Positions 1-64,000 of a stretch of DNA of 64,000 bases are shown piece after piece. The notes beneath the pieces were generated by a model, which saw only the letters and a list, made by a program, of their open reading frames with translations, had not been told where the DNA came from and searched no databases. Both the position numbers and the translations under genes were made by a program. Position 1 is the stretch's first letter; each line of letters starts with the position of its first letter. This DNA is from an uncultured Methanoregulaceae archaeon (lineage in GTDB: Archaea; Halobacteriota; Methanomicrobia; Methanomicrobiales; Methanospirillaceae): NCBI GenBank assembly GCA_963705255.1, contig OY970061.1, forward strand, positions 2,080,001 through 2,144,000. The letters are read 5' to 3'.

Positions 1-366
1 GCAATCCGCATCCCTGTCTGCATGCACGTCTGCGGGAACCTTGCAAACGTGCTCGACGAACTCCTGAAGTTCAATGTCAATGTACTGGACTTCGAGTTCT
101 CTAAAAACCCGGCAAACCTCGATATCCTCTCACGCAGGGACCTTGCCGGCAAGATGCTCGGGTACGGGTGCGTAGACTCGGCTTCTGAAGAGGTTGAGCC
201 GGTACAGGAAATCCGGAAGCGGATCGAGAAGGGTCTCGCTACGTTCGACCCGAAGATCATGCTGATAGACCCGGACTGCGGGATGCGGATGCGGAGCCGG
301 GAGTCGGCCTACTGGAAACTCAAGAACATGGTCGAGGCGGCAAAGGAAGTACGGATTGCACTGTGA
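1..366 (+). CDS. metE: Cobalamin-independent/methylcobamide methionine synthase (MetE C-terminal-like), 5' truncated by the window edge
   Basis: HVCG and DPDCGM zinc-ligand motifs; frame open to the window start. Confidence 0.8.
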   Translation, partial: AIRIPVCMHVCGNLANVLDELLKFNVNVLDFEFSKNPANLDILSRRDLAGKMLGYGCVDSASEEVEPVQEIRKRIEKGLATFDPKIMLIDPDCGMRMRSRESAYWKLKNMVEAAKEVRIAL

Positions 367-733
367 GCCGTGAATTTTTTCCTGCTGAATATCAGATCTG
401 AAGCCCCGCTACGGGCACACCGGTTTTTTTGTCTATTGCACCCTGCTGATAAATCCGGCGCGGATTTGATCGGCCCAAAATTATCTTTGCCGTATGTCCG
501 ATCGGGGCAAAATACCTCCGGTTCCCTTCAGATCGCACCAAAAGGGTCCGGCACAGGAGTATTTGATCCGGGTAATCTCCCATGGTACCAAATTATCTCC
601 CCTCAACGGTTTGCGCAGCAATAGCAATGACGCATCCGGTTGTCGTGTAAAGGATTGGGGGAACCTCCAGGAAACCGCAGGGAACAACACCCGTCAATAC
701 GGAAAGGTCCGAATTCCGGGCCACATCCCTGGT

Positions 734-1108
734 TCAGTGGATGTAATCCCGTAATTTCCGGATAAGGGCGAGCTGCTGGTTCGCCTCTTCCTTCTTCTCT
801 GTCTCGATGCTGTTCATGATCTCGGTGATGGGTCTGGCCAGTGTGTAGATCTTCGTCGGGCGTCCTATGGTTTCTGCCGAAACTTCGCGGCTCCGGATCC
901 ATCCCTTCTCCGAGAGGGACCGCATGGCCATGCTAACCTCGGGCTGGCGCAGGTCGATCCCGCGTTCGATCTCATGGGACGATGCCTCCGGGGTATTTGC
1001 CAGAAACACCAGTACCTTGGCAATATTTTTCCTGGTTCCTATCTCGATCAGGAGGTTGGCAAACTCTTCTTCTTCATCGGTAAAATACAGAACGTTTTTC
1101 TCTTTCAT
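734..1108 (-). CDS. ArsR-like winged-helix transcriptional regulator (methanogen type)
   Basis: 124 aa, IERGIDLRQPEVSMAM helix-turn-helix, GRPTKIY wing. Confidence 0.8.
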   Translation of the reverse strand: MKEKNVLYFTDEEEEFANLLIEIGTRKNIAKVLVFLANTPEASSHEIERGIDLRQPEVSMAMRSLSEKGWIRSREVSAETIGRPTKIYTLARPITEIMNSIETEKKEEANQQLALIRKLRDYIH

Positions 1109-1279
1109 GGTGCTCCCGGTTTTTTATCCGGCCCTCTTTATCATGATTTTTAAATATTCCCATAAATGCATTCCGGTATTACCACGGAAACAGGCGCAAC
1201 TCTCAGGATACCTCGACATGATCGGGAGTAACTCTCCCGGAATTCCCGCACCGGGTTCAAAAAAGCGTGAGGGGTTCCG

Positions 1280-1903
1280 TTACACGACTCTCGATGTTGT
1301 CGACGCCTCGATGCCCTTATCGGTGATGATGAACGGGAGCAGCCGCTGGGGTGCTGCCGAGTCCTTGATCTTGTGGACAGCAAGTGTCCGCTCAATCTCT
1401 GCCTGATGGATCTCCGTCTTGAACTCAATGACAATATCCGCTGCACGCATGATCCGGGTCATTTCCATGGGCGGGTGGATGCCGGTATAGACGACAAACA
1501 TCAGGTTTGCGCCGCGTTTCTTCATCTCATCGCGGGCGAGGCGCAGGAACTTCAGCGCCCCGTCAATCCCGTACCTGACGACAATGGCGGAGAGCGAGTC
1601 CACGACAATCCTCCCGCCGGCCATCTGTGTGAGGTACATCTCGGGATGCATTTCAGAGGCGTCGACCATGCCGGTATCGACATCGCCATCGTTCATGAAG
1701 TACGTGCCCTCTTCCCCACCTTCCGCCTTCCAGAACTGCATGGCGGCCAGGTCGACCCCGGCGAGCGGCGTCCCGTAGATCATGATGAGGGTCCCCTCGG
1801 GAAACCCGCCGTCAAGGAGGAGGTTGAGCCCTACGATACCGGTGGTCCGCTTCTTGTACCTCCCGCCAGCCGGGATGTCAAAGATGCGGCTTGTCGTGTC
1901 CAT
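1280..1903 (-). CDS. KaiC/RAD55-like RecA-fold protein
   Basis: TGIVGLNLLLDGGFPEG start, IVVDSL Walker B, C-terminal RTLAVHK...PFIITDKGI; Walker A degenerate. Confidence 0.8.
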   Translation of the reverse strand: MDTTSRIFDIPAGGRYKKRTTGIVGLNLLLDGGFPEGTLIMIYGTPLAGVDLAAMQFWKAEGGEEGTYFMNDGDVDTGMVDASEMHPEMYLTQMAGGRIVVDSLSAIVVRYGIDGALKFLRLARDEMKKRGANLMFVVYTGIHPPMEMTRIMRAADIVIEFKTEIHQAEIERTLAVHKIKDSAAPQRLLPFIITDKGIEASTTSRVV

Positions 1904-1995
1904 CGGGGATGCACCGGAGAGTATTATTGAATATCTGCTTAAAAAGTTTGTGGGGTCACGGGCGATTTTGTCGCAGAATATCCCTCTATTCCGGA

Positions 1996-3537
1996 TTAGG
2001 AGTCCGTTCCGCCGAACTTTTGCCGGAGGTCCCTGCGCAGCAGCTTCCAGCCATGGACGCGGGGCAGCGAATCAACGAGAATGAGTTTCCGGGGAACCTT
2101 GTACCCTGCCATGTGGTCCCTGCAATAGGTCGCAAACTCCGGTTCTGTCAATGATGTACCGGGCCTGAGCACAACGGCAGCGACCGGAACTTCGCCTCTG
2201 CGTTCGTCCGGAACCCCGAACACTGCAACGTCTGCAACCGCAGGGTGCCGGACGATCATGTTCTCAACTTCAGTCGGATAAACCTTCCAGCCGGACATGA
2301 TGATCATGTCCTTTTTCCTGTCGGTGATGCAGAGGATGCCTTCCGTATCAAGGTTCCCGATATCGCCGGTCAGGAACCAGCCGTCATGCCGGAATACTTC
2401 ACGGGTCGCTTCCGGCATGTTCCAGTACCCTTTTGCAACTGCCGGGCCCCGGAGTGCGATCTCGCCGATCTCGCCGGAAGGCATCTCTTTTTCAGGATCT
2501 TCCGTGTCAACGATCCGTATCTCCGTATACCCGACTGCAACCCCTACGCTCTGATATCCTTTCGTGAGGTGCGGGTACTCCGGGAGCGTGGTTGTTCCCG
2601 AACCGATCACGATCGTCTCCGAAAGGCCGTACGAGTTCGCCACCGCGATGTGGTAGCGCCGGTCGAACGCCTCCCAGACCGCAGGCAGGAGCTGCCCGCC
2701 ACCCGATATGATGACCCGGGCATGCCGGAGCCGCTGCTCGGTCCCGGGAGGGGAGTGGACGAGCGAGTGGATGACCGGTGGCATGCCGGCCAGAATCGTC
2801 ACCTCGTGTTTTTCTGCAAGGGAAAGATACTGCTCACCCTCGAACCGCTCCATCATGACGTACGTCCCGCCGGCGCGGATGACCGAGAGCCCCCACGAGA
2901 TCCCGACATGGCCCATGGGGTAGATCCCGAGGTAGGTATCGACCGGGCGGAGCCTGAGGGCGTCACGTTCCGTGTCAAGTGCCGTCATCCAGTTGCCATG
3001 CGTGAGCATGGCGCCCTTGGGCTTTCCGGTCGTTCCCGCAGTGTACTGAATGTGGCTGAGGTCCTCAGTCGAGCAGTTGGCCGCACGCATGCTGGCCGGG
3101 GCAGGAGGGAAGGACGCCCATTCCACCGATCCCTTGCAGGAACCGTCAGTGCAGATGATATGGCGGACGGCGGGGACATGCTGGCGGATGCTGCTGACGA
3201 CCGATGCTCCCTGCAGGTCGGTAATTACCGCAATGGCGCCGGCATCATTGAGCACGTGCAGCAGTTCCTCACCCTTGTACACGATGTTGGTAGGGACCGC
3301 GACTGCACCGATCCGCCAGAGCGCAAAATAACTGATGAGGTATTCCGGTGAGCTGTCAAGATAGATGCAGACCCGGTCCCCCTTTTCCACACCGAGATTT
3401 ACAAGGCCGAGGCCGACCCTGTTCATCTCGTCCCGGAGGCTCCCGTAACTGTAACTCTCGTTCCGGGAAGGGCAGATGAGGGCGGCTTTGCTGGCCGGAA
3501 CGCTTTTTGCATCGAGGAGCGTAGTGACGTTGGACAT
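1996..3537 (-). CDS. AMP-dependent acyl-CoA synthetase (long-chain fatty acid-CoA ligase family)
   Basis: YTAGTTGKPKG, YGLSET, GWFLTGD and DRKKDMII adenylation motifs. Confidence 0.9.
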   Translation of the reverse strand: MSNVTTLLDAKSVPASKAALICPSRNESYSYGSLRDEMNRVGLGLVNLGVEKGDRVCIYLDSSPEYLISYFALWRIGAVAVPTNIVYKGEELLHVLNDAGAIAVITDLQGASVVSSIRQHVPAVRHIICTDGSCKGSVEWASFPPAPASMRAANCSTEDLSHIQYTAGTTGKPKGAMLTHGNWMTALDTERDALRLRPVDTYLGIYPMGHVGISWGLSVIRAGGTYVMMERFEGEQYLSLAEKHEVTILAGMPPVIHSLVHSPPGTEQRLRHARVIISGGGQLLPAVWEAFDRRYHIAVANSYGLSETIVIGSGTTTLPEYPHLTKGYQSVGVAVGYTEIRIVDTEDPEKEMPSGEIGEIALRGPAVAKGYWNMPEATREVFRHDGWFLTGDIGNLDTEGILCITDRKKDMIIMSGWKVYPTEVENMIVRHPAVADVAVFGVPDERRGEVPVAAVVLRPGTSLTEPEFATYCRDHMAGYKVPRKLILVDSLPRVHGWKLLRRDLRQKFGGTDS

Positions 3538-3698
3538 ATGAGACGGCTACTTCAGACCGTAAAAAAATTGGACGCTGATGTATATAGTTGTTCATTCCCC
3601 CGTGCAGGAATATGACACTGCCTCAGGTATTTCGGGCCGATTTACCGGGAATGCCAAACTATTTGTGGTTCCTGCCCCGATTAATCAGTCTGACACGT

Positions 3699-4031
3699 AT
3701 GGCTGAAGAGAACCAGCAGACACAGGATCCCCCCGTCCAGCCGGAGCGGCCATTACCGACACCGGAGAATCCGGGGACTCCCCAGAATAACCGGCAACCG
3801 CGGCGAGACCGGGGCAGGTACCCCGGTGGCCAGAGGCACCATTTCCGCCGGGAACAGCCCCCGGACCCGGCTGCGGGAAAACCGGTGGAGCCTGCGGAAG
3901 AGGATGCAGGTACCGATGACGACGAAGAGACTGAACGTGACCGCTCATCATCTCAGCACCGGCACCGCCGCGGCGGCAGGCCGGAAAAGAGAATAATCGA
4001 GGAATGGGCAAACGACCCGTACTGCGAGTAG
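3699..4031 (+). CDS. Hypothetical low-complexity protein (likely disordered)
   Basis: ATG at 3699; Pro/Gln/Arg/acidic composition; fills the intergenic gap and is followed by an oligo-T tract. Confidence 0.6.
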   Translation: MAEENQQTQDPPVQPERPLPTPENPGTPQNNRQPRRDRGRYPGGQRHHFRREQPPDPAAGKPVEPAEEDAGTDDDEETERDRSSSQHRHRRGGRPEKRIIEEWANDPYCE

Positions 4032-4227
4032 CCGGACCGGAGCGCGGCTGGCGGGGTTTGCAAATCTTTTTTTGGGGTAGAGTTCAGTGGGAGAGATCCC
4101 TCTTGGGGAACCGTCTTTCACGGGGATGGCACCTCTCATTAAACGATGGCAATTCCTCTCGGGCCTGATAACCGGTACTCCAAAACAACCAAGAAAAACC
4201 GGTAAAACGTGGGTAATAAAAGAGAGA

Positions 4228-6662
<2,435 letters not shown>

Positions 6663-6689
6663 ATACGCAGGGATTTATAAGTACTGATA

Positions 6690-7910
6690 ATGAGGGTCCT
6701 TATTCTCGATCCATTTCACGGGGCGGCGGGCGACATGGTCTCCGGGGCACTGCTGGACTGCGGGGCGGACGAGAGCCTCGTCGTCCGGGCAATGCAGTCT
6801 GTTGTTGCCGAACCCGTGATAACCCGCGTCACGAGAGCCGGCATCCGGGCGGTAAAAGTGGATACCCGGGCGACACCGGCCCACCGCACGCTTGCCGACG
6901 TGTTCAAACGGCTTGACGAGGCCGCTCCCCGCGTTCCGGGACCGGCCCTCGCCATGGCCCGCCGGGTCTTTGAACGGATCCACGCGGCAGAAGAAGAAGT
7001 TCACGGGGCCCACGCCCACTTCCACGAAGTCGGGGCCGATGACGCGATCGCGGACGTGATCGGTGCATGCACGGCCCTTCACTCGCTCGAAGTCGATGGC
7101 GTCAGGGTCCTGCCCGTCACCGTGGGACACGGGACCGCAACCGGCTCCCATGGTACGTTTCCGGTCCCGGCTCCGGCAACTGCCGTGATCCTCAGGACCA
7201 GCGGGCTCGTCTCCGTCCCCGGCAACCATATGGGCGAGCTCTGCACGCCAACCGGGGCGGCACTCCTCGCGGAATTCGCCACCATGGCCGTTGCCGAACC
7301 CGCTGCATACACAATCGAGGCTGTCGGGTACGGGGCCGGTACACGGGATCCGCATCACGCCCCCAACGTTCTGAGAGCGATGATTGTCCAGACGACCGGG
7401 AGCGGGGCTTCCCGTGCAATGCCCGAAGACTGCGTGGATATCCTTGAGACAAACGTGGACGATGTAAGCGGGGAAGTGATCGCCCACGCGATCACGCGGT
7501 TCATGGAAGCCGGTGCACGGGATGCAAGCGCCACACCGGTTATCATGAAGAAAGGCCGCCCGGGCTTCCTCATCCGGGTGATCAGCCTGCCGGAAACAAG
7601 CACGCCGCTCGCGGAACTGATGGCACGCGAGCTCGGGACACTGGGTATCCGCTGCATCCCCGCAGTCCACCGCTTCATCGCGGAGCGGTCTGTCGAAGAG
7701 GTGGAGGTCGAAATTTCCGGGATACGCCGGAAGGTGCCGCTGAAGTGCGGGTGGATGAACGGTTCCGTATATAGGGTAAAAGCTGAGTTCGGGCCGGCCA
7801 GGGACTGGGCGACCGAACTTAACCTCCCGGTGAGGGAGGTACTTCGCATCATCGAAGATGCCGGCTGGAACGCCGTAAAGGCCCGGGCAGGTGGCGATGA
7901 AGACCGATAG
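6690..7910 (+). CDS. larC: Nickel pincer cofactor biosynthesis protein LarC
   Basis: GAAGDM, HFHEVG, ELCTPTGAA, LETNVDD and MKKGRPG motifs. Confidence 0.9.
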   Translation: MRVLILDPFHGAAGDMVSGALLDCGADESLVVRAMQSVVAEPVITRVTRAGIRAVKVDTRATPAHRTLADVFKRLDEAAPRVPGPALAMARRVFERIHAAEEEVHGAHAHFHEVGADDAIADVIGACTALHSLEVDGVRVLPVTVGHGTATGSHGTFPVPAPATAVILRTSGLVSVPGNHMGELCTPTGAALLAEFATMAVAEPAAYTIEAVGYGAGTRDPHHAPNVLRAMIVQTTGSGASRAMPEDCVDILETNVDDVSGEVIAHAITRFMEAGARDASATPVIMKKGRPGFLIRVISLPETSTPLAELMARELGTLGIRCIPAVHRFIAERSVEEVEVEISGIRRKVPLKCGWMNGSVYRVKAEFGPARDWATELNLPVREVLRIIEDAGWNAVKARAGGDEDR

Positions 7911-8574
7911 GCAGACAAGCGGGAACGAGGCTCTTGACGCGCTTCTTGGCGGAGGTCTCGAAATGCGGACAGTCACCCAGTTTTACGGCGAACCGGCGAG
8001 TGGCAAGAGCACGCTGTGCGCAATCGCCGCTGTTGCCACTCTCAGGGCCGGCCATGCTGTGGTGTATATTGATTCCGAGGGCTTTTCCATAGAGCGGTTC
8101 CGCCAGATCGCGGGAGCTGATACGGAAAAGATTGCCGATCGCCTCTTCCTGTTCGAACCGATCGATTTCGAGCACCAGGGGGCTATGATCGCCGAAGCAG
8201 AGAAGGTGCTCAAGGCCCACAAGCCGGGCCTGCTCGTCATGGATTCAGCAACCGCCCTGTACCGTACTGATCTTGAGAAAGGACGGGATGCCATGCAGGC
8301 CCTGACCCGGCAGATGATCCACCTCCTTGGCTATGCCAAGCGGTATGGGATCCCGGTCGTCATCACCAACCAGGTTTACATGGACACGGTGAAAAATACC
8401 TATTTCGGCCTTGGGGGAACTGCTCTTGAACATCTCTCAAAAGTGATCGTGCGGCTTGAGAAGACCGACAGCCCCGGAATCCGTCGGGCCAGGCTCGTCA
8501 AACACCGTTCCCGGCCGGAAGGTGCTTCCTTTGACTATGAGATCGTCGAGGATGGCATCAGGGTAAAAGCGTAA
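7897..8574 (+). CDS. radB: DNA repair protein RadB
   Basis: GEPASGKS Walker A, YIDSEG, ITNQV, RadB KHR motif. Confidence 0.92.
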   Translation: MKTDRQTSGNEALDALLGGGLEMRTVTQFYGEPASGKSTLCAIAAVATLRAGHAVVYIDSEGFSIERFRQIAGADTEKIADRLFLFEPIDFEHQGAMIAEAEKVLKAHKPGLLVMDSATALYRTDLEKGRDAMQALTRQMIHLLGYAKRYGIPVVITNQVYMDTVKNTYFGLGGTALEHLSKVIVRLEKTDSPGIRRARLVKHRSRPEGASFDYEIVEDGIRVKA

Positions 8575-8678
8575 TACCCGGACTGCCGGGATATTTCCAT
8601 TCTCCTCCCCATTTTTTTATCACCGGCACGAGAAAATTGTAATGATTATATCTTCCGGGATCGAATATTTACAGTCCG

Positions 8679-10424
8679 ATGCCTCTGAGCAGCGAAATTA
8701 CCGCGCAAATCAAGGATATCCTGAAGGAGAACCCGCAGGGCCTCAGCATCACCGACCTCGTGAAGTCAGTCGGGATCAACCGGAACACTCCCGGGCGGTA
8801 CCTGGACAACCTGCTCGTGTCCGGGGAAGTCGAGATGCGCCCCTTCGGGATGTCCAAGATCTATACCCTCTCCCAGCGGATCCCTGCCTCTTCCGTACTC
8901 TCTATCTCATCTGAATTTGTCCTGCAGCTTGACGGCAACCTGCGCATCATTTTTGCCAACGATCCTTTCCTCCGGTTTCTGGGCGTCTCCTCGCAGCACC
9001 TGCTGGGGAAAAATATTGAATACACTCGTGTGGCTTTGGACTTTGAAGATGTGTTTCCTGATTTTCTCACCCGCCTCAAAACCGGGCTTTCAGGAACGGC
9101 GTGGCAGGGAGAGCTCGCCCTGCCCGGACGGGGGATGACCTTCAACAGCAGGATTGCCCCGACGGTGTTTGGCAACGGTCTGAGGGGGGTCTCGTGCCTC
9201 CTCGATGATATCACCGACAAAAAACGCACCGAAGAACGGGTCTTTGAAAGTGAAGACCGGTACCGGAAGCTCGTGGAGAGATCTCCTGATACTATCCTGC
9301 TACACCGTGACGGGAAGATTATTTATGCAAATCCCGCCGCCTTTAATCTCCTTGGCGCTTCGCGGGCTGACGAAATTGTCGGTAAACCTCTCTTTGATTT
9401 TATCAGATCCGGATACCGCGATGGCGTTATGGCAAATATCCAAAAAGATCTCGGCGGCGGTGTATCGCCACCTATGGAAGTGGAGATGATCCGGCTCGAT
9501 GGCACGTCGGTGATGATCGAGGGCTGGGGGGTACAGACATTTACCGATTGCAAACCTGCGGTTCAGGTGGCAATCAGGGATATCACCGAACGCAAACGGA
9601 CAGAGGTGGCGCTGCGCGAGAGCGAAGCCCGGTACCGTTCCCTATCAGAGGCCTCTCAGGATCTCATCTTCGTTGTCGATCGGGAGGACAAGGTGCTCTA
9701 CATCAACCACAAAGCCGCAGCTCTCCTCCGGAAACCGGCCGAAATGGTCATCAACCAGCCCCGGAGCACATTTTTCCCCCCGGATATCTCCACCCGCCAG
9801 TACGAGGCGCTCCAGCACGTGTTCAGGACCGGCCAACCGGTGAGGAGCGAGGGGCCGGTGATGATCAGGGATGAGATCCTGTGGTTTGATCATGCGCTGG
9901 TACCGATTGCGGACACGGGAGGTCGTGTTGCTTCAGTACTTGGTGTGTCACGGGATATCACAAAACGCATCAATGCAGAGCGGGAGATCCGGGAGAAAGA
10001 GGAGAATTACCGGTTCATTGCCGAACACTCTGTCGATATCATCAACCGCCAGACCCCGGAGTGCATCTGTACCTACACCTCTCCTTCCGTCACCACGCTG
10101 CTCGGGTATGCGGAGGAGGAGGTGCTGGGCAGGTGCGTGCTCGAGCTGGTGCACCCCGACGATCTTCCCGGCGTGATGAAGGATATCGGGACGATCCGCC
10201 GCCTTGGCCTTACGGATGTCACATCGGTCTTCCGGTTCCGGCACAGGGACGGGCACTACCTCTGGTTTGAGTCAACGACCAGGATCGTCCGGGACGAGGC
10301 AGGGCAGATCACGGAGTTCCTGAGCATATCTAGGGACATCACGGGACGGAAGCCGGATAGTCCATGCCAGACCAGGCCTGCCGGAATCGAACGAAGGAAA
10401 AAGAGAGGGATCAGAACGGGATGA
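8679..10424 (+). CDS. Winged-helix plus multi-PAS sensor/regulator without a kinase domain
   Basis: N-terminal LSITDL..INRNT..RYL HTH, then four PAS/PAC repeats each ending DIT. Confidence 0.8.
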   Translation: MPLSSEITAQIKDILKENPQGLSITDLVKSVGINRNTPGRYLDNLLVSGEVEMRPFGMSKIYTLSQRIPASSVLSISSEFVLQLDGNLRIIFANDPFLRFLGVSSQHLLGKNIEYTRVALDFEDVFPDFLTRLKTGLSGTAWQGELALPGRGMTFNSRIAPTVFGNGLRGVSCLLDDITDKKRTEERVFESEDRYRKLVERSPDTILLHRDGKIIYANPAAFNLLGASRADEIVGKPLFDFIRSGYRDGVMANIQKDLGGGVSPPMEVEMIRLDGTSVMIEGWGVQTFTDCKPAVQVAIRDITERKRTEVALRESEARYRSLSEASQDLIFVVDREDKVLYINHKAAALLRKPAEMVINQPRSTFFPPDISTRQYEALQHVFRTGQPVRSEGPVMIRDEILWFDHALVPIADTGGRVASVLGVSRDITKRINAEREIREKEENYRFIAEHSVDIINRQTPECICTYTSPSVTTLLGYAEEEVLGRCVLELVHPDDLPGVMKDIGTIRRLGLTDVTSVFRFRHRDGHYLWFESTTRIVRDEAGQITEFLSISRDITGRKPDSPCQTRPAGIERRKKRGIRTG

Positions 10425-11229
10425 CACCGGAAAAAACGGTTGTCGCCGGCCCTTCCATCTTTGCCCCGTCCTGTAAGTAAATGGTGAGGGGACCGCCCCG
10501 GGTCTCGACCTCGACGGTCTCCCCGGTATGCCCGAGCCTGTGGACCACCGCTGCCGATGCTGTTGCACCGGTACCGCAGGAAAGGGTCTCCTCCTCCACG
10601 CCACGCTCGAACGTCCGGATCCTGATACTGTTCTCACCCGTCTTTTCCACGAAGTTGACGTTCGCCCCCTTTTCGAACGTGGCATGATGGCGGATGGGGG
10701 GGGCTGCGGTGTCCATGTCGACAGCGTCGACGGAATCCACCAGGATGACGGCATGGGGAACCCCGGTATTCACTGCATAAACATCGTAATCCCCGATTCG
10801 CTCCCGGTACTCACCGCTTCCGGTTGCGGGGATATCCCTGCGATCGAAACGTGGCGGGGTCATCGTCGCGGTCGCGAAGAAATCGTCCTCCCGGTACCCC
10901 ATCGCGACGCCGATCTCCCCGGCAGGGGTCTCCACGGTGCAGGACTCCTTTGCATAGCCGGCATCGAAAGCGTATTTGGCAAAGCAGCGGATACCGTTGC
11001 CGCACATCTCAGCCTCGCTCTCGTCCGGCTGGAGGAGGCGCATTTTCAGCCCGCCTTTTTGGGACTTTGCGAGGTAGATGATGCCATCCGCCCCGATGCC
11101 GAAGTGCCGGTCGCAATAAATCGCAGCGAACTGGCCTTTCATCTCATCGGGTATGACAACACCGTTGTACTCGTCTACTATCACAAAATCATTCCCGTTC
11201 CCGTGCAATTTAGCGAATGGTATCTCCAT
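10411..11229 (-). CDS. dapF: Diaminopimelate epimerase
   Basis: HGNGNDF, EMCGNGIRC and ERGVEEETLSCGTG. Confidence 0.95.
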   Translation of the reverse strand: MEIPFAKLHGNGNDFVIVDEYNGVVIPDEMKGQFAAIYCDRHFGIGADGIIYLAKSQKGGLKMRLLQPDESEAEMCGNGIRCFAKYAFDAGYAKESCTVETPAGEIGVAMGYREDDFFATATMTPPRFDRRDIPATGSGEYRERIGDYDVYAVNTGVPHAVILVDSVDAVDMDTAAPPIRHHATFEKGANVNFVEKTGENSIRIRTFERGVEEETLSCGTGATASAAVVHRLGHTGETVEVETRGGPLTIYLQDGAKMEGPATTVFSGVIPF

Positions 11230-11406
11230 GGAAAAATCCCTCACTGGTATACGGACACCGGCAGGTGCACCTGATCCTGTATGATCATCAGCACCTGTCG
11301 TTTCATAAATGCATCGACGGCTGACGCGCCTGCCATATCTCCCCTCAGGTAAGACGGACTGAAAAAAGACCTTCAGGTCACCTGCATGACCGGGCCGCGC
11401 ACAGGT

Positions 11407-12378
11407 TCATTCATCATGGTTGGCACCGATCCCGATCGATTCATGGAATTCCTCGATGCCCCAGCCAAGGTACTCCCGGATGATGATGTAGGCCATCTGC
11501 GGCGGGATCGCCCCCTGTTCCGTAACGATAAGATCGATATATTCGGCAGGCGTCACATCGAAGGCGGGGTTGCGCACCGTGACGTTCGGGAGGGTCCGTG
11601 CGATCTCGTCGGCAAGCACCTCGTTTGCCTCGCGCTCCTCGATCCGTATGAGATCTCCCATGATGGTCTGCGGTGCAAACTTGTAGGTCTCTGCGGCAAC
11701 CAGCACGCTCACCCGCGCCTCGGCCGCCGTGTGGGCGACCTGGGAAGTCCCGATCTTGTTCACTACGGCACCGTTGACGGTAACAGCATCTGCCCCGACA
11801 ATGACCAGGTCGACATCGTGGATGTATGAGCGTACGGCCGAGTCTACGATGAAATTTGTTTTTATCCCGGCATCATTGAGGGTCCGGATCGTGATGAGCC
11901 CCTGGTTTCTCGGGCGCACTTCCGTTGCGAAGACCTCGATCTCCTTGCCGCTCCGGTGCGCTTCGATGATGCAGCCGAGGGCCACCTCCGAGTTGCAGTG
12001 CGTGAGGATCGTATCCCCATCCCTGATATGGCGTGCCCCGAAACCGGAGATCTTTTCCACCGCATGCTGGGACGACTGGATGAACCGGGCGGCCCGCTGG
12101 ATCAGGCCCTCCCGTGCCTCTTCCGTGGTTGATGCGTGTTCGAGTCCCGCCATGACGATGTGAACGGCGTTCGGGAGCGAGACTGCAGTCGGGCGGGTGG
12201 CAACCAGCGTTGCTGCGGCCCGCTCCATCTCCTGACGGAACGCAGCGACGTCAGATGATCTGACGGAAGCAGCATGGTCACGCAGGGCTTCTGCGGCGGC
12301 CCGTGCTATCCGCCCCGCGCCACGGACCTCCATACTCTTTATTTTCTCTGCGGTATCAGTTACAGACATCAGTTTCAA
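11407..12378 (-). CDS. Ribose-1,5-bisphosphate isomerase (eIF2B-like)
   Basis: RGAGRIA, TRPTAVSLPN, THCNS, NKIGT and NPAFDVTP. Confidence 0.9.
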   Translation of the reverse strand: MKLMSVTDTAEKIKSMEVRGAGRIARAAAEALRDHAASVRSSDVAAFRQEMERAAATLVATRPTAVSLPNAVHIVMAGLEHASTTEEAREGLIQRAARFIQSSQHAVEKISGFGARHIRDGDTILTHCNSEVALGCIIEAHRSGKEIEVFATEVRPRNQGLITIRTLNDAGIKTNFIVDSAVRSYIHDVDLVIVGADAVTVNGAVVNKIGTSQVAHTAAEARVSVLVAAETYKFAPQTIMGDLIRIEEREANEVLADEIARTLPNVTVRNPAFDVTPAEYIDLIVTEQGAIPPQMAYIIIREYLGWGIEEFHESIGIGANHDE

Positions 12379-12426
12379 ATGATTGAATGTCAGGAAGAGA
12401 CATAGAGTTTATTACCGGGTGCCACC

Positions 12427-13257
12427 TTGTCAGTCGCCGTTGTTTTTGACAGTGCCGGGACGCTCCTCAACACCTACCGGGTAGCAAAAGACATCCGTAA
12501 CCGGAAACTGCTCCCCGGCATAGAGACGACGACCCTGACGTTCAGTTCTCCCGACCGGGTACTCATCGTCCTTCCCGTGCACTCAAAAGACCTCATGGCC
12601 ACCCGGGGGGACCTGCTCCTGTCCGAATACCTTATCCGGCACCACATCGGTTTCGGCGTGAGCTGTACGAGAAAGATCACGACTGCCGAAGAGATCGGGG
12701 ACGTGCTCTATACCGACAGCAGGACGCAGGTAGGCGACCTGCAGGAATGCATACGGAACGTCTGGACGGTCTGCAGTCAGGAATCCGTGGTAACGCTCAA
12801 CAGCGGGGCGATCATCGACATGGCGCAAAAGGAGATCGAGTTCGCCATCACCGCGGGCGGCTGGCCGTTTGACGGTGCAAAAGAGGCGATCACCGCGTTA
12901 CACCGGATGGGAGTGCCGACCTTTATCGCTTCCGGCGACCGGGTCACAAAACTCGAGAAGATGGCAGATCACTTCGGTATCCCGCGGGACCGCGTGTACG
13001 GGGTGGCAACACCCACGGTAAAGGCGCAGATCGTCAATGACCTCCGGCAGGAGTATGACAAAGTCCTGATGGTCGGGGACGGGATCAACGATCTGTGTGC
13101 CATGCAGAATGCCGATATTGCCATTCTTACGGTCCAGCAGCCCGGCAACCGCCCTGAAGATCTGTACAAGGCTGCCGATTACGTGGTGAAAAGTGTCGGC
13201 GAAGTGGTGACCATCGTGGAGGGGCTGGTACGGCCCGCACAGAATTTGCGATCGTGA
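12427..13257 (+). CDS. HAD-superfamily hydrolase (soluble P-type-ATPase-like)
   Basis: FDSAGTL motif I, ASGD, MVGDGIND; TTG start. Confidence 0.8.
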   Translation: MSVAVVFDSAGTLLNTYRVAKDIRNRKLLPGIETTTLTFSSPDRVLIVLPVHSKDLMATRGDLLLSEYLIRHHIGFGVSCTRKITTAEEIGDVLYTDSRTQVGDLQECIRNVWTVCSQESVVTLNSGAIIDMAQKEIEFAITAGGWPFDGAKEAITALHRMGVPTFIASGDRVTKLEKMADHFGIPRDRVYGVATPTVKAQIVNDLRQEYDKVLMVGDGINDLCAMQNADIAILTVQQPGNRPEDLYKAADYVVKSVGEVVTIVEGLVRPAQNLRS

Positions 13258-13320
13258 CAGAAGTGATACATCATATAAAAGGTAATATGCGACTTATGTC
13301 ACATTAGGTACAAGGGTATT

Positions 13321-14934
13321 ATGAAGGCTCCATTGATCACGGTCGATAACCTCTGCATGGACTTTGATGGCGAGAGGGTACTGAAGAATATCTCTTTTGA
13401 GATCGCTGAGGGAGAGATCCTGGGGATTATTGGCAGGAGCGGCGCCGGTAAGACGGTTCTGATGCATCTCCTCCGCGGTGTGGAACAGCCCCCGACCAGC
13501 GGCCGGATTATCTACCATGTTGCTGCCTGCAGCGGGTGCGATTACATGGACGTCGCCGGTTCGGCGGGAAAACCCTGTCCCCACTGTGGCAGCACCCTCA
13601 CTCCCCTCGACGTGGATCTCTGGAATGAGAAAGATGAGACCCTGAAGCGGCGTCTCATGCGGAGGACCGCCATCATGTTCCAGCGGACCTTCGCCCTGTA
13701 CGGCGACGACCGGGTCATCGAGAATGTCCTTCACGCTCTCGACGATATCGACTATCCCCCGGACAAGGCTATCAACCGGGCGGCAGACCTCATCGACCAG
13801 GTCCGGCTCTCCCACCGGATGATGCACATCGCCCGGGACCTGTCCGGCGGAGAAAAACAGCGTGTTGTGCTCGCACGGCAGCTGGCAAAGGAACCGTTCA
13901 TGCTCTTTGCCGATGAGCCGACCGGCACGCTCGACCCCGGAACTGCCCGGATCGTCCACACGATGCTGTCGGACGCGGCGAAGACCAATAACATGGGCAT
14001 CGTCGTCACTTCCCACTTCTCGCAGGTCATCGAGGACACCGCACACCGCGCCATCCTCCTTGTTGACGGCAGCATCGCAAAGATCGGGAGCCCGAAAGAG
14101 GTCATCGGCGAATTCATGAAAGGGTGCGATGATACCGAGAAGTTTGAAGAGGCAGAGCTCGGGGAAAACGTCGTTATGGCACGTGACCTCTTCAAGCGGT
14201 ACATCTCCGTGGACCGCGGGGTTGTCAAAGCGGTAAACGGTGTCTCCTTCGAGGTCAACACGAAAGAGATCTTCGGGATCATCGGCAAGAGCGGGGCGGG
14301 AAAGACCACCCTTTCGGGAATCATTGCCGGTCTTATCGAGCCGACGAGCGGCGAGATGAACATCCGGATCGGCGATGAATGGGTGGACATGACCAAGCCG
14401 GGCATCGAGCAGAGGGGGCGTGCGACAGGCTACATCGGGCTCCTCCACCAGGAGTACGACCTCTTCCCCCACCGGACCGTGCTTGACAACCTCACCGATG
14501 CGATCGGGCTTGAGTTCCCCAAGGAACTTGCAATGCGCAAAGCTCTTGTCACCCTCAAGATGGCGGGGTTCACCGACCAGAAGAGCAGGGAGATCCTCGA
14601 CCGCATGCCTGCCCAGCTCTCGGAAGGAGAGCGGCACCGCGTGGCCCTTGCCCAGGTCCTGATCCGCGAGCCCCGGATCGTGATCCTCGACGAGCCGACC
14701 GGTACCATGGATCCCATCACCAAGATCGATGTCAAGCACTCGATCATGCACTCCCGCGAGGAGATGGACGAGACGTTCATTGTCGTGTCCCATGACATGG
14801 AGTTTGTGCGGGACATCTGCGACCGGCTCGCGCTCATGAGGGGCGGCAAGATCGTCCAGATAGGCAAGACCGCGGAAGTACTCGCAACCCTTACCGAGGA
14901 AGAGCGCAGGATTATGGGCCAGCCGACAGCCTGA
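13321..14934 (+). CDS. atwA: Methyl-coenzyme M reductase system component A2 (ABC-type ATPase)
   Basis: Two ABC cassettes (GRSGAGKT, GKSGAGKT) with a CxxC...CPHC zinc insert; heads the marker operon. Confidence 0.95.
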   Translation: MKAPLITVDNLCMDFDGERVLKNISFEIAEGEILGIIGRSGAGKTVLMHLLRGVEQPPTSGRIIYHVAACSGCDYMDVAGSAGKPCPHCGSTLTPLDVDLWNEKDETLKRRLMRRTAIMFQRTFALYGDDRVIENVLHALDDIDYPPDKAINRAADLIDQVRLSHRMMHIARDLSGGEKQRVVLARQLAKEPFMLFADEPTGTLDPGTARIVHTMLSDAAKTNNMGIVVTSHFSQVIEDTAHRAILLVDGSIAKIGSPKEVIGEFMKGCDDTEKFEEAELGENVVMARDLFKRYISVDRGVVKAVNGVSFEVNTKEIFGIIGKSGAGKTTLSGIIAGLIEPTSGEMNIRIGDEWVDMTKPGIEQRGRATGYIGLLHQEYDLFPHRTVLDNLTDAIGLEFPKELAMRKALVTLKMAGFTDQKSREILDRMPAQLSEGERHRVALAQVLIREPRIVILDEPTGTMDPITKIDVKHSIMHSREEMDETFIVVSHDMEFVRDICDRLALMRGGKIVQIGKTAEVLATLTEEERRIMGQPTA

Positions 14935-14942
14935 GGCCTGCC

Positions 14943-16472
14943 ATGCCAGTTATCCACCTCGATGGAGTGAGACTGGAGATCAGCGAAGGAAATACCCTCT
15001 CTTCTGTTCTTTCCCGCCAGCCCGAGGGCTGCTGCGTGGCCATCATCCGCCCGGCAACCAAGGAACAGGCTAAGACAGCAAGCCTTGCGATGAACACAAC
15101 TGCCGGAGAGGTGACCGTGGAGATGACCGGGCAGGGAGCCGGCCTTCTCGAATCGCCGGAGATCGCAGGCCAGCTGGCGATTCACTGGAGCGACCGGTAC
15201 GCAGCGGCATTCGGGCCGTTCCCTTCCACGATCCGTCCCGAACGCAAACCCCATCTCTATGAACGGGGGGACATTATCCTCGGTTGCGGCGGCTATGATC
15301 CCAAACGGTCTTACCTCATCTTCTCCAGGACCCGCCACGCGGCAGACCACGGGGCTGACGAAAGCGGAGGGGTCATCGCAAAGGTCGTGAGCGGCAGGGC
15401 AGTGCTCGACCGCTGGGCAAGCGGTGACCGGGTCACAAAAATCGAACCGGTTATGTCCTGGGCAGACACCAGCCGTTCGTTCACGACCAGCGACATGGGT
15501 CTTGTCCTTGAGGACGGGACGCTCATTGTAACCCACCTGAAGATCCTGGCCCAGGGATATTCCCCCGACAGTGTAACCACCGAAGCTGCAGGCAGTGTCG
15601 AGCACCTCATTCTTGCCCTCCAGTCTGGGAGGCTCACCGTGGACAGGGCGACGAGCACCCACATCCTCGATCTCCACCTCGCCGGGACCGATGACATCCC
15701 GGTGGAACACCGGCACCCCCGCCGGGAGGGAACGGTTACCGTGCGTACTTCGGGGAAATCTGCCGGAGGGATCTATCTTTACCGGACTGATGTCCCCAGC
15801 AGCCTGGTGCATGCCGTTGTCGGCCATGTCGTTCACGGGATCGAACTGGTCAAACTCGCAAAAGAGCGCGACATCATTGCTGTCACGGTGGAGCCGGAGC
15901 GGATCGACCTCCTCGGGCTCCCCCTTGGTAAAGCACGGGAGATCGCAGCGTCACGAGGTGTTGCACTCAGGTTCGATAACGGCGAGGGAGAGCGGATTGT
16001 CGTGTCCCAGGAGCCGGGCACCACCCTTGACGTACTCTCGGAACGCCAGGTGATCGTTACCACAGCACCGGTCGAAAAGGTGATCGATATCGAACTTGAT
16101 GATGGAAAAGCACCGATGAGCTGCGAAGTGTTCCGGAGGTTTACCGGCCTCAAAGACCACGACGCCGGCATGATGCCGGTCTTTTTCAGGTTCGATGATG
16201 TCATCCTCTTCAAGCCGGCCATTGCCCCGGGCACCAAACTCATTCCCGAGAATCCCCCGAAAGATGAGGCCCCTGCTGCAGCTCTTGGGATCACCAACGA
16301 CTCCTGCAAAGGGTCGGGACTTGTCGGCGTACGCCTGTCGGCAAACCGTGATTTCGGCCCTACGTCAGAGTTGTTCGAAGGAACCAACCTTATCGGGCGC
16401 GTGATTGACACAGAGAAACTGGAAAAACTGAAGGAGCGGGAGACCGTGTATATCCGGGAGGTGAAGCGGTGA
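14943..16472 (+). CDS. mmp3: Methanogenesis marker protein 3
   Basis: Cyclophilin-like repeats, GITND...G.VGVRL...FGPT.E.FEGTN; operon position. Confidence 0.88.
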   Translation: MPVIHLDGVRLEISEGNTLSSVLSRQPEGCCVAIIRPATKEQAKTASLAMNTTAGEVTVEMTGQGAGLLESPEIAGQLAIHWSDRYAAAFGPFPSTIRPERKPHLYERGDIILGCGGYDPKRSYLIFSRTRHAADHGADESGGVIAKVVSGRAVLDRWASGDRVTKIEPVMSWADTSRSFTTSDMGLVLEDGTLIVTHLKILAQGYSPDSVTTEAAGSVEHLILALQSGRLTVDRATSTHILDLHLAGTDDIPVEHRHPRREGTVTVRTSGKSAGGIYLYRTDVPSSLVHAVVGHVVHGIELVKLAKERDIIAVTVEPERIDLLGLPLGKAREIAASRGVALRFDNGEGERIVVSQEPGTTLDVLSERQVIVTTAPVEKVIDIELDDGKAPMSCEVFRRFTGLKDHDAGMMPVFFRFDDVILFKPAIAPGTKLIPENPPKDEAPAAALGITNDSCKGSGLVGVRLSANRDFGPTSELFEGTNLIGRVIDTEKLEKLKERETVYIREVKR

Positions 16473-16927
16473 CCGATTATGTGCCGACCCACGCGGGCAC
16501 CGTTACGAAATACGTGGTCGTTGAATCGTTCGATATAACTCCGGCGGATCTCGGGATCCGGGCATACGGGCTATCGAAAGGTGTTATGATCAAGGAGACC
16601 TGCTTCGGGCTGGTCATCAACGGCGAGGAGAAAGAGGTCGACCGCATCGTTGCCGAACTCCGCAAGATCGACCCTGCCCATATCTTCGTCAAGGACCGGG
16701 GATTCCCGCCGGGAGACTCGCGGCGGTGCCGGGCAAACCTTGGCGGCGCACGGCCGGGATACCATGGCATGGAATTTGAGATGACTGTCATCCCCTACAT
16801 CTCCCACGGTCTTGAGGAACTGAAGGACCGGGACGAGAGCACGGTCGCCCCACCCGAGAACCCGCTCGACCATACGGTGCTTGACATCGCAAAACTGAAG
16901 AAACTGATCGATGCACAGGAGTCCTGA
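16469..16927 (+). CDS. mmp6: Methanogenesis marker protein 6
   Basis: IKETCFG and KDRGFPPGD.RRCR...GGARPG motifs. Confidence 0.88.
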   Translation: MTDYVPTHAGTVTKYVVVESFDITPADLGIRAYGLSKGVMIKETCFGLVINGEEKEVDRIVAELRKIDPAHIFVKDRGFPPGDSRRCRANLGGARPGYHGMEFEMTVIPYISHGLEELKDRDESTVAPPENPLDHTVLDIAKLKKLIDAQES

Positions 16928-16928
16928 C

Positions 16929-17375
16929 ATGGTAAAAGTATTCATCTACCCCTCAACAAGCCTCATCCTCTCTGACCTGGTGGCACGGCACGGCCATACC
17001 CCGCTCTCGTCCGCTGTCGCCATCCGCGAACGTATCCAGACCGCAGGACTCGAATCTCCCCCGCTCCAGGTCACACCCGAGGAACCGAAAAAAGGACTGA
17101 AATGGGCTGCTGTCGAGGTCCCGAGTGGTGTCCGGGGTCGTATGGCGCTCTACGGGCCGATGATCGAGGAGTGCGAAGCTGCCATCATCATCAACGATGC
17201 CGACCTCGCGTTCGGGTGCATGGGGTGCGCACGGACAAATGAGCTGATCAAGTTCCTCGTGCGCCGGAAGGACATCCCCAGACTCGACCTGTACTACCCG
17301 AAAAACGAAGAAGAGGGTGTCAAGTTCGTCGCAGCCATCAGGCGGTTCCTGCACGACCTCGGGGGAGTGAAATGA
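16929..17375 (+). CDS. mmp5: Methanogenesis marker protein 5
   Basis: [31 protein letters not shown]. Confidence 0.9.
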
Positions 17376-18610
17376 CTGCACCGGTGCGGATTGCCCAGCT
17401 CTCCTGCGGCCCGGAATACTCCGGCGTCCAGCACGAGATCGATGCCGCGGCAAAAGAGGTGAACGGGGAGATCTTCTACCCGGATATCGCGCTGAAGGAT
17501 GTACAGCGGGACTTCGACCTGTTCGGGCTTGACGTGCGCAGCCCGGATCTCAAGCTTGCCATTGCCCGTGCCAAGGCCCTTGTCGAGGGCAGGGTGGAGG
17601 CAGATGCAGTCTTCATCGCGACCTGTTTCCGCTGTGCCGAAGCTGCCATCGTAAGGAATGAACTCCGGCGGTACATCCACGAGAATTCCCGGCTCCCGGT
17701 GGTCAGTTACTCCTTCACCGAAAGGACGACTGCGGGCACGCTTCTCACGCGGATGGAGGCACTGACAACCATTGCACGGCGGCGTGCCCTCCTGGCACGT
17801 GAAACCCAGCAGGGGATCACGCTCGGGGTCGACTCCGGCTCTTCGACAACCAAGGCCATCGTGATGAAGGACAACCGGATCATCGGGACCGGGTGGCAGC
17901 CCACAACCGAGGTGATGAAAAGCGCTCAGGACGTGATCGACCATGCGCTCTCGGAAGCCGGCATAACGGCTGATGAAATTCAGGCCACTGGCACAACCGG
18001 GTACGGGCGGTTCCTTGTCGGAAAGGAGATCAAGGCGGACCTCATCCAGGAAGAACTGACCGTCAACTCGAAAGGTGCGGTCTTCCTTGCCGACCGGCAG
18101 CACGGGCCTGCAACGGTCATCGATATCGGCGGTATGGACAACAAGGCCATCTCGGTCATGGACGGCATCCCGGGCACCTTCACGATGGGCGGTATCTGCG
18201 CCGGGGCAAGCGGGCGGTTCCTCGAGATGACCGCCAAGCGGCTCGGCGTTGACATCACCGAGCTCGGGCCGCTTGCCATGAAAGGGTTTGGCGGACGCGT
18301 GCCGATGAACAGCTACTGCATTGTCTTTGGCACCCAGAGCCTCGTGAACGCCCTCGCGGCCGGAAGTACCCGTGAAGATGTGGCTGCGGCAGCCTGCCAC
18401 AGCGTAGCCGAGCAGGTCTTCGAACAGCAGCTGCAGGAAGTGGATATCAAGGAGCCGGTCATCATGGTCGGGGGGACGTCGCTCATCGAAGGGCTCGTCC
18501 ATGCAATGGGCGAGCTCCTGCAGACGAAGATCGTCGTACCGCGCCATTCCCAGTATATCGGTGCGGTCGGATCGGCGCTCCTTGCATCAGGTTTTATCAG
18601 GGACGATTAG
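17372..18610 (+). CDS. mmp15: Methanogenesis marker protein 15 (ASKHA/BadF-type activase ATPase)
   Basis: [28 protein letters not shown]. Confidence 0.92.
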
Positions 18611-19192
18611 ATGCTTGCCATTGAGTACTTTGAGGTGGAATGCCCCGAACCCCTGGGTGCGGAGTACTACAAGCAGATCACGAACGATGTCCTGCTCGAC
18701 CACAACCTGCTCAAGGTGATCCGGAAACTCCACGTCTTCATCGATCCCAAGGTGCCGCTCTTCGTTGCGGTCGGGACGCTCAAAAAACTGACGACCGTCG
18801 TCAGGGTGCGGGATCTTGCCAACGTAAACCCGCTTGAAGGCAAAATTACCCTTGTCATCTCCGATGAGACCTATCTTGCCCCCATGCTCAGGATCTTCTG
18901 GCAGCGGTTCGGCAAGGAGCACGTGGAGCAGCCGGACCGCTTCACCGTAATCCTCTATGATGTGCCGGCCGACCCGCGGGAGATCGAGGAGATCGTGGTC
19001 GGTGACCCGAGCGAGTCCCTCTTCAAGGACCTCATCTACGCGTTCCGGTGCATCGCTCCTGAGGGGTTCAGGGTCCGGAGCGAGATCTTCACTACGGAAA
19101 AGTTCTCGTTCGTGGCAAGCGAGAACACTCTCGCCGAGGACATAAGCCCGGTTATCCGGGAGAAATTCGCGCTCATGGGTGAGACGCCATGA
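18611..19192 (+). CDS. mmp17: Methanogenesis marker protein 17
   Basis: DETYL, QPDR and PEGFRVR motifs; operon position. Confidence 0.85.
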   Translation: MLAIEYFEVECPEPLGAEYYKQITNDVLLDHNLLKVIRKLHVFIDPKVPLFVAVGTLKKLTTVVRVRDLANVNPLEGKITLVISDETYLAPMLRIFWQRFGKEHVEQPDRFTVILYDVPADPREIEEIVVGDPSESLFKDLIYAFRCIAPEGFRVRSEIFTTEKFSFVASENTLAEDISPVIREKFALMGETP

Positions 19193-20127
19193 CGCTCGTC
19201 CCGGTAACCTACAAGGGCGGCATCTACCAGCACGACCTCATCGAGGACCTCATCGAAGACCTCGGCGGATATATAGTCCAGAAACACATCATCGCAGCAG
19301 AGGTAGTACTGCAGTGCTTCGTCCCTCAGGGCGACATCGAACTCATCCGCCAGATCGCCCGCCCGCTCTTCGGGGAGGTGACGGACTCCCCGCTCGTGGG
19401 CACGGAGATTGCGGTCGTCAGCATGAGCCTTGAGATCCACCACCTCCCCCACCCGTCCTGCGACATTGCGGAGTACCTCCGGCGGCTGGGTGCCAAGACC
19501 AACATGGTCAGCCTTGCCCGCGGGCCGGGAAAACGGATTGCCGGGCTGAATGATGAGGAACGCGATGTCATCAACGAACATGACATCGCGGTCTATCTCC
19601 TTGGCAATTTTGAAGCATGTATCGAATACAAGATGCCCACGCTGAGGCGGGGGATTGAGGTGCCGATCGTGCTCTGCGGGGGCCCTGACGAAGAGGCCCT
19701 CAGGAGAATCACCGACCCTCCGCTTGACGGGTACGTGGGCAATGTCGGCAGGTTCATGCGCCGGACCAAGGAGGCGGACGAGCTTGCAAAGCTGGACGAG
19801 ATCATAGCCGAGGTGACCCGTGTCCTCGGGAAGAAGCGGGAGGCGATCGCGAAAGACCCACTCTCCGTATCCCCGGCCCGGCTCATGGGCCTGATCCGGG
19901 AGAATGTCCCGGCGATTCTTGATGTGACGTCCCCGACCCCGCTGACCGTCCAGATGGCGGGACTCCGGGTCAAACTCCCGTACGATACGTTCGCTGATCA
20001 GATCCGGAAGGTGGAGATCGAGGACGGGATTACGCTCGGGGACGTAACAGAAGTAGTCCCCTCCCGTATGCGGGACTATATCCTGGTAAAGATCCTGCCG
20101 TTCTCGGAAACGAACGTGGTGGTATGA
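19189..20127 (+). CDS. mmp7: Methanogenesis marker protein 7
   Basis: YKGGIY, HHLPHPSCDIAEYLRR, LARG.GK. Confidence 0.9.
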   Translation: MTLVPVTYKGGIYQHDLIEDLIEDLGGYIVQKHIIAAEVVLQCFVPQGDIELIRQIARPLFGEVTDSPLVGTEIAVVSMSLEIHHLPHPSCDIAEYLRRLGAKTNMVSLARGPGKRIAGLNDEERDVINEHDIAVYLLGNFEACIEYKMPTLRRGIEVPIVLCGGPDEEALRRITDPPLDGYVGNVGRFMRRTKEADELAKLDEIIAEVTRVLGKKREAIAKDPLSVSPARLMGLIRENVPAILDVTSPTPLTVQMAGLRVKLPYDTFADQIRKVEIEDGITLGDVTEVVPSRMRDYILVKILPFSETNVVV

Positions 20128-20624
20128 TGACAAAATCGACCAAAGAAGAGTTCGAGGAGAAGCTTGCAAGGATCGTAGAGCAGGGTGCGGACCTGACTGC
20201 CGATGAATGGATGAAGGCGATCGAGTTCGAATACGGGCGGGTGCCTCTCATCTTCAAGCGGATGGGGGAGCGCCCCGAGGTTCTCATCTCCCACCTCCTG
20301 TACAAAGGAACGGTGGCGCAGACAAGCCCGCTCGACCCGAAGTACGTGGAGCTGATCAGCCTCGCCGTGGGTGCAGCCCTCAAGTGCCCGCACTGTACCG
20401 GCTACCACATGCAGGCGGCAATCAAGATGGGGGCGAGCCGGGAGGAGATCCTCGAGGTGATCCTCCTTGCCGGCATGATCTCGAACTCCTCGGTGCTTGC
20501 CAACGCCTACCGGATCATTGATGAGAAACTCGAACGCTGTATCCCCTGCGAGACGAAGGGCGTGGAGCGGGAGGCAGAGGCTACAGGGCGGAAGAAAAGA
20601 ACGGTGCGAACGAGGAAAAATTAA
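20124..20624 (+). CDS. Carboxymuconolactone decarboxylase/AhpD-like protein with CxxC
   Basis: ELISLAVGAALKCPHC..YH; ATGA overlap with mmp7. Confidence 0.85.
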   Translation: MMTKSTKEEFEEKLARIVEQGADLTADEWMKAIEFEYGRVPLIFKRMGERPEVLISHLLYKGTVAQTSPLDPKYVELISLAVGAALKCPHCTGYHMQAAIKMGASREEILEVILLAGMISNSSVLANAYRIIDEKLERCIPCETKGVEREAEATGRKKRTVRTRKN

Positions 20625-20702
20625 CGATCTCTTTCAATCTTTTTTCCATAGATCGCAGCCCGTTCCAGCCATCTTTTCAACATCTCCGGGATAGCGGAAA
20701 TA

Positions 20703-21083
20703 TCATATGATATTATCGGACGTTACCGTATACCGGTAGGTATACGCGCAGTCAAGGCCCCCGATCTCTGAAAAGGAGATCTGTTCATTCTTCTTCTCGT
20801 TCGGGTAAAATACCGGGAACTCGAGGTTTGTTACCTGCTGGTGGCAGTAGGTCATCGAAGGGATGAGGACGATCTGTGCCCTGACGTTCTCGAAGGTCAC
20901 GTTCGTGGGGTTCTCGACCCGGAAATTTGTGGTGTAGGTATCGAACGATCCGACAGGGATCGGGGTGATGTCCGATATGTCCATGCTGGTGATCCTGATG
21001 GTTGTATTCTGGTATCCCGAGACGCACCCGGCAGATATTGAAAGGATTACCAGCATTCCCAGAATAACGCACGCGGTCTTCAT
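20703..21083 (-). CDS. Hypothetical secreted lipoprotein
   Basis: Basic N-terminus, hydrophobic stretch and lipobox SAGC, then a beta-rich Ig-like body. Confidence 0.65.
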   Translation of the reverse strand: MKTACVILGMLVILSISAGCVSGYQNTTIRITSMDISDITPIPVGSFDTYTTNFRVENPTNVTFENVRAQIVLIPSMTYCHQQVTNLEFPVFYPNEKKNEQISFSEIGGLDCAYTYRYTVTSDNII

Positions 21084-21320
21084 CCTGTCACCCGGCTGCA
21101 TACGGTAAGAATATACCAAGGTTTGTTTCTGGCACGAGAAAAAGGAGTCGTGTAAACGGATGAATCTACCAGGTTCACGGTTATCACGTCATCGTGCAGC
21201 ATGCCCCGCCGTGGAAAAGTCGGATCGCTTTCAGAATGCGGGATTTCACGTGAAGGGCCCGGACCCGGCTGGTCAGGTGGTTTATACAGGGTCGTGATAG
21301 AAACCGAACCCTCTCAAAGG

Positions 21321-21446
21321 AATAGGGTAAGACCGGCGCCTTGGGCGAAAGGGTTCCTGTCATCAGAAGAGCCGGCTGAAAATTATCTGGACAAGGTATG
21401 ACACGGGACCGGAGTGTCCGGGGAGCCTGCCTCTGATCAACCCTCA
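21321..21446 (+). ncRNA. Structured small RNA candidate, possibly HgcC-family
   Basis: Pairings AGGGT(21324)/ACCCT(21440), GGTTCC/GGAGCC, TGTCAT/ATGACA and CCGGC/GCCGG; upstream TTTATA at 21281; downstream T-tract. Family assignment is from memory only. Confidence 0.5.
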
Positions 21447-21554
21447 TTTTTCTGTCGCGGCTGCAGGCTTTATTGCATCTGCATGAACTGTCTCCTGAAA
21501 CACAGTTATCATCCAAGCACACCAATATCATTCGCAATACAGGGGATAGTCTGA

Positions 21555-22491
21555 ATGGCAAAACCGTGCGACGACCCGGTCATCCAGATCCACGTCAGGC
21601 CCGGGATGACGGTCAGCGAGCTGGTGGATGCGATGGGCCGGGCCGGCGCCTACAACGGCGGGGCACTGCACCGGGCGGCAGACATCTGCGAGCGGATGCT
21701 GCGGGATCCGGAGGCAACGAAATTCTTCGGTCTCGCGGGCGCGATGGTGCCGGCGGGAATGGGGGGGATAGTCTCCGATCTTATCAGGGAAGGGCATATC
21801 GACGTGCTCGTGTCCACGGGGGCCAACCTGACCCACGACATCATCGAGGCGATCGGCTGCCGGCACTTCCACGGCACCGCCTTCTGCAACGACATCGAGC
21901 TCCGCCACGATGAGATCAACCGGATCTACGATGTCTACCTCCCGAACGAGGCCTTCGGGCATTTCGAGGAGTTCATGCAGACGGTCTTTGGGGGACTTGA
22001 ACCCGGAAGCACCATCTCCATCTCCGGGCTCCTTGCCTATATCGGGAAAAATACGAAGTCCGGTATTCTTCACACCGCCGCCCGCAACAAGATCCCGGTC
22101 TACTGCCCGGCCGTACAGGACTCCATGGTCGGTCTCCAGTACCTGGCTCTTCTCCCAGACCGGCACCGTTACCGTGGACGCGTTTGCCGATATGCCGGCC
22201 CTCATGGACCGCTGTTTTACAACAAAGAAAGCCGGGGCGCTGCTGGTTGGCGGTGGCGTTCCCAAGAACTTTATCCTCCAGAGCATGCTCATGACCCCGA
22301 ACGGGTTCGATTATGCAGTCCAGCTCACGGGCAACCGGCCGGACCTTGGCGGCCTCTCGGGGGCTACGCTCGACGAGGCCCGGTCCTGGGGCAAGATAAC
22401 CGAGGAAGCCCAGGCAGTCACCGTGTACGGCGACGCGACGATCACCCTCCCGGTCCTGATCGCGGCCGTGATGGAGCGGATGGCACGATGA
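21555..22491 (+). CDS. dys: Deoxyhypusine synthase, with +1 indel at ~22143
   Basis: STGANLTHD, INRIYD, then GGGVPKN and GGLSGAT..EA.SWGK in the next frame. Confidence 0.9.
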
Positions 22492-23123
22492 CCGAACTGA
22501 TCCTCGCCCTTGACGTGACCGGGAAGAAGGAAGCGCTTGCCATAGCACGCTCCTGTGCCCCTCATCTCGATGCCATCAAGCTCGGCTACCCGCTCATCCT
22601 CTCGTGCGGTCTCTCCATCACCCGCGAGATGGAAGACCTGGACCTGCCCCTCATCGCCGACTTCAAGGTCGCCGATATCCCGAACACGAACCGGCTCATC
22701 ACCGAGCAGGTCTTTGACGCGGGATTCGCCTCCGTCATCTGCCACGGGTTCACCGGAAAAGACTCCGTTCAGATGTGCGTGGACACCGCTGCCGATTATG
22801 GCGGGGCCTGTTTCGTGGTCGCGGAGATGAGCCACCCGGGCGCGACCGGGTTCTTCCATGCCGGAACTGCAGAACAGATCGCCCGGCTCGCGGTGGAGTG
22901 CGGCGCCGACGGGATCATTGCGCCCGCCACCCGCCCCGGGCGCGTAACGGTGCTGCGCGGTATCGTGGGCAGCCGGAAGATCCTTTCACCCGGAATCGGT
23001 GCACAGGGCGGGGATGCTGCGGCGGTATCAAAGATCGTCGACGGGATCATCGTCGGGCGTGCAATTTACGAAGCAAAAGACCCGCAAGCCGCTGTAAAGG
23101 CATTCTCGGATGTCCGCAAATGA
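22488..23123 (+). CDS. pyrF: Orotidine-5'-phosphate decarboxylase
   Basis: LILALD, ADFKVADIPNT, SPGIGAQGG, IVGRAIY; ATG at 22488. Confidence 0.93.
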   Translation: MTELILALDVTGKKEALAIARSCAPHLDAIKLGYPLILSCGLSITREMEDLDLPLIADFKVADIPNTNRLITEQVFDAGFASVICHGFTGKDSVQMCVDTAADYGGACFVVAEMSHPGATGFFHAGTAEQIARLAVECGADGIIAPATRPGRVTVLRGIVGSRKILSPGIGAQGGDAAAVSKIVDGIIVGRAIYEAKDPQAAVKAFSDVRK

Positions 23124-23253
23124 CGTAAAGGCTTATTAATACCCTCCAATTTATGACCAGATCCGCATATGCGCGCTTTATAAACGGTAAAATGCCAGTC
23201 CGCTGAACCTAAAGGGTCTAAAAATTTATTAAGGACTTGTGCGATGTTATAGT

Positions 23254-23616
23254 ATGGATTGGAGTTCAGAACAAAGGAAAATAGCGGATACCTACAAGGG
23301 CCTCGATGAAATTCCGGAAAAGGAGCGGAAATACAAATGCCATACCTGTCACCTCATCGTAGCCGAGAAGCCCTGCCCCAACTGCGGTGAGACGCACCTT
23401 GAAGTGATGTGCCCGCTCGACCACTGCCACTGCACCCACGAAGTCATCTCGGGGATCGAGTACTGCCCCCTCTGCGGCCAGCCGGTCTGCCCCGAGTGCG
23501 GCTCGCACGACGTCACGCAGATCAGCCGTGTCACCGGTTACCTGCAGGACGTCTCCGGCTGGAATGCCGGGAAGCAGCAGGAACTCAAGGACCGGACCCG
23601 CTATTCGGTCGCATGA
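23254..23616 (+). CDS. nrdD: Small NrdD C-terminal (glycyl-radical) domain protein with multiple zinc ribbons
   Basis: CPECGS...SRVTGYL...[12 protein letters not shown]; 120 aa with no catalytic barrel. Confidence 0.8.
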
Positions 23617-24507
23617 GATATTATACCGATACCAGTACCTCTTTTCATCCGCGGTGATTTCCGCGCGGCAAGCACCGGCACCGCGGGCGGGATCCGCTCG
23701 GTCTCAACGCTGTTCAACCACACGATACCCCTCGAAAATGACCACCAGGATACGGAAAAGGAGCTTGAACTCGTTGTTGCTGCTGCGGGTATTAACTGTG
23801 ACGCGTTCGGCCTGCTGACACCGGTGCCTGTCAGCCAGACCGTCGTGCTCCAGTATGATTTTGTGACCGTGCTCATCACGGCCGGCATCCGCCGCGAACC
23901 CCCGGCTTCCACCGGCTCCGTCAGCATCATCGTCTGCAGCCGCGAGGGAATGGCCGATTCAGCGCTCCTCGAAACGATCATGGTCGCAACCGAGGCAAAA
24001 GCCGAGGCCCTTCAGGCCATGGGCCTCCCGCTCACCGGCACACCTGCGGACGCGGTGATCACTGCGTCTGAGGGCGCCGTTGCGCACAGAAGTGCCGGGC
24101 GGCTCACCGGGGTTGGAAAGAGAGTCCGGGAAGGGGTGCTTCACGGGATACCGGAAGCACTCAGGCGCCACGACGCCCCGGTGGAATCAGGCAGGGCTCC
24201 TGCATTTTTTATCTTCAGCCGGTTCAAAGGCGAGCACTGGATCGAATGGACTCCCGATAACTGCCCGTATTATCCCTGCCATTTTGCCGGCCAGGCCTGC
24301 GATTTCTGCTACTGCCCGTTCTATCCCTGCAGCGACGAGGCTCTCGGGCAGTGGGTGGACAGCATGAACGGCGGGAAGATCTGGAACTGCGCCCGTTGCA
24401 GGCTCCTGCACGAGCCGGAGATCGCGGACTATTACAAACGGTTTCCCGGTGCCTCGCGTGATGAACTGATGCGGCTGTATGAAAAGGGCAAAAAAGAAAA
24501 AAAGTGA
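23613..24507 (+). CDS. cbiZ: Adenosylcobinamide amidohydrolase fused to a Cys-rich small domain, with +1 indel at ~23639
   Basis: ITAG, TEAK, TGTPADA; C-terminal [21 protein letters not shown]. Confidence 0.8.
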
Positions 24508-24665
24508 CGACGATTTTTCCGAGGTCCGGCAGGGGCCTGGTGAAAAGAGTAATCGCTATTCACTCTTTGATTCTGTACGACATCAGGAGCACAGATACAA
24601 GAAAAAGGTCAATGTATTCTTATATTTCGTGCGGTTTTACTGCACGATAAAAAAGAGTGAGCTCT

Positions 24666-24860
24666 TCACTCTTTGACATCGAGTGCCTTGAGGAGCTCGG
24701 GAAGCGGGATGCCGTGTGCCTCTGCTGCTTCCCGTATCGTCTCGCCCCGGGCAATAGCACAGCCGACACAGCCCATGCCGAACTTGAAAAGGGCCTCGGT
24801 TGCATCGGGTTTTGCCTTGAGAAGATCGTAAATGGTACTGTCTGCGGTAATTTCTGCCAT
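24666..24860 (-). CDS. DUF1858 / hybrid-cluster-associated redox disulfide domain protein
   Basis: GMGCVGC..A..ETI.EAA..HG signature. Confidence 0.85.
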   Translation of the reverse strand: MAEITADSTIYDLLKAKPDATEALFKFGMGCVGCAIARGETIREAAEAHGIPLPELLKALDVKE

Positions 24861-24989
24861 ACCGTTCTTAGTCTGCTTAGGGTGAGATAAACTTCACCAT
24901 AGCGGCGATGCAAAATTCATTCCGACACTTTCACTACACATACTAACCCTATATAGTCAGGATAACACCGCACAAATAACTGGAGATGT

Positions 24990-26240
24990 ATGAGTATGGA
25001 TTTTTCCGAAGCAGCAGAAAGAATCTCCCGAAAGTTCTCAAAAGACGGACAGCCCGCAGATCCGAAGAAGATCGAGGGCAAGCTCCGCAGGCTTGTACAG
25101 GAATTCGGCGTCCAGCCGTCTGAGGCAGAGCGCAGTGTAACGAACGAACTCGCCAAGGAGTACAATGTACCTCTTCCCGGATCCGGTTCTGGTGGCAGGA
25201 GCGGGGGCGGGACCGAGGAGAAGACCATCGCCAGGGCAGCGCCCGGCGAGTGGGTGACTTTTGAGGGCAAGATAGTCGCCCTCTCCGCGCCAGCTTCCCC
25301 GGCCATTGCCCAGAGCGGGATCATTGCCGATGAGTCCGGCGCGATCCGTTTCGTTGCATGGGCCAAGGCAAATGCCCCGGCTATGACCGAAGGGTCATGG
25401 TACCGGATCGAGTCTGCGGTGGTGGACGAATACAAGGGTGTCCCAAACCTGAAGATCCATTCCGGCACCACAATCAAGGAGATCGGCGAGGACCGGGCAC
25501 TCATCCCCACCCCGGTCCCGATCAAGGATCTTCATCCGGGAATCGGCGGGGTCCGTGCTAAGGTGATCCAGGAGTGGGACGCGAGCCATGAGCGTATGCT
25601 CCAGTCCGGGCTGCTGGGCGATGAGAGCGGCACGATCAAGTTCGTGATGTGGAAAGAGCCGGGCAAGGAGAAACTCGCCGTCGGCTCCGTGTACAATATC
25701 TTCTATGCACAGGTGGACGAGTTCAACGGCAGGCTCTCCCTGAACCTGAACACGGCCACCATCATGCAGGAGGATGCGGACATCCCGGTCAGTGGCGGAG
25801 AGTCGGCTGTGCGGGGCTCCATTGTCCATATCGCGCCCGGCTCCGGTATTATCAAGCGCTGCCCGGTGGAGGGCTGCAACCGGGCCCTCTCGCGCCAGAA
25901 CTACTGCCCGGTCCACGAGATCCAGCCGAATTTCGTGTACAACCTCCGGATCAAAGGTTGGCTCGACGATGGTGAGAAGACGCACAACATCCTGCTCCAG
26001 CGGGACGTGGTGGAGTCCCTCACCGGCATCGGCCTCGATGCGGCAAAGGAGATCGCGGAGAACAACCCGCTCGGGATGGACGAGGTCTTCCTGCGGATGC
26101 GGGATGAGGTGCTCGGGCGTTACGTCATCTGTCACGGGCGGGAGATCGATAACCGCATTCTCGTCAACAAATGCGAACGCGTGAAATTCGAGAGCGGTGA
26201 ACATGCGGCGCTGCTGAACCGGGCCGGGGGTGCATCATGA
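24990..26240 (+). CDS. Replication protein A (OB folds plus zinc finger)
   Basis: Repeated G.I.DESG.I.F OB motifs; CPVEGC..CPVH zinc finger. Confidence 0.85.
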   Translation: MSMDFSEAAERISRKFSKDGQPADPKKIEGKLRRLVQEFGVQPSEAERSVTNELAKEYNVPLPGSGSGGRSGGGTEEKTIARAAPGEWVTFEGKIVALSAPASPAIAQSGIIADESGAIRFVAWAKANAPAMTEGSWYRIESAVVDEYKGVPNLKIHSGTTIKEIGEDRALIPTPVPIKDLHPGIGGVRAKVIQEWDASHERMLQSGLLGDESGTIKFVMWKEPGKEKLAVGSVYNIFYAQVDEFNGRLSLNLNTATIMQEDADIPVSGGESAVRGSIVHIAPGSGIIKRCPVEGCNRALSRQNYCPVHEIQPNFVYNLRIKGWLDDGEKTHNILLQRDVVESLTGIGLDAAKEIAENNPLGMDEVFLRMRDEVLGRYVICHGREIDNRILVNKCERVKFESGEHAALLNRAGGAS

Positions 26241-26836
26241 GCGCGAACCCCCGCGATGCGGGACGGAAGGAGGGGGCGTTCGAACGCGAACCGGCACGGC
26301 GTGTCTTTCCCGGCGAGCTGCGGGAATGCCGTTACCAGTTCAAGGACGGCGAGGACGAGAAGAGCCCGACATTCGTGCTCCTGCCGACGGGAGAACGCTC
26401 CAACCGCATATTCCTTGTCGGGACGCTGACCGAGAAGCAGCGGCAGGGCGAACAGAACATTTTTTACCGGGGGCGCGTGGTCGATCCCACCGGGACCTTC
26501 TTCATCATGGCAGGGAGTTACCAGCCGGAAGCGATGCAGCAGCTGGCAAAAGTGGAGGCCCCGGCCTTTGTGGCGGTTATCGGGAAGCCCAACCTGTACC
26601 AGAAGCCGGATGGTTCCGTCCTCGTCTCAGTCAGGGTCGAGTCCATCACGGTCGTCGACAAGGACACGCGGGACCTCTGGGTGCTCGACGCTGCCGGACG
26701 CACCCTTGACAGGGTTGATGCCTCCAAGGCAGGCACTATGCCGGATGTTATCAAGGCAAAGGAGCAGTATCCCACCATCGATCCGGCAGTCTTCCGGAAG
26801 ATGGCCTACGATGCGCTCGCGCAGATCAAGATATAA
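26237..26836 (+). CDS. RPA-associated OB-fold protein
   Basis: REPARRVF, PTGE..NR, DPTGTF...AG.YQPEA; coupled to RPA. Confidence 0.85.
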   Translation: MSANPRDAGRKEGAFEREPARRVFPGELRECRYQFKDGEDEKSPTFVLLPTGERSNRIFLVGTLTEKQRQGEQNIFYRGRVVDPTGTFFIMAGSYQPEAMQQLAKVEAPAFVAVIGKPNLYQKPDGSVLVSVRVESITVVDKDTRDLWVLDAAGRTLDRVDASKAGTMPDVIKAKEQYPTIDPAVFRKMAYDALAQIKI

Positions 26837-27729
26837 TTTTTGGCTCTGGGGAGATCATCGGCTTTCATCATTGATGGTCTTGGGGCTACAGCATCTGATG
26901 CATCTGTCCCCGCGACAATGGTATCCTCTCTATAGAGATCATCTCTTGGAATGTTAGTGAAAATACCCCCTAAAAGGGAGTCACTCTCATAACTATTGAA
27001 GAATATAACTGAATCGCACGATAAAACAGAATTTCCTTTGAAAATCGTAGTGTTCAGATATCACAGGAGATGAGCCCTCTTTTTATTATTGCGATGAACC
27101 CCGCCGCCCCCGACGGGGCGCCCCCGCGGCGGATCAATTACCTGAATGATAACAACGCAGGTAATCTGCCCAGCGAGGCCCCGACGAGGCGGCCGAGCGA
27201 CCCCATACAGGGTTGGGTTTCCTCATAATTTTCGATCAATCGGACAAAACTATTTTTTCTATCTATCTTTACTTCGCTTCGATCGCTTCAATACTCCCAG
27301 CCCCGTGCCAAATATGAGCCATAGCCAAAATCCTGTACTCACGAGGATTTCCAAGCAGCGCAAAAAACTCCAGCAGCGGCCGACCCGCTAAGATACTATG
27401 CAAATCATAACCGGGATGTAGTCATCCGAAAATAAATTCCGGAAAATCGTTTCGCGATTGAAAAATTTTCAGGAATTTTGCGATCGCGATCTTTTGGAAA
27501 AAATCCGGATCAGGGCCGGCAGTCCACGCCGGAGAAAAATTTCTGCTGTTAGTTGTACAACCAATTGTAGGATAATTATCCAATTGTAGCCTCATGAACT
27601 AACACCTCATGATCGCGATCGAAAAATTTTTACCGGACTTTGTTCATCAGAATTTGGTCCGGGCCTGACCGGATTTGCCGGAAATTTTGCAGAAAAAAAT
27701 TGTGGGAGGTAAGAGTAAAAGGGTCAGCC

Positions 27730-28415
27730 TCAACAGGTGTTCTTCCTGCCTTTCTCAACTTCCCACCGCTCCAGCACTTCCGGTCCCTCGATAAACACGA
27801 GCCCGTGCTTACGGCCATAGAGTTTCGCATCCGCTTTGGAGAGGGCATAGCCGGACTCGTCGTCCAGCATCTCGCAGATCGTGACTGACGGCGTGATGCC
27901 CGCCATGTCTGCCATTGCGATTGAGAGCTCGGTCTGGCCGCGCCGCACATCGAGGAGCCCGTCCGCTGCCCGCAGGAGCGCCATGTGGCCCGGGTCCGGA
28001 AGGTCTCGTGGAAGTTCACCCCGCCACCGTTGAGGGCACGTTTGACCTGCTCGGCGATAGCGTTCACGGTCAGCGCCCGGTCCCGGTCGGTGATGCCGGT
28101 AAAGGTGTTCCGGTGGTTCACCCAGAGCGAGAACGACGAGTGGTTCTTCCGGTCATAGGGGATGTCGCCCTCACGTTCTGCAACGGCAATTGCCCTGAGG
28201 GCGTCGCTCGCAAACGGCAGGCCGAGTCGCTGGGCAGCGACCGGGTGGACAGCCGTACAGATCAGGCCGCCGCCGTCCTTTCGCATCCGGACGATATCCT
28301 TCGGGGTTACCGCATCCGACCGGATTGCAAAGTCCGTCTCTCCCTCGCGGTCGTCGAAATCATAGAGAAGGATGAACTTGCCTTCGCGGAGCGCTGCGAG
28401 CGCATCATCTATCAC
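27730..28415 (-). CDS. ribB: 3,4-dihydroxy-2-butanone-4-phosphate synthase, with an indel at ~27992
   Basis: DREGETD, TFTGITDRDRA, then RRGQTE and ICEMLDD in the next frame; GTG start overlaps the ribK stop. Confidence 0.9.
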
Positions 28416-29077
28416 TGCCCCACCTCGACGCTCACGCTGTCCGTGTCCTCGACCCCGAGCCTGCGGCGCAATGCGATGGGCGCGATCACTTCGATGATGT
28501 CCTCGGGATAATGGGTCCTGCCGGGCACGACTATCCCGCAGGAGATGTCTCCGATCCGGCACGGGAGGCACCGGGCGTCGCCGAAGGTACGGCCGTCGGT
28601 CGAGAACCCCTTGATCCTCACCCAGTTGAGGGCATCGATCTTCTTGCGCACCGGGACACTCGCCGGAGAGAGACGGATATTCAGGGTGCCCGGGTACGGG
28701 ACGAACCCGAGGTGAGTGTTGAACTGCTCTTTGTATGCCGGGAGGCTCATGTAATATTTCCCTTCACCGATGCCGCTGACGACCGTTCCGCTCAGCGTAT
28801 ATCCTTTCGTGTGATCCGAGAAGATCCGGCAGTAGTCCTGGAATTCCTTCCGGAGCTCCTCCTCCCCATGACGGGTCAGGGTGACATGCTGGCCGTCTGC
28901 GGCCATCGTCCGCGTAATAAAACCCTGTGTTTCAAGGCCTTTCAGCCTGCGCGATGCGGTCTGCTGGCTGATCGCGAGCATCTCGCCGATACTCTGGGTA
29001 GAGACAAAGACCGGCCCCCTGCACCCGCCCCCCAGGGCAATCGCCTTGAGACACTGGAGATCCTCCGCTGGTATCAT
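28412..29077 (-). CDS. ribK: CTP-dependent riboflavin kinase with N-terminal HTH
   Basis: SQQTASRRL HTH; VSGIGEG.YY, PYPGTLN, RTHY. Confidence 0.92.
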   Translation of the reverse strand: MIPAEDLQCLKAIALGGGCRGPVFVSTQSIGEMLAISQQTASRRLKGLETQGFITRTMAADGQHVTLTRHGEEELRKEFQDYCRIFSDHTKGYTLSGTVVSGIGEGKYYMSLPAYKEQFNTHLGFVPYPGTLNIRLSPASVPVRKKIDALNWVRIKGFSTDGRTFGDARCLPCRIGDISCGIVVPGRTHYPEDIIEVIAPIALRRRLGVEDTDSVSVEVGQ

Positions 29078-29201
29078 GCTTATCAAAATTGAGATGCTTA
29101 TTATTTATGGGTTGCCCTCCGGTCAAACCTCCGTCGTGATTCGTTCACTGTCGAAATCCTGTTCGTTAATTATTTAACATCACGGGTGCATCCTATTGAG
29201 C

Positions 29202-29912
29202 ATGAAATCCGGATTGCGGAACCAGCTTGCCGAGAAGATGGCAGGTGAGATCACGCTGTCGGACTCACCGGGACATGCGCTGAAGAAATGGCGCATGAAC
29301 TTTGAGATCGCCCCCGGCGTCCTGTCGGACCGCCTTGGTGTCTCGCCTTCTGTCATCAGCGATTATGAAAGCGGCAGAAGAAAAAGTCCCGGCACTGCCG
29401 TAGTCGGCAAGATTGTCGACACGCTCCTTGCCATTGACGAGGAGACCGGCGGTAAACACATCCAGAAATTTTCAACCATGCTCTTTTCGAATGTTGACGA
29501 TGACGTGATCTACGACCTCCACGAGTACGCGGAACCGGTCCCACTGAAAGATTTTACTGGCGCGATCGGATGCACGCTGCTCTGCGGGTCCATGGACCAG
29601 GTTATCTTCGGCTATACGGTGGTAAACAGCCTGAACGCGATCATGCAGCTCTCTTCGGACGAGTTCAACCGCATTTATGGCTGGAGCACGGAGCGGGCGC
29701 TGGTCTTCACCAACGTCTCGACCGGAAAATCACCGATGGTCGCGATCCGCGTCACCCCTTTCAAGCCGCGCTGCGTGGTGCTGCAGGGAATTGACGCTGC
29801 CGACGTCCACCCCATCGTGGAGAAGATGGCAGAGAAGGATCGCATCACCGTCATGTGTACGGGCATGGATATCGACAAGATCGTAAGTACCCTGAGGGAA
29901 AAAGAATGGTAG
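29202..29912 (+). CDS. XRE-type HTH regulator preceding the HMG-CoA synthase operon
   Basis: [20 protein letters not shown]; [21 protein letters not shown]. Confidence 0.85.
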
Positions 29913-30958
29913 GCATCATTACCTACGGTGTATATATACCGAGATACCGCATCAAGGTCGAAGAGATCGCACGGGTCTGGGGCGCGAATGCCTCGGACAT
30001 CTCCGGGGGTCTGGGGGTTTTTGAAAAATCCGTCCCGGATCTCGATGAGGACGCTGCGACCATCGCCGTCGAGGCGGCACGCAATGCACTGCTCCGCAGA
30101 AGGGTCAGCCCGGACGAGATTGGTGCCGTGTACGTGGGGAGCGAATCGCATCCCTATGCGGTGAAACCGACCGCCTGCACGGTGGGTGAAGCCATCGGCG
30201 CAACACCCAACATGACCGCTGCGGATTACGAGTTTGCCTGCAAGGCGGGTACTGCGGCCATCCAGACCTGCATGGGCCTGGTGAAGAGCAGGATGATCAC
30301 CTACGGGCTCGCGATCGGCTCCGATGTCTCGCAGGGTGCACCGAGTGATGCCCTTGAGTACACGGCGGCAGCGGGCGGGGCGGCTTTCGTGATCGGGCGT
30401 GACGACCCGATCGCGACCATCCACCACACCTGTTCGTTCACGAGCAACACGCCGGACTTCTGGCGCCGCGAGGGGCAGGACTATCCACGCCACGGCGGCC
30501 GGTTCACCGGTGATCCAGGGTACTTCAAGCACGTGGAGGGGGCGAGCAGGCTGCTTTTCCAGCAGACGGGAAAGACTCCGAAGGACTATACCTACGCGGT
30601 CTTCCACCAGCCCAACGCGAAGTTCCCGCAAAAGGTAGCCAAGACCCTCGGGTTCAAACCCGAACAGATCAAGCCGGGGCTCGTCGTCCCTTACCTGGGC
30701 AACACCTACTCCGGGGCCTCACCCATCGGCCTTGCGGCCACGCTGGACATTGCAAAACCGGGCGACACCATCTTTGTCTGTTCGTTCGGGTCGGGTGCCG
30801 GGAGCGATGCGTTCGATATCGAAGTGACGGATGCAATCCATTCGGACACGTTCCGGCGTGACGCCGCACCGGGTGTCGTGCAGTTGCTGAAAAACCCCAT
30901 CTACCTTGACTATGCACGGTACGCGAAACACAAGGGAAAGATCGTGATGCAATCATGA
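29906..30958 (+). CDS. Archaeal hydroxymethylglutaryl-CoA synthase
   Basis: [29 protein letters not shown]. Confidence 0.93.
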
Positions 30959-32121
30959 GAGACGTAGCAGTTATCGGGGCCGGCTGCACCACGTTCGGTG
31001 AGAAATGGGAGAGCTCGTTCCGCGACCTCTTTGTCGAGGCCGGGGCCCTTGCGCTCGAGGATGCCCAGCTCTCAGGCGAGAAGATAGACGCAATGTATGT
31101 CGGTAATATGAGTGCGGGCCGCTTCATCGAGCAGGAGCATATCGGTGCCCTTATCGCGGACTATGCCGGCCTGACTACCAACCATATCGCCTCGACCCGT
31201 GTCGAAGCTGCCTGTGCTTCCGGCGGGCTCGCCTTCCGGCAGGCGGTCATCGCGGTCGCAAGCGGCATGGAAGACATCGTGGTGGCAGCGGGAGTCGAGA
31301 AGATGACCGATGTCGAGCCCGGTGCAAGCACCGATGCCCTCACCGGTGCAGCGGATCGCGAGTGGGAAGGGTTTGTCGGCGCGACATTTCCCGGCCTGTA
31401 CGCGATGATCGCAAACGACTACATGCACAAGTACTCCATGACCCGCGAGCAGCTCGCTCAGGTTGCGGTGAAGAACCACTACAACGGCGCACGCAACCCG
31501 ATCGCCCAGTTCCAGCAGGAGATCACGCTCGAGACCGTGCTGAAGTCCACCATGGTTGCTGAACCGCTCCGGCTCTTCGACTGCTCGCCCATTACTGACG
31601 GGGCGGCAGCCGTCATCGTCGCACCGCTCGAACGGGCACGGGAGTTCACAGACACGCCGATCAAGGTGCTGGCCACGGCACAAGCAAGCGATTCCATCGC
31701 GCTCCATGACCGGCGCGATATCTCGACACTGGACGCAACCGTTGCCGCAGGGCAGAGGGCATTCAGGATGGCGAAGCTGACGCACAAGGATATCGACATG
31801 GTGGAAGTCCACGACTGCTTCTCGATCGCGGAGATCTGTGCAATCGAGGACCTCGGGTTCTGCAGGAAAGGAACGGCAGGTAAGTTCACCGCTGACGGCG
31901 AGACCGCGCTTGGCGGGAAGATCCCGGTCAACACGAGCGGGGGGCTCAAGGCGTGCGGCCACCCGGTCGGCGCGACCGGTATCAAGCAGGTGTACGAGAT
32001 CGTCCAGCAGCTCCGTGGCGATGCAGGCAGGCGCCAGATCGAAGGCGCAAAGGTCGGCATGACCCACAACGTTGGCGGCACCGGTGCAACGGTTGCCGTG
32101 CATATCCTCGGGAGGGTATAA
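30955..32121 (+). CDS. Acetoacetyl-CoA thiolase (archaeal)
   Basis: [26 protein letters not shown]. Confidence 0.93.
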
Positions 32122-32122
32122 C

Positions 32123-32514
32123 ATGACCGTTGCACGATTCTGGAGAAAGATCCCGCAGCGGTACAACCTTGTGGGCACGAAGTGCGAGACCTGCGGGCGG
32201 CACTTCTTCCCCCCGAGGACATTCTGCCCCGACTGCCGCAGGACCGGGAAGATCGTAGATCACAAGTTCTCCGGGAAGGGGACCGTGGTGACCTATACCA
32301 TCATCCAGACAGCCCCCGACCAGTTCGCCTCCCCCGGGCCGTACGTGCTTGCTATCATCAGGCTCGATGAAGGCCCCGGATGACGACCCAGATCATCTGC
32401 GACCCGAAAGACGCGAAAATCGGCATGAAGGTCAAAGGCGTCTTCCGCCGGATCGCCACGGATGGCGAGAGCGGCATCATCCACTACGGTACGAAGTTCG
32501 TGCCGGTGGAGTAA
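32123..32514 (+). CDS. DUF35 zinc-ribbon/OB-fold scaffold of the thiolase-HMGS complex, with an indel at ~32378
   Basis: RFWR..PQRY, CETCG..FPPR..CP.C, then VFRRI...G.IHYGTKF. Confidence 0.9.
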
Positions 32515-32628
32515 ACTTCTATTTTATTGCTGACAATACGGGATAGTTCCCGACCGGGATTCTCCGCGATTCAATCGAAACTTGTGATACCCGTTAATCT
32601 ACTGCTGGATTTTCCCATCATGGGTAGG

Positions 32629-33779
32629 TGTAGTGTAAAGTGACATCGTGTCCTTTCTTAATGATCTAAAACGCTATGGGACTATGAACAATCATCCAGG
32701 CATGTGAATTTTTATCTCCCAATTTCCCACCACCAGATCCAATTTTAGATACGGTTGAGAATGAAAAAGAAAAGTAAAGATTCTGTTATTAGAAGAAATG
32801 GCAGAAGAAGAGGGGTAAGGTCTCATTTGCATGAGTTGTTCTCGTAAAGTTCCAGTGAAAATAAAAGAAGAGTTGATCAAGGAGGCAGGAGGCAAATGCG
32901 CTAATCCAGGATGCCCCAATACTCTAACTGTATTTCATCATATTCATGAATGGCATGTCTGTCTTACTCATGATAAGAAGACAATGATTGCAATATGCCC
33001 CGCATGCCATCATCAAGTACATTGGGGATCTATTAGAATTACTGACGATACAATATATGCATGGAAAGCCATAAAACGACCTCCCGACATGCGTCCTGTC
33101 GGTCAGATTTACATTGAACCTCAACAACCAATCAAATTATTAGTGGGATCAATGGCCGTGACGGGGCAAAAAGGCGCAATAATTTTACGTTTTAGTAAAA
33201 ATCAAAAATTAAGTTTTAAAGTGATAGATAACGATCTTTGTTCGTTGAATATATCAGTATCCGATCTCGATGATCAAAAAGTAATCCGTATAACTGATAA
33301 TTATGTTAAAGAATATCAAACAAATAAAATACACTACGAGAAACGGACGGGTAAAATCACATTAAAAACCTTTAATATTCAACAATTTATCCCAGATTGG
33401 TTACTCCAAGAAATTTTAAAATTTTACCCTGAGTATGAAAAGAATTTGCCGTTTACATTATTTGATTTAGAAGTCGTTAAACCCGGAATGGTTAAAGTTC
33501 AAGGGGTATGGTCAACATCAAACCAAGCAATAGTAATTACTCAAGATCAGATAATTTTCTCCCCTCATCCAACAATAGGGCCCACCGTTGCTATTAAGGG
33601 AATGGGGGAAAACACCATTATTAATTGCGTTGGTCCGCTTACAATTCCCTTATTTAATCCTGCAAGCCTAAAGTGCGGGTAATCTTTCCTTCTTTCCTAT
33701 ATTAGAAAGTGGGTTCAATTGCCATAGATTTGCCAGTTATAAGTTCCACGGTTTGGACACGGTGTCACTTTACACTACA
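32629..33779. mobile_element. Non-autonomous insertion cassette with 25-bp terminal inverted repeats, carrying an HNH gene
   Basis: Left end TGTAGTGTAAAGTGACATCGTGTCC (32629-32653); right end 33755-33779 reverse-complements to TGTAGTGTAAAGTGACACCGTGTCC (24/25); GG on both flanks; AT-rich interior. Confidence 0.75.
32831..33682 (+). CDS. HNH endonuclease with an uncharacterised beta-rich C-terminal domain
   Basis: CANPGC...HHIHEW...MIAICPACHHQVH; AT-rich, foreign-looking codon usage. Confidence 0.8.
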   Translation: MSCSRKVPVKIKEELIKEAGGKCANPGCPNTLTVFHHIHEWHVCLTHDKKTMIAICPACHHQVHWGSIRITDDTIYAWKAIKRPPDMRPVGQIYIEPQQPIKLLVGSMAVTGQKGAIILRFSKNQKLSFKVIDNDLCSLNISVSDLDDQKVIRITDNYVKEYQTNKIHYEKRTGKITLKTFNIQQFIPDWLLQEILKFYPEYEKNLPFTLFDLEVVKPGMVKVQGVWSTSNQAIVITQDQIIFSPHPTIGPTVAIKGMGENTIINCVGPLTIPLFNPASLKCG

Positions 33780-33944
33780 GGTACCCTCCCCCTTTTGTGA
33801 TGTACTGAGATGTACCTTGGCCGACGGAGCCTATCCAATATTGGGAGAGGAAAGGGCATGTGGGGGTACCCCCTAGGGGGTTGGCAGAATTCGCCTTTCA
33901 TGGAGTGGATGAACGAGAAATTCAGGAGAGGTTTGACGCTCAAG

Positions 33945-34092
33945 GGGGCATCGCCCCCGCCGCGTGGGCTCCCCCAATAGCGATAGTTTTGATTCAAGGT
34001 AATGAGTAGCGCAAAACCCGACGAGGATCAGTCGTCGTACAGCGAGGACTGATTTGAGAAGCCATCAGGCTTCGAGGCGTTTTGCGCGTAAG
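33945..34092. repeat. GC-rich hairpin/REP-like dispersed repeat
   Basis: CGCCCCCGCCGC..GGGC.TCCCCCA.ATAG.GATAG and AGGCGTTTTGCG.GTAAGG both recur at 36455-36732; stem 34009-34017 pairs with 34079-34087. Confidence 0.55.
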
Positions 34093-34136
34093 GCATCGCA
34101 ATAAAAACAGAATTGGATTTTTCGTTATCGGGAAAA

Positions 34137-35052
34137 TTAACCATTAATCTGAATATCATACACCGCATGCCACTGCGCCGGCGAGTACGAGCGCACAACT
34201 CTTTCAGAAACAATCCTTCCGCCAAACTCTTCAATCCGGTGTGTGTGCTCCCCTTCCCGCGACACCAGCGAGTAAAAGTGAATTGCGCCACCCGGCCGGC
34301 AGAGCAGAAACGCTTCCGGCAAAAATTCCGTGCCGGCAAGGGGCAGGTTCATCACGATCCGGTCGAATTTCCATGGAAGTAACCCTGACCAACCGCCGTG
34401 CGTCTGCGAGCATCGGGAGTACATTCCTGGTCCGGTTCTGTGCGATATTCTCCAGCATCAGTCCGATTGCCTGCGGATTGAGATCAGACGCGACCACGAG
34501 CTCAGCCCGGGCTGCAAGGGTGATGGCAAACGGCCCGACACCAGCGAACATATCGAGGATTGTTTCTCCTTCCCGTACTTGGGCAAGGACGCGCTGCCGC
34601 TCGGTGGAGAGGCGGGCGGAGAAATAGGCACCGGCAAGGTCAACCGCGAACCGGTGCCCGTGCTCGGTTATCTCTGTCCGGGTGGTCTTCCTTCCAGCAA
34701 GTACCGTGAACTCCCGGGTACGGTACTCGCCGCGCACCTCACCTCTGGCAAAGACCACCGTGTGGAGCGAAGGGCGCGACGCAAGCAGTCTCTCCGCTCC
34801 TTCAGGGTCTTCTTCCTGCAGGATCGCGATCCCCCCCACCAGTTCGTGGCGGGGAAGCGGTTCCCGGCCCGGGTGTGCCTCGAACTCGCGCCACTCCGCA
34901 CCTTCGCGCTTGTCGAGGACCGGCAATATGAGCGATTCCCCGTCCCGCAGCACCCTGAGCGAGAGGTCGAGCGCGCCCTCGTGTATCAGCGCCTGCCGCA
35001 TTTCCTCCCCCTGCCGGGCCGGCACCCGGACGCCCCACTGCGGGACCGTCAT
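34137..35052 (-). CDS. Trm5/TYW2 (Met-10+)-like tRNA methyltransferase, with an indel at ~34390
   Basis: YFSARLSTER, LDMFAGVGPF, then FDRIVMNLP and VRSYSP in the next frame. Confidence 0.85.
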
Positions 35053-35096
35053 CCTGACCACGTGTATCATATCAGTATAAGTGCTAACCATTAATC

Positions 35097-36374
35097 ATGG
35101 CTGATGATGCGGAGGGCCGCTCTGGAGCTGGCAGCGGTGCAAAGTCAGGTCACGACAGGGACAGGGATACTATTATTCACCAGCGGCTCAGGGACGGGAC
35201 ACTGAAACTCTATGAACTCGAGAAGGAACTCACCCCGATCGATGCAATCCGGGTGCGGCGGGAATTCATCCAGGAAGAGACCGGCACGACTCTCGAAAAT
35301 GTCGGCATCCTCTCGATCGATGTCGAGCGGGTAGTAAAGCGGAACTGCGAGAACATGATCGGTGTCGTACAGGTGCCGCTCGGGGTTGCCGGGCCGGTTC
35401 TCATAAACGGGGGCTATGCTACCGGGAACTACTGGCTCCCGCTCGCGACAACGGAAGGAGCGCTTATCGCTTCGGTCAACCGTGGGTGCAGCGCGATAAC
35501 AAAAGCCGGCGGCGCTGAAGTCCGGGTCCTCCACGACGGCATGACCCGGGCGCCGGTCTTCTCGACCGACAGCGTGGGCCACGCGACGCAGGTCGGCGAC
35601 TGGGTGAAGGTCCACTACGACGAGCTGAAAGCCGCGGCGGAGAGTACCACTTCCCACGGTAAACTGACTGGCATCGTCACATTCGTTGCGGGAACAAGCG
35701 TTTACGTACGGATGGAATTCGATACCAAAGACGCGATGGGCATGAACATGGTGACCATCGCAAGTGCCAAGGTCGCCGACCTGATTGCACAGGGCACGGG
35801 CGCAAAACTGATCGCCCTCTCGGGCAATATGTGCTCAGATAAGAAACCCGCGGCAATCAACAGCATCATGGGACGGGGCCGGAGCGTTGTCGCCGGTGTT
35901 GCCCTCACCCACGAGCTGATCAAAGTGGTTTTCAAGACCGATGCAAAGACCATGTTCGAGGTGAACTATCGGAAGAACCTTGTCGGCTCTGCCCGGGCCG
36001 GCGCCATGGGGTTCAACGCCCATGCCGCGAATGTCACGGCAGCGATGTTCATCGCCTGCGGCCAGGACGCGGCGCACGCGATCGACGGCAGCACCTGCAT
36101 CACAACCGTCGATCTTACAGAAACCGGCGTGTATGTGGCGGTCACCCTTCCCTCGCTGCCGGTCGGAACCATAGGCGGCGGGACCGCTGTCGATACCCAG
36201 CAGGAATGCCTGAAGCTGCTCGGCGTTGCCGGCAGCGGGACCCCTCCTGGCACCAATGCAAAGAAACTGGCCGAGATCATCGGCGCGGCAGTCCTTGCCG
36301 GGGAACTTTCCCTTCTGGGTGCGCTTGCCGCCCAGCACCTTGCCCGCGCCCACCAGCAGCTGGGGCGGGGATGA
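35097..36374 (+). CDS. hmgA: HMG-CoA reductase (class I, NADPH)
   Basis: ENMIG, PLATTEGAL, DAMGMNM, SGNMCSDKKP, GTIGGGT. Confidence 0.95.
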   Translation: MADDAEGRSGAGSGAKSGHDRDRDTIIHQRLRDGTLKLYELEKELTPIDAIRVRREFIQEETGTTLENVGILSIDVERVVKRNCENMIGVVQVPLGVAGPVLINGGYATGNYWLPLATTEGALIASVNRGCSAITKAGGAEVRVLHDGMTRAPVFSTDSVGHATQVGDWVKVHYDELKAAAESTTSHGKLTGIVTFVAGTSVYVRMEFDTKDAMGMNMVTIASAKVADLIAQGTGAKLIALSGNMCSDKKPAAINSIMGRGRSVVAGVALTHELIKVVFKTDAKTMFEVNYRKNLVGSARAGAMGFNAHAANVTAAMFIACGQDAAHAIDGSTCITTVDLTETGVYVAVTLPSLPVGTIGGGTAVDTQQECLKLLGVAGSGTPPGTNAKKLAEIIGAAVLAGELSLLGALAAQHLARAHQQLGRG

Positions 36375-36391
36375 AAAAAACATTTTTTTAA

Positions 36392-36644
36392 GGCTCTGTT
36401 GAGCTCCTCAGAGAAACAGCAGTCGCTCTTGGGGGATCCAGCACTTCATGCTTCCGCCCCCGCCGCTCGGGCATCCCCCATATAGGGATAGTTCCTCAGA
36501 AGGTTGATGAAAAACCACCGAAAAACGGGAGGCAAGGGGATGCTCCCCTTGGGATGCCTCCCCGCTGGGGGAGAGAGGGGGTCATCCTCCTGACCATAGC
36601 AGAGTATACGCAAATGATTAGAAAAATAGGATTTCAACAAAACC
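36392..36644. mobile_element. MITE-like element (~253 bp)
   Basis: Imperfect terminal inverted repeats GGCTCTGTTGA ... TCAACAAAACC (9/11); internal GC hairpins; no credible ORF; lies between convergent genes. Confidence 0.55.
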
Positions 36645-36788
36645 GTTTTAAATAGAACTTTCGCCAAACCGATCGAGGACCGGGTAGGATCCCTGTCAGT
36701 GTAAAACACGGCAAGGCGTTTTGCGTGTAAGGGAATCAGGATCGAAGGAAGAATGATGCCCGGGTATTCCGGGTCAATTGGCCTGTCT

Positions 36789-37301
36789 TCAGAATCTGAA
36801 CCATCTCATCATGACGAGGGCATCTTCCCCATCGGCATAATAGTGCTCGATCCCGAAGACTTCCCGGTAACCGAGACTGCGGTAGAACCTCTGCGCTGCC
36901 GTGTTGGAAACCCGCACTTCAAGCTGGACCCCGGTTGCCAGTTCCAGCGCAAACTGGTGCTCGACCCGCCGCACGAGCAGCTTCCCCACACCCCTGTGAC
37001 GGTACCGGGGGCTGACGCCAAGATTGCAGAGGTGCCCGTAGATGTTCTCCCCGGTATCTTCGAGTCCGCCCACGACAAAACCTGCCACCATCCCGTCGCA
37101 GACTGCGACAAAATACGTGGTGGGGTAGTAGGTGAGCGCTTCAAGGAACACGGACTGCTCCCAGGGATCGATGAAGGAGTCCTTCTCTATCGCCACGATT
37201 GCCGCAATGTCTGAAGGAACTGCCCGCCGGATCTGCGGCAGGGAATAGGTGGCAAGGTCGTGGGGTCGTATCATCGGGGTCTCCTCAGCAGTACCACTCA
37301 T
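36789..37301 (-). CDS. rimI: RimI/Ard1-type N-acetyltransferase
   Basis: RHRGVG, LEVRVSN..AQRFY, YYADGEDA. Confidence 0.9.
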   Translation of the reverse strand: MSGTAEETPMIRPHDLATYSLPQIRRAVPSDIAAIVAIEKDSFIDPWEQSVFLEALTYYPTTYFVAVCDGMVAGFVVGGLEDTGENIYGHLCNLGVSPRYRHRGVGKLLVRRVEHQFALELATGVQLEVRVSNTAAQRFYRSLGYREVFGIEHYYADGEDALVMMRWFRF

Positions 37302-37434
37302 GAGCGCCCGGGAATCATAGTATTTGTCCTGCAGGAAGCCGGGTCCGGTAGGAGTTTCAGGTCTTTGGCTATATATGGGATCACGCCCAACTATGAGAGC
37401 AAGTCAGCGTCTCCCTGGCGGGGCAGGGTCTGGT

Positions 37435-38701
37435 ATGGTGAAGATTTATCGATTTGCAGGAGTGCGGCCCGAACCATCTGCCGCACCGGAGATCGCGGCA
37501 GTCCCGTACGATGTTGTGACTGCGGATGAAGCTCGTGCAATCATTGCCAGAAACCCGCAGAGCTTCCTGCGCGTGAGCAGATCGGACGCGGAACTCCCCG
37601 ACCTCTCTCCCCATGACGAGCGTGTGTACCAGCGGGCGCGCGACAATTTCCTGGCGTTGGAACATGACGGACGCATAAACAAAGATCCTGTCCCCGGCAT
37701 GTACATCTACCGTGTACAGCAGGACGGCGACACATTTTTCGGGCTCTTCTGCTGCCTGGATGTGGACGATTACCGGAACAACATTATCCGCAGGCACGAA
37801 TTGACGCGGTATGACAAGGAAGAAGACAGGACCCGGCATATCGAAGCCACAAGGACCCACAACGGCCCGGTCGTGCTGCTCTACCGGAACCATGATGATA
37901 TCCTCTCGTTCATCGAATCGCAGGTCGCAGCCGCGGACGGCCCCGTTGCCGAAGTGCGGACCGGTCAGGGAGCGCTCCACCAGGTGTTCCGGATTACGGA
38001 TGACAAGGTACTCACCCGGCTCGAACGTCAGTTCTCAGCATTGCCATCCCTGTATATCGCGGACGGGCACCACCGCGCAAAAGCGGCGGTGAACGTTGCC
38101 GACCGCATAATCGCAGCCGGGAGGACACCTGATGAAGAGGCCTGCCGTTTCATGGGGGTCATTTTTGCCCACGATTGCGTGAAGATCCATGGCTACAGCC
38201 GGTTGCTCGCCGACCTTGGGCGGTTTACGCACGAAACATTTCTGGAAGAACTGAAAAAATTCTTTGAGGTCAGGTCCTATGGACCGGTCAAAGGCGGCGG
38301 GTACAACATCCCGCCGAAGATCAAACGTCCGGAGCACTACCATGTCATGCACATGTACCCTGGCCGGCCGGTGGTACGAGTGCACCCGCCCGCTGGAGAA
38401 AGGGGCGGCACTTCTTGATCTCCTGGACGTGGCCGTCCTCCAGAAATACGTCCTTGAGGGGATGCTCGGCATCACCGATCCCCGCGGGGATGCACGCCTC
38501 CAGTATCTCGGAGGGGCGAGGCCGGTTGCCGACCTCGAAAGGCTTGTGGACACTGGGGAATATGTGCTCGCATTTGCCATGCAGCCGGTCAGGGTCGAAA
38601 CAGTCCTTTCCATTGCCGACGCCGGTGGCGTAATGCCCCCGAAGTCGACGTGGTTCGAGCCCAAGCTCCTGAGCGGGCTGGTCATCCATACATTCGGGTG
38701 A
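37435..38701 (+). CDS. DUF1015 family protein (ParB/Srx-like), with +1 indel at ~38359
   Basis: PYDVV, RRHELT, YIADGHHR, MPPKSTWFEPKL.SGL. Confidence 0.88.
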
Positions 38702-38749
38702 CCCGCCTACCTATTCCTTTAACGTTTTTTACGGAGAATATTTTACGGT

Positions 38750-39624
38750 ATGATCACCATCGCACTTCCCAAGGGCAGCCTCGAGGCCCAGACACTCCAG
38801 CTCTTCAGGGAGGCGGACCTCGAGGTCAGGCGCACGGACCGCGATTACAACCCCCGCATAGCGGACAGCCGCATCGGTAAGATCAAGATCCTCCGCCCGC
38901 AGGAGATCCCGACCTACGTGGAAAAAGGGTATTTTGACCTTGGCATTTCCGGGCTCGACTGGGTACAGGAGACCGGGTCCGATGTTGTGGAGGTGGCCGA
39001 CCTTTCGTACAGCAAGACCGGCGAGGGGAACGTCAAGATCGTCGTGGCGGTCCACCGCGACGAGCCGGTCGGTGATGTCAGCCAAATCCGCCCGGACAGC
39101 AGGGTGACAACGGAATACCCGGAACTCACGAGAAAGTTTTTTGAGCGGTCTGAACATCCCCGTCCAGCTCTTCCACTCGGTACGGGGCATCGGAGGCGAA
39201 AGTGCCCGACCTGATGGACGTGGTCGTCGACCTCACCGAAACGGGGACAACGCTGCGCAAGAACGGGCTCAAGATCATCGGCCAGATCATGGAGTCCCAC
39301 ACGGTCATTATTGCCAACAGGGAGAGCTGGGCAGATCCCGGGAAGCGCCGGGAGATTGAGGAGATAAAGACCCTGCTCTTCGGTGTGATCGAAGCACGGC
39401 ACAAGGTGCTCCTGACCATGAACGTACCGACCCACGCCATGGAGCACCTGATCGCTGCGCTGCCGGCCATGAAAAAACCCACGATAAGCCGGCTGCACGG
39501 CATCGATTATTACAGCATCCAGACCGTAGTCCAGAAAAATGCAGTCAACCAGCTCATCCCCCGGCTCAAAGAGTGCGGGGCAGAAGATATCCTTGAGATC
39601 CCGATCTCAAAGATCGTACCCTGA
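38750..39624 (+). CDS. hisG: ATP phosphoribosyltransferase (long form), with indels at ~39149 and ~39180
   Basis: IALPKGSL, RPQEIP.YV, DLTETGTTL, C-terminal GAEDILEIP. Confidence 0.92.
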
Positions 39625-39861
39625 TACCTGGATACCGCTGACCCGGTTCCCTTTTTCCATCGGTACTTACATAACAACTTCCGGTTGTGCAGGAGCCAGC
39701 TTCCCGCGATCGTTTTGCAATACCCCAGGAAAATGCATAAGCGGCACCGGATCTCCATTCCGGTTAGAAATCCAAACCAAATTATTTTCCCATGTCAGGT
39801 TCATATTGCTGTAAGGACGCCCATGCACATACGAACATCCCCGTTTCCGTCCGACACCCTG

Positions 39862-41088
39862 ATGGCGATAGAGATCGATGCAAAAAAAACCGGGGTGCAT
39901 TCCACGTGTCAGCTCCTGAACGAGCCCCGTTCCCGGCAAAAACCGTCATCTGGCAGATGCAATCGTCTCTCCGTGAGAGAGGATGCAAATCTTTCCCTTG
40001 ATTTCCTGGTGGGCTTTACGGTATTTATCGTAGCCTTCATTTACGTGGCAACCCTCATACCCGGCCTCCTGCTTGATATCCAGAATAAGAATATTGATTA
40101 TAGCGGTGTTGCTTACCGTACAGGAGTCATCCTAACCGAAGACCCCGGATCTCCGAGCTCATGGGAGAGCCAGGCAATGTATTCTGATTACTTCATCAAT
40201 ACCAATAACATCCGGTTGGGTCTCGCGGTCTCCAAAGATACGCCGAATGTACTGTCCATCCAGAAAATAAACCGGTTTTATTGCAGTACTACCTTTAATT
40301 CACCGCAGGAGTACCTCTCGCGGGTGATATTTGGTGACTATCCCTATATGTTTAATATCTCGCTGCAGATAACCGGTGAAAATGCAACGCGGTCGGTTGG
40401 CGAAATACTACCCGATAAGTACGGCTACATCCGCAGGGTCGTGAAAGTGAAGAGCTCCAGTAATGTTACAATCGGACTGCCTGTCATTACTGCTTTGAAC
40501 ATGATCTCCACGGATAATGTGACTACGCATCCTTTCACCGTGCTTTTCAACTCCACCGACCTGCTTGCCAATACGTCAAATCCCGCGTGTAATAACCCGT
40601 TGTATCAGATCAACCTCTGGCAGGATCAGATGATGGTCAACCTGACCGATCTGCATCAGACGATGAGGAATTCAACCTACACGAATGCCAACCTTGTCAG
40701 CGTGACCATCCTCCGGGCACAGCAGTCCCAGCCGTACCCGAACCCTTCGATCTCTACGGTCGAAATATTCGACAGTACCAACCCGCCGGGAGGGGTCCCG
40801 CCGTTGTTCCTGTACGTTGATGGCAATTCCACACCTCAACTATCGCTGCCGGTCACCGTTGTTGATAATGTCTCGCTCATCCTCTCACCGGGATTCTTCT
40901 ACAATATGGGCTATAATACCAACAATCAACTGGATCAGCAGACCCAGTTATATGTGAAATATACTTTTAATCTTACTCAGCCTGATCACTACCTGAACAA
41001 CACGGTACCCGGTCCATTTGCGTATACCTATTCTGATGTCACACCGTCGACATTCAGAGACGGTGTCATGGAGGTTGCCGTATGGTAG
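39862..41088 (+). CDS. Large prepilin-like (class III signal peptide) protein; start codon uncertain
   Basis: REDA|NLSLDFLVGFTVFIVAF; Asn/Thr-rich extracellular body; ends MEVAVW. Confidence 0.7.
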   Translation: MAIEIDAKKTGVHSTCQLLNEPRSRQKPSSGRCNRLSVREDANLSLDFLVGFTVFIVAFIYVATLIPGLLLDIQNKNIDYSGVAYRTGVILTEDPGSPSSWESQAMYSDYFINTNNIRLGLAVSKDTPNVLSIQKINRFYCSTTFNSPQEYLSRVIFGDYPYMFNISLQITGENATRSVGEILPDKYGYIRRVVKVKSSSNVTIGLPVITALNMISTDNVTTHPFTVLFNSTDLLANTSNPACNNPLYQINLWQDQMMVNLTDLHQTMRNSTYTNANLVSVTILRAQQSQPYPNPSISTVEIFDSTNPPGGVPPLFLYVDGNSTPQLSLPVTVVDNVSLILSPGFFYNMGYNTNNQLDQQTQLYVKYTFNLTQPDHYLNNTVPGPFAYTYSDVTPSTFRDGVMEVAVW

Positions 41089-41584
41089 ATGACCGGGGAC
41101 AGCTCTACACGATCGAAGGTTTCGCCGCCGCGATCATTATGGTTTTCACCGTCCTCCTCGTCCTCGGTTCGACGACGGTATATACTCCGGGCGATGCCCA
41201 CATCAGCGACCTCCAGCTGCAACAACTCGGACACGATGTCCTGTGGACCATGAGCATTCCGCCAGCCCCTGCTGCACCAAGCCCCCTCCAGCAGGATATC
41301 GGGGGGTATCAGCCCGCTGCATTCAAAACATCGTTCATGAACGGCATCAACAACAAGACCGGGTTTGAGACCGATACGCTCCAGTACAGCGCTTCGGTCA
41401 CCTGCCGTGATGCCAGCAACAACATTATCCAGACCCCGTTCGCCTCCTCCCGGAACCTGACCGGGGGGAGCATGCGGTGAGGGTGACCGAGTGGGTTCTG
41501 GTCCAGCAGACATGCCCGCTCAATTCAGGGGGAACGGCGGGTGTACACGCAATGCTGGTAGAGGTGCTTCTATGGCGCGAATGA
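41082..41584 (+). CDS. Prepilin-like protein, with an indel in the G-run at ~41466
   Basis: DDRG|QLYTIEGFAAAII; the restored C-terminus VEVLLWRE* overlaps the next ATG. Confidence 0.7.
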
Positions 41585-41952
41585 ATGATGATGCCCAGTG
41601 GATCATTCTCATGGGGTTCATAGTCAGTTTCAGCCTGTTCTTCCTGGCAACGGTGATCGACCAGTCGACCTTGGTAGGCCAGACAACGGCAGAAAATGTA
41701 CAGGACTTTGGAAAGAACGATATTCGCGACACGCGGGCGGTGATTATCGATGCGGTTTACACTGATCCCAATGATTTTAATTCCCCCCCTGGTGTCAGTC
41801 AGAGCATCCAGACAGACATCCAGACAATTTCCCTCGCGCGTAAAGGTGCGGTAGTGAATTATTCAAGTTCATTGAATAATCCCTACATGATTATCCAGAT
41901 TCACTATAATAATGGAGTGACCGTTTACAATGAGACCTGGACATCCCCCTGA
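41581..41952 (+). CDS. Prepilin-like protein
   Basis: MNDDA|QWIILMGFIVSF. Confidence 0.7.
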   Translation: MNDDAQWIILMGFIVSFSLFFLATVIDQSTLVGQTTAENVQDFGKNDIRDTRAVIIDAVYTDPNDFNSPPGVSQSIQTDIQTISLARKGAVVNYSSSLNNPYMIIQIHYNNGVTVYNETWTSP

Positions 41953-42391
41953 TCGGAAATCTGAAAGCGGTGTTGCAACTCTGATAGAATATGTCATGAT
42001 AACGGGCGTCTTCATGGTTCTCTTTGTTGTTATGCTCCTGCTGGTCAGTGCAAATATTATGGAGAACCCGGCCAACACCCTCAAATATTATGCGTTCACC
42101 GATATCGGCAACGGGATCTCCACAGAGATCGTCGATGTCTATAGTCTCGCTCCCCAGAACGGGACCATATCGACAAAATTCAGTATTCCGCAGGATGTTG
42201 CCGGAGAAGCCTACTCGGTAGATATCGAACCGAGCATCAACCGGAATGATCAGGATGTTATCGTATGGCGGAATTCCATATCGAGCAATACCAGCCTGAG
42301 TGGTATTATGCTCTCAGATCAGGGAACCGTTATCGGAAATACAACAAACGAGGGGATAAACATGATCTCCTATGATTCAGGAGGGTTTTAA
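41930..42391 (+). CDS. Prepilin-like protein
   Basis: SESG|VATLIEYVMITGV. Confidence 0.72.
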   Translation: MRPGHPPDRKSESGVATLIEYVMITGVFMVLFVVMLLLVSANIMENPANTLKYYAFTDIGNGISTEIVDVYSLAPQNGTISTKFSIPQDVAGEAYSVDIEPSINRNDQDVIVWRNSISSNTSLSGIMLSDQGTVIGNTTNEGINMISYDSGGF

Positions 42392-42393
42392 TC

Positions 42394-43182
42394 ATGTTCG
42401 CGTGCAAAAGCAATCCGTGGTCTGATGCCGGTGTTTCGGAATCGGTCGGGTTCATGATTATTTTTACGATCATTATCACGGGAATCGCGCTCGTCACCCT
42501 GTACGGTTATCCTGTGCTCCTGCAACAGCAGTCAAGTGCAAACGAGCAGGTGATGGAAAAGAATATGATCGTTCTGCAGAATGACCTCAAAAGTCTCTCG
42601 TACAGCATGGATCCGTACTCCGAGACTTCTCTGAGCATTGGCGGGGGGACGCTGTTCGTGTACAATGAATCCTACAGCCTCAGCCCCGCCACATTCAGTG
42701 TCGCGTGTAATAATGGCAATATTCTGATCCCTCCGAACTCTACAGGAAAGATACAGTATCAATCTCTCGATGCACAGACAAATATCGCGCTGGAAAACGG
42801 CGCCGTTGTGATGCGCATGACTACTATCAACGGCTCGGCAATGCTTGCAGAGCCTCGTTGGTTTTATGATGGTCCGACCAACACTGCCGCACTCTACCTG
42901 ATCAGCTTTACAACGGCATCCCCGATGGCACGGTCGGGTATCGGTACGGTCTCGATGGAGCGCGGGTATTCCAATTATTCTTCTCTTCAGGTTCCTGCAG
43001 GAACTACCTGCACGGTGAGTTATACACCGGATTCTACAGATGATTATAGTGTAGCGTGGAATAATTATTTTGCCACGACCTTCTTCCCGCCAACTTCACC
43101 GGGCGTATACCCTCTACTCGATCCCACCAGGAATGGTCAGATCGTCATCTACCAGGATAATATCAAGGTAAAATCTGTATAG
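42394..43182 (+). CDS. Prepilin-like protein
   Basis: SDAG|VSESVGFMIIF; ENGAV motif. Confidence 0.75.
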   Translation: MFACKSNPWSDAGVSESVGFMIIFTIIITGIALVTLYGYPVLLQQQSSANEQVMEKNMIVLQNDLKSLSYSMDPYSETSLSIGGGTLFVYNESYSLSPATFSVACNNGNILIPPNSTGKIQYQSLDAQTNIALENGAVVMRMTTINGSAMLAEPRWFYDGPTNTAALYLISFTTASPMARSGIGTVSMERGYSNYSSLQVPAGTTCTVSYTPDSTDDYSVAWNNYFATTFFPPTSPGVYPLLDPTRNGQIVIYQDNIKVKSV

Positions 43183-43310
43183 TTTGAAAGAAATCGCTTT
43201 TCACTTGCAGCGAGAGTAAAAGATGATGGTAGTATTTTTCTTTGTATTTCGCGAATTTTCGGATAGGAATTAATCCCGGATACTACGTCAATAATTTTTT
43301 TAAGAGAGAT

Positions 43311-46300
43311 TCATTGCAGCTTGATGTATGCTTTTCCTGAGGTTTTGACCTGTATGTCACTCGCAGTTTCAGAAACTGCACTGAGCGCATCATTCGCCTG
43401 GGCAAGGACACAGATATAATAGGTCCCCGCGGGCAGGGTACGGACATCAAGACTCGAGGACTCGCTCGATTCACCAGGTGGTATACTCGTCTGCTGGTTA
43501 AAGAGTACCCATGGCGATGCCCCGCATGTCTGCGGTTGCTGATAAACTGTCGAGTAATAGAGGCGTTCCATGGCAGTCTGTGCGCCCGGGTAGGTTGTAT
43601 TCCATTGCAACGGCACGAAATCGGTAATTATTCCTGACTGGGTCACCACGAAATTAGAGAGCTGAATCGACTGTGTGGTCACCCCGGTATTGGTAAGATT
43701 ATTGACCGCGGTGATATATGCAGGGGGGAGTGTCATCGAACTCGTTCCATTATTGAACGTGATGGTTGACGGGCCGCCAAACAGCTGGATGCTGCCTGCC
43801 TGTGTTACATTGAGCTCGAATATCGCCTGCCAGGTCTGGCCGAGATTTATGGTCCCGATGTTGAAGTTCAGTTGCTGGTTGAGATTCCATTGACCGGACT
43901 GATCCGTGTTATTTGTTACTCCGTCCTGCCAGGTGATATCCGTAGAACCGGGATTCGCAGCTACGTACCTGAAGACCTGGGCGCCCGGGACCGTTACACC
44001 GCTGACGTTCACATTCTGGAAATCCAAATTCATCTGGGTGTTCACGCCGGCCGCGGTCTGCAGATTTCCGGCAATATTGGTGTAGATTTGCGCAAGCGTG
44101 GCCGCGTCAGGAGCATTTGCATAAAATCCACCGGTTGCCCCCGCCAGTACTTCCATATCTGAGATCGCCTGTGGATCGAATGAATTATAGTAGGATATCG
44201 TATAGATCCGGATATTGTTGTTAGCGGCGAATACGGACATATTCTGTGCGGTAAATGCCCCATCGGTGCATGTAGATGTGGAAGAAGGTGTCGGTTTTGA
44301 TGAGGGGGTGTTCACCGTAGTTGTAACCGGACCTGGATTAGAGCCCGTAACAGTGATATAATTCGACTGTGCAATTTGATTGCTTCCGGCAGCGTTGGTC
44401 ACCGTTTCGGTAACTGTGTAATAGTGGGTTGATTTGTGTTGTGCGTAGGTATATACGGGATTCTGGAGGTTTGATGTCCCGGAATTATCTCCGAAATTCC
44501 AGCTCCACGAAGTGCCCGCGGTGATGCCGGTCGATGTGTCCGTGAACTGGACCTGACGGGCAGTTCCGGTTGTATTGCCGATAAAATTGGCCTCGGGGGG
44601 TGATATAAGGTCACCACCCAACCCGTTGTAATACAGGTATTTGTTCGGTTCAAGTGCGCTCGTACTGTAACCGGAGTATCCGGCGGGCGGAGCAGGGTAG
44701 TAGCCGGTCCCCCTGCCAAGGAAATCGCCCAGCCAGTTGTAATCCCCATCCGTCAGGAGAATGACCGCCCGCACCGCTTTCGGGTTGGGATTGGGATTAC
44801 TGTTGAGCAATGCAACGGACTGGTAGAGCCCGTCCCGCGTCCCTGTCACTCCGTTCGCCTTCAGATTATTGATCGCAGTATTAATCGTTGCAGAATTGGT
44901 CGTCAGTGGTGAATTGACAGTGGTATCGATATTCTGCCCGCTGTCATAACCGGAAAATGAGACAACGGCGATCCGGTCATTCGACGCATTCATCATGGAG
45001 ACAAAATTTTTTGCACCGGCTTGTGCATTCTGGAGCTCGGTTTTACCATTGCCCATCCCCGTGCTCATACTCCCGGATCTATCGATAAGGAGGACGGCAT
45101 CGATCGGATTCGGAGCGAGTGCCCACCCGTCCCCGGTCAGTTTGACGGTCACCGTGACCGTTCCATTTACCCCGACCGTTGGGGGGAAGACGCTCGTAAA
45201 GGCACTGAGATAAGGATAGTTCTTCCAGGTCAGAATGACGCTCTGCTGCATGCCATTCCACGTTGCAGTAACAGGACAGGTTCCGGTAGCCGTTGGATTA
45301 TAATACATCATCGAAGCGTTTGTTGAAAAACCCCCGGGAATAAACTGGACTATGGCATTACCGTTGCTATCAGTCACAGCACTGGTGCCTGTAAGTTTTG
45401 GTGCGGCGGTGACAATATCAGTACTTTTGTCATAGGTGGGGGTGCCAAGACTGAACGTCACCGTCTGGCCGGCCACAGGGTTGCCCATCACGTCCATGAC
45501 CTGTGCCGTTATATTCGCCGCAGTATTGTTATTCGCATCCAGACTGGGCATTATCTGAGGATCTGCGGTGAGCACCCAGTTCACGGGCGCCGTACTGTAA
45601 AAGGTCACCGTTTCATTGCAGGTGACCGAGGAATTCGCGAATGCCGTTGCCGTGAGGGTGACATTTTCAGCAGTGCCCTGCGGACCGTACGTCAGCCCTA
45701 TCTGACCAACCTGATTTGATGTCAGATTCGGATAATACTCGCCTGCACTTGTCTGAACAGATATATTCTGGCCAATTGTAGGGTTACCGTATTTGTCATA
45801 CAGAATGTATTCAACGGAAACGGTATGGGCCATATCTGCCGGCACGTCCGGGGGACTCGGGCTTGTTGTCTGGACGATCGACGCAGGAACACCATTGGCA
45901 ATGCCAAGAATAGATGGATATTCATCCGGGATAGCGCCAAATGTTTGCATATGGATATTGTTCTGTCCCGCAATGGAATCGAGCAGAACTTTCACCGATA
46001 GTACTCCCTGTCCATCCAGCTGCTGGGTAGTGCTGGTTACGTAGGCTCCATTACTATCAAAGGCTGCCTTTCCACTGACAGAACCGATCTGGAGTGAGAC
46101 GGTGTCGGGATCAGCAGGATTGCGGTGGTCGATGACGTTGCCCCACTGGTCGGTATAGGAGACATTGAACCAGATCTCGGTGCCGACGGATGCCTGAGGT
46201 GGCGATGTCACCGTCCAGTAAAACGGGACATCGTGATCAATCTGTTGAACGTAAACGAGATTTGTGATGTTGCCATTGTAAGTCAATGCTGCTCTGATGG

Positions 46301-46613
46301 TGGCGCTGCCACTTATTTTATTGACCGTGAACGTGGTTGACGCCTGGCCATTAGAATTGGTATTACTGCTTGATGGACTGACTGTCCCCATGCCAGTAGA
46401 ATTTGGATCCAGGGAGAAGGTTACCGGTATCCCGTTTTGATGTTCACCACTCGAATCCACGGCTGTAACCGTGATTGTTGACTGGGAATTCCCGTTTGCT
46501 ATCACCCATGTTTGCGTAGAGGTGATGGTCGAATTGGCGAGATCATTTGCCGCCACAGGGGCTATAAGAAGATAGAGACAGAGAATACCGATGATAGCGA
46601 AAAATATTCGCAT
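43311..46613 (-). CDS. Secreted adhesin-like protein with Ig-like (invasin/Big) repeats, a vWA domain and a PKD insert
   Basis: Sec signal peptide ending APVAA; TNSNGQA and TDSNGNA Big motifs; DRSGS MIDAS and LLTDG; FTDTS..WSWNFGD PKD. Confidence 0.85.
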   Translation of the reverse strand: MRIFFAIIGILCLYLLIAPVAANDLANSTITSTQTWVIANGNSQSTITVTAVDSSGEHQNGIPVTFSLDPNSTGMGTVSPSSSNTNSNGQASTTFTVNKISGSATIRAALTYNGNITNLVYVQQIDHDVPFYWTVTSPPQASVGTEIWFNVSYTDQWGNVIDHRNPADPDTVSLQIGSVSGKAAFDSNGAYVTSTTQQLDGQGVLSVKVLLDSIAGQNNIHMQTFGAIPDEYPSILGIANGVPASIVQTTSPSPPDVPADMAHTVSVEYILYDKYGNPTIGQNISVQTSAGEYYPNLTSNQVGQIGLTYGPQGTAENVTLTATAFANSSVTCNETVTFYSTAPVNWVLTADPQIMPSLDANNNTAANITAQVMDVMGNPVAGQTVTFSLGTPTYDKSTDIVTAAPKLTGTSAVTDSNGNAIVQFIPGGFSTNASMMYYNPTATGTCPVTATWNGMQQSVILTWKNYPYLSAFTSVFPPTVGVNGTVTVTVKLTGDGWALAPNPIDAVLLIDRSGSMSTGMGNGKTELQNAQAGAKNFVSMMNASNDRIAVVSFSGYDSGQNIDTTVNSPLTTNSATINTAINNLKANGVTGTRDGLYQSVALLNSNPNPNPKAVRAVILLTDGDYNWLGDFLGRGTGYYPAPPAGYSGYSTSALEPNKYLYYNGLGGDLISPPEANFIGNTTGTARQVQFTDTSTGITAGTSWSWNFGDNSGTSNLQNPVYTYAQHKSTHYYTVTETVTNAAGSNQIAQSNYITVTGSNPGPVTTTVNTPSSKPTPSSTSTCTDGAFTAQNMSVFAANNNIRIYTISYYNSFDPQAISDMEVLAGATGGFYANAPDAATLAQIYTNIAGNLQTAAGVNTQMNLDFQNVNVSGVTVPGAQVFRYVAANPGSTDITWQDGVTNNTDQSGQWNLNQQLNFNIGTINLGQTWQAIFELNVTQAGSIQLFGGPSTITFNNGTSSMTLPPAYITAVNNLTNTGVTTQSIQLSNFVVTQSGIITDFVPLQWNTTYPGAQTAMERLYYSTVYQQPQTCGASPWVLFNQQTSIPPGESSESSSLDVRTLPAGTYYICVLAQANDALSAVSETASDIQVKTSGKAYIKLQ

Positions 46614-46939
46614 GGCCAGCCCCTGAACAGGGGATTACATTTTAAAGTATAAATATTTATGCTTTTAAAAAAAACAGATTTTTCGTGCCCGTTCTCCAAA
46701 TAAAGATATAATCTATGAATATTATAGAGAGTTGTACTTTTTTTAAAGAGAAGTTGAAGAGATCCAGAATCTTCCATGGACGCATATAGATGCGCGTTCA
46801 CCTGGAATGGCTGCCGTGGGCCCACAGCCTAAGATCATGAAATATTTTTATTGATCTCCGCAACGCGGGGCTTCGCGGGAATTGTACGCAGATACGGCAA
46901 TTCACCCACCCTACGTTAAAAATGAAGAATAACGTATGA

Positions 46940-47854
46940 CTATTCTGTTTCAAGTTCTTTTTTGGCAGCCAGGATCTGTTTCAGCTGCTCTGCGGATATT
47001 TCCGGGCTGCTGAGGTTGAGCCCGCTGATAGCAGAGGTCACCACTTCGGCGACAAAGGTCCGGGCCGCCCACTTGTAATCAGCAGGAACAATGAACCATG
47101 GCGCATAATCAGTGGACGTTGCAGATAACATCTCCTCGTAGACTTTCGTATACCGGTCCCAGAACTGCCGTTCGGCAAGATCTGCGGTCGAGAACTTCCA
47201 GTACTTTTCCTTGTGGTCCAGCCGGTCGAGAAGCCGCTTCTTCTGTTCGTCTTTTGATATGTGGAGGAAAAACTTGAGGATGACCGTCCCGTTCCGGACA
47301 AGGTGCTTTTCAAAGGAATTGATATCCTTGAACCGGGCGGTCCAGAAACCATCGCTGCCCGGACCGAGATTTCCGGGGAGTGTTTCCACGCGTTCCGGGT
47401 GGACCCTCACCACCAGGACGTCCTCGTAGTACGAACGGTTGAATATGCCGATCATCCCGCGCTCGGGCAGCACCCGGGAGTAGCGCCAGAGAAAATCATG
47501 GGCATGGTCTTCCGGGCCCGGGACCTTGAAGCTGTGGACAGAGCAGCCCTGGGGGTTTACGCCGGACATAACGTGCCGGATCGTCCCGTCTTTTCCCGCC
47601 GTGTCCATTCCCTGCAGAACGATCAGCATCCCGTATTCCTGGGAGGCAGCGAGGAGTTCCTGGGCTTCTGCAAGCGCTGCCCGGTCTTTTTCAAGCATCT
47701 CCTCAAGCAGGCCCTTTGCTCTCTCTTCGCTCATCGTTTTGAGCAACTCATGCCGGACCCAGCCGGTATCGTATCTTTTCAGGTGCACCTTTTTCCCCGG
47801 CTCGACCCTGAACATCCGGAGATAGTCCTTCACTTTCGGCCCTCTGAGTTCCAT
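46940..47854 (-). CDS. ppk2: Polyphosphate kinase 2 family
   Basis: QGMDTAGKDG, FNRSYYEDVL, KFFLHISK.EQ..R. Confidence 0.92.
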   Translation of the reverse strand: MELRGPKVKDYLRMFRVEPGKKVHLKRYDTGWVRHELLKTMSEERAKGLLEEMLEKDRAALAEAQELLAASQEYGMLIVLQGMDTAGKDGTIRHVMSGVNPQGCSVHSFKVPGPEDHAHDFLWRYSRVLPERGMIGIFNRSYYEDVLVVRVHPERVETLPGNLGPGSDGFWTARFKDINSFEKHLVRNGTVILKFFLHISKDEQKKRLLDRLDHKEKYWKFSTADLAERQFWDRYTKVYEEMLSATSTDYAPWFIVPADYKWAARTFVAEVVTSAISGLNLSSPEISAEQLKQILAAKKELETE

Positions 47855-47904
47855 TCTTTTCACCGTCGTGCTCTCACTGACAAACTTCGCCCCCCGGTTT
47901 CCGG

Positions 47905-48469
47905 TCAGGCAATGTTTTCTCCTGTTTCCACCGGGCGGACGCTGATATCCATCCCGGCGATCCTCCTGCAGACCTTTGCAGTCTTGTTCTTGGTCCAGCG
48001 GTCGAAAACGAGCGACTGGAACGGCTGCCAGATGGTCACCCAGCAGAAGATCACCAGCACGTTCTCAACGACCTCGGTGAGGGGGTTCCCTTTGAACTGG
48101 GAACAGATGGCAATGCCGAGGAATGAGGGAATACACACGGCGATCGTCAGCCGGAACTCCCGGAGGCTCGACCTTCTGGGTGAGCCTCCCCTCTTTCAGA
48201 TAGTCGAGCGACCGGTTCCGGAAATGTGCCCGCACCGCAGAGACAATTGCATCCCTGCGATCCGGGGTAAGTTCTGAAGCGGGCAGGAGGATCTCCAGCC
48301 GGTCGAACATCTCCCCGCGATACCCTTTCGGGACGTCCAGCACTTCACGGAAGATCTGCTCCTCGGCACGATCCGACAACCCGCGGTTGTTCTCGGGAGT
48401 CGGATCATCCGGGTCAAAGAAATGAGCAATCGTCCGGAACGTTACGGACGCACACGTGTTCTTCTGCAT
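47905..48469 (-). CDS. Hypothetical membrane protein, with an indel at ~48171
   Basis: ORFs 48065-48469 and 47905-48138 join into one protein with two C-terminal TM helices (WVTIWQP). Confidence 0.65.
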
Positions 48470-48505
48470 GTCTGGTCTCCAGATTTTTTCTCATTATCTC
48501 TAAAG

Positions 48506-48670
48506 TCAGCAGGGATTGAAATACACCATCAGCACCATCTCAGGACCAGCGATCATGAGCATCTGCACCGGGGTACCGCCCACCGGTTATTGACCAGGTT
48601 CATACCAGGGAACCCCCCCAACGATTGCCAGGACCCCGGTAAGCGCTGTGAGAACTGCGAGAATCTTCAT
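48506..48670 (-). pseudogene. Possible CorA C-terminal remnant
   Basis: MKILAVLT...GGFPGMN, then ...MVLMVYF in another frame. Confidence 0.3.
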
Positions 48671-48879
48671 GACGCGTGCAGGTGCCTTATCCCCGTTTTC
48701 GCCACCTTTCCAGATAGTATGAACCAGTCTCATCCCCGCTCTCATTTATAAATAACGTTTTTGTTTCACGGGTCTCTGCCGGCAATATCCCCATGACAGG
48801 AATTCGTGGCAGCGGGAACGGATTTTGGAAGCATTCTTATGGGGAAAAATGCAATGTCCCATATTCTGGACATGATACC

Positions 48880-50328
48880 ATGAATGAACCCACCGCCTCC
48901 CCGAAGATGGCCAAAAAAGATCTCCTGATCGTTATCGTGATCGCCCTCGGGTCGTTCATGGCCGGCCTTGATGCCACTATCGTGAATATCGCCCTTCCGG
49001 ATATCGCAAAATCCCTTGACGTCTCAACCGTGACCGTCTCGTGGGTGCTCAACGCGTACCTGATCATCCTCGTGAGTCTCCTGCTTGCAGCGTCAAGGCT
49101 CGGAGATATGAAGGGATACCGGAATATCTTCATTGGCGGCTTTGCACTCTTCACCGCCGGCTCCGCGCTGTGCGGTCTTGCGCCCGCGTTTGATGTCCTG
49201 ATCATCGCCCGGATGCTCCAGGCCGTCGGCGGGGCGGTCATCTCCGCGCTGGGGGCGGTCATGGTCACCTCGTACCTGTCGGCATCCGTGCGCGGTCAGG
49301 CGCTCGGGATCGTCGCCATGTTCACGATGCTCGGGGCAGCCCTCGGGCCGGTGATCGGGGGATTTTTGACGAGCGCGTTCTCCTGGCGCTTCATCTTCTA
49401 CGTGAACCTGCCGGTGGGAATCATTGCGATCCTCCTGGGGATGCACATCATCCCCCGAAGGGCACCCGTTACACCCGACGCAAAACTGGATATTCCGGGC
49501 GTGGTGCTGGTCTTTGTGGCACTCTCGACCCTCATTGTCGGTCTGACATCTGTCCAGGGTGACAACGCACTCGTTGGTATGGCTGCCCTCGTGGTATCGG
49601 TCATCTTCTGGATCCTCTTCTATGTGCAGGAACGGCGGTCAAAAGAAGCGCTGGTCAATATCAGCCTGCTGTCCGGCCGGGCATACACGCTCCAGAACGT
49701 GAACGTGATGCTGATCCAGATGGCGATGGCGGGCGTGATGGTCATCATGCCTTTCTACCTTGAACTGGTAAAGAACATCCATGCCGACAATGCCGGGACG
49801 ATCCTGCTTGCCCTTCCGGTGGGGATGATCCTGACGGCTCCGCTCGCCGGGAAGATCTCGGACGTGATCGGGACGAAAAAACCGATTATCACGGGTTTTG
49901 TTCTCTGTGCCGTCTCCCTTCTCCTCCTCTCTACCATCTCCGAGCGCACCAGCGTGGGCCATATCTGCGTCTACCTCTTCCTGCTGGGCGCTGGTTCCGG
50001 GGTCGCGTTCTCCCCGCTCAACAGTGCGGTCATGGGGGAGGCGCCGGTGAAAGACCGGGGGGCAACGAGCGGGCTCGTCAAGATGATGACCAACCTCGGG
50101 TCGTCGCTTGGCGTGGCCATGGTCATGCTCGTTGCGACCATGGCGGCCGGGCCAAAACTCGCCGAAGTTTCCGCCCACACGCTCCCGTCATCCGCCCTCG
50201 CCGCGGCGTTTGATGCCGCCTTCCTCTTCTGCATGGTGCTGGAGATCATCGGGGTTGTCCTGATGCTTGCCGTTGCGGAGAAAGAGCCCTCAGGCAGCAG
50301 CGACGGGGAAGTAGCGATCGGGTTCTAG
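48880..50328 (+). CDS. MFS transporter (DHA2/EmrB-like, 14 TM)
   Basis: LDATIVNIALPDI, RLGDMKG, GAALGPVIGG. Confidence 0.92.
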   Translation: MNEPTASPKMAKKDLLIVIVIALGSFMAGLDATIVNIALPDIAKSLDVSTVTVSWVLNAYLIILVSLLLAASRLGDMKGYRNIFIGGFALFTAGSALCGLAPAFDVLIIARMLQAVGGAVISALGAVMVTSYLSASVRGQALGIVAMFTMLGAALGPVIGGFLTSAFSWRFIFYVNLPVGIIAILLGMHIIPRRAPVTPDAKLDIPGVVLVFVALSTLIVGLTSVQGDNALVGMAALVVSVIFWILFYVQERRSKEALVNISLLSGRAYTLQNVNVMLIQMAMAGVMVIMPFYLELVKNIHADNAGTILLALPVGMILTAPLAGKISDVIGTKKPIITGFVLCAVSLLLLSTISERTSVGHICVYLFLLGAGSGVAFSPLNSAVMGEAPVKDRGATSGLVKMMTNLGSSLGVAMVMLVATMAAGPKLAEVSAHTLPSSALAAAFDAAFLFCMVLEIIGVVLMLAVAEKEPSGSSDGEVAIGF

Positions 50329-50430
50329 ACGGTGGGCGGGAGAGGGTAGCTTTTTCCCTCTCTCCTACATCCCCCTTCCTGTTTTTCATCATCAATACGG
50401 TTATTTTCCCGGTAACGAAGTACTACAACA

Positions 50431-52815
50431 ATGCCGAGGCCGGACCCTGCTCCCTGTGAGGAACCTGACACGAATCCCGGGAACCGTGCGGAAACCTTCC
50501 TTTTCGATGACCTCACCAGCTGGCGCGAACATCTCGCCCGGAGCATCGCGAGGAACAACATCGGGCTGCGCAGCGAACAGATCGCGGCTGCCACGAACCG
50601 GATCATCTTCTCCACCCTCTTCCTGCGCATAGCAGAGGACCGGGGGCTCGTGGCGGCAGGTACCCTGCAGCAGATCAGCGATCATGGTGACCAGTACGGG
50701 CAGCTGCTGGAGACCGCCTCGTACCTGTCCGGACTCTGGGAAGACAGGGACAATCCTTCCCTAGCGCCTCCCGTTCCCATGGGAATGCTCATCATCGAAG
50801 ACCGCGTGCTCAGTGCGGTACTTTCCCGTCTCGTATCCGACGACAGGCCGTATCATTTTGACCATCTCGATCTGGAAGTCGTTGCCGGGGTGCTGGAGCA
50901 CTATCTCACCCGGACCGTCAGAAGATCCGCGGCGCACCAGGTGACCGTGGTCGATACTCACGATACTGTCCTGTCCCGCGGCAGGACGTCCCCTCCCCTC
51001 CATGTGATCCGGTATATGGCAACGACCTCCCTTGATGGAGCGAGGTTGAACCGCTCGCCCCGTGATGTGCTGCCGCTCCGGGTCCTCGATCCTTCATGCG
51101 GGGCCGGAACGGTACTTCTCTGCATCTTCCGGGCTCTCCTTGTATCCGGAGGAGGTAACCGGCTGACCTTAGACGAATGCCACACCATCCTCGTCGATTC
51201 CCTCTACGGGGTGGACATAAGCCGGCAAGCCGTTGCGGTGACAAAGATGCTCCTGCTCTTCCGGCTCTTTGAGGTGTGCACACCTTCCCAGGTACCGCAG
51301 GATGTTCCGGGCATAACAGAACGTGTGCTCCGTGACCTGCGGCACACGGTCCGGTGCGGGAATGCTCTCATCGCGCCCGATATCGTGAAAGACGAATCAT
51401 GGATGTTCTGCCCGGCGAGGGAGCGCCACACGCTCAACCCGTTTGCATGGCCCGGGGAGTTCCCGGAAATTTTTGCAGCGGGAGGGTTCGATGCAATGAT
51501 CAGCAATCCCCCGGAGGGGCTGCCAGAACAGAAAGAATGGATCCAGCGATACCTGCAGCGGCACTACGCGGTCTATGACCCGGAGGTTGACCTGTCGGCA
51601 TTCTTTGTCGAAAAAGGGCTTGTGCTTCTCCGGCCCGGCGGGACCCTATGTTTCTCCATGAGTGACCGCTGGTTCCGGGGGAGGGCCGGGTCGCCGCTGA
51701 GATCTCTTCTCACAACAAACCAGATCGAGGAGATCGTGGATCTTCCGGGATCCGGCGGGGTCCTAGATGAAAAAGGGATCAATATTCTCCGGCTCATCAA
51801 CCGCCCCCCGTCCCACCCTGCCATGGTGACGCTGGTGGATCCCGCATTTTCAGGAGACCTGGAGGAGTATGTAAAGGCCCGCCATTTCCCGGTTGACCAG
51901 GCAGATTTTGGTGAAGGAGGCTGGACACTCCTCGACGGGAGGACCGAGGAGATCCTGGAAAAAATCCGGAAGTCCGGTTCCCCGCTTGAGGACTATGTTA
52001 TGGGGCAGGTCCACCCAGGGACAGAATGTGCATCCGACCCGGCTTTTGTCATCGATAGCAGTCTTGGGAAAACCCTGATCAGCGCAGACCCGCGATGCAA
52101 GGGGTTCATACGGCCGGTGATCACCGGAGACATGATCGGACGGTACGAACCGGCAGTGCACACCTCGTTTGCGGTCTTCATCCCGCAGGGCTGGACGGAC
52201 CACCACCCGGGAGCCCCCTCCAACCCGTGGCGCTGGTTTAAAAAACGGCACCCGGTGCTCGCCCGTTTCCTGAAGTCCCGGAAATCAGCGCAAGCGGAAA
52301 CTGCCCCGGATCACTGGTGGGAGACCGCGTGCAGCGAGGAGTTCTGGCGGGAATCGCATCCCAAAATTATTTTTATGAACCGGTTCCGGGGACTGGCATT
52401 CGGGTTCGATCCCGGTCGCGGTATCGCGGGCCCATCGGTATGGGCTCTCGCGTCTTCAAGCCTCTATCTCCTCGGCATCCTGAACAGCCGTCTGATCTCG
52501 TTTGTTTTTGCCCATACCGTCCGATCATCATCCCGGCATCGCACGGAGTTCTCAGGTGACGATCTGATGGGTATCCCGGTCTACACCCCCGACTTCGACA
52601 ACCCGGATGACAAAGCCCGGCACGATCGCATGGTCGCGCTCGTCACTGAAATGCTGGAGCTGCACAAGCACCTGAGCCAGGCAAAGACCGACCAGGAGAA
52701 ACGGATCATCACGCAGGAAATAGAATCGACCGACCGGCAGATCGACTCGCTGGTGTACGGGCTCTACGGGCTGACGGCCGATGAGATTATGGTGGTGGAA
52801 GCGAACTCTGCCTGA
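50431..52815 (+). CDS. Type IIG (Eco57I/TaqI-C)-like N6-methyltransferase homologue with no nuclease domain and an atypical NPPE motif
   Basis: VLDPSCGAG, YGVDI, IRCGN-like VRCGNAL, GGFDAMISNPPE, YLLGILNS, IDSLVYGLYGLT. Confidence 0.8.
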   Translation: MPRPDPAPCEEPDTNPGNRAETFLFDDLTSWREHLARSIARNNIGLRSEQIAAATNRIIFSTLFLRIAEDRGLVAAGTLQQISDHGDQYGQLLETASYLSGLWEDRDNPSLAPPVPMGMLIIEDRVLSAVLSRLVSDDRPYHFDHLDLEVVAGVLEHYLTRTVRRSAAHQVTVVDTHDTVLSRGRTSPPLHVIRYMATTSLDGARLNRSPRDVLPLRVLDPSCGAGTVLLCIFRALLVSGGGNRLTLDECHTILVDSLYGVDISRQAVAVTKMLLLFRLFEVCTPSQVPQDVPGITERVLRDLRHTVRCGNALIAPDIVKDESWMFCPARERHTLNPFAWPGEFPEIFAAGGFDAMISNPPEGLPEQKEWIQRYLQRHYAVYDPEVDLSAFFVEKGLVLLRPGGTLCFSMSDRWFRGRAGSPLRSLLTTNQIEEIVDLPGSGGVLDEKGINILRLINRPPSHPAMVTLVDPAFSGDLEEYVKARHFPVDQADFGEGGWTLLDGRTEEILEKIRKSGSPLEDYVMGQVHPGTECASDPAFVIDSSLGKTLISADPRCKGFIRPVITGDMIGRYEPAVHTSFAVFIPQGWTDHHPGAPSNPWRWFKKRHPVLARFLKSRKSAQAETAPDHWWETACSEEFWRESHPKIIFMNRFRGLAFGFDPGRGIAGPSVWALASSSLYLLGILNSRLISFVFAHTVRSSSRHRTEFSGDDLMGIPVYTPDFDNPDDKARHDRMVALVTEMLELHKHLSQAKTDQEKRIITQEIESTDRQIDSLVYGLYGLTADEIMVVEANSA

Positions 52816-52853
52816 AAGGCAGAGCGAGCTGGAGAAGAAATTTCAATTTCTTC
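52806..52853 (+). terminator. Twin hairpins at the methyltransferase stop codon
   Basis: CTCTGCCT-GAA-AGGCAGAG and GAAGAAATT-TC-AATTTCTTC. Confidence 0.3.
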
Positions 52854-53259
52854 GATAGAAGAGCGTCGGGAAGTAACCCATTCACTTTTTTTGCTCTGAG
52901 AATTCCCCTGACGTTCCTGGGGAGGAGGCAAGCATATCCCCTTGCCGGGTACTCGCCGGGTCCCAATCACATCCCCTCCCGCTTTTGGTCTCCATAACGT
53001 TGCTATATACGACCTCATCCATTCCCGCCGGAGATTGCCCGATTATTCCTGGCCGGTTCCGCATTTTTCCGAATTATGACCTCTAAAATCCAGGGTTCTG
53101 GGGAAAAGAGGTACAGCCAGGCCCGCAGCGGGCTTTGATGTACCAGAATTCCCGCAGGGATTTTTGACCGTGAAAGCCGCTTCATCTGACGATAACATCT
53201 GGCCTGGTCTTCGGTGAGATCACTCCTTTAAAACAGGATTTCTACAGAGCATAAATTTG

Positions 53260-53790
53260 TTAAAACGACCAGTTTTCTTCCCTGAACATTCCGAAATGAT
53301 CAGTTGAGTCAATTCGCAAGCAAGAACAGACATCCGGGATCTTTTTCATGTTATTGGGATGCAGACGGGGATTGTCACTAAGTTTTCCTTTTTCATTTGT
53401 GACAACACAAATCTTGTAGCGTGTCAGGGTTTGCTGAGGTTGATCTCTCATCGTTAACGCCAAAGCGACAACGAATGGATCTGCATGATGCAATTTATCG
53501 GATTCAGCATCTGCTAATCGTGGAAATTGTGTCAGGACCTCTTGGGTTTTTATGATAAGATCGTCATCGAACTCCTGAAAAATAAAATCGTGATCAGTTA
53601 CCCATTGCAGGAGAAGATCATATCCTTCGAGAAGTTCCTTTTTCACTTCAACAGGCGCCACCAGTAGTCCGGAAACGGCGAGATCGTAGATGTGCTCCCA
53701 GACACTCGGAAATATATCCGGGGGATACTGTCGTTGCAGTTCGATAAGAGAAGAAGTATCGATAATATACAGATTTTCAGTCCCGGACAT
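53260..53790 (-). CDS. DUF4411 family PIN-domain protein
   Basis: YIIDTSSLI, FPSVWE, ADPFVVALA, VVTNE, KIPDVC. Confidence 0.85.
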   Translation of the reverse strand: MSGTENLYIIDTSSLIELQRQYPPDIFPSVWEHIYDLAVSGLLVAPVEVKKELLEGYDLLLQWVTDHDFIFQEFDDDLIIKTQEVLTQFPRLADAESDKLHHADPFVVALALTMRDQPQQTLTRYKICVVTNEKGKLSDNPRLHPNNMKKIPDVCSCLRIDSTDHFGMFREENWSF

Positions 53791-53798
53791 TCAGATAC

Positions 53799-54989
53799 TC
53801 ACGATTTTGCCCTGAGGCTTTCCAGATTCTTCATTTTAATATCGAGATAATCAAGGGCATCGCGGCTGGTGATATATCCAAGATCAGAATTCTTCAGGAC
53901 GAGCGAGACGAATCGGTGCCCTTTCTCGTCAAAACATTTTTTGTCAAGAGAGATCGCCGGCCCGCCCTTTTTCGCACTTTGTTTTTGTCTCTCTTTAGCA
54001 AGAGTTTTCTTCAATAGGGCATCCGCCCGGATCTTATCGCGCTCAGTCCTGAACTTATCCGGGCTGATATAATCAAGCGTGAGCAACCGCATCAGGGCCG
54101 ACTCTTTACTGATCTTTAGCATGTTTGCCAATGAGCCGGCAATCCGGGAATAATGGGCATTTTTCAGAAATGTCTCAATACCGAACTCTTTTTTGAGAAA
54201 ATCTTCCGGGACTAAAAATGCTCCGGCGAACCGGTTACACCAGTATTCAATCCCTTTAATCTCTTTATTGTCTATTTCATCGCTGTCCCGGTTGCAGACA
54301 GCTGATTGATTTAAGAGAATATGCCCGTATTCATGGAAGAGCGTGAATATCTTTGCATTCGGCGCATCCGATTCATTGACAACAATGACAAACGGTTCGA
54401 CTTCTGTAAGAGAAAAACCACGGGCATCCTCAATGGGCATCTTCAGCTGGAGAATCATGATATTTTTCTGTTCGAACCAGTCTCTCCAGATTTGGAAAAG
54501 TTTTGTTGATGTGCTGGTTCTGATCTGAGCCATATCTATTGGCAAATCTACTCTTTCATCGTTGGCGACAATCTCTGGATTATCCTGTATGATACGGTTC
54601 CTGACTTTAACACGCACATCGCTACCCAGATTCTCCATCAGCTCGCGGCGGACTTTCTGTAATCTCCGGGCTTTCCGGATCGCAAGATGCGTCTCTCTTG
54701 AAAAATCTCCCTGAGCGCCGGAAAGTTTCCGGAAGTCCGGAAGGGTTGTAATCTCCTCAGGAGGTTTCGAGAGCAGGAAGGCTGCAAGTGGTCGTTTGAA
54801 TGCTTCAGAGAGCTTCTCGACTTTGGTCAAAGGCAAAACCGGATTCGCCTTTCCCTCGCACCAGTTCCGCACATCTTCTTCCTGAACTTCGATACGTTTG
54901 GCAATGTCCTTAGCAGGCCACCCGGAAGTACCACACAGCCACCGGAATACCTCGGGAGTGATCGATACCTCAATAGAAGCGCGTGACAT
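53799..54989 (-). CDS. XRE HTH fused to an ImmA/IrrE (M78) metallopeptidase
   Basis: N-terminal HTH, PDFR, RGFSL, FTLFHEYGH, E.WCNRFAGAFLVP. Confidence 0.88.
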   Translation of the reverse strand: MSRASIEVSITPEVFRWLCGTSGWPAKDIAKRIEVQEEDVRNWCEGKANPVLPLTKVEKLSEAFKRPLAAFLLSKPPEEITTLPDFRKLSGAQGDFSRETHLAIRKARRLQKVRRELMENLGSDVRVKVRNRIIQDNPEIVANDERVDLPIDMAQIRTSTSTKLFQIWRDWFEQKNIMILQLKMPIEDARGFSLTEVEPFVIVVNESDAPNAKIFTLFHEYGHILLNQSAVCNRDSDEIDNKEIKGIEYWCNRFAGAFLVPEDFLKKEFGIETFLKNAHYSRIAGSLANMLKISKESALMRLLTLDYISPDKFRTERDKIRADALLKKTLAKERQKQSAKKGGPAISLDKKCFDEKGHRFVSLVLKNSDLGYITSRDALDYLDIKMKNLESLRAKS

Positions 54990-55127
54990 AGTATTCAGAC
55001 TATAGAGAGAGTTTTGTGATAATCTATTAAAAGATAACCCGGAAGCGGAGAAAGTGCGTGAGGTTTTATCGTCACGTTCGTGACCGGGATGTTGGAAATC
55101 CGTTTCTGGTCATCAGACCCGAACCAC

Positions 55128-55217
55128 AAGATCCCATCAGGGATCTTCGACTTCCGAAGAATTGAACGAAGCGAGATTCGAGGAGGAGAAGATCCCATCA
55201 GGGATCTTCGATTTTCG
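55128..55217. repeat. Two-copy palindromic repeat with a 61-bp period
   Basis: AAGATCCCATCAGGGATCTTCGA at 55128-55150 and 55189-55211. Confidence 0.7.
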
Positions 55218-55310
55218 TTTCTCAGTCGTAAAAACACCCCCGGATCTGAAAAACGGCTGCCAAGGCATCCCGGAGGGACGATCTCCCTGAAAATGACCTG
55301 CAGGTTGTCT

Positions 55311-55610
55311 CAAAAAACCGGATCGGTACAGGCCCGCTATTTTGCAGGTTGAAATGGGGTTAAAATCGCCCCATTTTGAAAAATATTCCCTATACATAGG
55401 ATTTTCTATCGGCGTGGACATAATTTCCACTCCACCAAAAAATGACCTTCGTCCTTTTGGCAAAAGGAGCGTTTTATGGGTATATCTGGTTTCAACCATC
55501 CTCACCCTCCATCCATATGACGTGGGGGATATCATTCCGGCACCCTATGACAACCTGCGGGTCGCATGCCTTCCGGAAGTGGCGGTTTATAGGAATTCCA
55601 TGCTTGATTT
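55311..55610. repeat. Diverged direct repeat, copy 1 (partner 56778-57070)
   Basis: Exact blocks CGCTATTTTGCAGGT, GGCGTGGACAT, TTTCCACTCC and TTTGGCAAAAGGAGC recur at a constant offset of 1467. Confidence 0.75.
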
Positions 55611-55646
55611 AGAAATACCTATAAGTTCCCAAATCTCCACGCTAGT

Positions 55647-56730
55647 ATGAGACGCTGCCCCTATTGCGGGACAACAATTGCCTGCGATGACAATTTTTGT
55701 TATCTGTGCCAGCGTCCGTTTGAATCCCCCCCGCCCAAAGATTCCACGCACCCGATCCTTGACCTCTCCAAAGATGAATGGAGAAAGCCCCTCGTATCTG
55801 CGGCCCTGTCCCTTGTCGGCGTGGGCCTCGGACAATTCTACAATGGTGAGACCGTCAAGGGGCTCGTATTTCTCCTGGGTGTGCTGGGCGCCCTTTTCGC
55901 CATGCCGGTATATACGGCATTTGACCTCCGCATCGTTATGGTGATCGTCTGGGCAGTGGCGGTCCTCGATGCCTACCTGAGCGCAAAAAAGATCAACCAG
56001 CTGAAAAAGGAGTTCCGGAAAAGGAGCATCCTGTTCTGGCCGGAGGTGGCCGGCCTTGTCATCATTGCCGGATTTTTCATCATTCTTGCCGTTGCTCCGC
56101 ACGTGGCAGCACAAAGCATATCGCTTGCGGCGGGTGAAGTTGCAACCACAAAATACCCGGTCTACGCAGTCCCCCTCTACGAATCCGCCATCGCCCTCTC
56201 GCCGAACGACACGGCAATACGGATGGACGAAGCGGGTCTCATGCAATCCCTTGGCAGGGACGGGGAAGCCCGGCAGGACCTGGAGTACATCATGGCCACG
56301 AACCCGAATGAAACCGCCCCGATCGTGATGACCGGCAATATTCTCTATGACCAGGGCCAGTACCGAGGAATCCATCCGGTATTTTGAGAAGGCGTTGTCA
56401 GTCAACGGGAACGACGCACAGATCTGGATACGGAAGGGCGACGCAAGTCTCGCAATCTCGATCAGGGAGAATCGGAAGATCCGGGCGAATTTCCAGGCAC
56501 TCACCACGAATAACCAGGATTCTGGGGCGGCATCCAATGAGACCCTGGACACCTTAGAATCCACGCAGTCCTATCAGGACGCGATTGAGTCCTACAACCA
56601 GGCGATCAAAATTGATCCGTTCGTCAGCGTGGAAATTTCCTCGCACATCTTTGCCGCCACTCAGGACCTCCTGAACACAGAACAGGGTATCGTAAACGAT
56701 ATGAGCAACGGAAATACGACCCCGGGGTGA
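55647..56730 (+). CDS. Zinc-ribbon/TM2-like membrane protein with TPR repeats, with +1 indel at ~56364
   Basis: CPYCG..FCYLC, GLGQFYNG, TM helices, then TPRs (YFEKAL, YNQAIKIDP). Confidence 0.8.
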
Positions 56731-56777
56731 TCCGGAAAACGGCCCCCGGTTCCCCGCGATGGTGTTATACCCCTCGG

Positions 56778-57070
56778 CAAAAACCGGGGCGGTTTGCGGG
56801 GCGCTATTTTGCAGGTGTAGCAATCGTTTTAATCAAATATTTTTGAAAATAAGCCATGAATCTCACGATCTTCCACAGGCGTGGACATGCTTTCCACTCC
56901 CCCCGGAAATGACCTTTGTCTGTTTGGCAAAAGGAGCCCGTTTCGGGCTTTTCCGACTTCAGCCCCCGGTATCACCATCCTTCCGGAGGGGTATATCTAT
57001 CCTGTAGGGTGCCTCCTTCCAGTACCTCTTCCCGGAAGTGGGTGTTCCGGTAATTCTCCGCAGTGTTGAT
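56778..57070. repeat. Diverged direct repeat, copy 2
   Basis: Matches 55311-55610; includes the 3' end of the minus-strand gene. Confidence 0.75.
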
Positions 57071-57481
57071 CTCTATCTCCGCGGTGGTGTCGGGCAGGAT
57101 GTAGAACCGGCGCCAGGTCCGCTCGTTCTGGGTACGAACCCAGAGCTCGCGGACGATGTACGGCGGGAGGGGAAGTGTCCGGAGATCCGCGACATCGTCC
57201 GGGAACTTGTTCTCGATGATGCAGTCATCGGAGAGGCCGTACCGCACTTTTTTCAGTCTCACGGCAACCATTATTGCCGGCCTGTAGATCAGGCCATCGA
57301 ACCGCACGGACGGATCGGTATTGTCCGTCCAGTGGTAGCCCATGCGTTCGGCACACTCTTTCGCTTCATCGTTCAGGCTGGCGCTGCCGGGCGTCCCCGC
57401 ATAATCGATCTCCTCTGGATGTGGCGTGAAATATTCACGCGGAAATATTTCTCTAAGAGAATGAACCGGAAGTTGATGCAC
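56959..57481 (-). CDS. Hypothetical protein, possible Hjc-like PD-(D/E)xK fold, with +1 indel at ~57026
   Basis: DEAKECAERMGY..FDGLIY..VAVRLKK..RELWV; restored end EEYWKEAPYRIDIPLRKDGDTGG*. Confidence 0.6.
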
Positions 57482-57617
57482 TTTCCTGTTTCGAAAGCAT
57501 CGGTCTTTGCGACCCGGGGCGACCTTCAGTCGCCAATGTCCAATCAGAATTCCCGATCGACCATCCGGTCCCCCGAGTCAGTTCAGGTACATAAGCATTC
57601 CCCTGTATCAGATGCGA

Positions 57618-58748
57618 TTAGTGTTCCGCAGCGATCCGGTACGCTCCCTTCGGCACAACAATCTCAAACCGTGCTCCCTTGCCCGGCTCTCCTGTTTCGC
57701 GGATCCTGATGCCGGTAAAATCAAGAATTTCGCGGGAAAGGGCTAAACCGAGTCCGGCGCTCTTCCCGAAACCCTGGTCGAAGATCCTCTCCTTCTCCTG
57801 AGCCGGCACACCGTCACCATCGTCTTCGCACAGGATAACGCAGTTATCATCGGATTTCTCCACAGAGAAACGAACGGTCGTGATCTTCCCGCCATACTTC
57901 ACCGCATTGTCCATGAGGTTGTAAAAGATATTGGCGATGAGGGCATCGGTGAAGACTTCGGTCCCGGCAGGAATATCATTTACGAGCCGCAGGTGCCCGG
58001 TCGCTCCCTCTTTTTCTGCGGCCTCCACGATTGCACGGGCATCCGCCCAGACCGGAGTATTGATCCCCATCTCCTCGTATCTCTCGGTGAACCGGATAAT
58101 GGAGGAGATCCGATCAGTAGCGGACCCGATCTTTTTAAAATAGTCATGGTATGTGGTGTCAGGCAGCTTCTTCTCCAGCATCCCATGGTATAAGTGCAGT
58201 ACCGTCAGCTGGCTGATGATATCGTGCCGCGTGATGCTGGAGAGAAGTTTGAGCTTCTTGTTTGCAGCGTCCAGAGACTGGTTGTAAAATTTCATGAGTT
58301 CCATCTCATGGTACTCCATCTCCTTTTCAACTACCTCACTGACCCCCAGTGCTTCCTCAACTTTCTTCCGGGAAACAGCATAACGAATCTTGTTCGAAAG
58401 CTCGGCAAACTGGCTTTTCGGGTCACCGCCTTTCTGGAGATAAAAATCCGCACCATTGTTGAGGGCCTCGATGACCACCTCTTCCCGCCCTCTCCCGGTG
58501 AAGATGATGAACGGTGTTGTATCCCCAGATTCCCTGAGCTGCTTGAGGAACCCGATGCCATCTATCTCCGGCATCTGGTAATCTGAGATGATGGCGTCAT
58601 ATCGTTTTGTCTTCAGATGGATGAGCGCCTCGCTGGCAGATGTGAGCGTATCGACAGCGAACGAACCCTCACTCTCAAGGAAGAGTTTGCTGAGCTCCAG
58701 TAAGCCGGGCTCGTCATCCACATAGAGGACCCGGATCGTATCCGCCAT
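57618..58748 (-). CDS. Hybrid REC-histidine kinase (no PAS)
   Basis: VLYVDDE, ISDYQMP, ITRHDI, NLMDNAVKYG, DDGDG, GLGL. Confidence 0.9.
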   Translation of the reverse strand: MADTIRVLYVDDEPGLLELSKLFLESEGSFAVDTLTSASEALIHLKTKRYDAIISDYQMPEIDGIGFLKQLRESGDTTPFIIFTGRGREEVVIEALNNGADFYLQKGGDPKSQFAELSNKIRYAVSRKKVEEALGVSEVVEKEMEYHEMELMKFYNQSLDAANKKLKLLSSITRHDIISQLTVLHLYHGMLEKKLPDTTYHDYFKKIGSATDRISSIIRFTERYEEMGINTPVWADARAIVEAAEKEGATGHLRLVNDIPAGTEVFTDALIANIFYNLMDNAVKYGGKITTVRFSVEKSDDNCVILCEDDGDGVPAQEKERIFDQGFGKSAGLGLALSREILDFTGIRIRETGEPGKGARFEIVVPKGAYRIAAEH

Positions 58749-61700
58749 TATGCGCTCCTTCCCGCGACACGCCACATACCTTTCGGCACCACGATCTCAA
58801 ACCGTGCCCCCTTCCCGGGATCGCCGGTTTCCCGGATAGAGATACCGGTGATATCGAGGATCTCCCGCGAAAGTGCCAGGCCAAGCCCCGAGTTCTTCCC
58901 GAACCCCCGCGCGAAGATCCGCTCCTTGTCATCAGCAGGGACGCCATCACCATCATCCTCACAGACAATGATCTGGTTTCCATCCTGCTCGTGCACAGTA
59001 AACCGGACTGCCGTGATCTTCCCGCCATACCGTACGGCGTTATCCATCAGGTTGTAAAAGACTTTGGCGATAAGCGGGTCGGCGAATACTTCCGTGCCGG
59101 CAGGGATGTCGTTTTTCACCATGACCCTGGCACGAAGGGTCTCCTTTGATGCAGTGTCCACGAGTGCCCGGCAGTCGTGCCAGAGAGGGGCATTTACCCC
59201 TATCTTCTCGTAGTCTTTGGTGAACTCGATCATGGCGGAAATCCTGGTACACGTGTCCGCGATCCGGGTGAAATAGTCATCGAGAGCGGGATCCGGGGTC
59301 CTGGCATGGAGTAACTCAAGGAAACCATTCAAAGCCAGAAGCTGGTTGCTGATATCGTGCCGCGTAATAGCGGAGAGGAGGTTGAGTTTTTTGTTTGCCT
59401 GCCGGAGCGCCTCCTCTGCCAGTTTACGATCGGTGATATCGACGAAGGATTCTATCAGGACCTCCTTTTCCCCCAGTATCGTCCTGGAAACGCTTTTGAG
59501 GATGGGCAATCGCTCTCCCTGCTGGTTGAGAAGGAGGCGTTCAGAGGATTCGATCGCCTGCCCCAGATCGGTAACCGGGCATTGGGATGATTCGGCAGGA
59601 CAAATGAAGCGGTGGCACACCGAACCTGAAACCGATTCGCTGTTGCCTCCGATCATCTCGAGAGCTTTGGGGTTGGCGTCAAGGATTGTATGGGTATGGG
59701 GATCGATGATGATGATACCGGACTGCAACGAATGGAGGATCGTACGGAACCGCTCCTCGCTCACCCGGAGCGCCTGCGTTGCGGTCCTCCGCTCGTCTTC
59801 AATTGCGATGGCCTGTGCAAGGAACGACAGGATCTCCAGTTCCTGCGGGGAGGGCGAATAGATGTCCTGGTACACGACGCAGAGTGACCCGAGGAATTTC
59901 TCACCGATTTTTACCGGAATACCAATATAGGTCTGCAGCTGATACCGTCCGACATTCGGGTCGGTATCCGCATAGGAGGACGTCATCAGGTTGGTAATAA
60001 TCGCAGGAGAGCTGCTCCCCTCCAGGATTACATCATTGCATATATGCCCTTCCGGCAGATCGCAGGGGGGAAAATCTGCCGGAGTATTCCACATTCCCAG
60101 CGAGCGGAGCATACCGCCTTCGAGCCGGTTATAGAGTGCACAGGTCCCCTGAAGCATCCTGCCCGCGAGGCCCGTCAGGATATTGATATTGCTTACGGGG
60201 TCTGGAGAGAATGACAAAAATGCCCTGTTCACTTCCGATAACCGCTCTTCGGCCAGCCTGCGGGGAGTGATGTCCTCGATTTGCGCAAGGTAGAAGCGCA
60301 GGGTGCCGTCCTCATTCCTGATGGTTGTTACTTTGAGGGCCCCCCAGAGGGTACTGCCGTCTTTCCTGACGTACCGTTTTTCCGTACTATATTCAGGAAT
60401 AGTACCTGCCTCCAGCGCCCGGATGCCTTCAATATCTCCGGCGAGATCATCCGAATGAGTGATGTCCTTGAATGACATCTTCCGGAATTCCTCTTCCGTG
60501 TGCCCCATCATCGATACCCATGCCGGATTGACAAGCAGGAACCGAAAATCCGGCAGGGCGAGCGTCATACCGAGCGATGTGTTCTCAAAGATCTTTCTGA
60601 ACTTCTCCTCGCTCTCCCTGAGCGCCGTCTCCGCCTGCTGCCGGTCGGTGATATCCCGGATGGTAACGATAAAACCATCCGGGCGGTCGTCTGCACCGGG
60701 AAAGATTCCATGGCTGCTCTCGACAAAAAACGACGACCCGTCCCTGCGCCTGACCCGGTACGTAACCGCATGCCGGAACTTCCCGTCAAGGAGCTCCACC
60801 ATGGTCTTCCGAACCAGCTCGTGGTATTCCGGCTCCACCCAGTCAAAGACGCTGGTTCCGACCGCTTCATCCATGGATGAGACACGGAACACCCTGAGGG
60901 CTTCAGGGGAAGCAATAGTGATCCGCCCGGTGAGGTCAAAGAGAATGATCCCGTCCGGGGAGATCTCAAAGAGGGTCCGGAAACGTGCTTCGCTTTCCTG
61001 GACTTTTATCTGGAATGCTGCGAGCTGGTCATAGTTCTGGCGCAGTTCCTCCTCGCTCGCAGTCAGTTCCTCAAATGCAGCGGCAAGTTCCTGGTTTTTT
61101 TGGTGAAGTTCTTCTTCGGCCCGTTTCAGCTTCGTCACTTCCACGGTCACGGTCAGGATGGCGGACCTGTTGTTGATGGTGACCGGGAGGGTAGAAAACT
61201 GAACGTGAACCCGTTTCCCCCTCTTTCCCACGAGAACCATCGGGACATTCTCGAGCCTGCCCGACAACACCAGGTGCGAAGAGAGCCTGCCAAAATCCAG
61301 AAGTGAGAGCATCCCCATCTCTATCGGGGTCTTTCCCAGGACTTCGGCTTCCGGGTACCCGCTGCTCTGCAGGAAAGCTGCATTGACAGCGATGAATTTT
61401 CCATCCGGGATACTGTTGATGGAGATGGGATACGGGCTGTTCTCAAAAATGGTCCGGAACTTCTCTTCACTCTCTGCGAGCGCATTTTCCGCCTGCCTCT
61501 TTTTTATGGCATAGCGGACCTTGTTCGAAAGCTCGACGAATTGTGCTTTTGACTCACCGCCTTTCTGGAGATAAAAATCAGCACCGTTATTGAGCGCTTC
61601 GATGACAACCTCTTCACGCCCTCTCCCGGTATATACGATGAACGGTGTCGTATTACCGGATGCCTTGAGCTGCTTGAGGAACGTGATGCCGTCCATCTCC

Positions 61701-61879
61701 GGCATCTGGTAATCCGAGATGATGGCGTCGTACTGCCTGGTTTTCAACAGTCTGAGAGCCTCGTTGGCAGACGTGAGCGTATCAACGGAAAAATCTCCCT
61801 CGCTCTCAAGGAAGAGGCGGGTGATCTCAAGCAGGCTGGGTTCGTCGTCCACGTAGAGAACCCGGTACGCATCAGTCAT
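58748..61879 (-). CDS. Hybrid REC-PAS-GAF histidine kinase
   Basis: REC domain, four PAS, a GAF (YIGIPV..GSLCV), HisKA ITRHDI, HATPase; TAATG overlap with the next gene. Confidence 0.92.
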   Translation of the reverse strand: MTDAYRVLYVDDEPSLLEITRLFLESEGDFSVDTLTSANEALRLLKTRQYDAIISDYQMPEMDGITFLKQLKASGNTTPFIVYTGRGREEVVIEALNNGADFYLQKGGESKAQFVELSNKVRYAIKKRQAENALAESEEKFRTIFENSPYPISINSIPDGKFIAVNAAFLQSSGYPEAEVLGKTPIEMGMLSLLDFGRLSSHLVLSGRLENVPMVLVGKRGKRVHVQFSTLPVTINNRSAILTVTVEVTKLKRAEEELHQKNQELAAAFEELTASEEELRQNYDQLAAFQIKVQESEARFRTLFEISPDGIILFDLTGRITIASPEALRVFRVSSMDEAVGTSVFDWVEPEYHELVRKTMVELLDGKFRHAVTYRVRRRDGSSFFVESSHGIFPGADDRPDGFIVTIRDITDRQQAETALRESEEKFRKIFENTSLGMTLALPDFRFLLVNPAWVSMMGHTEEEFRKMSFKDITHSDDLAGDIEGIRALEAGTIPEYSTEKRYVRKDGSTLWGALKVTTIRNEDGTLRFYLAQIEDITPRRLAEERLSEVNRAFLSFSPDPVSNINILTGLAGRMLQGTCALYNRLEGGMLRSLGMWNTPADFPPCDLPEGHICNDVILEGSSSPAIITNLMTSSYADTDPNVGRYQLQTYIGIPVKIGEKFLGSLCVVYQDIYSPSPQELEILSFLAQAIAIEDERRTATQALRVSEERFRTILHSLQSGIIIIDPHTHTILDANPKALEMIGGNSESVSGSVCHRFICPAESSQCPVTDLGQAIESSERLLLNQQGERLPILKSVSRTILGEKEVLIESFVDITDRKLAEEALRQANKKLNLLSAITRHDISNQLLALNGFLELLHARTPDPALDDYFTRIADTCTRISAMIEFTKDYEKIGVNAPLWHDCRALVDTASKETLRARVMVKNDIPAGTEVFADPLIAKVFYNLMDNAVRYGGKITAVRFTVHEQDGNQIIVCEDDGDGVPADDKERIFARGFGKNSGLGLALSREILDITGISIRETGDPGKGARFEIVVPKGMWRVAGRSA

Positions 61880-62022
61880 TCTGCATGCCTCACTGCTCAG
61901 TAATCTATTCCTTTCGATTTTAAAATAATGCTAAAAAACTCCATGCAACGTATTCTTTTCCGGAATGGGGATATTTAGGAATTGGAAGGATTTTAGGCAA
62001 CAGAAATTCGTATACCGGGATC

Positions 62023-63246
62023 TTATAATCCCGGCTCTCCCCGGCACAGCGGCTTGGCCAGATGTCTCCGCGCAGTGGGCGGGACTTCGTACCAACCGGG
62101 TGCAAGTGCCCGCGAAATCTCCCGGACCTCCGGCTCTGCCGCCCGGGCTCCGCACTTCTTGCACTTCCACCCTTTACCTTTCCCGTCGCTCGTCATCCGC
62201 TTCTTGCATACAGTACAGAGCGGCGGGCGGATAGCCTCTGCCATCCCAAGCGATACAAGCTTGATCTTCTCGAGATTGATGCTGCCTTTCTTGAAACTCC
62301 CAAACGCGATCACCTCATCGCCCGGCAGCAGTTGCCTGACAATATGCCGGAAATTTTTTGTGGGCTCGTAGGTCATGCACCGCACGGGAAAATCCCCGTC
62401 TTTCATGATGAACGAGACATGCCCGCCCGCATGTGTCCTGGGAACACTGGTCACGTTCCCCGGCACAGAGTAGGAGAGCAGTTCGTGAAGATGCCCGGCC
62501 GTCCCGGGCAGCAGGTGGGCATCCGTCCCCTGGTTGGTGACCCAGATCTGCTCGATGCCGGGCGGCTCTGAACGGATCATCTGCCGGGCATGCATCACCC
62601 ATGCCGGGCTCTCGCCACGGATTCCGAACAGCACCGGGTCCGGCGTATGCGGGACGCAGACCACGACGTCGTTGACAACGTCTACCGTGTCCCAGGTATG
62701 CGGGAACGTGGCCTTCTCTGCGTCAAACAAACTCTCCCGGTCGACGTTGCGGGGCGTGCCCCAGCGCTCCGGCTTCCGGTAGACCAGGATCTCTGAGGTG
62801 CGGTCCGGCAGGTCGCTTGCCACCGCTGCCGTTGCACCGATCAGCCCGCGACGGTTCTTCCAGCCACGGTAGCGGGCACCTGAATCGTCGAGCACCCGGA
62901 TCGCCTCATCGATCTCGCAGAAATCCTTCACCGCACGCCGGTAGAATGCAGGGTCAGGTTGTTCTTCGACAACCACCAGACCGGGATTCGTATTCCCGCA
63001 CGAAAAATCGGCAAACTCCTCGACGGTCGCGCATGCGATCTCAAACGCCCGGTCTGCGTTGCCCTCCGCGTGTAACGCGATCGCCGCATTGCCCCGGGTC
63101 TTCCAGGTCACGTTCGGGTTGAGCCGGACGAGCCGGGCCTCCTTAACCTGCATATGCTCCCGGATCAGCCGTCGGGCCAGCACCGCCCCGAGGTACGTCG
63201 TGCACATCCCCTGCGGCGAGTCCGTGTCATCGATGCCGATCAGCAT
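62023..63246 (-). CDS. tiaS: tRNA(Ile2) 2-agmatinylcytidine synthetase
   Basis: IGIDDTDS..GMCTT, LNPN..WKTRGN, TNQGTD.H, C-terminal zinc ribbon and RRHLAKP. Confidence 0.95.
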   Translation of the reverse strand: MLIGIDDTDSPQGMCTTYLGAVLARRLIREHMQVKEARLVRLNPNVTWKTRGNAAIALHAEGNADRAFEIACATVEEFADFSCGNTNPGLVVVEEQPDPAFYRRAVKDFCEIDEAIRVLDDSGARYRGWKNRRGLIGATAAVASDLPDRTSEILVYRKPERWGTPRNVDRESLFDAEKATFPHTWDTVDVVNDVVVCVPHTPDPVLFGIRGESPAWVMHARQMIRSEPPGIEQIWVTNQGTDAHLLPGTAGHLHELLSYSVPGNVTSVPRTHAGGHVSFIMKDGDFPVRCMTYEPTKNFRHIVRQLLPGDEVIAFGSFKKGSINLEKIKLVSLGMAEAIRPPLCTVCKKRMTSDGKGKGWKCKKCGARAAEPEVREISRALAPGWYEVPPTARRHLAKPLCRGEPGL

Positions 63247-63289
63247 GTCTATATTAATATATGGGCACGCTCCATCCATTTGTATCTAC

Positions 63290-64000
63290 ATGTCCCAGGA
63301 CCGCCAGCTCCAGCTGGTTACCAGCGTGATGATCACGGCAGGCTTCGATGTCTCCGAACGGTTCACCATCCGCCCGCGGAGTTTCGACCTCATCGCCCGC
63401 AACAACGGGACGCTGCTGGTCATCAAGGTGGTCTCCCACATCGATTCTGTGAGCGAGGAAGGGGCATTCGACCTCGAGCTGATCTCGCGCCATCTCGGCG
63501 GCGTCCCGCTGATCGTGGGCAAACGGGCCCGGGAAGCGGAGCTGGAGCGCGGGGCGGTGTACGTGCGGTACGGCATCTACGCGATCAGTCCCGCGACACT
63601 TTATGATTATTTCGTGGAGAAGATCCCGCCGCTCGTGTATGCGTCGCCCGGCGGGCTGTATGTCAATATTGATGGCGAAGTGCTGCGCGACCTCCGGGAA
63701 AAGCGCAACATGTCCCTTGGCGACCTCGGGCAGGTGCTCGGGGTCTCGAGGCGCACCATCAGCAAGTACGAGGGTGGGATGGGCACAACGCTTGACGTGG
63801 CGATCCGGATCGAGGAGTTCTTTAATACGGGCGTAGTCGAGTCCATCGATCTCATCCGGCACGAACCTCCGAAGGCAATGGAAGGAGAGCAGAAGGAGGT
63901 ACCGATCAGATCACCCATGGAATATCTCGAACAGCTGGGGATGCAGCTGCACACGCTCCATGGCGCCCCGTTCCAGGCCCTGCTCATGTTCGAGAAGCAT
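63290..64000 (+). CDS. Archaeal Cro/C1-type HTH transcriptional regulator, 3' truncated by the window edge
   Basis: ATG at 63290; RPRSFDLIAR, LERGAVY.RYGI, PGGLYV, LGVSRRTISKYE; divergent from tiaS. Confidence 0.85.
   Translation, partial: MSQDRQLQLVTSVMITAGFDVSERFTIRPRSFDLIARNNGTLLVIKVVSHIDSVSEEGAFDLELISRHLGGVPLIVGKRAREAELERGAVYVRYGIYAISPATLYDYFVEKIPPLVYASPGGLYVNIDGEVLRDLREKRNMSLGDLGQVLGVSRRTISKYEGGMGTTLDVAIRIEEFFNTGVVESIDLIRHEPPKAMEGEQKEVPIRSPMEYLEQLGMQLHTLHGAPFQALLMFEKH

Follow-up and report, generated by a model that had tools for sequence, protein, structure and literature searches.

A transposase-less cassette with an HNH-fold passenger gene in a methanogen genome, probably derived from an IS481-like transposon family

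An AT-rich insert in the window (the whole 64,000-nucleotide stretch of an uncultured Methanoregulaceae genome analysed here) is very probably a mobile insertion cassette, a derivative without transposase of IS481-like DDE transposons whose family lives in a methanogen genus, probably Methanoregula. Members of this family share their ends, differ in their cargo, encode a transposase in the larger relatives, make 6-bp duplications and show a target preference. Mobile insertion cassettes are a known kind of element, and the one in the window is a fresh member of the IS481-like archaeal family; it would have been mobilised in trans.

Structure of the element

The insert lies in the spacer between a DUF35-type (ChsH2) gene and a convergent Trm5/TYW2 gene and has a GC content of 0.28-0.43, compared with about 0.6 in the flanking genes (Table 1). 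As the original prediction described, it is bounded by near-identical 25-bp inverted repeats; a repeat search of the window extends the arms to 32 nt each (32622-32653 and 33755-33786, 91% complementary). The ends read TGTAG...CTACA, and the TGT...ACA boundaries are drawn correctly: in a comparison of 68 ends from metagenomes, the conserved sequence begins precisely with the first T of TGT, the first three bases being T in 63, G in 64 and T in 66.

Only one credible ORF is present in the insert, consistent with the single HNH protein originally proposed as its cargo. A Pfam search matched neither of two antisense ORFs (75 and 67 aa), and scanning the region for Rfam families and tRNAs revealed no tRNA and no RNA gene above threshold (whalefall-1 reached 22 bits, short of its gathering score of 37). 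No transposase or recombinase was found in the insert, as had been claimed, and tblastn with family transposases detected no trace of transposase sequence within it. The A-rich stretch upstream of the HNH start resembles segments of two autonomous relatives in the opposite orientation (89% over 36 bp of L098, 2068-2103, and 89% over 28 bp of L100, 2772-2799). The insert thus has the composition of a mobile insertion cassette, with IS-type inverted repeats around a non-transposase gene and no transposase inside. Such cassettes, according to excerpts of PMC3129680, consist of IS-type inverted repeats around one or more passenger genes, lack a transposase and need that of a cognate IS.

Table 1. 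Features of the cassette and its junctions (window positions)
Feature	Position	Strand	Basis
Hexamer GGTAGG flanking the left end, where family members have their 6-bp target duplication	32623..32628		4/6 match to right hexamer
Left terminal inverted repeat, TGTAGTGTAAAGTGACATCGTGTCC	32629..32653	+	24/25 to right end (25-mer cores); motif recurs in genus and metagenomes
Entire transposase-less element (probable mobile insertion cassette), 1151 bp, AT-rich	32629..33779	+	Repeats, GC, end match
A-rich 36-bp stretch upstream of HNH start	32743..32778		Also within two autonomous relatives
Cargo gene, 283-aa HNH protein	32831..33682	+	Invariant Cys/His; predicted structure; fold matches
Right terminal inverted repeat, reverse complement TGTAGTGTAAAGTGACACCGTGTCC	33755..33779	-	24/25 to left end
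Right flanking hexamer GGTACC, centre of REP-like GGGTACCC motif	33780..33785		Hexamer comparison; G113 orthologous spacer

A transposon family with shared ends

We searched the genus for the shared 25-bp ends, TGTR-RTGTAAARTGACATCGTGTCC, as a 21-mer with up to three mismatches and found 52 sites, spread over 25 of the 108 genomes, against five matches for the reversed motif used as a control. The exact 20-mer core of the ends is also present in 93 metagenome stretches. Ten inverted pairs of ends in relatives enclose 494-7689 bp. Six of these pairs carry a DDE transposase together with passenger genes that are variable and often defence-like, and the other four (0.5, 0.8, 0.9 and 2.2 kb) carry no transposase. 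The search of the genus that the original prediction had proposed, for other pairs around different cargo or a DDE recombinase, therefore bore out its view of a non-autonomous cassette belonging to a family with shared ends. These ends flank different cargo, and larger members encode a DDE transposase. Most ORFs adjoining the ends (57 of 77) have no Pfam match. A 6-bp target duplication is perfect (6/6) in eight of the ten pairs and matches at 5/6 positions in a ninth, and the small pair L107 has none (0/6).

The family transposase is a single-ORF DDE type of about 345 aa with HTH_23/HTH_32, rve and rve_3 domains. It is full-length in five loci (L099, L100, L101, L102 and L103; 325-348 aa) and split over two ORFs in L098. 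IS481 is the best NCBIfam family for all five full-length proteins, which match positions 2-283 of the 284-position profile with 159-173 bits, below the curated cut-off of 224 bits (NF033577); IS3 comes second at 145-156 bits, with a cut-off of 160. IS30 is absent from the NCBIfam matches at E<=0.001. No resolvase or recombinase catalytic domain was found in 56 ORFs of 12 elements, where the only matches were weak ones to HTH_7 inside the DDE transposases.

The family shares with IS481 elements its TGT...ACA termini, its HTH+rve DDE transposase and a 6-bp duplication with a central TA. IS481 itself makes the target duplication NCTAGN. Excerpts of PMC10045372 report that the IS481 family, which occurs in archaea, duplicates 6 bp of target in the majority of its members, and excerpts of PMC6305408 describe the IS481-family element ISArsp12 as having passenger genes, TGT ends and the duplication CCTAGA.

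Mobility of the cassette

Two transposase-less types are found at more than one site. The methyltransferase cassette of G092 recurs at a different site in G013, where the right end of the copy is not recognisable, and the G110 cassette recurs at a different site in L161. Homology begins exactly at the terminus in both cases, and family cassettes therefore do seem to move. No second copy of the HNH cassette was present at any of 80 metagenome loci with the ends, and the HNH gene is absent from 59 of 60 relatives searched, the match in the remaining one (G031) being weak and to the HNH domain, so that none of the 60 has an ortholog.

The cassette's own genome (G000) has no intact family transposase by a PF00665 search or by tblastn with five family transposases, and the only tblastn match is a 50-aa remnant at 834679-834828. 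Because nothing more of the transposase is left there, the cassette is stranded until another autonomous copy enters the genome. Cognate autonomous elements with the same ends do exist, six of them, in other genomes of the genus. A 396-aa IS6-like ORF (2147359-2148546) from the PF00665 search is below the cut-off and unrelated to the family transposase. We likewise rejected as an end a site resembling the inverted repeat at 834784-834808 (20/25), which lies inside the transposase remnant with homology running through it; by our own estimate about 0.6 such matches would be expected by chance at the threshold used. The pair at 977393/978036 has degenerate ends and no duplication and is an old relic at most. 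A family end also borders a 12.7-kb defence island (831.8-844.5 kb) in the same genome.

Alternatively, the cassette might have formed where it now lies, if an autonomous transposon with both a transposase and the HNH gene arrived, lost its transposase by internal deletion and never moved as a cassette. We consider this unlikely. The single copy of the HNH cassette fits such a history, the 50-aa remnant indicates that decay does occur in this genome, and the imperfect duplication and 24/25 ends suggest some age. Against it stand the complete loss of transposase sequence from the element that it would entail, the recurrence of the two other transposase-less types with homology from the terminus, and the finding that no metagenome locus with the ends holds an autonomous element with an HNH passenger.

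Under the preferred interpretation, that of a mobile insertion cassette, autonomous members carry 25-bp TGTR...YACA terminal inverted repeats, one HTH+rve transposase of about 345 aa and variable passengers, often of defence type, and the window copy retains just the two ends and one passenger gene, the HNH nuclease. A family transposase supplied in trans would have attached to the two ends and inserted the cassette in the middle of a REP-like motif of the GGGTACCC type between the DUF35-type and Trm5/TYW2 genes. IS3-family elements transpose by copy-out-paste-in via a circle, and by analogy the chemistry of this family is probably copy-out-paste-in through a circle as well.

Insertion site and target preference

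GG is present at both junctions of the window copy, as originally noted. The flanking hexamers match at only four of six positions, so that the clean mark of a simple insertion is missing from this copy. The left junction (32514-32664) is spanned with zero differences by a 151-nt contig from metagenome run X2, indicating that the joint of GGTAGG to TGTAG is not an assembly artefact. Assembled contigs of four metagenome runs did not cover the right junction (33764-34007).

Both hexamers recur among the targets of the family, GGTACC being the most frequent (4/67) and CCTACC, the reverse complement of GGTAGG, among the most frequent (3/67). Runs of at least five G or C occur in 42 of 67 outer flanks compared with 5.6% of random 30-mers, and 31 of 67 ends have a central TA compared with a background of 3.4%. 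The family prefers G/C-run REP-like palindromes with a central TA as its targets. Of the relatives, only G113 could be aligned with the right flank of the insert. Its orthologous spacer forms a REP-like cluster: at the right junction GGGTACCCC is uninterrupted, and so is GGGTACCCCCC as the counterpart of 33780..33785. The palindromic insertion site of the original prediction is thus recognisable in its REP-like form, both in this spacer and in the target flanks of the family. It is not the perfect palindrome that had been claimed, since GGGTAGGTACCC pairs only in its GGGTA/TACCC arms, around a non-palindromic GG.

The empty site predicted downstream of the DUF35-type gene did not appear in relatives, and no exact empty site was recovered from metagenome contigs. 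In G025, the closest relative (96% in the DUF35-type gene), the spacer measures 234 bp and cannot be aligned with the flanks of the insert. The left flank has no real counterpart among 107 genus genomes, nor an exact one among metagenome contigs. The empty-site form would read ...CATCATGGGTA(CC or GG)... joined straight to ...CTCCCCCTTTTG. Assembled contigs of the four metagenome runs contained no joints, no empty-site forms and no circle forms, including the circle junctions that had been anticipated.

The original prediction likened the element to an IS30-type transposon with a 2-bp duplication or to a serine-integrase cassette, recombining at the 2-bp GG core of GGGTA-GG-TACCC. This now appears very improbable. 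The GG at both junctions would suit such a core, GGGTAGGTACCC does occur elsewhere in the same genome (at 2388557 and, as part of a REP-like cluster, at 2366212), and excerpts of PMC10045372 report for the IS481 family as a whole duplications of 2-15 bp, which take discrete lengths even among members of a single eukaryotic family. Yet the HTH+rve transposase has IS481 rather than IS30 as its best match, none of the ten paired elements encodes a resolvase or serine recombinase that could act on att sites, and nine of the ten pairs have a 6-bp duplication (counting the one at 5/6) whereas none has a duplication of 2 bp.

The HNH cargo protein

At the sequence level the HNH assignment is weak (Pfam PF01844, E 0.028, below the cut-off), but the structure predicted for the 283-aa protein (pLDDT 85.4) confirms that its N-terminal domain (about residues 1-87) has an HNH nuclease fold of the beta-beta-alpha-metal type. 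Residues 1-87 match the HNH domains of Cap5 and EcoKMcrA (7rwk_B, Z 8.8, rmsd 2.4, 81 residues aligned; 6ghc_B, Z 8.8, rmsd 2.4, 80 residues aligned). C23, C28, C56, C59, H36, H37, H47 and H60 are invariant in 33 sequences; the four cysteines are zinc-binding, and the HNH catalytic and zinc motif is intact. The C-terminal domain (about residues 97-279) is beta-rich and, as the original prediction had it, unrecognised: Foldseek against the PDB gave no match at E<=0.001, the ESM Atlas gave no usable match, and the best structural match reached only Z 3.9, to mucin/VWF-D-like beta sandwiches. McrA-type (type IV restriction) enzymes and CBASS Cap5 share the N-terminal HNH fold but differ from this protein in domain order and in the partner domain.

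No family-level sequence match was found for the protein. Its best PADLOC match is PDC-M68A (E 0.0021, over 30 residues), and it matches phrog_6544, a family of unknown function, over residues 4-161 (E 2.1e-8). There are 34 full-length homologs with 33-49% identity across bacterial phyla, and all 49 genome loci with homologs are bacterial. These homologs are single genes scattered through the variable and defence islands of many bacteria, with no conserved partner among 93 neighbouring ORFs. Among the 38 bacterial loci whose flanks were long enough for scoring, 36 have an HNH gene of lower GC content than the surrounding sequence. No flanking inverted repeats above shuffled controls were found at 36 of 38 bacterial homolog loci; L047 (26 bp) and L035 (19 bp) each have one.

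The passenger protein probably acts on its own as a DNA nuclease in defence or conflict, and it is plausible that the cassette delivers a defence or toxic nuclease. The HNH family is a candidate single-gene nuclease system with a putative sensor domain. HNH homing endonucleases are common selfish genes and the low GC of the bacterial homologs would suit one, but it is scarcely credible that the protein is a homing-type endonuclease mobilising its own gene between incidental repeats, as these ends also enclose unrelated cargo and a DDE transposase, the 6-bp duplications are a DDE signature and most bacterial homolog loci lack flanking repeats.

Relation to known systems and significance

MIC231 of Bacillus cereus is a mobile insertion cassette derived from IS231, a member of the IS4 family. 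The window element has the same design as such cassettes but differs in its IS481-like ends, archaeal host and HNH nuclease cargo, and its mobilisation in trans is inferred. Our family also resembles the IS481 transporter ISs ISArsp12 and ISPfr21, insofar as excerpts describe them, in its TGT-initiated repeats of about 20-25 bp, 6-bp duplication with a central TA, and DDE transposase with passengers. It departs from them in that the methanogen transposases score below the NCBI IS481 cut-off, the cargo is far more varied and often defence-like, and the window member has no transposase.

A preference for REPs is shared with IS1397/ISKpn1 (IS3 family) and ISPpu9/10 (IS110 family), which insert preferentially into these repeats according to excerpts of PMC1525189 and PMC12288879; here the hosts are archaeal, the repeats are of the G/C-run GGGGTACCCC type and the transposase is IS481-like. 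Tn7-like transposons also have variable cargo rich in defence systems (excerpts of PMC8649781), but their machinery is entirely different from the single DDE protein found here, with no TnsB/C/D-type protein seen, and the present elements are far smaller (0.5-7.7 kb) and often carry a single gene. Full-text searches of one literature library returned no paper that describes this transposon family of methanogens or HNH genes carried by IS481-type cassettes.

A broader interpretation, which we offer only as a tentative possibility, is that a cassette-exchange system peculiar to these methanogens is at work, in which the REP-like GGGGTACCCC palindromes of the genome provide an IS481-like transposase family with landing pads, and single defence genes and small defence operons are shuttled between strains. 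Autonomous elements and transposase-less cassettes would both serve as carriers, islands such as the one at 831.8-844.5 kb would be built in this way, and the HNH protein would be a new single-gene anti-virus nuclease whose C-terminal domain senses the invader. Since the 25-bp ends sharply bound cargo that is mostly without a known family, they offer a cheap route for harvesting candidate archaeal defence genes. For methanogens of peat and sediment, small DDE transposons and transposase-less cassettes that land in REP-like repeats would provide a concrete route by which defence-type genes are gained and reshuffled.

Boundaries and contents of the element

The element lies in the spacer between the 'DUF35' gene, which ends a mevalonate-pathway cluster, and a Trm5/TYW2-type gene. 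Its predicted 25-bp inverted repeat stands, as does its AT-rich interior: GC is 0.28-0.43 over the 1151 bp from the outer TGT to ACA, against ~0.6 in neighbouring genes. Conservation among 68 metagenomic copies of the end halts exactly at the first T, and the boundaries originally drawn are therefore right. The site predicted to remain after excision, GGGTAGGTACCC, is not a perfect palindrome and consists of complementary arms flanking a non-palindromic GG. Only one gene in the element is credible; a Pfam search of its two antisense ORFs (75 and 67 aa) was empty. The left junction is bridged by a contig from a metagenome run, and none of the metagenome contigs compared covers the right junction.

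Two further features were seen nearby. The 'DUF35'/ChsH2 gene is split by a frameshift that is not located on a GTAC motif. At this position contigs from each of three metagenome runs (X1, X2 and X3) have an extra C within a C run, so the split looks like an assembly homopolymer error rather than a real pseudogene. The same spacer also holds a small dispersed repeat of ~190 bp, for which Rfam gave no match above threshold.

Features of the window and of the organism's own genome (G000), with one bacterial locus
Feature	Position	Details
Repeat arms (repeat search, window)	32622-32653, 33755-33786	32 nt, 91% complementary, spacing 1101 nt
Element ends	32629-32653, 33755-33779	24/25 identical positions (right end reverse-complemented)
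HNH gene	32831-33682 (+)	283 aa
Upstream cluster		HMG-CoA synthase-like, thiolase, zf-ChsH2/OB_ChsH2_C ('DUF35'); three genes
Downstream gene		Trm5/TYW2-type methyltransferase, convergent
Contig from run X2	32514-32664	151 nt, zero differences
Split 'DUF35' ORFs	32072-32383, 32349-32546	Extra C after 32373
Dispersed repeat	33919-34109	Also at G000 608499, 704934, 1694336; several relatives, 79-96% identity
Third copy of the end	G000 831772-831796	GGGGTACC before, 12.7-kb AT-rich island after
Defence island (L203)	G000:C1:831772-844500	Outside window; 12.7 kb, AT-rich
Family transposase remnant	G000 834679-834828	Residues ~299-346
Degenerate-ended segment (L204)	G000:C1:977393-978040	~640 bp, AT-rich; left end 21/25, right end with indel; target duplication absent
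IS6-like transposase ORF (L004)	G000:C1:2147359-2148546	4 kb past window end; 396 aa; N-terminal zinc-finger-like region; unrelated to IS481-like family
G-rich palindrome clusters	G000 71546, 1016620, 1233457, 1236152, 1795600-1795942, 1838334-1838727, 2365840-2366223	Types GGGGTACCCC, GGGGTAGCTACCCC, GGGGTAGGTACCCC
Bradyrhizobium MAG contig (L047)	L047 4437-5547	HNH homolog between unrelated 26-bp inverted repeats, ~1.1 kb apart

A family of transposons with shared ends

The ends recur well beyond this locus. The organism's own 2.60-Mb genome has a third copy. Of 108 genomes of the genus, 25 contain a 21-mer of the end core with up to 3 mismatches, at 52 sites in total, compared with 5 matches for the reversed sequence used as a control. 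Public metagenome contigs hold an exact 20-mer in 93 stretches, and the 68 unique metagenomic ends flanked by sufficient sequence give the terminus T63 G64 T66 G59/A8 G59/A6, followed by the core and then TTTT. The segment L204 between degenerate ends is probably what remains of an old family member.

We fetched ten inverted pairs, all from other genomes of the genus, which enclose 494 to 7689 bp that are in every case AT-rich relative to the flanks. By script, the 6 bp outside both ends are identical in eight pairs, agree at 5/6 positions in L105 and at 0/6 in L107; no other duplication length from 2 to 9 fits. Six pairs (L098, where it is split over two ORFs, and L099 to L103) encode a protein of 325-348 aa with HTH_23/HTH_32, rve and rve_3 domains, with named homologs in Methanoregula sp. 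(79%), Methanoculleus oceani (62%) and a Hodarchaeales MAG (45%). The genus is probably Methanoregula, judging in part by these homolog names rather than by marker genes. The remaining four pairs lack a transposase and measure 2.2 kb, 0.8 kb (a single 200-aa ORF), 0.9 kb (a SAM methyltransferase) and 0.5 kb. These pairs bear out the prediction of a shared-end family with varied cargo and a DDE transposase in its larger members.

The best NCBIfam family for all five full-length transposases is IS481 (159-173 bits, E 1e-46 to 7e-51, aligned over profile positions 2-283 of 284), followed by IS3 (145-156 bits, cut-off 160). Judged by these matches the element family is IS481-like; we stop short of certified IS481 membership, as the scores fall below the curated cut-off of 224 bits. 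IS481 elements are reported from bacteria and archaea, most with 6-bp duplications, and the eukaryotic IS481EU elements of Histomonas are described with TGT...ACA termini (PMC10045372). For ISArsp12, an IS481-family element with two passenger genes, the reported duplication is CCTAGA and the repeats start with TGTAC (PMC6305408). The comparison originally made with IS30 fails on both enzyme and duplication length, IS30 being absent from the transposases' NCBIfam matches at E<=0.001, and the comparison with serine-integrase att sites falls on the same two points.

Target preference and the window's insertion site

Outside the metagenomic ends, position -4 is T in 45/68 and position -3 is A in 42/68, so that TA occupies the middle of the 6-bp duplication. 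A central TA is present at 31 of 67 ends compared with 3.4% of random positions, and a run of at least 5 G or C in 42 of 67 outer 30-nt flanks compared with 5.6% of random genome 30-mers. The commonest target hexamers among the 67 are GGTACC (4) and CCTACC (3); the organism's own genome has 1032 copies of GGTACC where base composition predicts 745. This genome also has clusters of G-rich palindromes that look like REP/BIME-type repeats, landing sites of the transposon family. Bacterial insertion sequences that target REPs have been described (PMC1525189).

The left flanking hexamer of the window element is GGTAGG and the right one GGTACC; they agree at 4 of 6 positions. Both have the central TA, and both are typical family targets because GGTAGG is the reverse complement of CCTACC. 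Searched against 107 other genomes of the genus, the left flank gave no real match and the right flank matched one genome (G113, 76%). The orthologous spacer there lacks the element and holds a REP-like cluster ending in GGGGTGGGTACCCCCCGCCGTTGTGATG, which aligns with the sequence to the right of the junction, GGTACCCTCCCCCTTTTGTGATG; the sequence up to the left junction, CATCATGGGTAGG, is similar to the first motif of the cluster, CATCAAGGGGGGGGTACC. The right junction thus falls at the midpoint of a GGGTACCC-type motif, which the relative has without interruption.

Any of four histories would explain the hexamer mismatch. GGTACC may have been duplicated, with a later change of CC to GG at the left. 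Alternatively, the duplicated hexamer may be GGTAGG, within a GGGTAGGTACCC motif, and the right side, which none of the metagenome contigs covers, may since have lost one GGTA unit or may contain an assembly error. If the transposase acted a second time, for example through a one-ended adjacent deletion into a nearby REP copy, it would leave two unrelated yet typical junctions. The 2-bp duplication originally proposed would be atypical: it is compatible with the literature on variable IS481-type duplications, but the 6-bp rule of the family speaks against it.

Passenger genes and the HNH protein

Passengers of the paired relatives include a GmrSD_N (DUF262) and HEPN RiboL-PSP pair in L101 and an NYN-domain protein in L099. 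Adjoining metagenomic ends are Fic, a Schlafen AlbA_2/HATPase_c_4 protein, DUF4411 with an IrrE-type peptidase, another GmrSD_N, methyltransferases and a TnpB-like protein; some matches, for instance to flagellin, permeases and an NADH dehydrogenase subunit, are probably host DNA beyond short elements, and 57 of the 77 adjoining ORFs had no Pfam match at 1e-6. Within 1.5 kb of an end, the family transposase is present in 13 of 80 metagenome loci and an HNH homolog in none.

In the organism's own genome, the left border of the defence island L203 is a family end, TATGGTGTAAAGTGACATCGTGTCC, after GGGGTACC; no right family end was found. Within the island are genes for a KwaB-like protein, an 8xMP membrane protein, the same GmrSD_N and RiboL-PSP HEPN pair as L101, an N6/N4 DNA methylase and a CAP12-type TIR protein, along with a transposase remnant of 50 aa. 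Immediately beyond the island is a YhcG PDDEXK gene.

There are 34 homologs of the window's HNH protein with comparable length (33-49% identity), and all 49 loci in a species-representative genome collection are bacterial, from many phyla. The gene was not found in 59 of 60 relatives searched, the only other match being a weak one to the HNH domain in G031. Of the 38 scored bacterial loci, 36 have a gene GC below that of the flanks and 36 lack a flanking inverted repeat above shuffles. In L047 the repeat scores 17 against a shuffle maximum of 12; here the same gene may have come independently to lie in a small element with inverted repeats, or the repeat may be a local REP. Among 93 ORFs no conserved neighbour of the homologs emerged; neighbours include KwaB, a CAP12 TIR protein, YhcG/nSTAND, FRG, PLD, Fic, integrases and transposases.

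In a confident AlphaFold model (pLDDT 85.4, pTM 0.75, 33-sequence alignment), residues 1-87 form an HNH domain resembling Cap5 (7rwk_B, Z 8.8, rmsd 2.4, 81 aligned), EcoKMcrA (6ghc_B, Z 8.8) and IscB (Z 7.7), and its four Cys residues and its His residues are invariant in the alignment. Residues 97-279 of the full-length model form a beta-rich domain with weak structural matches (Z<=3.9). PADLOC returned nothing usable for the cargo, and PHROGs one match, phrog_6544 (unknown function, E 2.1e-8). The cargo is a candidate stand-alone nuclease of genome conflict, most likely of defence.

Mobility and classification of the cassette

No intact family transposase was found in the organism's own genome, which holds only a remnant, and this leaves the cassette stranded for now. 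A relative of the 931-bp methyltransferase cassette of G092 occurs in G013 (83% identical), and one of the 2.2-kb cassette of G110 on a metagenome contig (84%), each with different flanks and with homology beginning exactly at the terminus. This suggests that transposase-less members move, the evidence being partial given that the G013 copy has no recognisable right end. No second copy of the HNH cassette was found, and its decay in place from an autonomous carrier is an unlikely but live alternative.

The element resembles mobile insertion cassettes, described as IS ends around a passenger gene that need a cognate transposase (PMC3129680), and its family resembles IS481-type transporter ISs. 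A full-text search of one literature collection returned no prior description of the family or of IS481-type cassettes with HNH cargo. The kind of element is already known and this member is new; also new is the picture of an IS481-like methanogen family inserting into REP-like palindromes with a mostly unknown, partly defence-type cargo.
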